Positions 1 to 64,000 of a DNA stretch of 64,000 nt are shown piece by piece. This DNA is from Bdellovibrionales bacterium (GTDB lineage Bacteria; Bdellovibrionota; Bdellovibrionia; Bdellovibrionales; UBA1609): assembly GCA_965261545.1 (NCBI GenBank), contig CBDHDF010000002.1:64001-128000 (forward strand), given 5' to 3'. Below the pieces are notes generated by a model. The model made no database searches, was not told the DNA's origin, and worked only from the letters and a program-made list of their open reading frames with translations. Position 1 is the first letter of the stretch, and the number at the start of each line of letters is the position of its first letter. The translations under genes were made by a program, and so were the position numbers.

Positions 1-1158
1 CCTCTTGAGTTTATTGTGGCTCTTGTCTTGTCATTCCAGGGAGACTCTAAGACATATTCAATAGAGGGAATTAGGAGGTTTATGATAAGTCATTTAGGAT
101 TAAGAATTGAAAGACACAGCTTCTGGGAAAGACTCTCTAGAAAAAGATTAAAAGAGCTTCTGAGTAAACTGGTTGAAATGCTCATGATAAAGCTATCTCA
201 TGGAGCTTTTCATGGGAGCAAAGCCATATTATTACAACTGGGAGTCTCAGACGTTCTTCTTGTTGACTCAAGCACAATAAGCCTTTGGGATGGAGCATCT
301 GAGAATTTTCCAGGGACAAGAACAAACGCAGGAATTAAATGGCACGCTTGTTTCAGTTTATTCAGTGGTATAATGACTTGGTTCGAATTAACTCCGTCTT
401 CCACTAACGATAGGAAGTGCTTTCCTGATATAAAGGAACTCGTTGGAAAATTAGTCATCTTTGATTTGGGATATTGGGACTATGGCTTATTGTCATCTAT
501 TCATGAAGCTAAAGGATTTTTCTTGTCTAGAGTGAAGTCAAATGCCTCTATTCTTATTGATGCTGTTGTTGAAGGTTTGCCAGATTACTATGTTGGAAAA
601 GAGTTCTCTGATATTAAACTCAAGAAAAAAAACGATGTTGTTGAATTTATAGGCAGTGTCTTGTCCAATGGTAAATGGGTAAGTTTGAGAATTGTAGGCT
701 TCTGGAATTCCTCCGAAAAACGCTATCATTGGTATTGCACGAATTTAGATGTGGCAGCGGAGTCCATATATCCAATTTATCGTTTACGTTGGCAATGTGA
801 ACTTATTTTCAAATCTTGTAAGAATTCTTTGAATGCAAATCAGATCACCTCAAACGATCAAAATATCATAGAGAGTCTTCTTCTTGCTTCATTAGCGGCT
901 CACCTCACATCAAGTGTTGTTTTGAGGATAGGAAGAACTAAACTCAATAAGGAACAAAATGACTCCACATCGTTTCAAAGAGTTGCTAAGGTTACCGTCT
1001 TATTAGCCTCTGATTTTATCAAATATCTCCTAAGCTCATCTCAAAAGTATTTAAATATTTTGATAGAGAAGATCAAGATATTCTCCCATGAAATTTATGA
1101 CACAAACTACCGACGGCGAAAAACATCAATGAATATGGCTAAAAAGGTCTTGCTATGA
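1..1158 (+). CDS. IS4-family DDE transposase (5' end outside window)
   Basis: Frame is open from base 1. DDE motifs LVDSS, VIFDLGY and IS4 signature YRLRWQCELIFK. Element probably ends near 1287 (CTTAGCACCAATTA), boundary not proven. Confidence 0.85.
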   Translation, partial: PLEFIVALVLSFQGDSKTYSIEGIRRFMISHLGLRIERHSFWERLSRKRLKELLSKLVEMLMIKLSHGAFHGSKAILLQLGVSDVLLVDSSTISLWDGASENFPGTRTNAGIKWHACFSLFSGIMTWFELTPSSTNDRKCFPDIKELVGKLVIFDLGYWDYGLLSSIHEAKGFFLSRVKSNASILIDAVVEGLPDYYVGKEFSDIKLKKKNDVVEFIGSVLSNGKWVSLRIVGFWNSSEKRYHWYCTNLDVAAESIYPIYRLRWQCELIFKSCKNSLNANQITSNDQNIIESLLLASLAAHLTSSVVLRIGRTKLNKEQNDSTSFQRVAKVTVLLASDFIKYLLSSSQKYLNILIEKIKIFSHEIYDTNYRRRKTSMNMAKKVLL

Positions 1159-1531
1159 AAGAATAAAAAACCACGAACACCTATGAGGAGGTGTTAAAAA
1201 ATAAATTGAACAATTCTAAGTTTTAAGTCGAAGATAAAAGATTTGAACTGTCCAATTTATTTTTTAACAAGCCCTTAGCACCAATTAAAGGGACCATTCG
1301 TAAAAATATTTAAAAAAACTGTCAAAAATCCTAAAGTTTTTCCCAGACGTTCCGATAGTTATTGTAAAGGGAGTAAACAAATGGTATATTTCATTATGGC
1401 CGTGAGGATTATTTGCTGAACGATCAAAGACTATTACCCCCCCTCCATTTGTTGATAATAACTCTAAGTTATATCTCAAAAATAACTATATACCGTGAAA
1501 AACCAGGGAAGATTTTATTATAAAAAAACTT

Positions 1532-3697
1532 ATGTCATATTCTTTGAGTTATCTAGATTGGAATAATAAAATTGCAGATCATTTTTTCAATATGGAAAAT
1601 TATGGAAAGCGTATTTGGTTTTCTGTTGAAAAAGAGCTAATTATAGAGAAAATTGCTCAACCTAATGGGACATGTTTTGATAGTTTTATAGAATCCCTTA
1701 ACAAAGGACCTGACTGGATTAACCGTCCTCGTCAGGGAATATGCACAAAAGCCTATCATGCTTTTGAAGGATGGAGAGACCAACAACAATTGGTTTACCC
1801 TCCTTATATTGCTTATCTCGCTCTTTTTATCATTGCGGGTAATGAAGAGGACTTTTCAGAAAACAGCTATTATAAAAGGCTTAGAGAATTGCTGAATGAA
1901 CAGACAAATGGTAATCAAAATTATCCCTCATTCAATAAAATGTATGAGTTATGGGATGATCTTGAAAAATGGTCTTTACAGGATAAAAAAGGTGAGTGGG
2001 GGGAATTTTATACGGATATCTGTGGCAGTCACTTCCATGTTGGTATTATCTATTATCAAGTTGTTTTTACGAAAAGGGATGAAAAAAATTTACTCCAAAT
2101 ATTTTCAAAAAAAGGATGGGATAGTGATTCCGATCCAACGGATTTAGAAATTATTAATACCCTTAAAAACTATCACGCACTTCTGGAAAAAAAAACCCAA
2201 AGACGAATCAACAATAATAATTCTGATTATATTTCAATATTGTGCCAAAGAGTCAGGGAAAAATTGAAATTTTATGAATATGAAGACAGCTTTGATAACA
2301 ACCTGAAACAAGAGGAAAGCACAAAATATGGAACCATTATCCTATGTCTTGAAGTGGATAAAACGGCAGGTACAGCAAAACCTTTTTTTAGATTGAAAAG
2401 CAAAGGCAAAGAAGGTCTTTCTGAAGAGGAATTCCTGTTAAAAAGTGAAAAATCCGAAAACAGGCAACATGAATATCGGGTTAAACCTTTCAGGTCCACT
2501 ATAAGTGGAAAAATTGAGAATATGAACATTGAATGGAAAAAAGATTTCTCTCTAACGAGTCTGAACCAGGAGGAATTGGAGCCTGATAAAGTGGAAAAAT
2601 GGATATTCCACTACGAAGGGGAAAAATACAAATTATTCATACCAGGAGATGAGGAGTTTGGAGTTCGTGGTTCTATTTCCATTCCTGGAAAAAGAGTTGA
2701 TACCAACAGGCCCTTTTATATGGCTGCTCACAAAGATCTGAAAGATAAAATACAAAAATGGGGAGATAAAAGCTGTGAAGTTTTCAAAAGACTGTCCATA
2801 AATGACCTTCCTGAAGGCTGGTTTCTGTTTGAAGTCAGTGGTGTAAAAGACTGTACGTCTATTAAAACAGATATACCGGCCCTGTCCACAGATGAAAAAC
2901 CAAGGATTAAACTTGAGGGAGGAATTCGCCTTTCAAGAAGAAACCATTTTTTTTATTTTTCTCCTCCAAAAATTTCCATTGTTGGAGAGAGTCAAAGTTT
3001 TTCAGAAATGACCTGTTTAGTAAAAAACGGGAGTTGTACAGAAGGAAACCAAACAAAGTTTCCATTGATTCCATTAAAAAATAAAAACAATCTGTTTTCT
3101 CTTCCTGAAAATATTCCCGTTGAAAAACAAATGACAATAAATATCCCTGGTATGGATAACAATAGAGGAGTCTCTTCTAAATTTACCTGCTGTGAAAATC
3201 AGTTACAAACTTTTGACTGCTATATACAAAAACCTGTGAACTCTTTTGGAATTTTTAAAAGTAAAGATCAAGAGACTTTAACAGATTCAGAAAACAGGAC
3301 AGACTCAATCATGGAAGCCTCTCTCCAAGGGACTTTTGGAGTAGATCTGATAAAAATCATTTATCCAAAACTCCCTGATTTTTCAGTAAAATCGGGAGAA
3401 AATGCTTACCTTTTGGGAGACATTCCAGGCCAGATTCTTTCCTGGCCTGATGAACCCCTTCCCGAATGGACTCCCTTGTGGGGGGTTCAGTTCAAAAACA
3501 GAAAAAAGGGGAATGTCTCCCTTTTGGCCTGTGGAGATATAAATTCATTAGAGATTAGCCAACCACCTTATTATTCTAAGGAAAAAAAGAAGCTGTGGAA
3601 AAACATTGTATGGTATAAAAGAAAACAACTGACCTGCAATAGAACGTCAGCACAAAAATGGAAAAAATTCACTCAGAAAGCAAAGGAGAGTGCGTGA
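1532..3697 (+). CDS. 721-aa defence-associated protein, probable Druantia accessory subunit (DruF-like)
   Basis: First gene of an overlapping three-gene operon ending in a giant DUF1998 helicase. N-terminal WNNKIADHFF...PPYIAYLALF...YYKRLRELL resembles Druantia accessory proteins as I recall them; not searched. Confidence 0.5.
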   Translation: MSYSLSYLDWNNKIADHFFNMENYGKRIWFSVEKELIIEKIAQPNGTCFDSFIESLNKGPDWINRPRQGICTKAYHAFEGWRDQQQLVYPPYIAYLALFIIAGNEEDFSENSYYKRLRELLNEQTNGNQNYPSFNKMYELWDDLEKWSLQDKKGEWGEFYTDICGSHFHVGIIYYQVVFTKRDEKNLLQIFSKKGWDSDSDPTDLEIINTLKNYHALLEKKTQRRINNNNSDYISILCQRVREKLKFYEYEDSFDNNLKQEESTKYGTIILCLEVDKTAGTAKPFFRLKSKGKEGLSEEEFLLKSEKSENRQHEYRVKPFRSTISGKIENMNIEWKKDFSLTSLNQEELEPDKVEKWIFHYEGEKYKLFIPGDEEFGVRGSISIPGKRVDTNRPFYMAAHKDLKDKIQKWGDKSCEVFKRLSINDLPEGWFLFEVSGVKDCTSIKTDIPALSTDEKPRIKLEGGIRLSRRNHFFYFSPPKISIVGESQSFSEMTCLVKNGSCTEGNQTKFPLIPLKNKNNLFSLPENIPVEKQMTINIPGMDNNRGVSSKFTCCENQLQTFDCYIQKPVNSFGIFKSKDQETLTDSENRTDSIMEASLQGTFGVDLIKIIYPKLPDFSVKSGENAYLLGDIPGQILSWPDEPLPEWTPLWGVQFKNRKKGNVSLLACGDINSLEISQPPYYSKEKKKLWKNIVWYKRKQLTCNRTSAQKWKKFTQKAKESA

Positions 3698-4764
3698 TAA
3701 ATCAGCCCGGAGATAATTTGCTTTATTTATTATCTGAAAAGGGAACTATGACATGGTCTCAGTGTCATAAATACATGGATGATCTATGGCAAAACAGGGA
3801 ACAAAATAAGGCTAAAGATGATTTTCATTGGGGAAAAGAACAAAAAAACGACTGGTATTCCATGATAAGAAAACTGAGTTCTCTTGGTTACCTGGATATT
3901 GGAGAATACGAGAAGAAAACAATAGTTCAGGTGGCACCACCCATGTTGGTGGCTCTTCCATTTATAAAGCCCTCTTTTTTTCTCACAGGAGCCCGTTCCC
4001 CCCAATTGCTCAGAGAGATTGATGAAATTTGCGACTATCATCCTGAAATAGAATTAGAAAAAAGACACATTGACGATGATTTTCCTGAAAGCTGGGTGAT
4101 AAAAACCTGTAACATGGAAGAAATGGAAAAGAAATTTCAAAATCTAATCCAGGACAAAAAGTTAGGAATACAAAAACAGCCCGTTTCTTGGCAGATCATA
4201 GAGTTTTCGGCAAATATTGAAGAATACAAAAAATCTCTGCAAGGTCATTGGTTTAGTGCAGATCCATCCGATATGAGGGAAGTTTTTAATGTCAACTGTC
4301 TTTATTTTACCAAAGTGAATTCAGATTCGTCTGAGATTACAGATAGGAATCAGAAGTTTTTAATCAAACTAACCCATTATTACGAAAAATACTATTTGTA
4401 CTCTCTGAAAAAGAACGAAAAAGTAAATGTTCATCTGGATTGGGGAAGATTTTTAATGGTTCAAAAATCAAAAATCCCTGTTGTAAGATTCACTAAAGAC
4501 ATGGAGTTAAAATCCTCTTTGCGTCTGCCCCCTCTTCTCGAAAGGGGACTAGCCCTACTCTCGGGAATTCCTGTTAATGAAATTCCAGTCAACAAAATGA
4601 CCTTGGGAGGTTCTCAAAGCTCTCATAATGGCTCTTATAATAACAAATCAACCAACACCACAGGTTCTGGAAGGCACAAGGAATTTGTGTTTAAAAAGGT
4701 ACCTTGGGATGTTGCCAAACAAGTCTCCAATAAGTTGGGACAACAACTCCAAAAGGTGGCTTGA
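3694..4764 (+). CDS. Probable Druantia accessory subunit (DruG-like)
   Basis: GTG at 3694 overlaps the upstream TGA and has an AAGGAG RBS; its stop overlaps the helicase start. Assigned by gene context. Confidence 0.45.
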   Translation: MINQPGDNLLYLLSEKGTMTWSQCHKYMDDLWQNREQNKAKDDFHWGKEQKNDWYSMIRKLSSLGYLDIGEYEKKTIVQVAPPMLVALPFIKPSFFLTGARSPQLLREIDEICDYHPEIELEKRHIDDDFPESWVIKTCNMEEMEKKFQNLIQDKKLGIQKQPVSWQIIEFSANIEEYKKSLQGHWFSADPSDMREVFNVNCLYFTKVNSDSSEITDRNQKFLIKLTHYYEKYYLYSLKKNEKVNVHLDWGRFLMVQKSKIPVVRFTKDMELKSSLRLPPLLERGLALLSGIPVNEIPVNKMTLGGSQSSHNGSYNNKSTNTTGSGRHKEFVFKKVPWDVAKQVSNKLGQQLQKVA

Positions 4765-7700
4765 AAATGCGTGACCCCATAGGAACTTTTGAAGAAATAA
4801 AAAAAGGTTTTGAACTTTATGTGAAGACTCGATTTGCCACACAGTTTCCTTCAATAGAAAGAAAAAGAGAAGAAATTTTCAAAAAAGAAGGAGTCTTTTA
4901 CCGAGAACCTTGGGTAGAGGTAATCGAAAAATACAAAAGCTCGGAAAAAAAGATCTCTGATTTAAATGAAAATGATTTAAAAGGTCTTTCCAAGATTCAA
5001 ATTAAAGATTTTCAAGATTTTGTTCAGGCCGGTCTTATGGGTGATTTCCCCCTCTATCAACACCAGCATAAAATGCTTACAAAAAGTCTTGAAGGAACAA
5101 ATACGGTCATTACTTCGGGAACGGGTTCGGGGAAAACAGAAGCCTTTTTACTTCCCCTCTTTGCCTCCCTGATAAAGGAATCTTCACAGTGGGAGAAACC
5201 GGGTAGTCTCCCGGATCACCTCAATAACTGGTGGAAAGATGAGGATTGGAAGAATTCCCATAAAAAAGAGAACAATAATGGTTTGAAAACTTCTTATCGT
5301 GTACCCCAAAGAAAACATGAAAAACGCCCTTGTGCTGTCAGAGCTTTGATTCTCTACCCAATGAACGCTCTGGTAGAGGATCAATTATCTCGCCTTAGAA
5401 AGGGACTGGCATCTAAAAAAGCTGAAAAATGGTTTTCTGAAAACCGCCATTCCAACCGCTTTTATTTTGGCCGTTATACAGGGATGACCCCTGTTCCTGG
5501 CTCTGAAAACAAAATAAGAAGTGTCGATAAAAACAAATTGGAAGATCTTTCCAAAAAACTACAAGACACGGACTCACTTCAAGAAAAAATACGACAACAC
5601 AAGAAAGGAGAGGACTCACAATATTTTTTCCCCACTATTGACAGGGCGGAAATGAGAAGTCGTTGGGATATGCAGGATGATCCACCTGATATTCTTATTA
5701 CAAATTACAGTATGCTCAGTATTATGATGATGAGAGAAATTGACAACCCCATTTTAGAAAAAACCAAGAAATGGCTTTCACAAAACAAGGATCATATCTT
5801 TCATCTGGTTGTGGATGAACTACATTTATACAGAGGAACCTCCGGGGCTGAAGTGGCCTACCTCATAAGACTTCTTCTTTACAGGTTGGGATTATCCCCT
5901 GACAGTTCACAGCTAAGAATCATGGCGTCCAGTGCCTCTTTGAATCCAGAGAAAGAGGAAAGTTTAAATTTTCTAAAGGATTTTTTTGGAGTCAAGTGGA
6001 GTTCCGATCAAATCATCCAAGGGGATTTTGAAAGGGAGGATAGGAATGTTGTTACTCTTCAGAAGGTAGATAAAACAGAAAATCGTTTAAATCCTCTGTA
6101 TGTGCAAAATAGGGATACCTCTCACCTTGGTTCTGTTTTTCTGGAGGAATTTAAAAGCTATCTCGAAACAACACAGAAACCCCTTGAAAACTCGAATATT
6201 TTGGATATCAATGATTCCAGCGAGATGGAGAATCAATCAGACAATGATTTTATCAATCGTCTTTTGAAAAAAACAGAAATAGAAAACAAAGAAAAACTTT
6301 TTTCTCACATTGAATCCCATATTTTAAAAGCATACGAACACAACCAGTCAGAGAACAAACGAAACGCTCTTCCTCTGTCCGAACTTTCAGATAAGATTTT
6401 TAATGAAAATAATAACATAAATCCTTCGTCAGGTGAGAGAAAGGAGAAGAGCCGTGCAACGACTGCTTTAAGGGGTTTGTTTTGTTTTTTGCACAAGCAT
6501 CGCAAAGAATTTAAAGGCTTGCCATCCTTTCGTTTTCATTTGTTTTTCCGCAATATTGATGGTCTTTGGGCCTGTGCTGATCCTAAATGTTCCAATCATC
6601 AATTCAAACAACAGGATAAAATTAAATTTTCTAACAATGACAAAAAGGGAGATTCCAAAAGAAATCAAAGAAACGATCCCACAGGCCAATTATTCATGTG
6701 TGACCCTCCCTTAACCTGCGACAAACAACACCGAGTCTTTGAAAATCTTTACTGTGAGCAATGCGGGACGCTTTTTTTTGGAGGAATTCGTTGGGAAAAA
6801 GATCCAGGAGAACCTGAACTTTTACAGGTTTCGGACAACATTGAAAAAATACCTGATGAACACATCACCCCTTTTATTGAAAAAAGAAGTTATAAAGAAT
6901 ACGCCTTGTTTTGGCCCTTTGATGAAATCAATAGTGAAGTAAAAAAAGATTGGACCCAACCCCTGATTGGAGAGATAAATATCAATTCAGGTACAAAAGA
7001 CAAATCTAAAAACAAGTCAAAAGCCTCTTGGAAAAAAGCCACTCTAAACAAAAAAACAGGAAAAATAAGACTTGAATGGGAAGATGAAAATAACAGTGTA
7101 AAGGGTTATTTGTTTTCAATATCAAAAGACCAAAAACAGTCAATGGCCCTTGCCTCCATCTGTCCTTCCTGTGCCGAAGATTACAAACAAAAAAAAATGA
7201 AAAGCCCTATCAGGGGATTTAGAACGGGGTTTTCAAAAATCATACAGATTCTTTCAAAGGAGTTGTTTTATCATCTGGATAAAAAAAAACTTATTGTTTT
7301 CTCCGACAGCAGGGAGGAGGCCGCAAGAATAGCCAACGGGGTGGAAAGAAGCCACTACCAGGATTTAATCAGGGAAATTATCCATAATGAATTACAACTT
7401 ACGGTTCGTGGACTTCCCGCTATTTTATTAGATATAGATAATCATGGGGCTCTTAAAAGTAACGAGGCCAAAAAATATGAAGATAAACATCCGGGAAGTT
7501 TTAAAAGATTGAAAGATAAAAGAAAAACTATTGATAGTCTTAAGAAAATCGAGGATCCATCGGAAGAATTGAAAGAAAAAAAAGAAATATATGACAAATA
7601 TTTGAAGGATATTAAAAGAATGGAGCAAACAGATATTGTTCCCCTCCGGATATTATTTGAGGATGATACGGATGAATCTTTAATTCTCAGGTTGAAAAAT

Positions 7701-9981
7701 ATGGGAGTCAACCCTGCCGGAAACTCCAAAGACAGAATCTGGGATAATGAAGACAGTGAAGGGAAATCATGGACTGATTTGTTTGATTTTTCCTCAAAAG
7801 AAGAAATATGGAAGGAAAGAAAAAATACCACCACCACCCTCGACGAGAAAAAAGGGGCTTTTAGAAGAAAAATCAAGGAAAAAGTATTTCATCTTCTGTT
7901 TCAAAGGCTTTATTTCAGTTTTGAATCCTCCGGTCTGGGTTTTGTCTGTGTCAATCTGGACGATCAAAGAATAGAAAGAGAGATAAAATCTATTAATCTC
8001 ATTCAGACTTCAGGGATGAAAACTGACGGAGATTCAGACACATCGTCAGTTTCTGAAACCTCCTCCTCGGTACATATCATCAAGGAGATTTGTAATGGTT
8101 TTATAAGAATTCTTGGAGACACCTGGCGACGTGAAACTGAGAAAAAAGAAGAGGCAGGATCCATAGATCAAATAAAATCTAAAAAAGCAAGAACATATAT
8201 CGAAAAATGTGCTGAAATTCACAGTCTTGATAAAGGAAAACTGAAACAATTGATTTTCAAATTAGTCACAAATGAAGAATTTGGAGGGCACAGAAAAGCC
8301 ATTCTTGAATCCAAAAATCTTTTTGTCAAATTATCGAAATCAAAAGATCTTTTTTGGGAATGCTACAACTGCTCAAGGCCCCATCTGCACAAAAACGGAC
8401 GAGTGTGTAGCTATTGCTTTTCTGAATTACCCGATGAAACTTCAAAAAAATGTCGAGATTTGTGGAATAACAATTACTACTCCCAACTCTCCGATAGAGA
8501 AAGAGAACCTTTCCGTCTTCACTGTGAAGAATTATCAGCCCAAAGTGATGATCCTGCTGAAAGACAGAGACATTTCCGCAGTTTGGTCATTGGTAAAAAA
8601 ATTGGAATAGTGGAAGAAATTGATATCCTCAGTGTGACAACGACAATGGAAGTGGGGGTGGATATTGGTTCCCTGGAATCGGTGTTCCTGGCCAATATGC
8701 CACCTCAGAGATTCAACTACCAACAGAGAGTGGGACGGGCCGGAAGAGGGAAAGATGAAGTCTTTTCTCTGGCTATGACTTTATGCAGAGGGAACAGTTT
8801 TGATAATTTTTACTTCGAATCTCCCGATAAAATGCTCAATGAAGCCCCGCCTGTTCCTTTCTTGTCCATTGACCGAAAAAAGATTGCAGAACGTCTTGTC
8901 ATAAAAGAGTTGTTGAGAAGGGTTTTTAGAGAATCCAAAAAAAAATCAGGTCATACGGATACTCATGGTGAATTCGGAATTGTGGAAGATTGGGAAAAAA
9001 ATAAAGAAAAAATAAAAAATGAACTGAACGATTTTAATAAAGAAAAACTGAGTGAGATTATCAGACAGATAACATTTGGTGTTGACGGGATGGATCACAA
9101 TAAAATCAAGGAGTTCATTCAAAAAGAACTTTTTAAAAAAATCGTTCATGCCACCGAAGACCAGGCGAAAAACACAGGACTGGCTGAAGCCTTGGCTGAA
9201 AAAAATCTTTTACCCATGTTTGGAATGCCCTCCCGTGTTCGCTATCTTTATCACGGGAAAAAAGGAATTGAGTATAAAAGCATTGATAGGGATTTGGATT
9301 TAGCCATTACTGAATTCGCACCTGGAGCCCAAAAAACAAAAGATAAGAGGATCCACACGGCCATAGGATTCACCTCCCCTTTGTATTCCAAGGGTGGTGA
9401 AACTAAAACGGAATATCCCATTCAGGAAAGGAAATGGCTGTTTCGATGTGAAAAATGCCAGTTCACTCAACCACATGATAAAGAACCTTCTTCAAAATGT
9501 CCCAAGTGTCCAAGTGATAATAATCAAAATTCTTTTGAATATATCATTCCCAAAGCTTTCAGAACCGATTTTTCATGGGGAAAAGATGCCGATGAAGTGG
9601 ATCAACCTCCCTTTTACGGATCAGGGAGCTTTATTGAAGCTGAGTTTGATCACCAAGAACAGGAAAATTATCAATATGTTAGGCGCCAATTAAAATTGGC
9701 CATTTTTAGAAGCCGTCGCCAATGAAAAACGGCCAGTTGATGATGTACTGATTTAGTTATTCTTCGTTCAGAGTTTAGTCAAGTGTCTTTATTTTGCTCA
9801 TCATTTAACTCGGACTATGCCACAAGATTCTGAGGAATGATTTTCTGCCCACCACTTTTGGCATGACCCCAAATGCATCCTTCAGCCCTATGGCAGAGGT
9901 AAATGGAGTATTTTTCAGGATTCCTTGGCGCAGCTAATGTCTAAAGCTCCGCGAGAGTGACGAGCAAATAGTACGGTAAAA

Positions 9982-10079
9982 GCCAGTTATCCATAAATTT
10001 ATCCATGGCGACACTGCGGCTGTGACCCCGATGTCTAGCAACGCAGTGCTGCTGTGGATAAATTTTGTGGATAACTGGC
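9982..10079 (+). other. Conserved long hairpin containing DnaA-box sequences, 3' of istB
   Basis: GCCAGTTATCCATAAATTTATCCATGG...CTGTGGATAAATTTTGTGGATAACTGGC; homologs at 32982-33079 and 37373-37470. Confidence 0.85.
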
Positions 10080-10106
10080 GAGTTCCTTCCCCAAAAGTGG
10101 GGATCT

Positions 10107-10889
10107 CTAATGAACTTCTTTGGTTGAACTTTCCTCTTTGCTCTGTTTAGACTTGGCTTTTGCCGATTCGGTTCTCCAACTTTCTTTTCCTTCAATGTTG
10201 AGGGTTTCACAGTTGTGAATGATTCGATCAACAGCAGCAGCGGTGGTAATAGGGTTAAGAAACACCTTATCCCATTCAGAGTATGTTAAGTTTGTAGTGA
10301 TCATGAGACTTTTCCTTTCATATCGCTGAGATATGAATTGAAAGAAAAGATCTGCCCCCTCTGTGCAGGAAGCTGTATAGCCAAGTTCATCACAAGCAAT
10401 AAGATCAAAACGGTCTAATTTCTTAAAAAGAGCATTCAATGAGAGTTCTTTCTTGCTTTCACGCATTGTTTCAATAAGTTCATGAGTGGTGACCCATAAA
10501 CATCGATAGCCTTGTTCACAGAGTGAACGAACTAGGGACATGGCCAAATGACTTTTCCCCATTCCAAAGCTTCCGTAAAACACAACATTACAGGCTTTTC
10601 TGACCCACTCTCCCTCTGCCATCCAATTAATTTGCTGAGCTGTCACTCCCGTTCTTTTCTGGAAGTTATAAGTTTGGAGTGATTTAAGTTGAGGAAGCTT
10701 GGCCCCCTTAAGCAATCTTTTCACTCTCTGGGAATGCTTGTCAGCAAGCTCATTTTGAACGAGTATACCTAAATACTGTTCATACGTCTTTTTTGTTTTT
10801 TCGGCAACTCTAGCCGTTGCAACATATTCATCCGCCATCGCTGGAAGTCGGAGTTTTTTAAGAGAACCTATAAGTTCTTCGTGATTCAT
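10107..10889 (-). CDS. istB: IS21 helper AAA+ ATPase
   Basis: Walker A GSFGMGKS, Walker B IACDELGY, ITTNL and AAVDRIIH. Confidence 0.95.
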   Translation of the reverse strand: MNHEELIGSLKKLRLPAMADEYVATARVAEKTKKTYEQYLGILVQNELADKHSQRVKRLLKGAKLPQLKSLQTYNFQKRTGVTAQQINWMAEGEWVRKACNVVFYGSFGMGKSHLAMSLVRSLCEQGYRCLWVTTHELIETMRESKKELSLNALFKKLDRFDLIACDELGYTASCTEGADLFFQFISQRYERKSLMITTNLTYSEWDKVFLNPITTAAAVDRIIHNCETLNIEGKESWRTESAKAKSKQSKEESSTKEVH

Positions 10890-12355
10890 TAAGAACCTCC
10901 TATGTTTGGAACAAGACTGTCATATTGAGACAATCTAGGTTGAAGTGGTTTTTGTTGGTCATTCAAATTAATTTTGGTGGGATTTCCTAAGAGCAAATCT
11001 TTTATGGATTTAAAGTCGAAAATCTCACGACTTTCTAATTGAAGCTCCATGGCTGTAGATAAGTCCTGCCAACTCACATGCTGAATCAAGTTGATAACTC
11101 TTAAATATTCATGCTCGGCACGGCTTGAATCTTGTTGCTTGAGGTATTGATAAAAATTTTCAAACACATTTGTTGGAAAAAGAATGGATCGGTGAGCCCA
11201 TCTTACCATGGCTTGCGGCTTACGAACTAAAGAGGGAAGGATATGTTCAAGAAGAAGACTATGCTCCCCATCAGGTTTTCTTTGATGGCGAGCGACAATT
11301 TCTTGCTTCCCTCCTGCACGATAGATCGTGACATGATAGGGACCCTGTACGGTTTTACAGGGAGATTGGATCACCTCATCAGGTATGGAATATGTGGTTT
11401 TACCTATTCTCAAAGTCCCATAACCATTACTTTGACAAATATTCACCTTACAGAGAATATCTTCATCTCGTGGAGGCAAAGGCTTAAGAACTTTGGCCTC
11501 CTCCTCAAAGCGAGATTTGGTGGAGTCACTCTGATGCTGATCCATATAAGACTCTAAAAACTGATTCAAATGATCCCAGTCTTTAAAAACAATTCCTTTG
11601 TTTCTAACAATATTTTTTATCCGAGAACTGAAGGTTCGAATATCACGCTCCACATCTCCCTTGTCAGAGCCCTTCCCTGCGCGGCAGGGAAGAACCTTAA
11701 ATCCATAGTATTGGATGGCTCGATCAAAAGATTGGGTGTAAATTCGCTGATTTCCTTTAAGAACTTTCTTCACACAGGGAGATAAATTATCAATACGGAT
11801 GTTCGCACTCATCCCACCTATCTTTTCAAAAAAAGCATGCACCCCATCGATGAAACACTCATAGACAAGAAAGGGGTAGGCACGAACCCAACAGGTGCCA
11901 CTACAAGGCAATGTTCCAAAATGGAGATGAACGATCTGAACACCATCGGCAAATGGTAAAGCAACCTTCTCCTTAAAATCAAACTGAGCCTGTTCTCCAG
12001 GATCATATCTTTGGCTGAAAAAACGCTCCTTGGGGCGAGAACCAAGAATCTCACAAACTCTTCTCTGAACCGTTCTCTCACTCCCACGATAACCCTCCTC
12101 AACTAATAGCTCATATATTTCACGGGCGGTGTTACTTGGGTTCAACTTCAAAAAGTACTTCACCCGATCCATATATCCATTAAGGGGATCTGGGCGAGTT
12201 CTTTTGGACCTCGCCTTGTACTTCGGTGGGGTGTTGGACTCACAGTACTTGCGCACCGTCTTACGATTGATCCCTAATTCACGAGATATTTCTGTCTTAT
12301 TTTTACCACTGTGACTCAGGTCACGAATGCGGCCGAAAGTGTATTGACTAATCAT
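10889..12355 (-). CDS. istA: IS21 transposase
   Basis: N-terminal HTH (EISRELGINRKTVRKY), PGEQAQFDF, IDNL and DKGDVE. Start placed at ATG 12355 after a GAGGAGG RBS. Confidence 0.92.
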   Translation of the reverse strand: MISQYTFGRIRDLSHSGKNKTEISRELGINRKTVRKYCESNTPPKYKARSKRTRPDPLNGYMDRVKYFLKLNPSNTAREIYELLVEEGYRGSERTVQRRVCEILGSRPKERFFSQRYDPGEQAQFDFKEKVALPFADGVQIVHLHFGTLPCSGTCWVRAYPFLVYECFIDGVHAFFEKIGGMSANIRIDNLSPCVKKVLKGNQRIYTQSFDRAIQYYGFKVLPCRAGKGSDKGDVERDIRTFSSRIKNIVRNKGIVFKDWDHLNQFLESYMDQHQSDSTKSRFEEEAKVLKPLPPRDEDILCKVNICQSNGYGTLRIGKTTYSIPDEVIQSPCKTVQGPYHVTIYRAGGKQEIVARHQRKPDGEHSLLLEHILPSLVRKPQAMVRWAHRSILFPTNVFENFYQYLKQQDSSRAEHEYLRVINLIQHVSWQDLSTAMELQLESREIFDFKSIKDLLLGNPTKINLNDQQKPLQPRLSQYDSLVPNIGGS

Positions 12356-14054
12356 AAGATCCTCCTCATTGCTAACCTTTTGAGTTGCAAAAGGGAGGGA
12401 CTCTGTGAGCTTAGTATCTATATCAGAAGAAGAGACTTCATTGTCTAGTATTTGAACACTCCCTGAAGATTGGTCACTTTTCATTGGCGACAACCTCCAT
12501 ATTGAAAGTGGGACATTTTAATTGGCGACGGCTTTAAGGGAAGCCTGTCTTCAGAAAGAAATTCCATGAAAATTGAGGCAAATGTTGGAATCTTGTGGAA
12601 TTTAAATACTTTAGAAAATGGGCACAGCCTAAACAGGCTTTTCTTGACTATATATTTAACCTCATTGAAATCCAGAAACAGTCTACAAATGACAAATATG
12701 GAACCTGAATAGGCTGTCATGGAAGGACTCTCCAACACGGAGCCCCTTTCCAGGTCGACAAGAACCCAAAAGGAGTTCTTATCAGCTCGGAGCCTTTTTA
12801 TGAGTAATATCAATTGATTATATGCGTCTCGGTTGACAATGCCAAAAATCACCATAGGTCCTCCTCTGAAAAGTGGCCACTTTTCATTGGCGACGGTGGG
12901 GCATTTTAATTGTCAGCTAACACAATACGCCTTAGTTGAGGATGGTAAGGTATTTCGAATCAATGACAACAATAAAAACTTCTTCGAAGGTTCTGTTGGA
13001 GAGTTTAAAAGATTGGAAAATCAATGGATTGTTAATAATTACGAAAATTTTATAAAAAAACTGAAAACTCCAAATTCATATCTGATGAATCGGGAGTAAT
13101 GAAAGTGGCTTTGGCTTCAAAAAAACAAACAGAGGTTTTTAGTATTAAGCATCACAGAATTCCAGAAGACCTTGATCTGGATTACTACAAAAAAGGTTCG
13201 GCCATGAAAGGGGCTTATTATTCCGCCGCTTTTATCATAAGAACTCTTGTCGCAGAAACACTAGATATTAACCCGGAGGAACTCGAAATAGGAAATATCG
13301 TTGGAACCAAAGTGAATCAAAAAACAGGAGGAGAGATCAGAATCAATGATAGCTTGCCTAACGGGGCTGGATTTTCCACCTGGATAAAGGAAAATATTTC
13401 GGACATTCTGAAGAAAATAAAATCTGAAAACAGTGACAGTGCTTTTATAAAAAAAATTTACTCTGAGGTTCATCAAGAAGATTGCAAATCCTCCTGCCAC
13501 CTCTGTTTGAAAGCTTATCGTAACATTAACTATCATGGACTTCTGGACTGGCGACTTGGGATATCTCTTCTCAAAAGCTTTATTGACATGAATTATAAAG
13601 CCGGACTAGACGGTAACTTCCGGGAGCCAGAATTAAAAGGTTGGAAAGAAAATACGAAATTATTAAGAGATGAATTTTGTAAGAATTTTCCATCGTGTTC
13701 TCCAAGGAATTTTAAAGAACTTTCTGGTTTCTCGGTTAACGAAGCAAATATTGTTATTCTTCATCCTTTTTGGACTAAAAATTCTCCCTTAGTCAAAAAG
13801 TCTATCAATGGTAATGAATGCAAAATCATTGATACGTTCAATTTATTAAGAAGACCCAGTTTTGTTTACAAAGAAATTGCCGAGTTTCCTTAAAATGTAC
13901 CACCTGATTTCCTCAGTAGTGTACCAGTCGATTTTAAATCGGTATAGAGAATTCGTAGAGGTTTGCCTAGTAGCTCAAGGACCGCGCGGTTTGTGGATCC
14001 GATTTGAGGATAAACTCCAACACGACCCAGTGAAGGTATGGGTTCAATTAGCGT

Positions 14055-14128
14055 GAGGAGCCGTGACGGACCCGTAGGTTCTGTGAGAGGAGGGGGCCTC
14101 TCGGCCCCCTCCTCTTTTGTTCTTGATC
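14055..14128 (+). ncRNA. Degenerate group II intron 3' end (domain V/VI-like); the hairpin may double as a terminator
   Basis: GAGGAGCCGTGACGGACCCGTAGGTTCTGTGAGAGG resembles domain V with internal deletions. Perfect 13-bp stem at 14086-14115 followed by a T-rich tail. Confidence 0.55.
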
Positions 14129-14148
14129 TAGGGGAGCCATGCGTATAC

Positions 14149-14190
14149 CCTCTTGACAAACTACATAAAAACATGTAGTTTGTCAAGAGG
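14149..14190 (+). promoter_or_regulatory. TA promoter/operator: perfect 18-bp inverted repeat overlapping -35/-10
   Basis: CCTCTTGACAAACTACAT-6 nt-ATGTAGTTTGTCAAGAGG contains TTGACA and a -10-like TAGTTT, and lies just before the toxin start. Confidence 0.8.
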
Positions 14191-14197
14191 AGCATAA

Positions 14198-14524
14198 GTG
14201 GCAGCTAAGAGAGTCAACTACTATGTGACAATAAATGGTAAGTCACCTTTCTTAGAATGGACTAACAATTTGGATATTAAAAGCCAGGTTATTGTTGATC
14301 GCTTTATACAGAGGGTTGCTCAAGGTGGTGCTAAAAAATCAATAAAAAGTTTAAAGGATGGTGTTTTTGAAATTAAGATCCCACATGCTTCTGGGTTGAG
14401 AGTGTATTTTGGAGAGGGTGGTGACCAACTCATTCTTCTCCTAATTGGTGGAAACAAAAGAACACAAAGTAGAGACATAAAAAAAGCCAAGGAGTATTGG
14501 AGTTATTATGGCAAACAGAAGTAA
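14198..14524 (+). CDS. RelE/ParE-superfamily (HigB-like addiction module killer) toxin
   Basis: GKSPFLEW, DGVFEIKI..GLRVYF and LLLIGGNKRTQSRDIKKAKEYW; toxin-first gene order. Confidence 0.9.
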   Translation: MAAKRVNYYVTINGKSPFLEWTNNLDIKSQVIVDRFIQRVAQGGAKKSIKSLKDGVFEIKIPHASGLRVYFGEGGDQLILLLIGGNKRTQSRDIKKAKEYWSYYGKQK

Positions 14525-14822
14525 AAGCTATGATGAAGTATTAGCTAAGAAATTTGAAAACCCTGAGTACGCCAAAAGCTACTTATTAAACATCGTTGAA
14601 GAAGAAGGGCTTGCTGTGGATACAGCTCTTCGTGAAACGATCAAAGCAATGGGGCTTCAAAGCTTTTCTGAAAAATCTGGCCTTGCCATTCAAGCTGTCT
14701 CCGATTTTGTGGCAAATAGACAAAAATGGAGTACAGATAAACTTTCAAAACATATTGGAGAAGTTTTTCATCTGAGAGTAAAATTATCTCTCGAAAACTC
14801 TGATCCAAGCGAAGTGGCATAA
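14508..14822 (+). CDS. Cognate HTH antitoxin (HigA-like)
   Basis: Overlaps the toxin; has the NPEYAKSYL motif and an Xre-like HTH. Confidence 0.8.
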   Translation: MANRSKSYDEVLAKKFENPEYAKSYLLNIVEEEGLAVDTALRETIKAMGLQSFSEKSGLAIQAVSDFVANRQKWSTDKLSKHIGEVFHLRVKLSLENSDPSEVA

Positions 14823-14839
14823 TGAAGATATGCCCATTC

Positions 14840-15088
14840 ATCTTGTTGCGTTCTCGGCCGCAACAAGATTTTTGCCCTTGATTCCGCAACACATACGCAA
14901 CAAACGCCTAGGTCAGTTGGACGTATCTTCAAGGTTTTCTTGACGTTGGTTTGAAGTGGGAAAGGGCCGTATTTGCTGAATTTTCATGGACTTAGGGGAG
15001 AGCTTCGTCTTTCAAAGGTTAATGATTACAAAATGTTATCAAAATTAACCTTTCACCTGTTGGAGAAATTTGTCTTTAGACGCGCCGG
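14840..15088 (+). repeat. Island terminal att arm, copy 1 (249 bp)
   Basis: Matches 33646-33821 plus 35637-35709 with 5 mismatches. Contains CGCAACA repeats and two inverted repeats. Confidence 0.9.
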
Positions 15089-15144
15089 ACTCAAAATTCG
15101 GTTCTGGTAACAGAGTGGGAGTTCGATTCTCCCCGGAGGCACCA
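15077..15144 (+). tRNA. 3' fragment of tRNA-Leu(CAA), an att-site relic lacking the 5' acceptor strand
   Basis: TAGACGCG, anticodon arm CCGGA-CTCAAAA-TTCGG, long variable arm, GTTCGATT T-loop and CCA end. No upstream GCCTCCG. Confidence 0.88.
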
Positions 15145-15167
15145 AATGTCACTTCACAGCATCCACT

Positions 15168-16508
15168 TCAATCTTCCATTTTCCACATTTTTTCATTGAG
15201 TATTTCTGCAATTCTTTTGGTATCCATCTTCGGTTTTCCACAGTAGTGATGCTCGTTGACATCTCGGCCATGGCCAAGAATGGATGCTCTTTCATCCAAA
15301 GACATGCCAGCTTCTTTGGCTGTCAGATTAAACCCTCGGCGCATATCATGCCTTGTGTAGGGCACGCTGTAGTCTTTCCGAACCTTTTTACCATCTTTAT
15401 ACTTCCTCGTCGCTGGGCTGGAACTCTCTTTAGCCTCTGCCAAACCAGCAGCAATAAATAAAGCTCCCCAGGCACCACTTACAGAGTCTACTCTTCGATA
15501 GACAGGCTTTGGACTCTTGGTCGATAAACGACAATCTACCATTGTAAAGATAAATCGTGCATCCACTGGAACCAATTTGCCTTGTTGGCTGGGAGCGTAA
15601 CCCACAACCCGGTGCTTCATAGCTCTTTCCACCAAAGGTTTGAGCATATCCAAAACATCCGTAGGAATGATTGTCTCTCTGGTCTTTCCATATTTGGGTG
15701 ACCATTGCATTCCATGCTTGGTGGGACACTCCTTGGGTTGAATCACCCAATGACCTGTCTCCCAATTGATATCATCCACTTCTAAATACAACCACTCCTT
15801 TGTTCGCGCCCCTGTACGAAAAAGCCCATAGGCAAATTCTTTGATAGGGAAGCCGTAGCGATGTGTGTAGTTTGCGGATAACAATTGAGGAAGAATGTTT
15901 TTTGAAGGGGCCACCGTTCTTGCCCTTTCTTCTTTGGGCACTGAAATGGCTTCCACATCCACCCAAGGGTTTTGAGGAATTAGTTTTCTCTTTTTAAGCC
16001 ATTTAAACAAACGCTTTATGGCATTGAGATCATTAAAAGCAGTGACTCTTTTAATCTCTCCCGCCTTCACACGCTTAAGTAAATGTCTCCGAAAATTATA
16101 AGCCTCATATTCCGTAAGTTTGTGAACATAATTGACCTTAAACTTTTTCTCCAACACGGCAGCGACAGGAAGCATTCTCGTTTTTTCCGTGTGAAGATAA
16201 TTGGGTGAAGCCCCTTCAATTTGAAGGTGCTCTAAATAGTCGTTGATAGCCATTTCAAAAGTTGAAAGCTTGCTAGAACTCTCTTGGAACTTTTCAAGTT
16301 CTTTTTCTGTAAAAAGACCCTTGGCAAGTTCCTTTTCTTTTTTACTGGCATTTTTTCTAGCTGATTTTTCATCGTTACCAGGAGCACGACCATAAAACCA
16401 CTTTCCATTGGGGAGTTTAAATTTCCAGTACCAACCCCATTTGCGTTGATGCACATAAACTCTTGGAGTGTATTCAAAAGATACTTCAAGTTGTACTAAT
16501 TCGTTCAT
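15168..16508 (-). CDS. Tyrosine integrase
   Basis: TGAR, SPK, RHDMRR, LGH and HHY catalytic pattern; transcribed toward the tRNA fragment. Confidence 0.92.
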   Translation of the reverse strand: MNELVQLEVSFEYTPRVYVHQRKWGWYWKFKLPNGKWFYGRAPGNDEKSARKNASKKEKELAKGLFTEKELEKFQESSSKLSTFEMAINDYLEHLQIEGASPNYLHTEKTRMLPVAAVLEKKFKVNYVHKLTEYEAYNFRRHLLKRVKAGEIKRVTAFNDLNAIKRLFKWLKKRKLIPQNPWVDVEAISVPKEERARTVAPSKNILPQLLSANYTHRYGFPIKEFAYGLFRTGARTKEWLYLEVDDINWETGHWVIQPKECPTKHGMQWSPKYGKTRETIIPTDVLDMLKPLVERAMKHRVVGYAPSQQGKLVPVDARFIFTMVDCRLSTKSPKPVYRRVDSVSGAWGALFIAAGLAEAKESSSPATRKYKDGKKVRKDYSVPYTRHDMRRGFNLTAKEAGMSLDERASILGHGRDVNEHHYCGKPKMDTKRIAEILNEKMWKMED

Positions 16509-16804
16509 AGTCTTTCTCCTTTAACCCGATCACTCTGTTTTCTAGAAAGTTGCAGAAATGAATCAAGGTCAGATTTTAGAAAGACTAGACCCTCCTTAGT
16601 AAAGTCACAAAAAGTCAGCCTCCTTGATCTCAGTGCATGATAGCGTATGCTATCAACGCTGCACCGACAGTAAAAGGCGGCTTCTTTTTCATTAAATACA
16701 TGGTGATTAAACACCATTATTCTTTCTATTTGATTGTCAAAGAGCGAGTCTTCAGTAGACGCACAGGACGACGGACTGGTGATTTTTTTATTATCATAAA
16801 GCAT
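16505..16804 (-). CDS. HTH excisionase-like protein
   Basis: FNEKEAAFYCRCSVDSIR...FLKSDLDSFL; translationally coupled to the integrase. Confidence 0.7.
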   Translation of the reverse strand: MLYDNKKITSPSSCASTEDSLFDNQIERIMVFNHHVFNEKEAAFYCRCSVDSIRYHALRSRRLTFCDFTKEGLVFLKSDLDSFLQLSRKQSDRVKGERL

Positions 16805-17302
16805 AGTATTTTCTCCTTAAAAGATCACGAAAAAGGTGAACGTTCGTCTAAAGATGAACGGCCGTATAAAAATGAGTGGCCGCATAAATCTGATAAACAA
16901 TGAGCGCAAAAAGTGTTCTTCCCGAATTTTTTGTCATCGGACATAAATCTTTCTTAAAAAAGATATTAAAAAATTTCCTGAATGCTTCATGAATACCTCC
17001 TTATGGGTATAGTTTGGTTGGGTGAGCCATATAGCTCACCGGCGGGGAATTGTTAATGATTTGATGAATGTATCTGGTAGGTGTTTGTTGAATAGAATGA
17101 TTGAATATCGCCTTCATTTTTTACAGCACGAAGACGAGGAGTGAACCGTCCGGGGGGGGGAGTGAATACGAGGAACCCCCCAATTTTGAGAATTTTTTGT
17201 TGACGACGGGCAAAAAAATCACTTTTAGCCCTTTTCAAAAAGGCCAAAAAGGATGTAGGCCATGGCCGTTCACAAAAAGTCCAAATAAAGAAGGAGTCAG
17301 AA

Positions 17303-17581
17303 ATGGCAAAGTTTAAACACTTAACAAAAGAAAAACTAAATCATGTCCGCAATCGCCTTTTTGAAGTGTCCAGTGGCCTCAATGGTCTAGGCTCTTTGTT
17401 TGAGTCTCAATCAGTACACTTTTGCCCCTCACCAGATGAGCTTTACGGCATTGGACAGCTCTTGAAGCAACTCTCCCGTGAAGTTGAGGTTCAGGAAGAC
17501 ATCCTAAATTGTGGTTATGATAGTCAAGCCGTGAAGAAGAATTTGGGGGAGACACCAGTGTTAGACTCGAAGAAAAGTTGA
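17303..17581 (+). CDS. Hypothetical island protein (92 aa)
   Basis: AAGGAG RBS; divergent from the xis-int genes. Confidence 0.55.
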   Translation: MAKFKHLTKEKLNHVRNRLFEVSSGLNGLGSLFESQSVHFCPSPDELYGIGQLLKQLSREVEVQEDILNCGYDSQAVKKNLGETPVLDSKKS

Positions 17582-17683
17582 AAAAAGGGAGGCAGAAATT
17601 ATCTTGCCTCCTAGCCTTTCTCTTCCTTCTCATACCCTGCCACGTCCTGCCCTCTCATTGAGATCATTACACCGAGGACTTCA

Positions 17684-17860
17684 TTAGAAATCCAACTTCT
17701 TACCAGTCAGTTTTTCGGCGAACCGTTCCGATGAGGAAAGCCCCTTGGCAATCCGAGTGAGGGCCATTTTTTCTATCTTTGAAAAGATGGTGGGAGCCGC
17801 ATAACCTGATCCTAAAAGCAATAAAATGGTGACAATAGCCTTAATAATACCTGTATTCAT
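17684..17860 (-). CDS. 58-aa small protein with one N-terminal hydrophobic helix (absent from ORF track)
   Basis: AAAGGAGG RBS, then MNTGIIKAIVTILLLLGSGYAAPTIFSKIEKMALTRIAKGLSSSERFAEKLTGKKLDF. Confidence 0.6.
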   Translation of the reverse strand: MNTGIIKAIVTILLLLGSGYAAPTIFSKIEKMALTRIAKGLSSSERFAEKLTGKKLDF

Positions 17861-18262
17861 TGGTCTTCCTCCTTTGGTAAAACCACCAGTGGTTGGTTTA
17901 TGTTTATTTTCTATTTGGTTTTAAGCCCAGTTTTGGGCTTTGTTCATAGCAGTTTTCAAGCTGCCTTATCTTATGGCCACCATGGAGCCGGCCGTTTTGT
18001 CAATATTTCTTGAATCATTATTTTGTGGAATGAACGGCCGCATAAACTTGAGCTTCATTTTTCGTAACATTCATGGGGGCGCCTTGCTTCCCCACCCACG
18101 CCCATGAATCTTATCTAGGCCCCCACTTCTTTGCACGAAGCAACTCGGTGGACAGCTTCGCTGGTCTATATAATTGGCCTCTTTTAGTTACTCTGGACTT
18201 TTGATGGTATTTTTGTCATGTATGATTCCGATACAATAAAGGATAAAGCAATAACATTATTG

Positions 18263-18449
18263 GAAGGTGATAAGATGAGTGGCCGTTGAATAGATTGGTA
18301 ATTTTAATTCCGTGAAGTAACATGGTCTTGAGCTTTGGATCGAACCCACGCATGTACCTGCACTCTGAGTGTATGGACGTATAGTAAGTTGACCTATTTT
18401 CGCTTTAGAATTTATGGCAAAATCCCAAGGCTCTAGTTTTATCACCTTC
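18263..18449 (+). ncRNA. Candidate IS110 bridge/seek RNA
   Basis: Closed by the GAAGGTGATAA/TTATCACCTTC stem and carries short matches to donor and target flanks. Position and size suit IS110 left-end RNAs. Repeated in copy 2. Confidence 0.5.
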
Positions 18450-18477
18450 TTTTTTTCTAACAGAAAGGAGGAGTCAT

Positions 18478-19680
18478 GTGGATATTATTTATAGTTCTGT
18501 TTGTGGAATAGATGTTCATCAACATATGTTGATGTGTACGATTGTCAAAGTGGAAGACGGTAAGAAGAAGTTTTTCACAAAAGAGTTCAAGAATTTTCCA
18601 AAAAATTTTCCTAGAATGCGCTCTTGGATGAAGCCACATAAGGTTGAGAGAGTTCTTTTTGAGAGCACAGGGATTTATTGGAATTCTTTATACGATGATT
18701 TGACAGAAAAAGGTTATGAAGTAGATGTTATCAATGCCTTTCATGTCAAAAATATTACTGGTAAAAAAACTGACGTGTTGGATAGCCAGTGGATTGCAGA
18801 GCTTGGTGCTTGTGGTCTTCTAAGAGCTAGCTTCATTCCTCCACGTGAGATTCGTTCTATTAGACTTTTGGCTCGTTATCGTACAAAAACGATCCGCCAA
18901 ATATCTTCGGAACAAAATCGTATGTATAAGGTTCTTGAATATTCAGGCATTCGTTTAACCTATGCAATGTCTAAAGCTGACTGCGTATCTGGTATGGCCA
19001 TGATTCGTGCCATAGCTAATGGAGAGAGATCAGTTTCTAAATTGATGTCTCTTGCCAGAGGGTCTTTACGTCAAAAGACCGAAGAATTTTCTTACGCCCT
19101 GTCGGGAAAGATGACGGAAGAAAATCGTTTTGTTCTTCAACGCATTCTTGATCGAATAGATTTTTTGAAAAAAGAATGCTCTCAAATTGAAGAAGAACTT
19201 TTCATTCGTATGAAACCCTATGAAAGGCAGTGGCATCTACTCCAGACTATACCTGGAATTGACGAATTAAGTGCAGCGCTTTTGATTGCAGAAATAGGAG
19301 GCAATGTGAAGTCTTTTAAAAATAAAGGAAATTTTTGCTCCTGGATGGGGATTTGCCCATCCAATAATGAGAGCGCAGGAAAAAAAAAGTCTTCACGAAC
19401 GAGGAAAGCGAACACATATGTGAAATCGTTGGTATGTGAGATGGCCAATAGTGCTATTAAGACGAATTCACAATTCAAAGGCAAATACCAATCACTTGTT
19501 ATAAGGCGTGGGCACAAGAGATCAGTGATTGCCGTTGGTCACAAAATGATGGGAGTTGTTTATTCAGTCATAAGTAATGACACCCCCTACAAAGACCCTG
19601 GAATTGACTATGAAAAGCTCATGGTGAAAAAAAATGCACCAAGGTGGATTAGAGCGTTAAAAAAGTATGATTTCATGTAA
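18478..19680 (+). CDS. IS110 DEDD recombinase
   Basis: GIDVH, FESTGIYW, KKTDVLD, TIPGI and ESAGK (catalytic Ser). Confidence 0.95.
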   Translation: MDIIYSSVCGIDVHQHMLMCTIVKVEDGKKKFFTKEFKNFPKNFPRMRSWMKPHKVERVLFESTGIYWNSLYDDLTEKGYEVDVINAFHVKNITGKKTDVLDSQWIAELGACGLLRASFIPPREIRSIRLLARYRTKTIRQISSEQNRMYKVLEYSGIRLTYAMSKADCVSGMAMIRAIANGERSVSKLMSLARGSLRQKTEEFSYALSGKMTEENRFVLQRILDRIDFLKKECSQIEEELFIRMKPYERQWHLLQTIPGIDELSAALLIAEIGGNVKSFKNKGNFCSWMGICPSNNESAGKKKSSRTRKANTYVKSLVCEMANSAIKTNSQFKGKYQSLVIRRGHKRSVIAVGHKMMGVVYSVISNDTPYKDPGIDYEKLMVKKNAPRWIRALKKYDFM

Positions 19681-19768
19681 TGTAGGATGATTTAAAAACT
19701 CGGACATTTGAAAAAATTCGAAGAACGGATAGTGGATTCGTGCGTCCAAACTACCCCGGAGATTCATA

Positions 19769-21475
19769 GTAACATTCATGGGGGCGCCTTGCTTCCCCAC
19801 CCACGCCCATGAATCTTTCTAGGCCCCCACTTCTTTGCACGAAGCAACTCGGTGGACAGCTTCGCTGGTCTATATAATTGGCCTCTTTTAGTTACTCTGG
19901 ACTTTTGATGGTATTTTTGTCATGTATGATTCCGATACAATAAAGGATAAAGCAATAACATTATTGGAAGGTGATAAGATGAGTGGCCGTTGAATAGATT
20001 GGTAATTTTAATTCCGTGAAGTAACATGGTCTTGAGCTTTGGATCGAACCCACGCATGTACCTGCACTCTGAGTGTATGGACGTATAGTAAGTTGACCTA
20101 TTTTCGCTTTAGAATTTATGGCAAAATCCCAAGGCTCTAGTTTTATCACCTTCTTTTTTTCTAACAGAAAGGAGGAGTCATGTGGATATTATTTATAGTT
20201 CTGTTTGTGGAATAGATGTTCATCAACATATGTTGATGTGTACGATTGTCAAAGTGGAAGACGGTAAGAAGAAGTTTTTCACAAAAGAGTTCAAGAATTT
20301 TCCAAAAAATTTTCCTAGAATGCGCTCTTGGATGAAGCCACATAAGGTTGAGAGAGTTCTTTTTGAGAGCACAGGGATTTATTGGAATTCTTTATACGAT
20401 GATTTGACAGAAAAAGGTTATGAAGTAGATGTTATCAATGCCTTTCATGTCAAAAATATTACTGGTAAAAAAACTGACGTGTTGGATAGCCAGTGGATTG
20501 CAGAGCTTGGTGCTTGTGGTCTTCTAAGAGCTAGCTTCATTCCTCCACGTGAGATTCGTTCTATTAGACTTTTGGCTCGTTATCGTACAAAAACGATCCG
20601 CCAAATATCTTCGGAACAAAATCGTATGTATAAGGTTCTTGAATATTCAGGCATTCGTTTAACCTATGCAATGTCTAAAGCTGACTGCGTATCTGGTATG
20701 GCCATGATTCGTGCCATAGCTAATGGAGAGAGATCAGTTTCTAAATTGATGTCTCTTGCCAGAGGGTCTTTACGTCAAAAGACCGAAGAATTTTCTTACG
20801 CCCTGTCGGGAAAGATGACGGAAGAAAATCGTTTTGTTCTTCAACGCATTCTTGATCGAATAGATTTTTTGAAAAAAGAATGCTCTCAAATTGAAGAAGA
20901 ACTTTTCATTCGTATGAAACCCTATGAAAGGCAGTGGCATCTACTCCAGACTATACCTGGAATTGACGAATTAAGTGCAGCGCTTTTGATTGCAGAAATA
21001 GGAGGCAATGTGAAGTCTTTTAAAAATAAAGGAAATTTTTGCTCCTGGATGGGGATTTGCCCATCCAATAATGAGAGCGCAGGAAAAAAAGTCTTCACGA
21101 ACGAGGAAAGCGAACACATATGTGAAATCGTTGGTATGTGAGATGGCCAATAGTGCTATTAAGACGAATTCACAATTCAAAGGCAAATACCAATCACTTG
21201 TTATAAGGCGTGGGCACAAGAGATCAGTGATTGCCGTTGGTCACAAAATGATGGGAGTTGTTTATTCAGTCATAAGTAATGACACCCCCTACAAAGACCC
21301 TGGAATTGACTATGAAAAGCTCATGGTGAAAAAAAATGCACCAAGGTGGATTAGAGCGTTAAAAAAGTATGATTTCATGTAATGTAGGATGATTTAAAAA
21401 CTCGGACATTTGAAAAAATTCGAAGAACGGATAGTGGATTCGTGCGTCCAAACTACCCCGGAGATTCATAGTAAC
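19769..21475 (+). mobile_element. IS110-family element, copy 2
   Basis: Direct repeat of copy 1, 3 nt shorter, ending at GTAAC 21471-21475. Confidence 0.92.
20182..21382 (+). pseudogene. IS110 recombinase, frameshifted
   Basis: A7 at 21084-21090 versus A9 in copy 1; could be a sequencing error. Confidence 0.8.
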
Positions 21476-21481
21476 TATTCA

Positions 21482-23340
21482 GGGGGAATAGGAAGGATAA
21501 AAGGTCTTTTTTAGAAATCCGCAAAGCATGTCAGTAGAAACTGCAGAGGCCAGCGAAGACTCCAATAGGATTTTTGGGCTTAATTGATGGTTTAGAGTGG
21601 TGTTGGGCAAAGTTTGAGGAGAATGGGGCCAGAAAAATATGTTGTTTTGTGGTGTTGAGACGTACCTCTCCATGAACATAGAGGGAGGAGATGATACAGC
21701 TCTATGCGTCATTCAGGACAGTCAGAAGTTAAGAAAATGAATCGAAGCTCTCACTTTGTGGTGGGCCTCTGGGTGGCCATAGGCTTGGAGGTTGTGAGGT
21801 GATGCCGAGATGAGTAAGAATTTTTTCAATGACCTGAGGGTCTTCAATGGAAGAAATGACTTTTACTTTTCCACCACACTCGTGGCAAGTTTCAATGTCT
21901 ATATCAAAAACTCGCTTGAGCCTTTGAGCCCAGGTCATTCCTGAAGATCTTTTCTTGTTTGGCCTTGACTCTGAATCTTCCAAATCTAAGGTTTCTTCCC
22001 TTGAGTCTTCACCGATGGAGGCTTCAATTTGGGGTTGAGGGACGATGGAGGATCGATATTTGAAATTGGGCGCGAAAACTCCGTGGAATCTTGTGAGATT
22101 CACTCGTGGTCGAGGGATAAGGGAAGCAAGACGGCTAAGGAAATCAAGGGGGTCCAGAACGATATGAGTGGTTCCATTGTCATAGGCAGTTTTGAGTTTA
22201 TAGACAACTTGGCCCCTGGTATTTAATGAGAGCCTTTCTTCACTGAGGCTGGGTCTTGAAATATACCGGCATACCCTCTCTCGCTTTTTTTTCTCATGGG
22301 CTCTACATGCGACTCCTCCATGGAGGCTAAAGCCAGAATATTTGGCGAGAAATTCACTGTTAAAATCTTTACCTCTTGCTGATACAGTGTGAAGAGTCAG
22401 TGCTTTTTTCCCTTTGTGAGGACCGAGAGCTATTCTATAGGTGACTGATGATCCGTGGACTTGGTCCATACTGTCAGAGGCTTCCATAGCCAGATACTCT
22501 TGCCCTGTTTCATCCCTTAGGATGAGTCCCTTTTTTTCTAGGTGCTTGACCACTCTATGAGCTATGCTCACCAAGATGTGATCCATTTCACTTTGGGTGG
22601 GTGGAGTTATGGGGTGAAAATGAGGTTTACCTTCGGGGAATGTGTACACTCCATCCAAATACATCATATGGAAATGAATATTGAGATTGATGCTTCCGCC
22701 AAAGCGTTGAATGAAGGTAACAGAACCCGCCTTGGCTCCTGATTTTTTGGTGAGACCAGCTTTTTTGATCAGGTAGGTGGAAATGGCTCGATGAACGATG
22801 GCTAAGACCTCTCCCATGACCTTTGGATTTTTGGCAAAGAGGAATCTTATTTGAAAAGGAAAGCTAAGGACCCATTGTCGTAGGGGTTTTTGGGGAAAAA
22901 CTTCATCAACTAAGTGAGCTGCACTTTCAGCCATTCTTCTTGCGCCGCAGCTTGGGCAGAAGCCTCGACGCTTGCAGCTAAAGGCCACAAGCCTTTCATG
23001 GTGGCAAGATTCACACTGGGTTCTCAAGAAACCATGGGCAAGAATTCCACACTTGAGAAACTCATCGAATTCTTTTTTAACGAACTGGGGAAGGCCATTT
23101 TCATGCTCATTTTCTATGTGCCGGTAGAAAGTGAGTAGATTTTCTTGCACCAATTTGTAAAGGAGAGTCTTTTCAGGGCGGTGTCGTTGGTATTTGGGAG
23201 CATTGTTAAAGATATGGGGATCAACAAGGGCCATGGCCTTTGTTGGAAGGCAAATTCAAGGCCAACTGTACCCAGTAAGTCACCAATTGAGCCACAAGGT
23301 GGGAGAGTTCATCACTGGGTGGTGTCATCACGGCATTGAA
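21482..23340 (-). mobile_element. IS91/ISCR-like rolling-circle element (boundaries approximate)
   Basis: oriIS-like TTTATCCTTCCTATTCCCC on the minus strand downstream of the transposase; ter end only inferred. Confidence 0.65.
21729..23234 (-). CDS. IS91-family Y2 HUH transposase with zinc-binding domain
   Basis: FSCKRRGFCPSC, HUH motif NIHFH, RYISRP and RFHGVFAP. Confidence 0.93.
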   Translation of the reverse strand: MALVDPHIFNNAPKYQRHRPEKTLLYKLVQENLLTFYRHIENEHENGLPQFVKKEFDEFLKCGILAHGFLRTQCESCHHERLVAFSCKRRGFCPSCGARRMAESAAHLVDEVFPQKPLRQWVLSFPFQIRFLFAKNPKVMGEVLAIVHRAISTYLIKKAGLTKKSGAKAGSVTFIQRFGGSINLNIHFHMMYLDGVYTFPEGKPHFHPITPPTQSEMDHILVSIAHRVVKHLEKKGLILRDETGQEYLAMEASDSMDQVHGSSVTYRIALGPHKGKKALTLHTVSARGKDFNSEFLAKYSGFSLHGGVACRAHEKKKRERVCRYISRPSLSEERLSLNTRGQVVYKLKTAYDNGTTHIVLDPLDFLSRLASLIPRPRVNLTRFHGVFAPNFKYRSSIVPQPQIEASIGEDSREETLDLEDSESRPNKKRSSGMTWAQRLKRVFDIDIETCHECGGKVKVISSIEDPQVIEKILTHLGITSQPPSLWPPRGPPQSESFDSFS

Positions 23341-23720
23341 AGAGGAGCCCCATTAATCAAGGTACTTGAACACTTATCTTTAAAAAACTCTGAATCTTGC
23401 CTTGAATCCTTACTTTTTTGGTTTTTTTTGGTATCGGGAGTGGCTATGGGCGAGTCCACAACCTCCCCCAATGAATACTGCCCTGCGTAATAATGAATCT
23501 TCACCTTATCCATCCCAATTTCTATCTTATGCACCAACCTCTTGATAATCTTAGCTTGAACTTCAGGGTCGCCTCCCTCCCCAAGAACTTTGTTCGCAAG
23601 CTCCAAAAAGGACTGGTAACTTTGAAAATCCACCGGCAACTCTTGAAGACCCACATATCCATTTTTCAGTTCATCAAGCCTTTCCTGAGCCACCTTTTTC
23701 GCAGCTTCAAGTTTGGACAT
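23341..23720 (-). pseudogene. C-terminal fragment of a large serine recombinase
   Basis: Coiled coil followed by IIKRLVHKIEI...VKIHY...SSTLINGAP, typical of these C-termini; no catalytic domain present. Confidence 0.55.
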
Positions 23721-23865
23721 GCGAAAGAAAAAAGTAGCGTAGCCTGATAGAGTCCCAACTCTTCATCCCTAGACTTGGCTTAGATAGTGTAACCGCTTTT
23801 CAAGCCTATGCCAGTTTATCTCCCATTCAAGATGTCTCCGGTATGGACCATTGCGGTGAGTTATT

Positions 23866-23881
23866 TGGTCGGAGCGACGGG
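23866..23881 (-). tRNA. 16-nt 3' fragment of tRNA-Pro (att relic)
   Basis: Minus strand reads CCCGTCGCTCCGACCA; three CGGCCATCA direct repeats lie nearby at 23924-23952. Confidence 0.5.
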
Positions 23882-24289
23882 GTGGGGGTTAAATGGCTAA
23901 AATCATTAAGTCTGACAAGGCGTCGGCCATCAGCGGCCATCAGCGGCCATCAACTCTTGCACAAGTTCTACACCAATTAATATCCTCCACAGATCAAAAA
24001 TAGAAGGGCTGCCTAAAAGTATCCAATACAGGTCTTCAAAAAAGCTATGACTGCGTTTCACCAATGCATCTCCAAGGGTGGACCTAGGGATTCCAAAAAT
24101 TTTTTCAATATCCCGAAATGTTTATAAGCTTAAAGCAAAGAAGCCAATGAGGGAGCAGGTCAGTTGCCAAGTGGAAAAACTAATGACACCCTTGTCTATT
24201 TGCCACTTCTTTTTAACATCTTGTTATTATTGAGGAATCCTCCGGACGCCAGTGAAGTATCCACTACAGCTATTCAAAATCATGTGACC

Positions 24290-25174
24290 TTAGTACATCT
24301 CTCTCCACGTTTTCTTGGAGAGTTCTGTTTGAACGCCCCTCGCTGCTGGATCAACGAGACTCAGATATCCAGATTTGTCTTCAAAGTTCTCCGGAAAAAC
24401 TCCCAAACACAATTTTTCTGTATGCTTCGATCTGTATAGTATTGCTTGAATTCCGGCGTTGTAGACAATGTGTCCAAATATTTGGGATGACGATGGGATT
24501 GTGAATAAGGAGGGTTGAGCAGCCCAGTTGTGGTCACGCATTATATTTTTTAGTTGAGCCGGAGTGCGGACATTTTGTGGCTCGTTTAACCTCAGCTTCT
24601 TTGCTTTCTTTTTTAATTCATCAGGGACTGGGATTTTTTTAATTACATTAATGAAGGGGCTAAGTGCTTTCTTATCAGTGACATCCAGAACGAGATCAAG
24701 TTTTCCGCTTAATTGAGTAGCTGAATACGACACAAGAGAGCCTGTGAATTCCTCCCTTTTAATTTTCCTTTTATCTGGAGCATTAGAAGAAAATTTCTCT
24801 GCCATAGCTGTGTCATGGTTGGAAGCAATATAAAGGCAAGAAAATGGAGGGTACTTCATTGGGTCAATCTGTCCGAAGTTGAATCTCCCTCCAATGCTAT
24901 GCAATCTACTCCCTGCCGCAGAGAGTGGATTGTTGTTGTATTTCTGAGTTAATACCCTGAACCATTTATCGAACTTATAGCTAATGGCACCTTTAATGAG
25001 TGCCTTCTGGACCTTGTTCGCTAACTTTGATCTCTCGTTTGCATAGTAAGAGTACTCTTCCCAGTAGAAGTCAAATAGGCTTTCATGTTTCTCTCTCCAC
25101 TTTTCAATGTCGTGAGCAGAAAAACTATCCAGAAGGATAAGGGGTTGTTCAGTATGGGAATCAGATATTGACAT
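24290..25174 (-). CDS. RES-domain toxin (NAD+-consuming family)
   Basis: GGRFN, LYIAS...AMAE and AILYRS supply the R-E-S residues. Confidence 0.85.
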   Translation of the reverse strand: MSISDSHTEQPLILLDSFSAHDIEKWREKHESLFDFYWEEYSYYANERSKLANKVQKALIKGAISYKFDKWFRVLTQKYNNNPLSAAGSRLHSIGGRFNFGQIDPMKYPPFSCLYIASNHDTAMAEKFSSNAPDKRKIKREEFTGSLVSYSATQLSGKLDLVLDVTDKKALSPFINVIKKIPVPDELKKKAKKLRLNEPQNVRTPAQLKNIMRDHNWAAQPSLFTIPSSSQIFGHIVYNAGIQAILYRSKHTEKLCLGVFPENFEDKSGYLSLVDPAARGVQTELSKKTWREMY

Positions 25175-25183
25175 AGCTTAGAA

Positions 25184-25576
25184 TTACGGCAAATTCCCTT
25201 CCATGGCATCAAAAATAAAGCTCTTTAGTTTTTTATACCTTCCGAAGCGAATCATGTCTCGTGGAGTTAAGTTTCCAAGCATAGGGTTTTCCATTTTGAA
25301 CCATAGCGTGGTCTTATCTGTGTCTCCATTAAAGTTACTGGCAACGATTTCACAAGTATTAGCGATTTCCTCCAGCTTTGTCTTTAATAATTGAGGTACT
25401 CTAGCGCCGCTGTACCGGACTGAGTTCTCTGAAACATTCGCGATCTTTGCGACGTCATTGTTTGAAAACTCAAAAAAGTTGGCTACTTTTTTCAAGTCTG
25501 TTGTCCCCTGTCTATAAAAGGGCATATACTTACTGGTTGGAACAGTAGCAAATAAATCCTTCTGAGAAGCTTTCAT
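25184..25576 (-). CDS. Xre/MbcA/ParS-type antitoxin
   Basis: Upstream of the RES gene; C-terminal WFKMENPMLGNLTPRDMI; GGAGG RBS. Confidence 0.85.
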   Translation of the reverse strand: MKASQKDLFATVPTSKYMPFYRQGTTDLKKVANFFEFSNNDVAKIANVSENSVRYSGARVPQLLKTKLEEIANTCEIVASNFNGDTDKTTLWFKMENPMLGNLTPRDMIRFGRYKKLKSFIFDAMEGNLP

Positions 25577-26898
25577 TAAACCTCCTATTAACCATTTATC
25601 GGCTAATTTATAGCCAAACTTAAGCCAAAAACTAGCTCATATCAACTTCTTTTTAAATATAATAATAACAAATACTTAGGTTACATACCATTCTCTTGTT
25701 CTTCTTAAGGACTTTAGTCAGGACACTTTCTAATGAGTTTAATGGGAGAATCCACAGGTGTTTCTTTTATTGATGCAAGAACTGGCGTCCCCGGTCCCAA
25801 GATAAGCGAACACCCCCAAGTTGTGGAAAGGGTGTACTCGATGGAGTGGAGGCGGCTTTCTAGACATTTTGGGCGTTCTGGGCCATAGATCTGGAAAACC
25901 TAAGGAGGGCTGAGTTTGACTTTACAAGGAACTGGCAAATTTCCTTATGGGCTCTCGCAGCAGTCTGTTTTGTAATGATCTGGCCTGCGCATTGGCTCAT
26001 AAAAGAGGTAACTTTGGATGGTGCGATATTTTTGAGCTAATCGCCGATGGACTCATAAATATCTTACCCTAGATTGAGTTGTTGTTAGCTGACAATTAAA
26101 ATGCCCCACCGTCGCCAATGAAAAGTGGCCACTTTTCAGAGGAGGACCTATGGTGATTTTTGGCATTGTCAACCGAGACGCATATAATCAATTGATATTA
26201 CTCATAAAAAGGCTCCGAGCTGATAAGAACTCCTTTTGGGTTCTTGTCGACCTGGAAAGGGGCTCCGTGTTGGAGAGTCCTTCCATGACAGCCTATTCAG
26301 GTTCCATATTTCTCATTTGTAGACTGTTTCTGGATTTCAATGAGGTTAAATATATAGTCAAGAAAAGCCTGTTTAGGCTGTGCCCATTTTCTAAAGTATT
26401 TAAATTCCACAAGATTCCAACATTTGCCTCAATTTTCATGGAATTTCTTTCTGAAGACAGGCTTCCCTTAAAGCCGTCGCCAATTAAAATGTCCCACTTT
26501 CAATATGGAGGTTGTCGCCAATGAAAAGTGACCAATCTTCAGGGAGTGTTCAAATACTAGACAATGAAGTTTCTTCTTCTGATATAGATACTAAGCTCAC
26601 AGAGTCCCTCCCTCTTGCAACTCAAAAGGTTAGCAATGAGGAGGATCTTATGATTAGTCAATACACTTTCGGCCGCATTCGTGACCTGAGTCACAGTGGT
26701 AAAAATAAGACAGAAATATCTCGTGAATTAGGGATCAATCGTAAGACGGTGCGCAAGTACTGTGAGTCCAACACCCCACCGAAGTACAAGGCGAGGTCCA
26801 AAAGAACTCGCCCAAATCCCCTTAATGGATATATGGATCGGGTGAAGTACTTTTTGAAGTTGAACCCAAGTAACACCGCCCGTGAAATATATGAGCTA

Positions 26899-28797
26899 CC
26901 TGAAATCCCTAAAAGTTGTAACTAGGTGTAGGACTTAAGTCCTGATTATTGTCTGAGAAGGCCTTCACTTTGATTAAGAGATTGTCATCTCTTCAAAAGC
27001 ATAGTTACAATATTAACGATGTCATACACTTTTGAGCAAAAAAATAAGGGAAAAACCTATGTCTATAAAGTTGAAAGCTTTTGGGACAAGGAAAAAAAGC
27101 AGGCCAGGCAAAAACGCATCTACCTTGGAAGAAAGGATGAGTTTACAGGTCAAATTAAGACCAAAAGAAAAAAGATTCCCATAGGCTCCTATAATGTGGG
27201 AGCCTTATTTTTCTTAGAGAAAATATGCGAACAACTAAATCTTCTAAAAACATTGTCTAAAATTTATCCAGATAATTACGAACATTATTTGCATTTAGCT
27301 TTTTTTAAAATAATCAAAAGAGAGCCCTTTTATCTTTACGATATGTGGTGTCAAGAAGCTTATGTTTCAAAGAAAAATTTTATGTCGTCACAAAAAATAA
27401 GCAATCTCTTATGTGATCTTGGGAGAGATCAAAAAAAGATAGAATCTTTCTTTAGCGAATGGATAAATCAAGTGAAGGGTTCTGGTACGGTAATGTTTGA
27501 CATCACATCCTTTTCTTCCTACTCTATGAATAATGAATTTTTAGAGAAAGGTTACAACAGAGATGGAGAGAATCTCGAACAAATAAACTTAGGTCTGATA
27601 AGTAGGAAATCTGAAGACAATAAAACTCATACGCCTATAGCGTACAGAATCTATCCTGGAAGTATACCGGATGTCAAAACTTTATCGAATATTATTGAGA
27701 TCATAACAAGTTATAAATTAGATTTAGATTGTTTAGTTATGGATAAGGGTTTTTCTAGTGTAGAAAATATTAAGGGACTGCATCGTAAGGAATTGAAGTA
27801 TTTGATACCCATGAGTTTTAGAACAAAACTCTCAAGAGAGCTTGCTGTGGCTTTAAATGAGAAAATAAAATCTCCATCATGCTCTTTTACTTTTAATGAG
27901 GAAATTTATTCGCATTGCAAAGAATCAATAAAAATCGGAGGATTTGATTGTACGGCTCATATTTTCTTAGACAAAGAAAGAAGGGTTTATGAGGAATCTG
28001 TGTTAATGAAAGAGTTGCTTGATTTTATGAAACTCTTTCTTGAGAAAGATTTGAAATCAGAAGAACAAGCTAGTTCCTATATGAAAGAAACTTTAGGAAA
28101 TAAAAAAAGGTTTCTCAATATCTCTGATTGCACTCCATTTAAGATTTCTTTAAATGAAGAAAATATTAATGAAGAATCTTCTACGCTGGGTATTATGATA
28201 TTAATTACAAATAGTCATGATTTAAAGAAAACAAATATATTGAGTTTATATCGAAACAAAGATATCATTGAGAAAGTATTTTTCTCATTCAAGCATGATA
28301 TTAATGGAAGGAGAAGTCGAGTTCATTCTCTCATGAATATGAGGGGAAGCATCTTTATTAATTTTCTCTCTTTAATTTTAATTTCACATATTGATACTGT
28401 TATGAAAGATAAGAAGTTATATAAAAAAATGTCTAAAATAGAAATTTACAAAATGATGGACCGATTAAAATTTTATGAATTAGCTACAGGTGATCTGATG
28501 CTTGGAGAGCTGTCTAAAAAACAAAAGGATATTTTTTCAGCCTTCCAAATAGATGGGCTTCCCAAGACAAAATGATGTTTTTTATCTGTTTCAAATGTGA
28601 CGGTGGCTGTGGCTACCACTATGCCTCATCTATCCAATGGGGACGAAGAGGACCTTTCGCAGCAAATTCTTATGAATCATATTAAATATATTAATACTAT
28701 TAAACCTCTCAAACCGTTGACAGCAGCCAATTCCATAGGAAGAGAGGAAAGTTAACGCAATACATTAAACCTAGTTACAACTTTTAGGGATTTCAGG
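26899..28797 (+). mobile_element. IS1634-family element A
   Basis: Perfect 28-bp IR CCTGAAATCCCTAAAAGTTGTAACTAGG; 6-bp target duplication GAGCTA. Confidence 0.92.
27019..28575 (+). CDS. IS1634-family transposase
   Basis: FDITSFSSYS, GYNRDGE, VMDKGF and YRNKDIIEKVF. Confidence 0.88.
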   Translation: MSYTFEQKNKGKTYVYKVESFWDKEKKQARQKRIYLGRKDEFTGQIKTKRKKIPIGSYNVGALFFLEKICEQLNLLKTLSKIYPDNYEHYLHLAFFKIIKREPFYLYDMWCQEAYVSKKNFMSSQKISNLLCDLGRDQKKIESFFSEWINQVKGSGTVMFDITSFSSYSMNNEFLEKGYNRDGENLEQINLGLISRKSEDNKTHTPIAYRIYPGSIPDVKTLSNIIEIITSYKLDLDCLVMDKGFSSVENIKGLHRKELKYLIPMSFRTKLSRELAVALNEKIKSPSCSFTFNEEIYSHCKESIKIGGFDCTAHIFLDKERRVYEESVLMKELLDFMKLFLEKDLKSEEQASSYMKETLGNKKRFLNISDCTPFKISLNEENINEESSTLGIMILITNSHDLKKTNILSLYRNKDIIEKVFFSFKHDINGRRSRVHSLMNMRGSIFINFLSLILISHIDTVMKDKKLYKKMSKIEIYKMMDRLKFYELATGDLMLGELSKKQKDIFSAFQIDGLPKTK

Positions 28798-30140
28798 GAG
28801 CTATTAGTTGAGGAGGGTTATCGTGGGAGTGAGAGAACGGTTCAGAGAAGAGTTTGTGAGATTCTTGGTTCTCGCCCCAAGGAGCGTTTTTTCAGCCAAA
28901 GATATGATCCTGGAGAACAGGCTCAGTTTGATTTTAAGGAGAAGGTTGCTTTACCATTTGCCGATGGTGTTCAGATCGTTCATCTCCATTTTGGAACATT
29001 GCCTTGTAGTGGCACCTGTTGGGTTCGTGCCTACCCCTTTCTTGTCTATGAGTGTTTCATCGATGGGGTGCATGCTTTTTTTGAAAAGATAGGTGGGATG
29101 AGTGCGAACATCCGTATTGATAATTTATCTCCCTGTGTGAAGAAAGTTCTTAAAGGAAATCAGCGAATTTACACCCAATCTTTTGATCGAGCCATCCAAT
29201 ACTATGGATTTAAGGTTCTTCCCTGCCGCGCAGGGAAGGGCTCTGACAAGGGAGATGTGGAGCGTGATATTCGAACCTTCAGTTCTCGGATAAAAAATAT
29301 TGTTAGAAACAAAGGAATTGTTTTTAAAGACTGGGATCATTTGAATCAGTTTTTAGAGTCTTATATGGATCAGCATCAGAGTGACTCCACCAAATCTCGC
29401 TTTGAGGAGGAGGCCAAAGTTCTTAAGCCTTTGCCTCCACGAGATGAAGATATTCTCTGTAAGGTGAATATTTGTCAAAGTAATGGTTATGGGACTTTGA
29501 GAATAGGTAAAACCACATATTCCATACCTGATGAGGTGATCCAATCTCCCTGTAAAACCGTACAGGGTCCCTATCATGTCACGATCTATCGTGCAGGAGG
29601 GAAGCAAGAAATTGTCGCTCGCCATCAAAGAAAACCTGATGGGGAGCATAGTCTTCTTCTTGAACATATCCTTCCCTCTTTAGTTCGTAAGCCGCAAGCC
29701 ATGGTAAGATGGGCTCACCGATCCATTCTTTTTCCAACAAATGTGTTTGAAAATTTTTATCAATACCTCAAGCAACAAGATTCAAGCCGTGCCGAGCATG
29801 AATATTTAAGAGTTATCAACTTGATTCAGCATGTGAGTTGGCAGGACTTATCTACAGCCATGGAGCTTCAATTAGAAAGTCGTGAGATTTTCGACTTTAA
29901 ATCCATAAAAGATTTGCTCTTAGGCAATCCCACCAAAATTAATTTGAATGACCAACAAAAACCACTTCAACCTAGATTGTCTCAATATGACAGTCTTGTT
30001 CCAAACATAGGAGGTTCTTAATGAATCACGAAGAACTTATAGGTTCTCTTAAAAAACTCCGACTTCCAGCGATGGCGGATGAATATGTTGCAACGGCTAG
30101 AGTTGCCGAAAAAACAAAAAAGACGTATGAACAGTATTTA

Positions 30141-32285
30141 GTTCCTGTCCAGGGAAGAAAGTTAAGTAGTTTTAAGTATTTACATGCCTTCCCTTTAGAT
30201 TTTATGCTTTAAAATGGAGTCCATCAAACATAATCCGTGTAAATTCAGTTACTTACATAAAACGGAAAAATAAAATAAGTTCCCCCCCCTCTCTTGACGA
30301 ACCTTTCACAGCCCCTCCCTTTCAGTGACTTATGTGGCTATCAACTGGTTACTTGATATGAGAGGAAGAGTTGGATCAACCTGTGTTTCCACCGTGGTGA
30401 TTTCAAACCTCCTTCAGGGAAATAACATTACGTTGCGCATCAACTTCAAAAAATACTTGACGTGTTTTTTCAGAGAAATAATTTTTGATATTTTATTCTT
30501 CATTTATTTTTTATGTAGGTTTTAGGAGGCGTGGGAACCTCTCTATGAGGTAGAATTCTTATCCATGTTCTCCGAGAACCTCTCTGATTTTTTTCTTCTT
30601 AAAAGACATCCTTGCTCACTTTTTTCCCTCAAAAAAACGTATGTTAATATAAAAATTAAAGAGAAACTTTCACCAAAGGGGGGACTATGCGCCATTTGAA
30701 GAAGACACAGTTGGGACTCTTTTCCCAATATCCTAACCACCAACTCAGTACAGAATTGCAGCAAATTAATAACATCATTGATCGCCATCCAGAGTTTGCC
30801 CATATGGTTCATGAAGACCTTGTTAAAGAAAAGAAAGATTCTGGTGATATTGGTATGACATCGGAGCAAGTTCTCAAGGTGGCTATTCTTAAATCCATAA
30901 GAGGTCTTTCCTATCGTGCGTTAGCCTTTAATCTTGTCGATTCAGTATCCACCAGAGCTTTTCTGGGCCTTGAATTGGAAGAAAATTACGCTCACTCCAC
31001 CTTACAGGACTTGATTGTTCAAATAAGTGAAGAAACTTGGGGAATTATTAGCGCCTCTTTAGTTTCAGATGCAAGAGATCAAAAGATTGAGCCGTGTAAG
31101 AAAATGAGATTGGACAGTACAGTGACGAAATCAAATATTCATCATCCAACGGATGCATCGCTTTTATATGACTGCATAAGAGTTACAGAAAGAGAATTTA
31201 AAAAAGTTCGTAAAAATGTCATGAAAGATTTTTGGCGACTTATTTCAAGAGAAGATCTTAAGAGAGCAAAAACCTTGCTTTACAAAATTAATAATTCCAA
31301 AAATGATGCGGAAAGACTACCTTGCTATAAGGAGCTTTTAAAAATCGCTACCAAATTGAACAAAGGATTACCTGATACCATCAGAAAGATAAAAAAAGAA
31401 CAAAAATGTGTGAAGATGAATGCTTTGAAAAAGAGTCTAAAACAGTTAGAAAATGTTGCCTTCTACCTGGAAAAAATCATCTTTCAAACTCAAAAAAGAG
31501 TTATTGAGGGGAAAAAAGTATCTTCTGAAAAAAAGGTCCTATCCATCTTTGAACCGCATACAGACATTATTGTAAAGGGGCAAAGAGAAGTCGAGTTTGG
31601 GCATAAAATCTTTTTGACCTCAGGGCAAAGCAACATGATTTTAGATTGTCAGATCCCTGATGGCAACCCCGCAGACTCTGATATGTTTTTAAAAGTTATG
31701 AATTCAGTGACACAAACCTATGGGGCTTGCCCTGTAAAAGTAAGTGCAGATGGTGGGTTTGCTTCAAAAGAAAATCTTGAAGAGGCCAAAGAGATGGGGG
31801 CTAAAGATGTTTGCTTCCCAGAAAAAAAAGGAATGAAAATATTAAAGATGGTTAAAAGTGCTTGGGTCTTTAAAAATCTTCTCAATTGGAGAGCCGGAAT
31901 AGAGGCTGTTATTTCATTCCTTAAGAGATGTTTTGGTATGAGAGTTGCTTACTGGAAAGGGCATGATGGTTTTAAGAGGTATGTAAAGAATGCCGTTTGT
32001 GCCTATAATTTTGTTGTCTTGGCAAGACATGAATTATCAACTGTCACCTAAATTTATCCATTAGGAATAACAGCAATGGACCAGGTCGAAGGTGCTAAAA
32101 TCTTCCAAAGGTAGGGGTGCGTCTTCAAATCGAAAAAACTAGGGCGCAAGTCGCTTAAAGACCTTTTTCCCCTTAATCTGTAGAGTTTGTGTGGCAAATC
32201 TCCAACTCTCACTCCCCCATTGAGGCATTGGGAGGCTCAATGGGGAGTGTCAGAGAACAAAAAATGGGCCTTTCTGGACAGAAAC
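30141..32285 (+). mobile_element. IS5-like/ISNCY element
   Basis: Ends GTTCCTGTCCAG and CTGGACAGAAAC; 6-bp target duplication TATTTA. Confidence 0.9.
30687..32051 (+). CDS. IS5-like/ISNCY DDE transposase
   Basis: RLDSTV...HHPTD, EFGHK, ADGGF and WRAGIEAVISFLKR. Confidence 0.88.
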   Translation: MRHLKKTQLGLFSQYPNHQLSTELQQINNIIDRHPEFAHMVHEDLVKEKKDSGDIGMTSEQVLKVAILKSIRGLSYRALAFNLVDSVSTRAFLGLELEENYAHSTLQDLIVQISEETWGIISASLVSDARDQKIEPCKKMRLDSTVTKSNIHHPTDASLLYDCIRVTEREFKKVRKNVMKDFWRLISREDLKRAKTLLYKINNSKNDAERLPCYKELLKIATKLNKGLPDTIRKIKKEQKCVKMNALKKSLKQLENVAFYLEKIIFQTQKRVIEGKKVSSEKKVLSIFEPHTDIIVKGQREVEFGHKIFLTSGQSNMILDCQIPDGNPADSDMFLKVMNSVTQTYGACPVKVSADGGFASKENLEEAKEMGAKDVCFPEKKGMKILKMVKSAWVFKNLLNWRAGIEAVISFLKRCFGMRVAYWKGHDGFKRYVKNAVCAYNFVVLARHELSTVT

Positions 32286-33821
32286 TATTTAGGTATACTC
32301 GTTCAAAATGAGCTTGCTGACAAGCATTCCCAGAGAGTGAAAAGATTGCTTAAGGGGGCCAAGCTTCCTCAACTTAAATCACTCCAAACTTATAACTTCC
32401 AGAAAAGAACGGGAGTGACAGCTCAGCAAATTAATTGGATGGCAGAGGGAGAGTGGGTCAGAAAAGCCTGTAATGTTGTGTTTTACGGAAGCTTTGGAAT
32501 GGGGAAAAGTCATTTGGCCATGTCCCTAGTTCGTTCACTCTGTGAACAAGGCTATCGATGTTTATGGGTCACCACTCATGAACTTATTGAAACAATGCGT
32601 GAAAGCAAGAAAGAACTCTCATTGAATGCTCTTTTTAAGAAATTAGACCGTTTTGATCTTATTGCTTGTGATGAACTTGGCTATACAGCTTCCTGCACAG
32701 AGGGGGCAGATCTTTTCTTTCAATTCATATCTCAGCGATATGAAAGGAAAAGTCTCATGATCACTACAAACTTAACATACTCTGAATGGGATAAGGTGTT
32801 TCTTAACCCTATTACCACCGCTGCTGCTGTTGATCGAATCATTCACAACTGTGAAACCCTCAACATTGAAGGAAAAGAAAGTTGGAGAACCGAATCGGCA
32901 AAAGCCAAGTCTAAACAGAGCAAAGAGGAAAGTTCAACCAAAGAAGTTCATTAGAGATCCCCACTTTTGGGGAAGGAACTCGCCAGTTATCCACAAAATT
33001 TATCCACAGCAGCACTGCGTTGCTAGACATCGGGGTCACAGCCGCAGTGTCGCCATGGATAAATTTATGGATAACTGGCTTTTACCGTACTATTTGCTCG
33101 TCACTCTCGCGGAGCTTTAGACATTAGCTGCGCCAAGGAATCCTGAAAAATACTCCATTTACCTCTGCCATAGGGCTGAAGGATGCATTTGGGGTCATGC
33201 CAAAAGTGGTGGGCAGAAAATCATTCCTCAGAATCTTGTGGCATAGTCCGAGTTAAATGATGAGCAAAATAAAGACACTTGACTAAACTCTGAACGAAGA
33301 ATAACTAAATCAGTACATCATCAACTGGCCGTTTTTCATTGGCGACGGCTTCTAAAAATGGCCAATTTTAATTGGCGCCTAACATCTGGCCCACTTAGGG
33401 GAACCCCACAAAGCTCATGTTGTGATTTCTCAATGACATAGCGACGACAAATAAAAATAACTCATTATTTACAAATACTTATATAACTCAACCAAACTTA
33501 TGCTCCGCACAATAAGACTGAGGTGGACCCCAATGTCAGACTGAAAAACTATATTACAAAATACGAGAGAGGTCATCTTAACAAATCACTAAGGCTTGGA
33601 GATCAAACACGAGCCCAATCAATACTGACAAAGCAAAGCGAGTAAATCTTGTTGCGTTCTCGGCCGCAACAAGATTTTTGCCCTTGATTCCGCAACACAT
33701 ACGCAACAAACACCTAGGTCAGTTGGACGTATCTTCAAGGTTTTCTTGACGTTGGTTTGAAGTGGGAAAGGGCCGTATTTGCTGAATTTTCATGAACTTA
33801 GGGGAGGGTTTCGTCTTTCAA

Positions 33822-35628
33822 GAGCCTGTAAACTATTTTGTGTAACTGCCGAATCATATTAGGATGAACTATCATCCTGAAAGGAGAAGGCAGAATGGAT
33901 ATCAAGACAATAGGCAAGGAACTAGCGAAGAAGGTCAAGACCCAAAAGGATTTATCCGACATAACGGATCAACTGATGAAGGTTGTTTTAGAGACAGCTC
34001 TTAATGCGGAAATGGACGATCACCTAGGTTATGAGAGGCATGAGAAGTCTGAGACCCTCAAATCCAACACTCGCAATGGTTACAGTAGAAAGACCATAAA
34101 GGGAGAGAAAGGCGAGGTGGAGCTTCAGGTCCCCCGTGACCGAAGTGCCTCCTTTGAGCCCCAAGTCATTCCCAAAGGCAAGACTCGTCTTGAGGGCTTT
34201 GAAGACAGTATTCTGACCCTCTATGCGAGGGGAATGACGACCAGGGATATTCAAGGAGCTATCAAAGACCTCTACCATGGTGCAGAGATATCCCACTCAG
34301 TGATAGCCAACGTGACGGATGCTGTTATTGATGAAGTTACGGCTTGGCAGAACCGCCCCTTGGATAGCACTTACCCTATCGTATTTTTGGACTGTATCGT
34401 GGTGAAGGTCCATCAAGACAAGAGAGTTATTAATAAGGCGATTTACCTAGCTCTTGGTATTACAGAGGAGGGTCAGAAAGACTTGTTGGGCCTATGGATT
34501 TCTGAAAATGAGGGTTCAAAGTTTTGGTTGAGTGTTTTGACTGAGCTGCAAAATCGAGGGTTGAAAGACGTATTTATATTTTCTGTAGATGGTCTTACAG
34601 GTTTTCCTCAAGCCATTTCAGCGGCTTTTCCCAAGTCTAAAGTGCAACTGTGCATTGTCCATATGGTCCGCAATTCCCTTCGCTATGTTCCTTCCAAGAA
34701 TATGAAAGCTGTCGCCCAAGACCTCAAGTCCATTTATGGCTCTACGACTCTGACAGAAGCTGAAAAGGCCCTTGAGGAATTTTGTACCAAGTGGTCTTCA
34801 AAGTATCCGAATATTGAAAAGTCTTGGCGTAGGAATTGGGACAATCTCATCACTATTTTCGATTATCCGGATGAAATCAGAAAGATTTTTTATACCACAA
34901 ACGCCATAGAGTCGTTAAATAGCGTGATCCGCAAGGCGATCAGAAATCGTAAGATATTTCCCAGTGATCGGTCGGCTTTAAAAGTTGTATATTTAGCGAT
35001 AAAAATGGCCTCTAAGCGATGGACACGACCATTACACAACTGGAAGCCAGCCATGAACAGGTTTGCCATTGAATACGGTGACCGTTTTGACAACTAAGTT
35101 TTTTAATAAATAAGGTCCCCTTATAAGAGGGCTCTAAGGCGTTGAGAAATGCTGGAATACGAGACTATGGTTAGGGTAATATAGTATGGGAACCTAAATA
35201 CATGCCCTCTTGGTGCAGACTTGGGTTTCCATTTTTTTTCATATTTCATCCCAATGCTGGTATTTCTCGAATATCCCAAGTTAAAAAAAATAAAAAAAGG
35301 GGGTAATATAGTATGGGAACCTAAACACATGAACCCTTTGATGAGATTGGAATTTCCATTTTTTTGAGAGAACCATTGCTGATTTTTTTCCAACCAAGAT
35401 GATAATTATTTATTTGAGTTCTTTCCAGTTCTGATATGATCCCATTACGGCTCCATCTCCCCATTAAATTATAATGCATTGTGACTGACAAAATCGCTTG
35501 AAGGAAAAAATGTCAATTATACATTGACGAATAATATGGGGCTGTGCTTTTTACCAGGAGTGGAGCCACATAAGTGGCTTTAAGATTTAAGAAAAAAATT
35601 GCAGTTACACAATTATTTTTACAGTCCC
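33822..35628 (+). mobile_element. IS256-family element (1807 bp)
   Basis: Imperfect 28-bp IRs GAGCCTGTAAACTATTTTGTGTAACTGC; 8-bp target duplication TCTTTCAA. Confidence 0.93.
33895..35097 (+). CDS. IS256 transposase
   Basis: RNGY, VPRDR, FLDCI, VDGLTGF, QLCIVH and YTTNAIES. Confidence 0.95.
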   Translation: MDIKTIGKELAKKVKTQKDLSDITDQLMKVVLETALNAEMDDHLGYERHEKSETLKSNTRNGYSRKTIKGEKGEVELQVPRDRSASFEPQVIPKGKTRLEGFEDSILTLYARGMTTRDIQGAIKDLYHGAEISHSVIANVTDAVIDEVTAWQNRPLDSTYPIVFLDCIVVKVHQDKRVINKAIYLALGITEEGQKDLLGLWISENEGSKFWLSVLTELQNRGLKDVFIFSVDGLTGFPQAISAAFPKSKVQLCIVHMVRNSLRYVPSKNMKAVAQDLKSIYGSTTLTEAEKALEEFCTKWSSKYPNIEKSWRRNWDNLITIFDYPDEIRKIFYTTNAIESLNSVIRKAIRNRKIFPSDRSALKVVYLAIKMASKRWTRPLHNWKPAMNRFAIEYGDRFDN

Positions 35629-35851
35629 TCTTTCAAAGGTTAATGATTACAAAATGTTATCAAGATTAACCTTTCACCTGTTGGAGAAATTTGTCTTTAG
35701 ACGCGCCGGTGTTATACGATACTTTATTCTGACTAGAATTCGCCTTTATTTTTTATTTTTCTTTGACCATCCCTAAAGAATTATTACATTCCCTTGACTA
35801 AGTCTTGTCATAACCTCCCCATGAGTTTAATACTCTGCATCAGGAGGTGTT

Positions 35852-36300
35852 ATGATTTTAGCTACTTTTGTATCAACGGATGACCTTGTAAAAGAAGGTA
35901 AGAATTACAATTGGAAGAGGCCATGTAAGTGCCAAAATCCCGGCTGTAAAAGTGAGAAGCTCTGGGGCCATGGCTATGTGAAGAGATACTTTTTTGCATG
36001 CTCTGAAGCGGTCTACCTCAAGCGCTGGCGGTGTCCTCACTGCCACGTGTTATAACGACAAGACCCAAGTCGTTCTGGCGTCGTTTTCAAGAGACCAAGT
36101 CTCGTATTTTCGAAGCATTACGACATCGTCTGAACCCCAAGATTCCCAAGGCATGGCCCCTTTGGACAACGAGGCAAAGAGCGGGGCACTGGCTGAAAAA
36201 ACTTCTTAATCACGCTAAGGCTTATAATCTGATGAAAGAAAAAGATCCACTTAGCACAGTGGCCTTTTATCAAGAGAAAAACCTGGACATTTTTGGTTAA
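35852..36300 (+). pseudogene. Zinc-ribbon accessory protein (DUF6431-like), frameshifted near 36050
   Basis: C..C...LWGHGYVKR...RWRCPHC continues in another frame as ITTRPKSFWRRFQ. Confidence 0.6.
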
Positions 36301-36435
36301 CGAAGTTTGCCAGTGCTCCCATTTATTTTCAACCTACCGTTTCTTGTCATTAACAAAGAGTCAGGAAGTTGTGTACCTCTTATTTCAAGAAAGATTTCCA
36401 ATAACGGAAATTAAATCAAAGAAAGAGAGGTCAAA

Positions 36436-37043
36436 ATGGCTGATAAGGACAAGAAAATGGAGGTTGCCACCTTTAGATTCGGAGTGATTTCTGAATTTGT
36501 TACAGGGTTGCGCCTTGAATATGGAGAAAAAGAGAGATTGCTTACGGAAAAATCTTCCAAGAGCTATCGTGTTCCCTACTCATCATCGACTCGTGTGAGT
36601 CGTTCCACCATAAAAAAATGGATTGCAGACTACAAGGGATCGGGCAATAGATTAGAGGGGCTTATGCCATCGGATCGCAAGGATCAAGGTCAATTTAGAA
36701 GTCTTGATGAATCTCTCCAAGTGGTCATTAAAGAGATCATGAAGGCAAAGGGACATTTTACAGGCATAGCCCTTGTCAATGCTCTACGTCAGCGCGGCTC
36801 TATTGGTACCAATGAAGAGATCAATATGAGTGTGCTTTATAGATTTTTAAAGCATCACAAGTTGCAACAAAAAGAGTCCACAGATCGTAGGTCCTTTGAA
36901 GCTTCGTCTCCCAATGAAATGTGGCAGTCAGATGTTCTTCATGGCCCCATTGTGGTTGGAAAAAAGAGAAAGAAAGTAAAATCCTACCTCATTGCCATAT
37001 TGGATGACAATTCTCGCATCATTCCCCACGGGGAGTTTTATGA
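36436..37043 (+). pseudogene. Truncated DDE integrase-core transposase
   Basis: FRFGVIS, PNEMWQSDVLHGP and YLIAILDDNSR; cut by an IS21 end. Confidence 0.8.
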
Positions 37044-37243
37044 TGCTGAATTTCACGAGTTTGACCCACTGAATTTCACGAAGTTTGACCCACCCCTCAG
37101 TCAGTCAATTTGAGGTCCAATTTTGAATTTCACGGTGGCTCAAACTTTGTCAATTTAAACCTTCTTTTTTCTGCTGACTCAGTAACTTTTACACCCTCAA
37201 TGTCACGATGTCCCAACGGTGGGTTAAGGCTTATTTGCCAGAA
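37044..37243 (-). mobile_element. Orphan terminus of a second IS21-family element
   Basis: TGCTGAATTTCACGAGTTTGACCCAC followed by TGAATTTCACGAAGTTTGACCCAC tandem end repeats. Confidence 0.65.
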
Positions 37244-38358
37244 TGTTAGATGCCAACTAAAATTGGCCACTTTGTCATTGAGAATCTCGACCCTCCCCAT
37301 TTCTGAGGTTTCAATGGAGGGTTTTTCAATGGGGATGTTGAATCCATTGCTCAAAATGGCAGAGAATAGCGAGCCAGTTATCCACAAATTTATCCATGGT
37401 GACGCTGCGTCTGTGACCCCGATGTCTATCAACGCAGCGCTGCCGTGGGTAAATTTTGTGGATAACTGGCGGGTACATGATTCAATAGTTCCGATGGAGT
37501 GTCTCCCGATGGTGTCTTCCAAGGTCTGCCTTTGCATGGATTCTCCTTAAATCGTCTTTCTCTGCCTAAATGAGCTTCCAGACATGGCTATTTTGATAGC
37601 TTGAGAGGTTATGCGATCCATAATAGCTTCACAAACGATGGGATCCTCAATGACTTCACTCCAATTTTTTATTGGAAGTTGGGTTGTAAGAATGAGGCTC
37701 AGGTCAGGGCCTCGTTCATCAATCACATCGTAAAGGTCTTGATATTGGTTAGAGGTAAGGGGCTTGATACCAAAATCATCCAACACAAGTATCGAGACTG
37801 ATTTTAGCCTTTTAAGGAAGTTTAGATATGTCCCCTGGGCTCTTTCTAAGTTGAATTTTTCAACAAGAGTATTCATTCTGAAGAACTGAGTGGAAAAACC
37901 TTGGCGACAGGCGTGATTACCTATGGCACAAGCCAAATATGACTTTCCAACACCCGTTGGGCCAGAGATAATTATATTTTGACCTCTTTGAGCAAATCTC
38001 ATAAGGGCTAGATCACTCAAAACTCTTCGATCGACTCCTCGGTTGGATTTGGTTTCAAAGGCCTCAAGGCTTGCTTTTTGCTGCAAAGCTGCTCTTTTGA
38101 TAAGTCTTGAGACCTTCTGATTTTCACGATGGATTTTTTCGTCCTCAAAGATGACATTTAGAAAGTCCTCGTAACCAAGATCCTGCTCCTCAGCTTCTTT
38201 GAGCCTCTGGCTCAAGGTTGCTAAAACTCCCCTCATTTTTAATATCTCTAATAAATTTTCTGTTTGTTTAATCATTTTCTTCTCCTATACGACCTCTCTT
38301 ATGGAGGTCAAAATGACCCGTTAGGTGGTTGAGAACCACCCACCGGGGCTATGTGATT
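37244..38358 (-). mobile_element. Right part of a third IS21-family element (istA lost)
   Basis: End TGTTAGATGCCAACTAAAATTGGCCA resembles the copy 1 right end; contains the hairpin and istB. Confidence 0.8.
37547..38275 (-). CDS. istB: IS21 helper ATPase, divergent from copy 1
   Basis: GPTGVGKS, LVLDDFG, LTTQLP and AIMDRI. Confidence 0.92.
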   Translation of the reverse strand: MIKQTENLLEILKMRGVLATLSQRLKEAEEQDLGYEDFLNVIFEDEKIHRENQKVSRLIKRAALQQKASLEAFETKSNRGVDRRVLSDLALMRFAQRGQNIIISGPTGVGKSYLACAIGNHACRQGFSTQFFRMNTLVEKFNLERAQGTYLNFLKRLKSVSILVLDDFGIKPLTSNQYQDLYDVIDERGPDLSLILTTQLPIKNWSEVIEDPIVCEAIMDRITSQAIKIAMSGSSFRQRKTI

Positions 38359-40271
38359 CCCGAGTTTGACAGCAGCATCTGCGTTAAAATGCGAAATTTC
38401 CAGAAATTGGGGTTGTACTGAAATATAATGGTAGCTGCTGGAAAAATTAAAATTGACGTAAAAAAAGTGTAGAAAACAAAATAGGATTTTATCGTTTTAA
38501 ATATTGATATATCATAGAAATATGTAGAAAATATCCTCATGTACATCCAAACGACTAAAAACTCAAAAGGTCAGTGCTACTACCACCTTGTGGAGTCCTA
38601 CAGAGAAAAAGGCAAATCCAAAAAACGCATGCTCATGTCCTTAGGTAAGGCTGGAGAAGGAGGAGAGGATAAGATTAATAGTTTGGCGCAGGCCGTATCC
38701 CGCCACCGAGAGCTTCTCACTGTGAGTCAATTGGCTAAGGAGCTTTACATCGAAGAGACTTTCATTTTGGGTCCCTTGCTGATTTTACAAAAGTTGTTTG
38801 ATCAACTGGGTATCAATAAGACCCTCAAAGACATAAAAGATTCTCATGAGAAAGTTCAATTTGATTTATGTAAGGTGATTTTTACCTTAGTTGCCATCCG
38901 ATTTATTGCTCCTAGTTCCAAGTTAAAGGTTTTTGAGTATTGGCAAAAATCTTTTTACCCAGACATGATTAAGGGTGATTTGAGTCTCCAGCATATTTAT
39001 CGGTCTATGGACTTACTTGCCTCCCATAAGGATGAAATAGAGAACTCGCTTTATTGGGTGGGGCGAGATTTATTTAATTTCCAAGTAGACATTGTGTTGT
39101 ATGATTTAACAACCTTACGCTTCGAGAGTACAAGAACAGACTTAGGGAAACTTCGTCAATTTGGCTATAGTAAAGAGAGACGATCAGACTGCACCCAAGT
39201 TGTCTTTGGTTTGTTGGTGAATCGGGATGGCATCCCTTTAGGTTTTGAGGTTTTCCCTGGTAATACTTTTGAAGGCAAGACGCTTTCAGATATTGTTGAT
39301 AAAATGAGAAAAAAGTTTAATGTACACCGTTTCATTTTTGTGGCTGATAGGGGGCTTTTATCAAAGGCTAATACTGACAAACTCAGTGAGGATCAAAGCG
39401 AGTTTATTGTTGGTATGAAGCTTGGATCTTTAAAAAAAGAAAAGAAACAAGAGGTCTATGATTTAAATCGTTTTAGCTGGGTATATGAGAATGAGCTTGC
39501 TGTTTACGAAACAGACCATGGGGGGCATAGATGTATTGTGACTTGGTCTAGGAAAAGAGCAGAGAGGGATAAAAAATCTAGAGAATCCCTTCTTGAAAAG
39601 ATCGAAGGAAAACTATCTTCTAAAGGTGTTCAGTCTAGTACTTTTGTTTCCAATAAAGGTTATAAGAAATATGTAAAGATGGCTGACGACAAAAATAAAA
39701 AACCTGAATTAAATGCAGAACAAATAGAATTAGATGAAAAAATTGATGGTTTTTTTGCCGTCCTTACAAATGTCAAAGACTTGACGGCAGATGAGATTAT
39801 TATCAACTACAAAGAATTGTGGAAAATTGAAGATGCTTTTGGTGAGTTAAAAGGGACTTTGAAAACACGTCCTGTTTTCCATTGGACAGACCAGAGGATT
39901 ATTGGACATTTAACTCTATGCTTTTTAACTTATCTTTGTGAGGCCCACCTTACAAAATGTTTAAGAGATAAGAAGATGAACCTAAAAAGCCCAGCCATAG
40001 GCATTGGTCATGTTAAAGAGCGACCTTTAACTGTTGTAGAGGCCATGAGGGAACTCAAGGAAGTTAGGGCTATCCCTGTTAAAATTCGTGATCAAGTCAT
40101 TTGGACCCGCACAGATATCACTGGCAATGCCAACTCCTTATTTAAAGCCGCAGGCGTCCCCATCCCTCCCAGAATCCTTAATGCCCACAAGTGTGGATAA
40201 ACAAAATACAACTATATGCGTTAATCCTTTAATATCATTCGTTTGACGCAGATGCTGCTGTCAAACTCGGG
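38359..40271 (+). mobile_element. IS1634-family element B
   Basis: Perfect IR CCCGAGTTTGACAGCAGCATCTGCGT; no flanking duplication. Confidence 0.92.
38539..40200 (+). CDS. IS1634-family transposase
   Basis: YDLTTLRFE, GYSKE, VADRGL and YKELWKIEDAF. Confidence 0.92.
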   Translation: MYIQTTKNSKGQCYYHLVESYREKGKSKKRMLMSLGKAGEGGEDKINSLAQAVSRHRELLTVSQLAKELYIEETFILGPLLILQKLFDQLGINKTLKDIKDSHEKVQFDLCKVIFTLVAIRFIAPSSKLKVFEYWQKSFYPDMIKGDLSLQHIYRSMDLLASHKDEIENSLYWVGRDLFNFQVDIVLYDLTTLRFESTRTDLGKLRQFGYSKERRSDCTQVVFGLLVNRDGIPLGFEVFPGNTFEGKTLSDIVDKMRKKFNVHRFIFVADRGLLSKANTDKLSEDQSEFIVGMKLGSLKKEKKQEVYDLNRFSWVYENELAVYETDHGGHRCIVTWSRKRAERDKKSRESLLEKIEGKLSSKGVQSSTFVSNKGYKKYVKMADDKNKKPELNAEQIELDEKIDGFFAVLTNVKDLTADEIIINYKELWKIEDAFGELKGTLKTRPVFHWTDQRIIGHLTLCFLTYLCEAHLTKCLRDKKMNLKSPAIGIGHVKERPLTVVEAMRELKEVRAIPVKIRDQVIWTRTDITGNANSLFKAAGVPIPPRILNAHKCG

Positions 40272-40437
40272 ACACCTTGAATATCTTGAGTACCTTAAAC
40301 ACCTTGAACACCGTGAACATTTAGCATTTTGGACACCTTGAATATTTAGAACTCGAACATCTCGTCCGTTGCCATATGCGATAAATGATTCTTGCCCCCC
40401 TTGTCAATACTCGAAGATACATGTATCTACTACATGC

Positions 40438-42048
40438 ATGTTCCTACGTATATATCTGTTTCTTGTGATTGTGATTCTTTCTTTTATGGCTTTTCCTGGC
40501 TGCTTGAAAAAAAGGAGCATTCCAGAGTACGGTCTTTCCAAGAAAGAAACCCTTCGCATTAATATTGTCAGTGAACCTCCCTCCCTCGATTGGCACAAAG
40601 CTACGGATACCACCTCAGCACTTATATCGGGCAACACCATGGAGGGACTTGTGGCCGTGAATGTGAAGGATCCCGATCTCAGTCTTCTTCCTGCTCTCGC
40701 AACTCACTGGAAGCCTTCGAACCAGGCTCAGAAGTGGACTTTCAATCTGCGTCAAAATGTTTTTTGGACCGATGGTGTTTCCCTGGAAGCTCAACACTTC
40801 ATTGATGGGTGGGAGAGACTTCTCAACCCCCTGACGGGAGCCCAGTATGCCTATTTTTTGTTTAGTATTAAAAACGCCCAACTCTACAACCAGGGGAAGA
40901 TCAAAGATTTTTCAAAGGTGGGAGCCAGGATCAATGAAAAGGGGCAAATTGAAGTGGAACTTGTGGGTTCTCAAAGCTTTTTTCCCTATATGCTCAATCA
41001 TCAATCCACCTATCCCTTCCGAAAGGATATTTTAGAAAGATATGGGGATCGTTGGACAGAGGCCCGCCATATGGTGACCCTCGGCCCCTACCAACTGAAA
41101 ATATGGGAGCACGACAAGGCCATTGTACTCACTCGAAACCCCAGCTACTACGGGGCTCCTGCTAAGATTAAAAATATTTTAGCTTATATGATTGGAAATC
41201 TCTCTACGGGGATCACATTGGTGAAATCAGGGCAGTTGGATTTTCAGGGAAGTTTGCCCTCAGTGTTGTTAAGCGAGCTTTCTAAGAGGGATGATTTTTA
41301 TCGCATTCCCCAACTAGGGATTTACTATTACGGAATGAATGTCAAAAAGCCTCCCATGGATGATGTTCATATCCGAAAGGCTGTGGCCCATGCCATTGAT
41401 CGGCGAGAGATCATTGGCTTGATCAATGGAGGCCAGGTTCCCACTTCAAGCTTTGTTCCCAAGGGGATGTTTGGCTATGAGCCTAGTATAGGACTCAAGT
41501 TTGATGTGGCCAAGGCCAAGAAATACCTTCGTCAGTCTCGTTACTACGAAGGCATGAAGAAAAAGTCCCTTTCCATCACCTTGGCCTTCAATACATCTGA
41601 AGATCACAAGCGTATTGCAGAAAATGTTCAAGCTCAATTAAAAAGAAACTTGGGCCTTAAGGTCGAACTGAGAAACGAAGAGTGGAAGGTTTATATCAGC
41701 CGGCTGCAAGTGGATGCGCCCCATATTTATCGAAGTGGTTGGAGTGTGGATTACCCCGATCCTGACAATTTCTTGAATCTTTGGACCTCTTATTCTGAAA
41801 ACAACAACACGAATTGGGGGGATGAAAAGTATGATAAACTCATTGCCCAAGGGGCCGTGGAAGTTCATCGAGAAGAGCGTCGTCGCATTTACCGTCAAGC
41901 CCAAAAGTACTTGATGGAAGAGGCGGTACCTATTTTACCCATCTATATTTCTTCTGCCAATTATCTTATTTCTTCACGCTTTATCAATCCACCCGTGAAT
42001 GTGATGGGGGAACATCAATTTAAAGATATGGATTTTAAGGCGAAATGA
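40438..42048 (+). CDS. oppA: Oligopeptide ABC transporter substrate-binding lipoprotein
   Basis: Signal peptide with Cys, EPPSLD, WTDG, GPY and GWSVDYPDP; start uncertain. Confidence 0.9.
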   Translation: MFLRIYLFLVIVILSFMAFPGCLKKRSIPEYGLSKKETLRINIVSEPPSLDWHKATDTTSALISGNTMEGLVAVNVKDPDLSLLPALATHWKPSNQAQKWTFNLRQNVFWTDGVSLEAQHFIDGWERLLNPLTGAQYAYFLFSIKNAQLYNQGKIKDFSKVGARINEKGQIEVELVGSQSFFPYMLNHQSTYPFRKDILERYGDRWTEARHMVTLGPYQLKIWEHDKAIVLTRNPSYYGAPAKIKNILAYMIGNLSTGITLVKSGQLDFQGSLPSVLLSELSKRDDFYRIPQLGIYYYGMNVKKPPMDDVHIRKAVAHAIDRREIIGLINGGQVPTSSFVPKGMFGYEPSIGLKFDVAKAKKYLRQSRYYEGMKKKSLSITLAFNTSEDHKRIAENVQAQLKRNLGLKVELRNEEWKVYISRLQVDAPHIYRSGWSVDYPDPDNFLNLWTSYSENNNTNWGDEKYDKLIAQGAVEVHREERRRIYRQAQKYLMEEAVPILPIYISSANYLISSRFINPPVNVMGEHQFKDMDFKAK

Positions 42049-43124
42049 AGATATTGGATAGCCTTTGGAAGTGGGCCACTTTATTGCTCTTATTGTTGAC
42101 CGCTATTATTAGCTTTATGGGCTATTTTGTACCATCACCCTTGATGTGGCTCAACTTGGTCTTTATCGGTGGGGGCTTTATTGGTTTTGTGGTTAAGCAA
42201 CAGATTGTGGGCTATGTCTTAAAGAGACTTACCGAAGCACTTGTTGTTATTTTTGTGATTGCCACATTGACCTTTGGTCTCTTAAGGCTCATGCCAGGGG
42301 GGCCTTTCGATGAAGAAAAAGCTTTGCGACCCGAAATCAAAGCCAATATTGAGGCCAAGTATGGCTTAGATAAATCTCTCTCGGAACAATACTTGAGCTA
42401 CATGCTGGGTTTTTTGAAGGGAAACCTCGGTTATTCCTACAAGTTTGAGGGGCGCCCTGTCAGTGAGATTATAGCACAGGCTCTCCCTAACACCTTTCGT
42501 CTGGGTTTGTTTTCCCTGTTGCTTGCTTTTCTCATTGGAATTCCAGCAGGTGTCATTGCGGCTTCCAAGCATAACACATGGGTGGATTACACCACCATGA
42601 CCACAGCTATCAGTGGGGTTTCTCTTCCTAGTTTTGTTTGGGCCCCCATACTTATTATGATTTTTAGTCTTCAATTGGGTTGGCTCCCCCCCACATCCAT
42701 GTGGGATAGCCCTGCTTACTATATTTTACCCATCATTGTCCTTGGAACTCGCCCTGCCGCAGGGATTGCTCGCCTCACCCGGGCCAGTGTTTTGGATGTG
42801 ATACGCTCGGACTATATTCGAACAGCTCGCTCCAAGGGTTTAAGTCACAACACTGTTTTATTTAAGCATGTTCTTAAAAACTCATTGATTCCTGTGCTGA
42901 CTTATTCTGGCCCCCTCGTGGCAGGTGTTCTCTCAGGGTCTTTTATTGTGGAGTTTATTTTTCAAGTGCCAGGGATGGGGAGGTTTCTCATACAAAGTGT
43001 GACCAATCGAGATTATCCCGTTATCCTTGCCTTGACTCTTCTTTTCTCAACTTTTCTTGTTTTATCTAATCTTATTGTCGATTTGATGTACTCCTACTTT
43101 GATCCAAGGATTCAATTATCATGA
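42045..43124 (+). CDS. oppB: Oligopeptide ABC permease
   Basis: PGGPF, DYIRTARSKGL and NRDYPV. Confidence 0.92.
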   Translation: MKILDSLWKWATLLLLLLTAIISFMGYFVPSPLMWLNLVFIGGGFIGFVVKQQIVGYVLKRLTEALVVIFVIATLTFGLLRLMPGGPFDEEKALRPEIKANIEAKYGLDKSLSEQYLSYMLGFLKGNLGYSYKFEGRPVSEIIAQALPNTFRLGLFSLLLAFLIGIPAGVIAASKHNTWVDYTTMTTAISGVSLPSFVWAPILIMIFSLQLGWLPPTSMWDSPAYYILPIIVLGTRPAAGIARLTRASVLDVIRSDYIRTARSKGLSHNTVLFKHVLKNSLIPVLTYSGPLVAGVLSGSFIVEFIFQVPGMGRFLIQSVTNRDYPVILALTLLFSTFLVLSNLIVDLMYSYFDPRIQLS

Positions 43125-43137
43125 GGATTCAACTATC

Positions 43138-44076
43138 ATGAGGTCTTCAATTGTGGTGCCGTCCTCAAAGTCTTCAGATTTCGTAGTATCTTCATCACCG
43201 AAGAGCCTGTGGACAGAGTCCTATGAAAGACTTAAAAAAAATTATCTCGCCATGGGATCTGCTTATTTTATCTTATTTGTGATTCTCACAGCCATTTTTG
43301 CCCCATGGATTTCTCCCTTTCCCTTTGATGAGCAGCATATGGATGCCATCACACAAAGTCCCAACACAACGTATTGGTTGGGCACAGATAGCTTAGGAAG
43401 AGACCTGTTATCACGAATTATCTATGGGGCTAGAATGTCCATGGCTGTGGCCGTCATCACCGCTATGATTTCTCTCTTTATTGGTGGTCTCTATGGCGCT
43501 ATTTCTGGGTGGATCGGAGGTTGGGTGGATTCTCTGATGATGCGTGTGGTGGACATGTTTTATTCTATTCCCACTCTTGTTTTGATGGTTTTAGTCAAAG
43601 TGGTCTTTGACAGTGTGAACTTATTTGAAGACCCTGAGTTGAAGGCCCTCACAAGTATACTTCTTGCCCTCAGTGCAGTGGGTTGGGTTACATTGGCCCG
43701 CATTGTTCGCGGTCAAGTGCTTCAAGTCAAAGAGATGCCTTATGTCGATGCGGCAAGGTCCATGGGGGCTTCATCCATGAGCATTATGTTTCGCCATGTT
43801 TGCCCCAATATACTGGGGCCCGTGATTATTCTCCTTACCATGCAGATTCCTGGAAATATTTTATTTGAAAGTTTTTTGAGCTTTATTGGTCTCGGCCTCC
43901 AGCCTCCATTTAGCAGCTGGGGAGTGCTTGCCAGTGAGGGCTGGCTCTACCTTTCCACCTACCCCCACCTCACCATAGCTCCAGGAGTTTATATGTTTAT
44001 TACCATGTTGGCCTTTAACTTCCTAGGGGATGGTCTTCGAGACGCTTTTGATCCCCAAATGCGTGGGAGAATGTAA
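43138..44076 (+). CDS. oppC: Oligopeptide ABC permease
   Basis: LGTDSLGRD, YVDAARSMG and GDGLRDAFDP; start uncertain. Confidence 0.92.
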   Translation: MRSSIVVPSSKSSDFVVSSSPKSLWTESYERLKKNYLAMGSAYFILFVILTAIFAPWISPFPFDEQHMDAITQSPNTTYWLGTDSLGRDLLSRIIYGARMSMAVAVITAMISLFIGGLYGAISGWIGGWVDSLMMRVVDMFYSIPTLVLMVLVKVVFDSVNLFEDPELKALTSILLALSAVGWVTLARIVRGQVLQVKEMPYVDAARSMGASSMSIMFRHVCPNILGPVIILLTMQIPGNILFESFLSFIGLGLQPPFSSWGVLASEGWLYLSTYPHLTIAPGVYMFITMLAFNFLGDGLRDAFDPQMRGRM

Positions 44077-44108
44077 AGCCCTAAAGCCTTCTGTCTTCAT
44101 TTGCATCT

Positions 44109-44627
44109 TTATTTGCCTTCATCTACCTTCATTTGTAAGAGAGTACGATAGGCCAGTGCATAATGATTTATTTTTTTCATTATTGAATAGACACCGTTGG
44201 TGCGGCTTGGGGATAGGTGATTATTTAAATCTAGTTGAGGGATAAACTCCGGGGGATTTTCTAGAATTTCATCACAGGTAGACGGTGAATAGACTTTTAA
44301 AATTAAGCTAACTAAGCCTTTAACAATAAGAGCATCACTGTCAGCCATAAATTCCAGTTGTTTTTTATCGTTGAGTTGAGCGGCGATCCAGACTTGGGAT
44401 TGACAACCCTGGACCTTATTGTTTTCATTTTTTAGATCGTCTTCCATAGGGGAGAGGGTCTTCCCCAAGTCTATAATGTATCTATAGCGAGCCTCCCAGT
44501 TGGAGTACTTTGAAAAATCGTGGAGGATAGCTTCTTGTCTTTGTCTTATATTTGGAGATTTTAAAGACCTTAGAGATTTAAGAGTCTTGGGGTTAGGAGG
44601 GGGTGACGAAGGAGGTGTGTGTTTCAC
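44109..44627 (-). CDS. sufE: SufE-family sulfur acceptor
   Basis: VQGCQSQVW, DSDALIVKGL and HLSPSRTNG. Confidence 0.92.
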   Translation of the reverse strand: MKHTPPSSPPPNPKTLKSLRSLKSPNIRQRQEAILHDFSKYSNWEARYRYIIDLGKTLSPMEDDLKNENNKVQGCQSQVWIAAQLNDKKQLEFMADSDALIVKGLVSLILKVYSPSTCDEILENPPEFIPQLDLNNHLSPSRTNGVYSIMKKINHYALAYRTLLQMKVDEGK

Positions 44628-44636
44628 AGAAGCGGT

Positions 44637-46058
44637 CTATATGTATTGCTTAACGTCAATGTTATATTTCTTAATTTTACGCAGAAGAGTATTTTTAGGT
44701 ATATTGGCTTGAGCCACTGTTTTGTTAATTTTTCCTTGGTTGGCTTTCAGAGCATTCACAATAAATTCCTTTTCTGCTTCCTCTTTGAAGGTATCAAAGT
44801 TCAAGGGTCCTGTGTAGTTGTTGGGTAGGTCAATATGCACTTGTTGCATGGATGGGTTGCGAATATTTTGAGGGAGGCTTTCAATTGTGATTTCGTTGGA
44901 GTCTTCCATGATGATGGCTCGCTCAACGACAGCCTCAAGCTCACGGATGTTGCCAGGCCAGCTATAGGATTTAAGTGCTTGGAGGGCCTTTGGGTGAATC
45001 CTTTTTATTTTACCTTCGAGGTCACTTTTTTGTAACATATGGAAAATGAGTGACTTAAGGTCACCGATCCTTTCTTTCAAAGGTGGGAGAAAAATGGGCA
45101 TAATATTTAAGCGATAAAGCAAGTCATGTCGGAAAGTCTTTTCTTCAACCATTCGTTCAAGGTTACGATGGGTGGCGGTAATGATCCGAGAACTGGATTT
45201 AATTTCTCGGTGGCCACCTATGGGGATAAATTTTCTTTGGCTCAGGACATAGAGCAGCCTCGCTTGGAGGTGGAGGGAAAGCCCACCAATTTCATCAAGA
45301 AACAAAATGCCCTTATTTGCCTGTTGAAGGAGACCGATTTTGCGTTCCGTGGCTTTGGTGAAGGCCCTGGCCTCGTGGCCGAAGAGTTCACTTTCTAAGT
45401 CTTGAGGGGGGGTGGTGGCACAGTTGAGAGTTATAAATTTGTCATTTTTCCGTTTTGAGTTTTGATAAATAGAGCGTGCAACAAGTTCTTTGCCTGTTCC
45501 CCGTTCTCCACGAATGAGCACTGTTGTATCCACTTGGCTAAGTTTATTTATCAAATGAAAAACATGACTCATTTTCTTAGAGGAACTGATGAGTTGGCTT
45601 TCGAGGTCATCATCAAAAATAGGTCCTGAGATGGCTAGGTGAATCATCATGGACTTGGCGCGGAGGGCTGCCTTGGTGATTGTGGCAATTCTTTCAAAGT
45701 CTACAGGTTTTTCTATATAGTCATAGGAGCCAAGTTTTGTGGACTCTACAGCATCTCTAAAGTTACCATGGGCTGTGATAATCACAATAAAAGTTTCTGG
45801 ACAGGTTTCTTTCATGATATCAAGGGCACTAATTCCAGAGAGGTAGGGCATTTTCACGTCCATGAAGACAAGATCAAATATACTTTTTTTGAAGATTTTC
45901 AAAGCTTCTTTGCCATTTTTAGCTTCCGCTAAAAAAAGGTTATGATCTTTGAAATGGGATTCAAAAAATGCGTAGAAAGATTGGCGAAACTCGATATCAT
46001 CGTCTACAATAAGGATTCTCAATGGTTTTTGAAGCCTATGTTCCATCGCCCACCTCAA
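44637..46058 (-). CDS. NtrC-family response regulator (REC, AAA+, Fis HTH)
   Basis: IVDDD, MDVKMP, GERGTGKE, LFLDEIG and WPGNIREL; GAFTGA loop altered. Confidence 0.9.
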   Translation of the reverse strand: MRWAMEHRLQKPLRILIVDDDIEFRQSFYAFFESHFKDHNLFLAEAKNGKEALKIFKKSIFDLVFMDVKMPYLSGISALDIMKETCPETFIVIITAHGNFRDAVESTKLGSYDYIEKPVDFERIATITKAALRAKSMMIHLAISGPIFDDDLESQLISSSKKMSHVFHLINKLSQVDTTVLIRGERGTGKELVARSIYQNSKRKNDKFITLNCATTPPQDLESELFGHEARAFTKATERKIGLLQQANKGILFLDEIGGLSLHLQARLLYVLSQRKFIPIGGHREIKSSSRIITATHRNLERMVEEKTFRHDLLYRLNIMPIFLPPLKERIGDLKSLIFHMLQKSDLEGKIKRIHPKALQALKSYSWPGNIRELEAVVERAIIMEDSNEITIESLPQNIRNPSMQQVHIDLPNNYTGPLNFDTFKEEAEKEFIVNALKANQGKINKTVAQANIPKNTLLRKIKKYNIDVKQYI

Positions 46059-46716
46059 ACATGGTTTTGATATGGGAATCTATGGCGAGAGGGGCTCCCG
46101 TGGCTTTGACAATATCTTCGGTTTCAAGGTTTGGGGCAATTTCTTTTAGGATGAATGTCCTTTTTTCTTTGTCGATATCAATCACAGCCAAATCTGTGAC
46201 AATTCGATGGATGCATTGAACTCCCGTGAGGGGAAGGCTACACTTTTCAAGAAGCTTCGGATTTCCACTGCGATCCATGTGTTGCATGGCTACAACAACT
46301 CTTTGGGCTCCGGCGACCAGATCCATGGCTCCCCCCATGCCCTTGACCATTTTGCCTGGGATGGTCCAGTTGGCAATATTTCCAGAAGAATCCACTTGCA
46401 TGGCCCCAAGGACGGTGAGGTCCACATGCCCTCCTCGAATCATGGCAAAACTATCGGCTGAAGAGAAAAAGCTCGCTCCAGGAACTGTGGTGATTGTTTG
46501 TTTACCTGCGTTGATGAGGTCGGCATCCACATCTTTTTCTTGTGGAAAGGGTCCCATCCCAAGGAGGCCGTTTTCGCTGTGTAACATAACATTTATTTCT
46601 AAAGGAATAAAATTGGCCACAAGAGTGGGCATGCCAATCCCCAAATTGACGACAAAGCCATCTCGAATTTCAAGGGCAATTCTTTTGGCAATTTGATTTC
46701 GATTTAAGCCCTTCAT
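46036..46716 (-). CDS. scoB: 3-oxoacid CoA-transferase subunit B
   Basis: [13 protein letters not shown] and GMGGAMDL. Confidence 0.92.
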
Positions 46717-47453
46717 GATTTCTCTTCCACAGTGGGGCTCTGCTCTTTCCCAGGAGGATGTTTTGTTTCCACAGTGCGATGTTCAATTCTTTTTTCGTAG
46801 TTGTATCCTTGAAAGATTCTTTGAACAAAAATTCCTGGGCTATGGACATGGTCGGGGTCTAGCTCTCCCAAGGCGACAAGTTTTTCGACTTCAGCAATGG
46901 TGATTTTTCCCGCTGTAGCGACCACTGGGTTGAAATTTCGTGCCGTTTTTCTGAAGACAAGGTTGCCCAAGGGGTCTCCTTTCCAGGCTTTGACCAAGGC
47001 AAAATCTCCTGTGAGGCTTTTTTCCATAATGTAGCTGCGTTGACCAAATTGGCGAACTTCTTTGCCCTTGGCCACTTCTGTCCCCACCCCTGTGGGTGTA
47101 AAAAAAGCGGGGATACCTGCTCCACCAGCTCTTAGGCGTTCCACGAGGGTGCCTTGGGGGCTCAACTCAACTTCCAGTTCACCTGAGAGAAACTGCCTCT
47201 CAAACAAGGTATTTTCACCTACATAACTGGAAATCATTTTTTTAATTTGTCGGTGTTGAAGCAAAAGGCCGAGGCCAAAATCTTCCACCCCTGCGTTGTT
47301 GGATACACAGGTAAGACCCTTTACGCCACGCTTTTGAAGTGCGGCAATACTGTTTTCGGGGATGCCACAAAGGCCAAAGCCTCCCAGTAAAATGGTCATA
47401 TGATCCTTAATATCGTAAAGTGCTTCCATGGCATTGGGGTAAACCTTATTCAT
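46713..47453 (-). CDS. scoA: 3-oxoacid CoA-transferase subunit A
   Basis: [17 protein letters not shown] and PQGTL; start at MNKVY. Confidence 0.92.
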
Positions 47454-47470
47454 ATTTGCACCAGTCCTTC

Positions 47471-48679
47471 TTAAACTCTTTCGATGGTCATGGCCACAGC
47501 TTCTCCTCCGCCAATACAAAGTGAAGCCAAGCCTTTGTGTTTGTCCCTGTGGTTAAGGGCGTAGAGGAGTGTGGTGAGAATCCGCGCTCCGCTGGCCCCA
47601 ATAGGGTGACCTAGGGCCACCGCTCCACCGTGAATATTCACCTTTTCGTGGGGAATAGAAAGCTCTTCCATGGCGGCCATGGTGACATTGGCAAAGGCTT
47701 CGTTGATCTCAAATAAATCGATATGACTAGGGCTGAGTGAGGAAACATTGGACCCGTCGCCCCATAACCTTGGATTTTTTAAGACTTTCTTAATGGCTCC
47801 CACAGGGGCTGTGGTAAACCACTTGGGGTCTTGGGCAAAGTGGCTGTAGGCTGTGATCTTTGCCATAGGCTTGAGGCTCAACTCTTCGACTTTTTCTCCA
47901 CTGGCTATCACTAAAGCTGCGGCACCATCATTGATTTTACTGGCGTTGGCGGCGGTGATAGTTCCCTTGGAGTCAAAGGCGGGGCGAAGGGAGGGCAGCT
48001 TGTCAAGTCGAGCCTTCTCTGGTTCTTCATCTTTTTCTATGGTGACCGTGGTTTTGCGGTTTTTGATTTCCACGGGGGTGATTTCATTTTGAAAATACCC
48101 TTGGCTTTGAGCCTTTTGGGCCCGTTTGTAGCTTTCAATGGCAAAGGAGTCTTGTGCTTCACGGGAAAAATTATATTTGCTGGCGCAAAGCTCTGCGGCC
48201 TGTCCCATGTGGAAGTCGTTGTAGGGGTCCCAGAGACCATCTTGGATCATGGAATCCATCACTTGGGTATGTCCCATGCGGTATCCCATGCGCACTTTGG
48301 GCATAAGATGGGGAGATAGAGTCATATTTTCTTGTCCTCCGGCGACAACAACTCCCGCTTGACCGAGCAAAATGGCGTTGGCGGCAAGCATCACAGATTT
48401 GAGGCCAGAGCCACAAACTTTGTTGATGGTCATGCAAGGTATATTCTGGGGAAGCCCGGCTTTGAGAGCGGCCTGTCGTGCGGGGGCCTGTCCCGAACCT
48501 GCGGTGAGGACTTGTCCCATGATGCACTCATCCACATGTTGGGGGTCAAGTTTGGCCTGTTGAAGAGCCGCCTGGATGGCTTGAGCCCCTAGTTCGTGGG
48601 TGGGAGTGTTGGCATAGCAGCCTTGAAAGGAACCAATGGCCGTTCTTTGGGCGCTGACAATAAAGACTTCCGCAACCAT
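47471..48679 (-). CDS. Acetyl-CoA acetyltransferase (thiolase)
   Basis: [19 protein letters not shown] and CIGGG. Confidence 0.95.
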
Positions 48680-48962
48680 ATTCTCTCCTTATCTACTCCT
48701 TAATCTTCATTTACCTTCTCATCTACTATATTTGCTACTTTGGTTTGTCCGTATTTTTTCTCTAAATTCTTTATTCTTCATTTTTTTATTTCTTCATTGC
48801 GCATCTACTTTTATCATAGTTTGTGGTCTGCATAGTCGTCATAGTTGTCTATGGTGTCAAGACAAGGTGCAACCTTTTTGGTCATGAACCTTGATTCTTT
48901 GACTCAAAGGCTCTTCTATGTCATTTATGCCCAAACGGAGTTTATAAAAGGAGAATTTGAAG

Positions 48963-49982
48963 ATGAGTGGGTTGAAATTGGGGATAAATGGCTTTGGGCG
49001 GATTGGTCGCATGGTCTTTCGAGCGGCCTCTCAGAGGGGTTTTGAGAACTTTCAAGTGGTGGGTATCAATCATTTGGGGTCGCCCCAAGAGGTGGCTCAT
49101 TTGCTGAAATATGATAGCACCCACGGTGTTTTTCCTGGCCAGGTGGGCTTTTCAGAGAAGAATCTTATTGTCGATGGCGTTCATATCCCCTTAAGTCACT
49201 CCAGAGAACCACGGGAGATTCCATGGAGAGATTGGAGTGTGGATATTGTTTTGGAGTGCACGGGGGCCTTTAAAACCAAGGAAAGTTTTATGCAGCACTG
49301 TGAGGCTGGAGCCAAGAGAGTTCTCGTTTCAGCTCCGGCACCGGGAGTGGAATTAACCCTCGTTTATGGTATCAATCACGAAGATTACTCTTCAGAAAAA
49401 CATCGCTTAGTGAGCAATGCTTCTTGCACCACCAACTGTTTGGCCCCCCTCGCTTTTGTGCTTCACAAAAACTTTGGAATATCCAAGTCACTTATGACCA
49501 CCATTCACTCGTACACCAACGATCAAAGGATTTTGGATTCATCCCACAAGGATTTGCGACGGGCTCGTGCGGCGGCCATGTCCATGATTCCCACAACCAC
49601 AGGGGCGGCTTGCTCTGTGGGTCAAGTGCTTCCTGAACTCCATGGCAAAATTGATGGAGTGGCAATTCGTGTGCCGACACCCAATGTGAGCCTTGTGGAT
49701 TTTGTTTTTGAATCTTCTTCGGTACTTTCTGTGGAGACTATCAATGGCAAACTATTGGAGGCATCCACCCAGGGAAAACTCAAGGGAATTCTTCGCTGTG
49801 AGGAGGCTCCTTTGGTGAGCCAGGACTTTGTGGGAGACCCCTGTAGCTCCATTGTGGATACTCTAAGTACTATGGTTATGGGAGAACATATGGGGAAGGT
49901 TTTGGCTTGGTATGACAACGAAGTGGGCTTTTCCCATCGAATGGTGGATATGGCACTTTATATGTATGAAAGGGGAGTGTGA
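48963..49982 (+). CDS. gap: Glyceraldehyde-3-phosphate dehydrogenase
   Basis: GINGFGRIGR, ASCTTNCL and WYDNE. Confidence 0.97.
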   Translation: MSGLKLGINGFGRIGRMVFRAASQRGFENFQVVGINHLGSPQEVAHLLKYDSTHGVFPGQVGFSEKNLIVDGVHIPLSHSREPREIPWRDWSVDIVLECTGAFKTKESFMQHCEAGAKRVLVSAPAPGVELTLVYGINHEDYSSEKHRLVSNASCTTNCLAPLAFVLHKNFGISKSLMTTIHSYTNDQRILDSSHKDLRRARAAAMSMIPTTTGAACSVGQVLPELHGKIDGVAIRVPTPNVSLVDFVFESSSVLSVETINGKLLEASTQGKLKGILRCEEAPLVSQDFVGDPCSSIVDTLSTMVMGEHMGKVLAWYDNEVGFSHRMVDMALYMYERGV

Positions 49983-50172
49983 ATTTCTAATTTTATTCCC
50001 TATATGAATCATATACGTTCTTTTAGTTCTAAAATATTAATCTTTTAAATTCGTTCATCCGAATTATTTAGTACTGCTTCTTGTAACTGCGATAAAATTA
50101 AGAGGAGGAGTGAGAGCATTGGCTAGGAATTAAGATATTGTGGATGATTAAAATAAAATATTGGAAAGAGAA

Positions 50173-51954
50173 ATGGGGAAATTAGAACATATAAAATATA
50201 ATAGAAATTATCTTATAGATCTAATATATCATATTTTATTCATATTATTTTTGGCGACTCTTTTAGGTTGTAATAAAGATTCCAATAAAGAAAATAAAAG
50301 TATTAACCTCAGTTTTGATTTGTTGTCAACTATCATTTCTTCAAGTAATGCGCGCTCTTATCCTGTTAGAGGATTTTGTAGCTTATCTATTGGAAAAAAT
50401 GTATTTGTACTTATTGAGGAACTAAATAAATCTCCCATAGAGGTGTCTTGTGTATCCAATAATTTTTCATTAAATATCGATGTAACAAACTTAAGATCAC
50501 CCAATGCTACAATTAAAATCACTCAAGGAGATTATGTACAAAGTATCATTGTTCAGAATAATATGAATCATTTTGTAACAAAATGGACATTTCCGGATGA
50601 TAACTATGAATTTACTATTCCTCTTAAAGGAGGTGGTAATCCAGTATTGCAATATGATTTTGTTGTGGATTGGGGAGATGAGAGTGGATCTAGTAAGGTG
50701 ACATCTTTTGATGATCCGGATAAGATGCATAATTATGTAAAAAAAGGAGAATATACGATCACAATTATAGGTATTTGTGAGGGGTTTGAGAATAGATTAG
50801 CCCCATTGAATGATCTTTTATTGGAGGTCTTAGACCTTGGAGATATGGGGTGGAAGGATTTATCTCAAGCTTTTGAAGATAATTCTCTTCTCACAAAAGT
50901 TCTTGGAGGGAATACATCAGGTGTGATTGATATGAGTCGTATGTTTGTAGATGCCACTCAAGTAACTCCAGATACAAGTGGGTGGGATACTTCAAGTGTG
51001 ACAAATATGGCAAGGATGTTTAGAGATGCCACTCAAGCGACCCCAGATACAAGTGGGTGGGATACTCCAAATGTGACAAGTATGGTAGATATGTTTAGAG
51101 ATGCTACTCAAGCGACTCCAGATACAAGTGGGTGGGATACTTCAAATGTGACAAGTATGGCAGGTATGTTTGCATATGCCACTCAAGCGACTCCAGATAC
51201 AAGTGGGTGGGATACTTCAAATGTGACAAGTATGGCAGGTATGTTTGAAGCTGCCACTCAAGCGACTCCAGATACAAGTGGGTGGGATACTTCAAATGTG
51301 ACAAGTATGGCAGGTATGTTTGCATATGCCACTCGAACGACTCCAGATACAAGTGGGTGGGATACTTCTGAAGTCACGCGTATGAATGGTATGTTTGACA
51401 ACGCTCGGCAAGCAAATCCAAATACAAGTAAGTGGAATACTTCTAAGGTCACAAGTATGTCAGGTATGTTTTTAGATGCCCTTCAAGCGACTCCAGATAC
51501 AAGCGAATGGGATACTTCAAATGTTACAAATATGGCAAGGATGTTTAGAGGCTCCTCAGCAAATCCAGATACAAGTAAGTGGAATACTTCTAAGGTCACA
51601 AGTATGTCAGGTATGTTTTTAGATGCCCTTCAAGCGACTCCAGATACAAGCGGATGGGATACTTCAAATGTTACAAATATGGCAAGGATGTTTAGAGGCT
51701 CCTCAGCAAATCCAGATACAAGTCGTTGGGATTTTACCGAAGTTACAAATATCAGTGATATATTTGGTATGTCAAATCTATCCATCGAGAATTATTCAAA
51801 ATTTCTAATACAACTCAATGAAACTCCACCTACGAGTACAAGCATTCAGAAGATTATTAATGTGGGGACATTAAAATATAATTCTATGTCTAAATTAATC
51901 CGCACAAGTTTAAGAAATAAAGATTGGATGATCACAGATGGGGGTCTGGAATAA
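50173..51954 (+). CDS. BspA/DUF285-repeat surface lipoprotein with a PKD-like domain
   Basis: Lipobox LLGC, VDWGD..H.Y motif and WDTSNVTSMAGMF repeats; start uncertain. Confidence 0.88.
   Translation: MGKLEHIKYNRNYLIDLIYHILFILFLATLLGCNKDSNKENKSINLSFDLLSTIISSSNARSYPVRGFCSLSIGKNVFVLIEELNKSPIEVSCVSNNFSLNIDVTNLRSPNATIKITQGDYVQSIIVQNNMNHFVTKWTFPDDNYEFTIPLKGGGNPVLQYDFVVDWGDESGSSKVTSFDDPDKMHNYVKKGEYTITIIGICEGFENRLAPLNDLLLEVLDLGDMGWKDLSQAFEDNSLLTKVLGGNTSGVIDMSRMFVDATQVTPDTSGWDTSSVTNMARMFRDATQATPDTSGWDTPNVTSMVDMFRDATQATPDTSGWDTSNVTSMAGMFAYATQATPDTSGWDTSNVTSMAGMFEAATQATPDTSGWDTSNVTSMAGMFAYATRTTPDTSGWDTSEVTRMNGMFDNARQANPNTSKWNTSKVTSMSGMFLDALQATPDTSEWDTSNVTNMARMFRGSSANPDTSKWNTSKVTSMSGMFLDALQATPDTSGWDTSNVTNMARMFRGSSANPDTSRWDFTEVTNISDIFGMSNLSIENYSKFLIQLNETPPTSTSIQKIINVGTLKYNSMSKLIRTSLRNKDWMITDGGLE
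50910..51770 (+). repeat. Coding tandem array of 66-69-bp units (about 12)
   Basis: CCAGATACAAGTGGGTGGGATACTTCAAATGTGACAAGTATG recurs with near identity. Confidence 0.9.
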
Positions 51955-51972
51955 GATTTAAATTTATGTTTT

Positions 51973-54237
51973 TCAAGCTCTTAGTTGGTTTAAGGCGGAC
52001 CCCATTTTGAACCACTTGATTTGCTCTTCATTGAAGGAGTGGGAGAGTTCAATGGTTTCTATGGAATGATCACTGTGGGTGAGTTCCATGGTGAGGCTTT
52101 GGCCAGGAGTGAATTGTGCCAAGGGGTGAAGGGCCGCTCGGTCTGCTTCTTGAATTTTGTCGTAGTCCTTGGGCTGGGAGAATGTAAGGGCCAAAACCCC
52201 TTGTTTCTTCAAATTTGTTTCATGGATCCTCGCAAAGCTTTTGGCGATCACGGCCACCGCTCCCAGATGACGCGGGCACATGGCAGCATGCTCTCGGCTA
52301 CTACCTTCTCCATAATTTTCATCTCCCACGATGACCCAGCCTTGCCCCTTTTCCTTATAGGATCGGGCAATTTTGTTGTACTCTTCTTCTTCTCCCGTGA
52401 AAGCATGAAGACCCCGTCCTCGCCATTCAGGGTGAAAGGCATTGGTCGCTCCTAATAGCATATTGTTGGAGATATTATCCAGATGGCCGCGAAATTTTAG
52501 CCAAGGGCCAGCAGGAGAAATATGATCTGTGGTGCATTTACCAAGGACTTTGGCCAGTACGAGGAGGTTTTGAGGGTTTTTTTCATCCCATGGCTCAAAG
52601 GGAGTGAGTTGTTGTAGGCGATCCGAGGTCGGTGAGATTTGAACGGTGACACCTTGGCCCTGAGGTTTTTGGTAGGCGTCGGCATCGAATATAAATCCCG
52701 ATGGGGGAAGCTCTGGAGCCGTAGGAGCTTGAAGCTTGATTCCGCCTTTTCCATTTTGAGGGATGGGCAGTTCATCTGTTTCAGGATTAAAATCAAGTTT
52801 TCCCGCCAAGCCCATGGCCATAACAATTTCAGGGCTACCAATAAAGGAGAGAGTTTCAGGGTTGGCATCGTTGCGTCCACGAAAATTTCGGTTAAAACTA
52901 CTGATAATGGTATTGACCTGGCCTTTTTTAAAGTCGTCTCGCTTCCATTGTCCAATGCAGGGGCCGCAGGCATTGGATAAAACTGTAGCTCCCACTTCTT
53001 GGAGAGTTTTCATTTGTCCATCACGCTCGATGGTTTTTTTAATGAGAGAAGAACCTGGCGAAACCATAAATTTTTGTGGCATTTTTACGCCTTTGGACAT
53101 GGCTTGCTTGGCCACATGGGCGGCTCGGCCAATGTCTTCGTAGCTGGAGTTGGTGCAAGATCCAATGAGAGCGGCAGAAAGGTCGGTGGGCCAATTATTT
53201 TTTTGGGCTGCTTTTTTCACTTCACTCAATGGCCTTGCGGCATCGGGGGAATGAGGGCCAACGAGATGGGGCTCAAGAGTTGAAAGATCAATTTCAACCA
53301 CTTGGTCGTAGAATTTAGAGGGTTGTTCAATGACTTCAGGGTCTGCTGTCAGGACATCTTTGTAGGTGTTGGCAAGGGTGGCGAGGTGATGTCTTTGGGT
53401 TGCTTCTAAGTAAGTGGCCATTCTATGGTCATAGGGAAAAATGGAACAGGTGGCCCCAAGCTCTGCTCCCATATTGGTGATGGTGGCTTTTCCCGTGCAG
53501 CTTATAGATTGGCAGCCTTCACCGAAGTATTCGATTATTCTGTTGGTTCCACCTTTCACTGTGAGGAGTCCGCAGAGTTTGAGGATGACATCTTTGGGAG
53601 AAGTCCATCCTGAAAGTTGTCCTTTGAGGTAAACCCCTACATATTGAGGATTTTTCACCTCCCAAGGTAGACCTGCCATAACATCTGAGGCATCGGCCCC
53701 TCCGACTCCACTGGCCACCATGCCGAGTCCGCCTGCGTTGGGAGTGTGGGAGTCGGTTCCAATCATCAACCCCCCAGGGAAAGCGTAGTTTTCCAGGATG
53801 ACTTGGTGGATAATGCCTGCACCTGGCCTCCAGAAACCAATGTTGTAGCGACTTGAAACAGAGGAGAGAAAATCGTAGACCTCACGATTTTCGTCCATGG
53901 CTGTTTTCATGTCGATCTCCTCTCCTTCGTAGGCTCGAATGAGGTGGTCACAGTGGACGGTGGCGGGAACATCAGACTCCTCTCTGCCTGCCAGCATAAA
54001 TTGCAGCAGGGCCATTTGTGCTGTGGCATCTTGCATGGCCACTCGGTCGGGCTTGAGAAGCAAAAAACTTTCTCCTCGGGTGCAATTTTGGTTTTGGGGG
54101 TCATCGAGATGGCCAAAGAGGATTTTTTCACCAAGGGTCAGAGGTCTTTGGAGGCGTTTTTTTATAATCTCAAGGCGAGATCGAGAGGTTTCATAAACTT
54201 TCTTAACCATACCTTTTGTTGTTTCAATTTGTGCCAT
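51973..54237 (-). CDS. Aconitate hydratase (mitochondrial-type)
   Basis: [29 protein letters not shown] and GSSREHA. Confidence 0.95.
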
Positions 54238-54697
54238 GGGCTTTTCCTTTTTTCTTGAGTGCTTTGCTTTGTCTTAAGTATGGTCGTGTGTTGTCTTCAT
54301 CAGTACATTAGTATCAGTACAATCGTATATTTGTCTTAGTGTGATAGTGCATTTAGTATACTGTAAGTGTATCTGATTTTGAACATCCAGTGCACCTAAT
54401 TTCGCACATTTCGGTATGTTTTTAATTGGGAGTTATCGAGACAGTGAAGAACTCCAGCGCAAACTGAATCATAGCCAAAAATACGAGCCCAGCCTATGAT
54501 AATTCCCTGAGGCCACGGAGTCGTCCCCAATGCCAACCTTGGTTGCCACTTGTTGTGTCGTCTCAACCATTGGTCGCAATGAAGAAATTATGACTGCCAG
54601 TACCGTAGTGGTTGTCTTTATAGTGCTTTTTGAGTCTATCTACTATAAGATTCTAGTCAGAGAGAGATAGAGACATTGAATATGTAGTCATCTCAGT

Positions 54698-55171
54698 GTG
54701 GAGTCTATGAACAATAATCTAAAAAATAATTTTTCGTGGAAAGACCGAAATGCTTGGATCAAGGCATCAAAAAATACATTTAATTGTCTGATTGGTTGTA
54801 GCATTGGAGACTTTGGAACGATCATTTGGTTTCAAACCTATAGACCTGAAATTCCCATTCTTCATGTTATGCCACTTGCAATGGCTATGGGTCTTTTGAC
54901 TTCCATTCTCTTTGAGGCCTCCATACTAAAGTTCAAAGAGAGTTTCACATGGATTCATGGAATTCGAATGGCATTTTCAATGAGTTTTCTCTCTATGTTA
55001 GGAATGGAAATAGCTGGAAATGCCACAGACTATTTTTTGACGAAGGGTGAAGTGAGCCCAAGTGAACCTTTCTACTGGGTGGCGATCGGAATCGCTTTGA
55101 TAGCTGGTTTTCTTGTGCCCCTTCCCTATAACTATTATAAATTCAAGAAACATGGAAAAAGCTGCCACTAG
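54698..55171 (+). CDS. DUF4396-like membrane protein
   Basis: TFNCLIGCSIGD, SMLGME and PYNY; several hydrophobic helices. Confidence 0.75.
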   Translation: MESMNNNLKNNFSWKDRNAWIKASKNTFNCLIGCSIGDFGTIIWFQTYRPEIPILHVMPLAMAMGLLTSILFEASILKFKESFTWIHGIRMAFSMSFLSMLGMEIAGNATDYFLTKGEVSPSEPFYWVAIGIALIAGFLVPLPYNYYKFKKHGKSCH

Positions 55172-55200
55172 AAATCTGCCATTAAAAAGCGAGGAAGGGA

Positions 55201-56490
55201 ATGACTTTGGATGACATTTGTTTTATTGGGGATATGAATCTCGCCCATCGAGCTGTGTTTATGCGCTTGGATCTCAATGTTCCCCTCAAGGATGGGGTGA
55301 TTCAGGATGAGACCCGTTTGGAAGCGGCTCTTCCATCCATTCAATATGCCTTGGACCAAGAGGCCAAGTTGATTTTGGCCTCTCATCTAGGGCGCCCCCA
55401 GGGTTTCAAAAAATATCAGGGCTCCAACAAACATCGGGGCTTCAACAAACATCAGGGTTCCAGCAAGTATCGCAAAGAATTCAGTTTGGAACCGGTGGCT
55501 CGAAGACTCAATGAGTTACTAGATGTGGAAGTTATTTTGGTGGAAGAGCTTGTGAGTGATATCCCAAGAGCCCTTTTGCAATCTTGGAAAGCGGGTCAAC
55601 TCATTTTGTTGGAGAATCTTCGCTTTGATCCTGGTGAGATGCAAAACAATGAGAGCTTAGTTCGTCAATGGGCTCGTGATATTGATGTGTATATTAACGA
55701 TGCCTTTGGGGCGAGTCATCGGGCTCATAGTAGTATTGTGGGCCTTCCTGCGATGATTCAGGAGTCTGGCATGGGATTTCTTATGAAAAAAGAAATTGAG
55801 GCTTTAAGCTCACTCCTTCATAGTGCACAGTCACCTTTTGCGGTGGTTCTTGGTGGGTCCAAGGTGAGTGATAAAATAGTGGCTATGGATCATCTCATGG
55901 ACCGGGTGGATGTTTTGATGATTGGTGGTGCCATGGCCTATACCTTTCTCAAATCCCAGGGAGTTTCCGTGGGAGACTCCTTAGTGGAGAAAGACAAATT
56001 ACATGTGGCTAGGAACTTTTGCGAAAGGATGGAGAGTCGAGGCAAAAAAGTTCTTCTCCCTGTGGACCATTTGGTGGTACCCAGCCTTAAGAGCTTGGAT
56101 TCTTGTCAAGTGACAAGAGGTGTAGAGATTGATAGTGGGAGGATAGCTGTGGATATCGGCCCTCAAACCATAGATATTTTTCAAGGGGAAATTTCCACCA
56201 TGAAGACTATTTTTTGGAATGGTCCCATGGGTATTTTTGAAGAATCTTCTTGCAGTGCCGGTACTTTTGCCGTGGCTGAGGCCATGGGTAAAAATGAGGG
56301 GGCTTTTACAGTGGTGGGGGGGGGAGACTCGGTTTCTGCTGTTTGCGCTTCAGGTTATGGGAATAAAATGACTCATATTTCTACGGGAGGAGGGGCCAGC
56401 TTGGAATATCTACAAGGTCGCTCCCTACCGGGAATTCTTGCCCTTCATCGGAAGCAAAAATTAAGTCCCACCCTTCTTTCTGAATGTTAA
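55201..56490 (+). CDS. pgk: Phosphoglycerate kinase
   Basis: RLDLNVP, SHLGRP, LLENLRF, GGGDS and STGGGASLE. Confidence 0.97.
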
Positions 56491-58614
56491 GAGGGATTCA
56501 CCAAGATTTATTTCATCAAGACTTCTCTCTTCTTTAATAATTTCGTAAACCTCAATGGACTTTTTCTTGCCTTTGACCAGTTGGATGCCCTTGCTAACAA
56601 CACGAAGGGATTTATCAAGAGATAAAAGATCTTCAGGGGGAATGCCTGCAACAAGAATTTTGGCATCGAGGGATTTGCATAGGCTATCTAAACGGGAGGC
56701 CGTGTTGACCGCATCTGAGAGAACGGTCATCTCCATGCGGCGATCCACTCCTAGGGGACCTAGGATAACCTCGCCTTGACATATACCAATGCCACAGGAA
56801 ATAGGTGCTCTCTGAGTTTCTATTCGCTTTTTGTTGTATATAGTGAGTGCTCTTTGAATCTCCACTCCTGATTTTACAGCAGAAAGGGGATTGACAAAAA
56901 TAGCCATGAGGCAATCGCCGATGAATTTGTCAATGATGCCACCATTTTGTCGAATGATGGGAGAAAGACGACTGTAATAGCTATTGAGAAACTTGAGAAC
57001 TTCGTCAGGGCGCATGCCCTCACAAAGACTTGTGAAGTCTCTAAGGTCACTGAAGAAGATCGTGAACTCTTTGAGGGCACCGTCACCTAAGCGAATATCA
57101 AAAACATCTTTGTACCCCATTTGATCTAGAATTTCAAAGGGCACAAAGCGTGAATAGGACTGAGAGAGTTTTTGGGTTTTTTCCAGGGCGATTCTCAGAT
57201 TTTCTTTAGATCTGGCTTTCTCAATGGCAATGGCTGATTGGGACCCAATGGTGCCTATGATATTTAAATCGTCCTTGGAGAGTTGTTTCATAGAGTGATA
57301 ACAATCAGCTATAAGAACACCATATTTCTCATTGGCTGCTTGAATAGGAACAGCTGCAAAAGAGGATGAGTGAGACATTTCAAGGATCTGTCGGCTGATT
57401 TCATCCTCCAAGGTGCTGAGATGTTGTTTCACATCTTCAATGAGAATAGGGATACCGTGGGTATAGACATTGGAGAGTTTTTTGGGGTCTGATGAGGGGA
57501 TGGTTGTGTCAAGACTCATATGCTTTATTTTAGCTTCTAGGTGGGGCTCGACCCCATATCCCGCAGTGTAGTGGAGTTTTGATTTGTCACTATTTGCCAA
57601 AAAAACGATAGAGCGGTCAAAGTACAGAATCTGTGACAGGGATTTGCATGTGGCCACGAGAACTTGTTCTTCGGTGTCTGAACTTGAGATGACTCTGACA
57701 ACAGTGGTGAGAGCGAGAGTTTCAGAAACCTTTCGGCTGAGTCCCTGATTGGCAATACTAAGTTTTTCAAACTGTTCATCCAATTGTATGAGGTCTTTTG
57801 AGAAGCTTTCTGTTTTTTCGCTGATATCTTTGTTATTTTTAAAGGTATTAAAGGCGACTCCTAGGAGAGAAGTTATCAAGGCAAGAGTGAGAGAAGAGCT
57901 ATAGTCGTCAATAATAAACCAAAACATTGTCAATGAGATGGCATAGAAACTAAGAAAAACCATGGTGTTGTCAACGATGTTCCAAGATCGGAGTTCATGG
58001 GGATAGTGGACCAAAAGAGAGTAGGCGTGCCCTTCAAGTTCTCTGAGGCTGACCTTTGACTGGGGAAGACCTTTGGGTGTGGGAATGGCCGCATAATACC
58101 CCATGGTGTTTGTCATATAGTCTGGCATGCGAGAGAGGAGGACCTCTCTTTCAAAGGGGTTGAGGTTATTCAGTAGGGGGGTGACTTTGTAGCTGATGGA
58201 GTTATTGCGGTGGTTTGTGATTTCAATTTTGAAGACTTTGTTGATGAGGGAGGTGACAAAGGGTAGTTTTTTGTAAAGTGTGGGAACTCTCAGAATATTG
58301 TAAGCAAAGTAAAAGATAGATTTGCCTAAAACTTCTTTCTGAACGCCAAATTCTCCCACTTTTCTTAAAAGATTTTTATCTTTGATACGTCTTTGCAGAG
58401 CTTCCATAAATTTTTTTTCGAAGATGACAGAGACCCAGTTGTCTTCATCAGTGAGATATTCCATATTTAGTCCTGCTTCTTGACAAACCTCAGGAAGGTA
58501 AACTTCGGGGTGAAATTGTTTGATATAATAAATGTATGATTTAAAAACAGTGGTTCTCAGGTGTCTTTGAGTTAATGTTGAGTCTATATGCTGTTGTGGA
58601 TTATTTTTGCCCAC
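56461..58614 (-). CDS. Membrane class III adenylate cyclase with GAF domain
   Basis: Two TM helices, GAF domain, [14 protein letters not shown] and DAVNTASRL; start uncertain. Confidence 0.88.
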
Positions 58615-58842
58615 GTCTTTCCGGACTCCTCTAAATAATTTTGAGACCTACCTATTTTGAGACCTATATCTAGTATGCATCATTTTGAGCTTTTCGTAAA
58701 TACTGTTGTCATAGATCAATCAAATTAGAAGTTCACGGAGGGGAGAGGTGGAGGTTCTTTAAAGGGTAGGCCTCTGTTGCAGAGTAAAAGTGGGATATAG
58801 CCGTAAAAGTGGGATATAGCCGTAAAAGTGTGAGCCATCGAC

Positions 58843-59493
58843 TTATATTTGTATTCCTAGTATTTCTTTTCTAAAGCGATGGCTAGGGGCGAAGTCTTTG
58901 CCCATGTACATTCGGAGTAATATTTTGTTAAATTCATGTCCCCCTTCAATGGTTCCCTGGCTTTTATTTTTACCCTTGAGTTCCAAAGTGACACTTTCAC
59001 TATGAAAGGTAAGAGACAAGTTTTCATTCTTACCCACATCTTTGATGAGTTCATTGAAGGTTTTAAGCTGATTTTTTAATTTCTCACAATGAGACTGGCA
59101 AGATTTATTGTAACCTTTGGTAAAACCGTCTTGAACTTGAGTGGCCTTTAGGTTCCTTAAGAAATGCATATGGAGAAACTTTGTTTCCTTGCTTTCAATA
59201 GTAGCTTGAGAGTTTTGAGACGGAGTCTTAAGGTAGAGTCCAGCTATATAGACTTTAAAGAAGATTTTGGCTTTGCGAAGAGCCATTCCATTGAGTTGTA
59301 AAGTTTTCCCTGAAACTTCCATAGTGTCACTCATGGTGATCTTGTGGTGAGTTTTTGATTTTGACCTCTCGATAGGGAGAAGAGAAAAGATAAGTATAAA
59401 AATTATGTTCATCAATACTATATTATTCTTCTTCATTATGAGATTTTTTATGATAAGACTCTTGACTTTCTTTACGCTCCTCACTCTTTTCAC
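58843..59493 (-). CDS. Chalcone isomerase-like secreted protein
   Basis: LQLNGMALRK..FFKVYIAGLYL; true start probably downstream of 59493. Confidence 0.8.
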   Translation of the reverse strand: MKRVRSVKKVKSLIIKNLIMKKNNIVLMNIIFILIFSLLPIERSKSKTHHKITMSDTMEVSGKTLQLNGMALRKAKIFFKVYIAGLYLKTPSQNSQATIESKETKFLHMHFLRNLKATQVQDGFTKGYNKSCQSHCEKLKNQLKTFNELIKDVGKNENLSLTFHSESVTLELKGKNKSQGTIEGGHEFNKILLRMYMGKDFAPSHRFRKEILGIQI

Positions 59494-59537
59494 TGACGTC
59501 TCCTTCTTTCGGTGTGTGTTCGTGCTTTGAATGTGAA

Positions 59538-60683
59538 TTATTTGTGCAAAAACATGGCTTTAAACTGTCCTTCTCTGACAATCTGACTCCCAACGGAGAT
59601 GAGTATATCTCCAATCAAACGGGCGTGTTCACCAAAGGGTGAGAACTGCAGTTCAAATTCGAAGATGCGGTCAGTTTCATTTCCAGATAGATCTTTTTCT
59701 CTGAATTTAAATTTCAAAACGTTGTTAGAAGAAAAGCTTACACCGTAGATAGAGCTGTTGGGGTGCAATTCCCATTTATGATCGTCTCTTTGTCGATATT
59801 CAGTTTCATAAAATTGCCCATTATCCCAATGGCCTAAGCGGATAATAATTTTTTCGTGATGGCTTAAATCAAAGTAATTATCTTGGCTTGCTGTTTCTTT
59901 GTAAGTTTTTAACCAATTGACCTGAGCTTTGTTATTGATAATTCGCTTTGGGAAACCATTGCTGTCAATAAGTTGATTGCCATCATCATCGTAGACAAAA
60001 GAAGAGGCTTGAGGATCAAGAAGTTGTTGGACAAGGTTCACTTGCTTTAATTGGTGAGCACTTATTTTTTCCAATCGCTTCTTTACAAGTTCCTCTTGTT
60101 TTTTGAGGGGGGCAAGCTCTTCTTGCAGTGCTTTCTTAGTTTTAAAGACATCTTTAATGAGTTGAGACACTTCCTCTATTTTCTTTTTATAAAAGTCTTT
60201 GTCTTTTTCCTTGGATTTACCCATTTCTTTTTCTAAATTTTTTTTCTTCTTTTTTAATTCCGTTCTCTTTTGATTCAGATTCTTAATTTGAGCAAGAATA
60301 GGATCTTTCTTTTCTCTGATTTCATTGAGCTTTATTGCCACCTCTTTCGTTGCTTGAAAATAGCGCAACGTCCATTGGTCAAATTCATCACTGGCTAAGA
60401 ATATAGATGCGGCAGTTTGGTCAATGTAAGATGGATAATTTTGATAGGAATCCAATAAATTTAATTGCTGGCCTCTCTTAAAAAACTCTTTGCTGGGCCA
60501 AAGAAAAGCAATAAGTGATTCAGGACCTGTATTGAAATGAGATATCTTTAATGAACTCTCTTTAAGAGAAGGTACTATAAGCGGTTGTTTTTCAGCTTGG
60601 TCGTAATGGATTTTATTGCATGAAGTTACTAGGAGGCTTAGAAATAAAAAGGAAATAAGAAAGATTCTTCGGTGCTTTTTCAT
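59538..60683 (-). CDS. Hypothetical coiled-coil lipoprotein
   Basis: Lipobox VTSC and a long K/E-rich helix. Confidence 0.7.
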   Translation of the reverse strand: MKKHRRIFLISFLFLSLLVTSCNKIHYDQAEKQPLIVPSLKESSLKISHFNTGPESLIAFLWPSKEFFKRGQQLNLLDSYQNYPSYIDQTAASIFLASDEFDQWTLRYFQATKEVAIKLNEIREKKDPILAQIKNLNQKRTELKKKKKNLEKEMGKSKEKDKDFYKKKIEEVSQLIKDVFKTKKALQEELAPLKKQEELVKKRLEKISAHQLKQVNLVQQLLDPQASSFVYDDDGNQLIDSNGFPKRIINNKAQVNWLKTYKETASQDNYFDLSHHEKIIIRLGHWDNGQFYETEYRQRDDHKWELHPNSSIYGVSFSSNNVLKFKFREKDLSGNETDRIFEFELQFSPFGEHARLIGDILISVGSQIVREGQFKAMFLHK

Positions 60684-60717
60684 ATGTCATACCTCTAAAA
60701 TAATCATAAATTGATTC

Positions 60718-62031
60718 TTAGAAAAAGATCGCTGCTTCAGCGACAATCGAAACATCTTTTGTAACATTCTGACCCTTGAATGGAATTCCAGCGATGAGGT
60801 TAAAATCAAGAGGAATAGGAAATTGTTTTTTTCGAAATAGAGAGATTGTGGAATAACTGATACCCATTTGTAAACCATGGAGTCTTTGAAGGCTGTCTTT
60901 ACCTAAAAATCTATAGCGAATGGGCTCATATTGATTTCCTCGATACTCATCTCTTTGTTTATACTGAAAGGTGTACTGACTCTTTATTTTAATATCTTTA
61001 TAGAGGTTCAAACTTCCACCAATACTGAGGTACAGTTGGTCGCCTAAGTCTCTAAAAATTTGCCCATCTAAGTCAGGGGAAAGAGAACTTTCTCTATCTT
61101 TAGGGACTCTCCTTGCGACTTTATCTGAAGATTGCCAGTTGTATTCCCACTGGGTCCAAAGGGTGATTTGGTCCTCTAAATAATACTGTCCTATAATGCC
61201 CGCACTTAGATCCCATTGGCCATCACCTGTGGGCACATCAACGACCTGGTGAATATCAATACTTCGTCCTGTGGGTAGTGTGCATTTACTTATCAAAGCT
61301 AGTTTGTAGGGGATAGTATCATAAAGTTGCACCTTATTGATGAAGCGAATATCTGCCAATGAAGTTTTCTCACTGTACGAAAGAGGTGGAGGAAGTGGTT
61401 TGTAGCCATAGTCGTCAGCTTTGTCGGGAATCACTCTGTCTGTTTGGCGTTTGACTTCTTGGGCTTTGAACCTCTTTCCTTCAGTTGGCAGCATGTCAAC
61501 GATGCCGCGCAGATCCGAAGAAGCGACAAAGCCTGTATCCACATGGGTTCGAGTTTTCACAATGGGAAGGACAAAGGCCATGGTCCACTTCTTTGTGACT
61601 CCAAGAGCAAAAATAGGGATCTGAGCATCAACTTCTACGTTGACCTCGCCGGTAACTTTCCCTGCCACATCCTCCATGTTGCGGCCATGTCGAGTGAGAT
61701 AGCCCTTAAGGATGCCTTTTTTCACTTCCGTTTCTTGGCTGTCGACGAGGCGTTCATAGCTAATATCCATATTCATGGCATGACCGACTCCCACCACAGT
61801 TTCCGAGGAGCCAAACTTATCATTGGCTTCTCCCATCAGGTAATTGTAGCGTAGATTACGAACGCCCTTGGGAAGGACTTCAGCACTATCAAAGTAAAAA
61901 GGAAGACTTAGATTGCCTCCCCAGACCACTGTAGACAGGAATAATATCTTGAAAAGAAATAATATCTTGGAAAAGAATAATGTTTTGGAGATAAATCCCC
62001 CATAGTTTATTCCCACATGGGATGGGGACAC
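60718..62031 (-). CDS. Putative outer-membrane beta-barrel protein
   Basis: Signal-like N-terminus, LPTG...TGDGQWD motif and C-terminal Phe. Confidence 0.6.
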   Translation of the reverse strand: MSPSHVGINYGGFISKTLFFSKILFLFKILFLSTVVWGGNLSLPFYFDSAEVLPKGVRNLRYNYLMGEANDKFGSSETVVGVGHAMNMDISYERLVDSQETEVKKGILKGYLTRHGRNMEDVAGKVTGEVNVEVDAQIPIFALGVTKKWTMAFVLPIVKTRTHVDTGFVASSDLRGIVDMLPTEGKRFKAQEVKRQTDRVIPDKADDYGYKPLPPPLSYSEKTSLADIRFINKVQLYDTIPYKLALISKCTLPTGRSIDIHQVVDVPTGDGQWDLSAGIIGQYYLEDQITLWTQWEYNWQSSDKVARRVPKDRESSLSPDLDGQIFRDLGDQLYLSIGGSLNLYKDIKIKSQYTFQYKQRDEYRGNQYEPIRYRFLGKDSLQRLHGLQMGISYSTISLFRKKQFPIPLDFNLIAGIPFKGQNVTKDVSIVAEAAIFF

Positions 62032-62129
62032 TTTTTAGCTCAGAGTGAATTGACGAGCTGCCCAGATGCCCCACCACCCACCGAATGGGATTTTGGAGTT
62101 GTTCTTTTTCTGTTCTACCTAATTATTAA

Positions 62130-63032
62130 TTATTGATGACATTTAAATTTTCTCGACTTTCTTTTTTTCATAGCTAAGGCTATTTCAGATTTTGTTTCAG
62201 GAATTCGAGTGTCCATTAGGGCCTCAGGGTCTTGTTGAACAAAGGTGTTTAAAATCTCACAAGCCTGTACTCTTTTCTTAAAGTGTATGAGAATGTCTGC
62301 ATAATAGAGGTTGTTAAGTCCGTAAACAGAAACGGGAAGTGTCTCACCTTTGTCATTCACAAAAAGTGTGCCATTGAAGGCTGCTTCCATATTCACGAGA
62401 GCCTTTTTCTTGTTTCCAACGGGGCTCAGAAATCCAGGAATTCGCATTCTGATTCGACCTAAGACCCGGTGGGCTCCGTAGTGGTAAATATCTTCATAGC
62501 CTAGCTCAAGGATCATAGTCATAGTATTTTCCACTTTAACAGCATTCTTACCACTAAAACTATATTGGAGAGTTTGTGCTAAACTGGCACCATACCAATA
62601 CAAAGCCCAAGTTTTGAGTTCTTCTTGTTCATCATCCTCTGGATCAGCAAACAATTGAACAATAGCATCTGCTGCTAAATAGGCCTTTTTAAAGAGGTCT
62701 TCCGATTTCTCTTGCCCTGCAACATAGTAGAGAGCCGTCACTTGTTTCATCACCATTTTGGCTTTGATCAAATTATCTTCGGTCTCTTTTGCCAGTTCTT
62801 CATAAATATCGGCTGCTGCTTGGGCATGGCTTATATCTACACCGCGTAGGCTATAAAGGTTGTCAGCCATTTCTTCCTTGCCAACTTCCTCCTCAAAGGT
62901 ATTGTCAACTGTAGACTTAATGGCTGTTTTTTTCAGCACAAGCTCAGTGCTGGTGGCATAAGCAAAAATAGTGTTGAGAAATAGAAATGAGACTCCTAGA
63001 AGAATTATTTTAAATACTTTAAAATTTGTCAT
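62130..63032 (-). CDS. Secreted TPR-like helical protein
   Basis: Signal peptide, YGAHRVLGRI..RIP motif and GGAGG RBS. Confidence 0.6.
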   Translation of the reverse strand: MTNFKVFKIILLGVSFLFLNTIFAYATSTELVLKKTAIKSTVDNTFEEEVGKEEMADNLYSLRGVDISHAQAAADIYEELAKETEDNLIKAKMVMKQVTALYYVAGQEKSEDLFKKAYLAADAIVQLFADPEDDEQEELKTWALYWYGASLAQTLQYSFSGKNAVKVENTMTMILELGYEDIYHYGAHRVLGRIRMRIPGFLSPVGNKKKALVNMEAAFNGTLFVNDKGETLPVSVYGLNNLYYADILIHFKKRVQACEILNTFVQQDPEALMDTRIPETKSEIALAMKKRKSRKFKCHQ

Positions 63033-63206
63033 AGTGAGGACCTCCTATTAGGCCGTATGATTGGTTTATGGTTATAGCTTTTATTTGTGTAGGTTGGTAT
63101 ATAGTTAGGAGGTGAACTCTGTCAATAAATTAAATTCAAAAAATTAAGTTCAAGGAAACCCAAAGCAGAGAGAGTCGTTATTTAAGGCAGAAAAAATTGT
63201 TACCTA

Positions 63207-63313
63207 GTTCCTGTCCAGGAATGGCTCTTTTTCGCCAATTTGCTTCTCCTACTCAAACCTAACGGGATTTGAGAGATAAAATATTCAAAAAAAGGTTATT
63301 CTCGGACAGGAAC
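63207..63313. mobile_element. 107-bp MITE sharing ends with the IS5/ISNCY element
   Basis: GTTCCTGTCC...GGACAGGAAC with 6-bp duplication TACCTA at 63201-63206 and 63314-63319. Confidence 0.85.
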
Positions 63314-63316
63314 TAC

Positions 63317-63745
63317 CTACGATCGAAGAATATCTCCAGGATTTCCGAAAAAGAGATTGAGTTCTCTTTCAGCACTGGCGGGGCTATCACTGCCGTGAAC
63401 AGCATTTTCACCCACATTGTCGCCAAATTCAGATCGAATGGTATCTGGCTTGGCATCTTTGGGGTCTGTGGCTCCCATAATCTCACGATTTTTGTTAATG
63501 GCATCCTCGCCCGAAAGAGCGAGAATCATGATGGGGCTAGATATCATAAAGTCCACAAGTTCATTAAAAAAGGGGCGTTCTTTATGTTCGCTGTAAAATT
63601 CTTCGGCCTTGCTTCGGGTCAGTTGGATGAGTTTAGCAGCGGCGATTCGTAGCCCATGTTTTTCAAACTGATTGATAATGGCGCCAATGGCATTTTTCTT
63701 GATGGCATTTGGCTTGATGATGCTAAATGTTGTTTCTATGGTCAT
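63317..63745 (-). CDS. ndk: Nucleoside diphosphate kinase
   Basis: [14 protein letters not shown] and NAVHGSDS. Confidence 0.96.
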
Positions 63746-63826
63746 ACTTGGATCTCCATATTCTCCATGTATAAGAGGCTCAGATGTCACAACCTACACT
63801 TCACACAGATCTTTGCCAACTTTATC

Positions 63827-64000
63827 TTATTTTAATGACATTGAGGCGTCATTTTTCCCAAGCACGGATCGTGGCTGGCCAGTTTTATCAATGGCCACAT
63901 AGACGAAGATGCCCTCTGTCACTTTGACCTCAGATCCTGTGAGTTGATGACGTGCCCATGTTTCAATGAAGGTGGTGATGGAGGTGTTGCCAATTTGTAC
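63827..64000 (-). CDS. Acyl-CoA thioesterase (YciA-like), 3' part
   Basis: Manual translation IGNTSIT...VTEGIFVYVAIDKTGQPR; runs off the window edge. Confidence 0.75.
   Translation of the reverse strand, partial: VQIGNTSITTFIETWARHQLTGSEVKVTEGIFVYVAIDKTGQPRSVLGKNDASMSLK

Follow-up and report, generated by a model that had tools for sequence, protein, structure and literature searches.

The window, that is, the whole stretch of 64,000 nucleotides analysed here, carries an intact IS21 element (IS21-A copy 1; 9677..12922, minus strand) with TG...CA ends and a 5-bp target duplication (9672-9676 and 12923-12927). Its istA (10889..12493, minus strand; 534 aa) has only weak rve, Mu C-terminal and HTH matches, its istB (10107..10889, minus strand; 260 aa) matches PF01695, and its right end holds an inverted repeat (IR) plus a subterminal repeat (9677..9743, plus strand). 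Upstream of istA there is also a 124-aa ORF with no Pfam match (12481-12855, minus strand). IS21-A copy 2 (26083..33385, plus strand) is present as three pieces (26083-26898, 28798-30141 and 32286-33385) with two nested DDE elements. A different element, IS21-B (copy 3), is represented by its istB (37547..38275, minus strand; 242 aa, PF01695) and by a right end with two tandem repeats (37046..37094, plus strand); its istA is missing, and a DDE element (PF01609; 38358..40272, plus strand) cuts it ~80 nt upstream of istB. The two IstB proteins are 25% identical, in line with the clear divergence claimed in an earlier note on this DNA. That note had also described a 98-nt imperfect palindrome just 3' of istB in three IS21 copies, and all three proved to be present: type A in IS21-A copy 1 (9982..10079, plus strand) and copy 2 (32982..33079, minus strand), and type B in IS21-B (37373..37470, plus strand). 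Its statement that the surrounding sequence is not shared between the two IS21 types held for the most part, the exception being an A-type right IR relic of 31 nt within IS21-B (37243..37273, plus strand; 87% identical to 9676-9706). Elsewhere in the window, 75-nt tandem repeats (50829-51766) lie inside a DUF285 (BspA-like) gene (50161-51954).

The type A hairpin has a 37-pair stem with four G.T pairs, one A.C mismatch and one bulged T. In copy 1 the plus strand is the G.T-rich one and is antisense to istAB; the copy 2 hairpin, identical in sequence, is the exact reverse complement of that of copy 1 in window letters. The terminal IR of the DDE element (38358-38388) matches the inner stem (10042-10057) at 16 of 17 bases. 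Both strands of the hairpin fold as DNA, at -33.6 and -32.9 kcal/mol for copy 1 (z -8.9 and -8.8, i.e., about -9) and with z of -8.3 and -6.8 for copy 3; under RNA parameters the z values on the two strands were -11.1 and -8.0 (copy 1) and -9.5 and -8.1 (copy 3), and 0 of 200 shuffles folded as well as the hairpin under DNA or RNA parameters. The hairpins of copies 1 and 3 differ at 8 of 98 positions (six in the stem and two at the loop edge). On the window plus strand all six stem differences are pairing-neutral (both partners change at 10013/10047, and at four further pairs a change on one side creates or removes a G.T) and each stem has four G.T pairs and one A.C; the observation that most stem differences keep pairing was thus borne out in full. 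The three copies amount to two sequences, however, so that the window shows a single compensatory event. The loop is identical among the window's copies but is not kept in the ISL3 and IS110 versions found elsewhere in the genome.

In the genome as a whole (G000), nhmmer returned 110 non-overlapping matches, which became 106 loci after one noise match and three downstream halves of intron-split copies were removed. These loci belong to IS21-A (60), IS21-B (18), an ISL3 element (19), an IS110-family element (3) and relics or hybrids (6); all 106 lie within IS ends or relics thereof, and none is free-standing. Thus the hairpin follows the final gene in two IS21 types, one ISL3 and one IS110/IS1111-type element, the last of which we take to be IS1111-type from its 14-bp subterminal repeats. 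When the 450 nt downstream of 70 multi-copy protein clusters were scanned, the hairpin was found behind five of them, namely the four carriers and one neighbour of an IS21-A copy, where it lies beyond the neighbour's own shared sequence. No hairpin was present downstream in two further IS21 types of the same genome, with 17 and 13 copies, or in an IS256-like element with 69. The earlier view of the hairpin as an IS21 motif was therefore overturned, as it also occurs in ISL3 and IS110-type elements and is lacking from two IS21 types of the host and from the relatives checked. The boxes of the hairpin are 130-330 nt from the IS end, and the G.T-rich strand is antisense to the transposase in IS21-A, IS21-B and IS110 and sense in ISL3. 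Hairpin orientation showed no bias relative to the local GC skew (49/82, p 0.10; 24 of 106 copies omitted for want of a unique flank, and the skew noisy).

The genome consists to ~44% of multi-copy DNA, with dozens of IS and intron families. One IS110-type copy (L002; C11:752000-754700), whose 3' region is ~860 nt long, lies between CRISPR repeats (CRISPR-DR16 matches on either side). Position 10053 of the window, the inner perfect DnaA box of type A, is a group II intron landing site in other hairpin copies: an ORF-less group II intron sits there at C10:508797, C11:695141, C11:1056593, C2:47909 and C2:463511 (L006, L007), and the one in L006 contains a nested RT-encoding intron of opposite orientation. 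The 5' end of another, distinct group II intron lies within an ISL3-type hairpin, in its 3' arm (C10:111604, minus strand), on the same G.T-rich strand. Group II intron insertions were considered as evidence of single-strandedness and set aside: of the seven insertions of the ORF-less intron, five are in the hairpin and two in the IR of a DDE element whose sequence there is near-identical.

Each hairpin contains four DnaA-box-like 9-mers with perfect boxes at 10053 and 10066 (type A) and at 37378 and 37457 (type B), just as the earlier note had claimed. The perfect boxes of type A are arranged in tandem, 13 nt apart (10053-10061 and 10066-10074, minus strand), and its 5' arm has two near boxes (9987-9995 with one mismatch and 9999-10007 with two, plus strand); the near boxes of type B (37390 and 37444) have two mismatches. 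Once type B is folded, its outer box duplex (37378-37386 against 37457-37465) is fully Watson-Crick, and each of types B to G has one perfect box duplex, the outer one, in the folded state. In folded type A, the commonest variant (60 of 106 copies), there is one T.G wobble in the outer box and there are two wobbles in the inner box; perfect type A boxes therefore exist only in duplex DNA. Among all seven variants the outer boxes are the same except for one C-to-T, and the loop is replaced. Hairpin loci account for 202 of the 298 perfect DnaA boxes of the genome (same-composition 9-mers: median count 34). The host DnaA has domain IV, which presumably differs from that of E. coli at two residues, and the host dnaA-dnaN spacer contains one perfect and five near boxes, with the same box as in the hairpin; domain IV and these boxes support a host DnaA that reads TTATCCACA. 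A perfect DnaA box also lies at the end of the gene of the DDE element (window 40192-40200), and a copy of the same DDE element (C6:162109-164098) has tandem boxes on both flanks.

Stem and flanks were compared in the ISL3-type ends of the active element and of three right-end relics, four in all. Variable columns numbered 2 of 64 in the stem, 52 of 187 in the flanks and 8 of 25 in the loop (Fisher p 6e-6 for stem against flanks, columns and sequences not being independent), i.e., the stem has ~ninefold fewer than the flanks, the IR included. In the alignment of the seven variants, two-sided changes affect 4 of the 32 pairs, and 97% of cells are paired; the covariation score was reached by 0 of 500 shuffles, and four two-sided pairs by 38 of 500. 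Three of the four two-sided pairs are adjacent and fall on one split, the remaining one being separate, which reduces the covariation to about two events. Covariation among the copies is thus real, but it is the product of about two events, and template switching in a quasi-palindrome can mimic it. All seven variants share the inner-stem wobbles and A.C mismatch; the excess of G.T over A.C positions on one strand (6 vs 1, p 0.125) is not significant alone. The hairpin is a real, selected structure, and the picture drawn earlier of a selected, strand-biased structure with DnaA-box sequences stands on stem conservation, covariation and the presence of the same box in the host dnaA-dnaN spacer.

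The A-type right IR relic in IS21-B lies 100 nt from the hairpin, in the same orientation as in IS21-A, from which it follows that IS21-B captured a right end of the A clade. The IS21-B hairpin is 92% identical to type A, and the spacer to the relic IR has lost nearly all similarity. The IS110 element contains 182 nt of an ISL3 right end (84% identity), inverted relative to its transposase. Moreover, an older A copy (C11:695069) has a B-type hairpin within A flanks, indicating that either type A changed recently or hairpins convert each other. Judged from these sequences, the hairpin is an accessory module that spread by capture of element right ends; the sequence of captures is one that we infer.

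Among the relatives of IS21-A (24 IstB-A loci, one without flank; mostly 51-62% identical, with the same end repeats) and of IS21-B (28 IstB-B loci, two with little or no flank), istB runs almost straight into the right IR; two IstB-B relatives at 47% identity share the same end, yet are without the hairpin. IstB-A relatives at 75-81% identity are known as proteins (P0005-P0015). The hairpin was found in 0 of 23 ISL3 loci of other genomes (25-31% identity, some duplicates) and in none of 49 distinct regions that follow IstB-like genes, drawn from 80 viral loci. Model R1 had no match in 116 loci of related elements (51 + 65) or in 108 genomes of the same family (mostly MAGs, which often lack IS), and the family pattern was absent from 60 relatives. 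In plasmids, blastn with the hairpin gave only chance matches of 19-36 nt; in viral contigs the specific hairpin pattern had no match and the search for IstB-A returned nothing; in metagenomes the specific pattern had two matches, both non-hairpin chance matches in eukaryote-like DNA. Generic box-pair patterns, tried as well, retrieved origin-like box clusters and no IS hairpins (neighbours judged by eye), and the match rate of a loose hairpin pattern was near control level. A conserved IS21 cis element was rejected, since the hairpin is not present across related IS21 loci (R1, 0/116). Thus, as far as searched, the hairpin appears to be a local gain restricted to this lineage.

A different hairpin of ~120 nt occupies the same place behind the gene in an ISL3 element of genome G041 (z -8.6 and -10.0). 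It holds three CCACA-core duplexes in which the boxes are imperfect, not full (L288:355-482), and occurs in three full and three partial copies (L288, L317, L318, L320, L322 and L324), the partial ones adjoining either an IS21-like end or the 3' end of a group II intron, with one intron end in the 3' arm. It had no match to R1; its own model, R2, matched G041 alone among 141 genomes and did not match G000, and blastn in plasmids returned nothing. A common small hairpin follows istB in an IS21 of G003 (L158) and the ISL3 gene in G520 (L303), and L370 shows yet another accessory hairpin at an IS right end. As anecdotes judged by eye, such cases suggest that accessory hairpins recur in IS right ends, with exact DnaA boxes seen here alone.

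As for function, our preferred reading, which we hold tentatively and rate as somewhat short of probable, is that the right ends of these four IS carry a putative A-site-like ssDNA signal at which DnaA loads the helicase during copy-out. Copy-out transposition would displace one strand as ssDNA, and the displaced strand would need its own priming. That strand would fold into the hairpin and so present a DnaA box as duplex in the stem, host DnaA would bind the folded box and load the replicative helicase, and primase would then initiate synthesis of the missing strand, in the manner of the ABC-primosome A site; the hairpin may bring a gain in transposition. The signal would be optional for elements in this host, because the host has PriA and a DciA-type helicase loader, as the hairpin-less elements show. 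IS911 is said to require DnaG, a requirement for which our literature search found no paper. An account of copy-out transposition (10.1101/2023.06.07.543989) lists IS21, ISL3 and IS110/IS1111 among the elements that form circles and are presumed to move by copy-out, a process in which a single-strand bridge arises and a 3'OH primes copying. The A-site-like reading is favoured because the carriers are presumed copy-out elements and because, in E. coli, a DnaA box placed in a hairpin of ssDNA is sufficient to load DnaB and permit priming (PMC6127211). A DNA signal also fits better than a transcript, since the strand orientation relative to the transposase differs among carriers.

Several findings count against the A-site-like reading. 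The main one, as regards a strict A site, is that the commonest variant, type A, presents no perfect box duplex once folded. Moreover, hairpin-less circle-forming elements multiply here (the IS256-like element with 69 copies, the IS21 types with 17 and 13), close IS21 relatives with the same ends carry no insert at all, the analogous G041 hairpin keeps the CCACA core only rather than full boxes, and the host has PriA and a loader of the DciA type, DnaC being the loader with which ABC priming was demonstrated. RNA would account equally well for the G.T bias and for the wider difference between the strands under RNA parameters. An RNA function, in which a long 3'-UTR or antisense stem would set the stability or ending of the transposase transcript and the boxes would be incidental or RNA-bound, nevertheless strikes us as unlikely. 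It would account for the G.U bias to one strand (RNA z -11.1 vs -8.0) and for a hairpin always just behind the last gene, and a sigma70-like site (37235-37263, 10/12) that overlaps the relic IR of IS21-B faces the hairpin on its G.U-rich strand; promoter-like sites, however, occurred at chance rate (1 found, 0.8-1.0 expected), there is no Rfam family, and the G.U-rich strand is sense in ISL3 but antisense in the other three carriers, which weakens the antisense RNA put forward in the earlier note. An intrinsic terminator was rejected, as there was no sense-strand terminator call; the sense-strand run of four Ts after the stem is limited to type A, and the hairpin is therefore no general terminator.

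Binding of DnaA to the double-stranded boxes, in the way known from the outside end of IS50, would make sense of the two perfect tandem boxes that type A has in duplex form only and of the 202 of 298 perfect genome boxes in hairpin loci; DnaA binds Tn5 ends and can out-compete transposase, according to the part of PMC3347997 at hand. Such putative binding might gate transposition or be titrated by the ~100 copies, which we think quite improbable, because it does not account for a palindrome of 32-37 pairs, for two-sided changes that lie outside the boxes or for the one-strand wobbles, and because the boxes are 130-330 nt from the ends and not within them. The preservation of exact outer boxes across a split at 75% identity, together with the four box-like 9-mers per hairpin, makes it rather doubtful that the hairpin is a single-strand signal for another host factor (a PriA-type or primase-only ssi, or a CCACA-binding protein), with the DnaA match a resemblance, even though PriA is present in the host, different accessory hairpins occupy the same place in other IS (L288, L158/L303, L370), that of L288 has CCACA cores but imperfect boxes, and the inner-stem wobbles and A.C mismatch are constant in all seven variants. 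Capture scars (the relic IR in IS21-B and the 182-nt ISL3 piece in the IS110 element), the exchange seen in the A-type copy with a B-type hairpin (C11:695069) and relatives that do without the hairpin would suit a neutral passenger, i.e., a nested-insertion relic whose copies are homogenised by gene conversion and by template switching between the arms. This we regard as very unlikely: the stem has ~ninefold fewer variable columns than the flanks including the IR, its mismatches are retained rather than repaired, and the IS21-B hairpin is still 92% like type A although the spacer to the relic IR has nearly all diverged.

Returning to DnaA-dependent priming, a broader proposal, which is possible and yet more tentative, is that circle-forming IS acquire and trade single-strand priming modules, the present hairpin being a putative natural ABC-primosome site and the G041 hairpin and others belonging to the same class. 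If the A-site-like reading is true, this would be the first example of DnaA being used by transposons to initiate second-strand synthesis on a copy-out circle, and DnaA-hairpin priming would gain a role in transposition. To our knowledge, second-strand synthesis on the displaced copy-out strand is poorly defined; the copy-out account, in the part available, names the 3'OH-primed strand only (10.1101/2023.06.07.543989). A small, removable, selected module common to three IS families makes this step directly testable. Two thirds of the perfect DnaA boxes of the genome being in hairpins, a load on host initiation is also possible.

Comparison with known systems set several candidates aside. Rfam had 0 matches in the window, with generic miRNA-stem matches far below the gathering threshold, in keeping with the earlier note, which gave no named motif for it. 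An integron attC site has the order RYYYAAC ... GTTRRRY and is accompanied by an integron integrase; here the order is reversed (GTT first and AAC last, on both strands) and no TIGR02249 match exceeded the cut-off. REP/REPIN/BIME sequences are likewise ~100-nt hairpins with ~100 copies per genome (PMC6006769, as far as accessible), but they were rejected because no free-standing intergenic copy exists here (106/106 in IS ends or relics). A literature search, with subscription papers, supplements and ISfinder outside its scope, found no description of a hairpin of this kind in an IS. The IS50 end measures 19 bp and its element moves by cut-and-paste. Like the present carriers, IS50/Tn5 is an insertion sequence with a host DnaA site, at its outside end; in the part of PMC3347997 consulted, that end has one box and no hairpin, whereas the boxes here are internal, palindromic and common to several families. 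The ssi/sso of phages, plasmids and ICEs are also imperfect palindromes on mobile elements and are proposed to allow second-strand synthesis by host enzymes, but they serve rolling-circle replication or conjugation (PMC5714925 and PMC4595007, both in part); no description of ssi/sso inside IS21, ISL3 or IS110 elements was found in the literature search. Closest to our preferred reading is the A site of the ABC primosome (Masai 1990, Carr and Kaguni 2002, via the accessible part of PMC6127211), which resembles the hairpin in having a DnaA box as duplex in a hairpin stem (a perfect duplex in types B to G, whereas both box duplexes of type A carry G.T wobbles) and in its location in DNA that can be single-stranded. 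It differs in having one box, assayed on M13 ssDNA with E. coli DnaB/DnaC (same source), as against two box duplexes, a 32-37-pair stem, IS right ends and a DciA host here. Thus the parts are known (A site, ssi/sso and the IS50 DnaA site), while their setting in an IS is new as far as searched.
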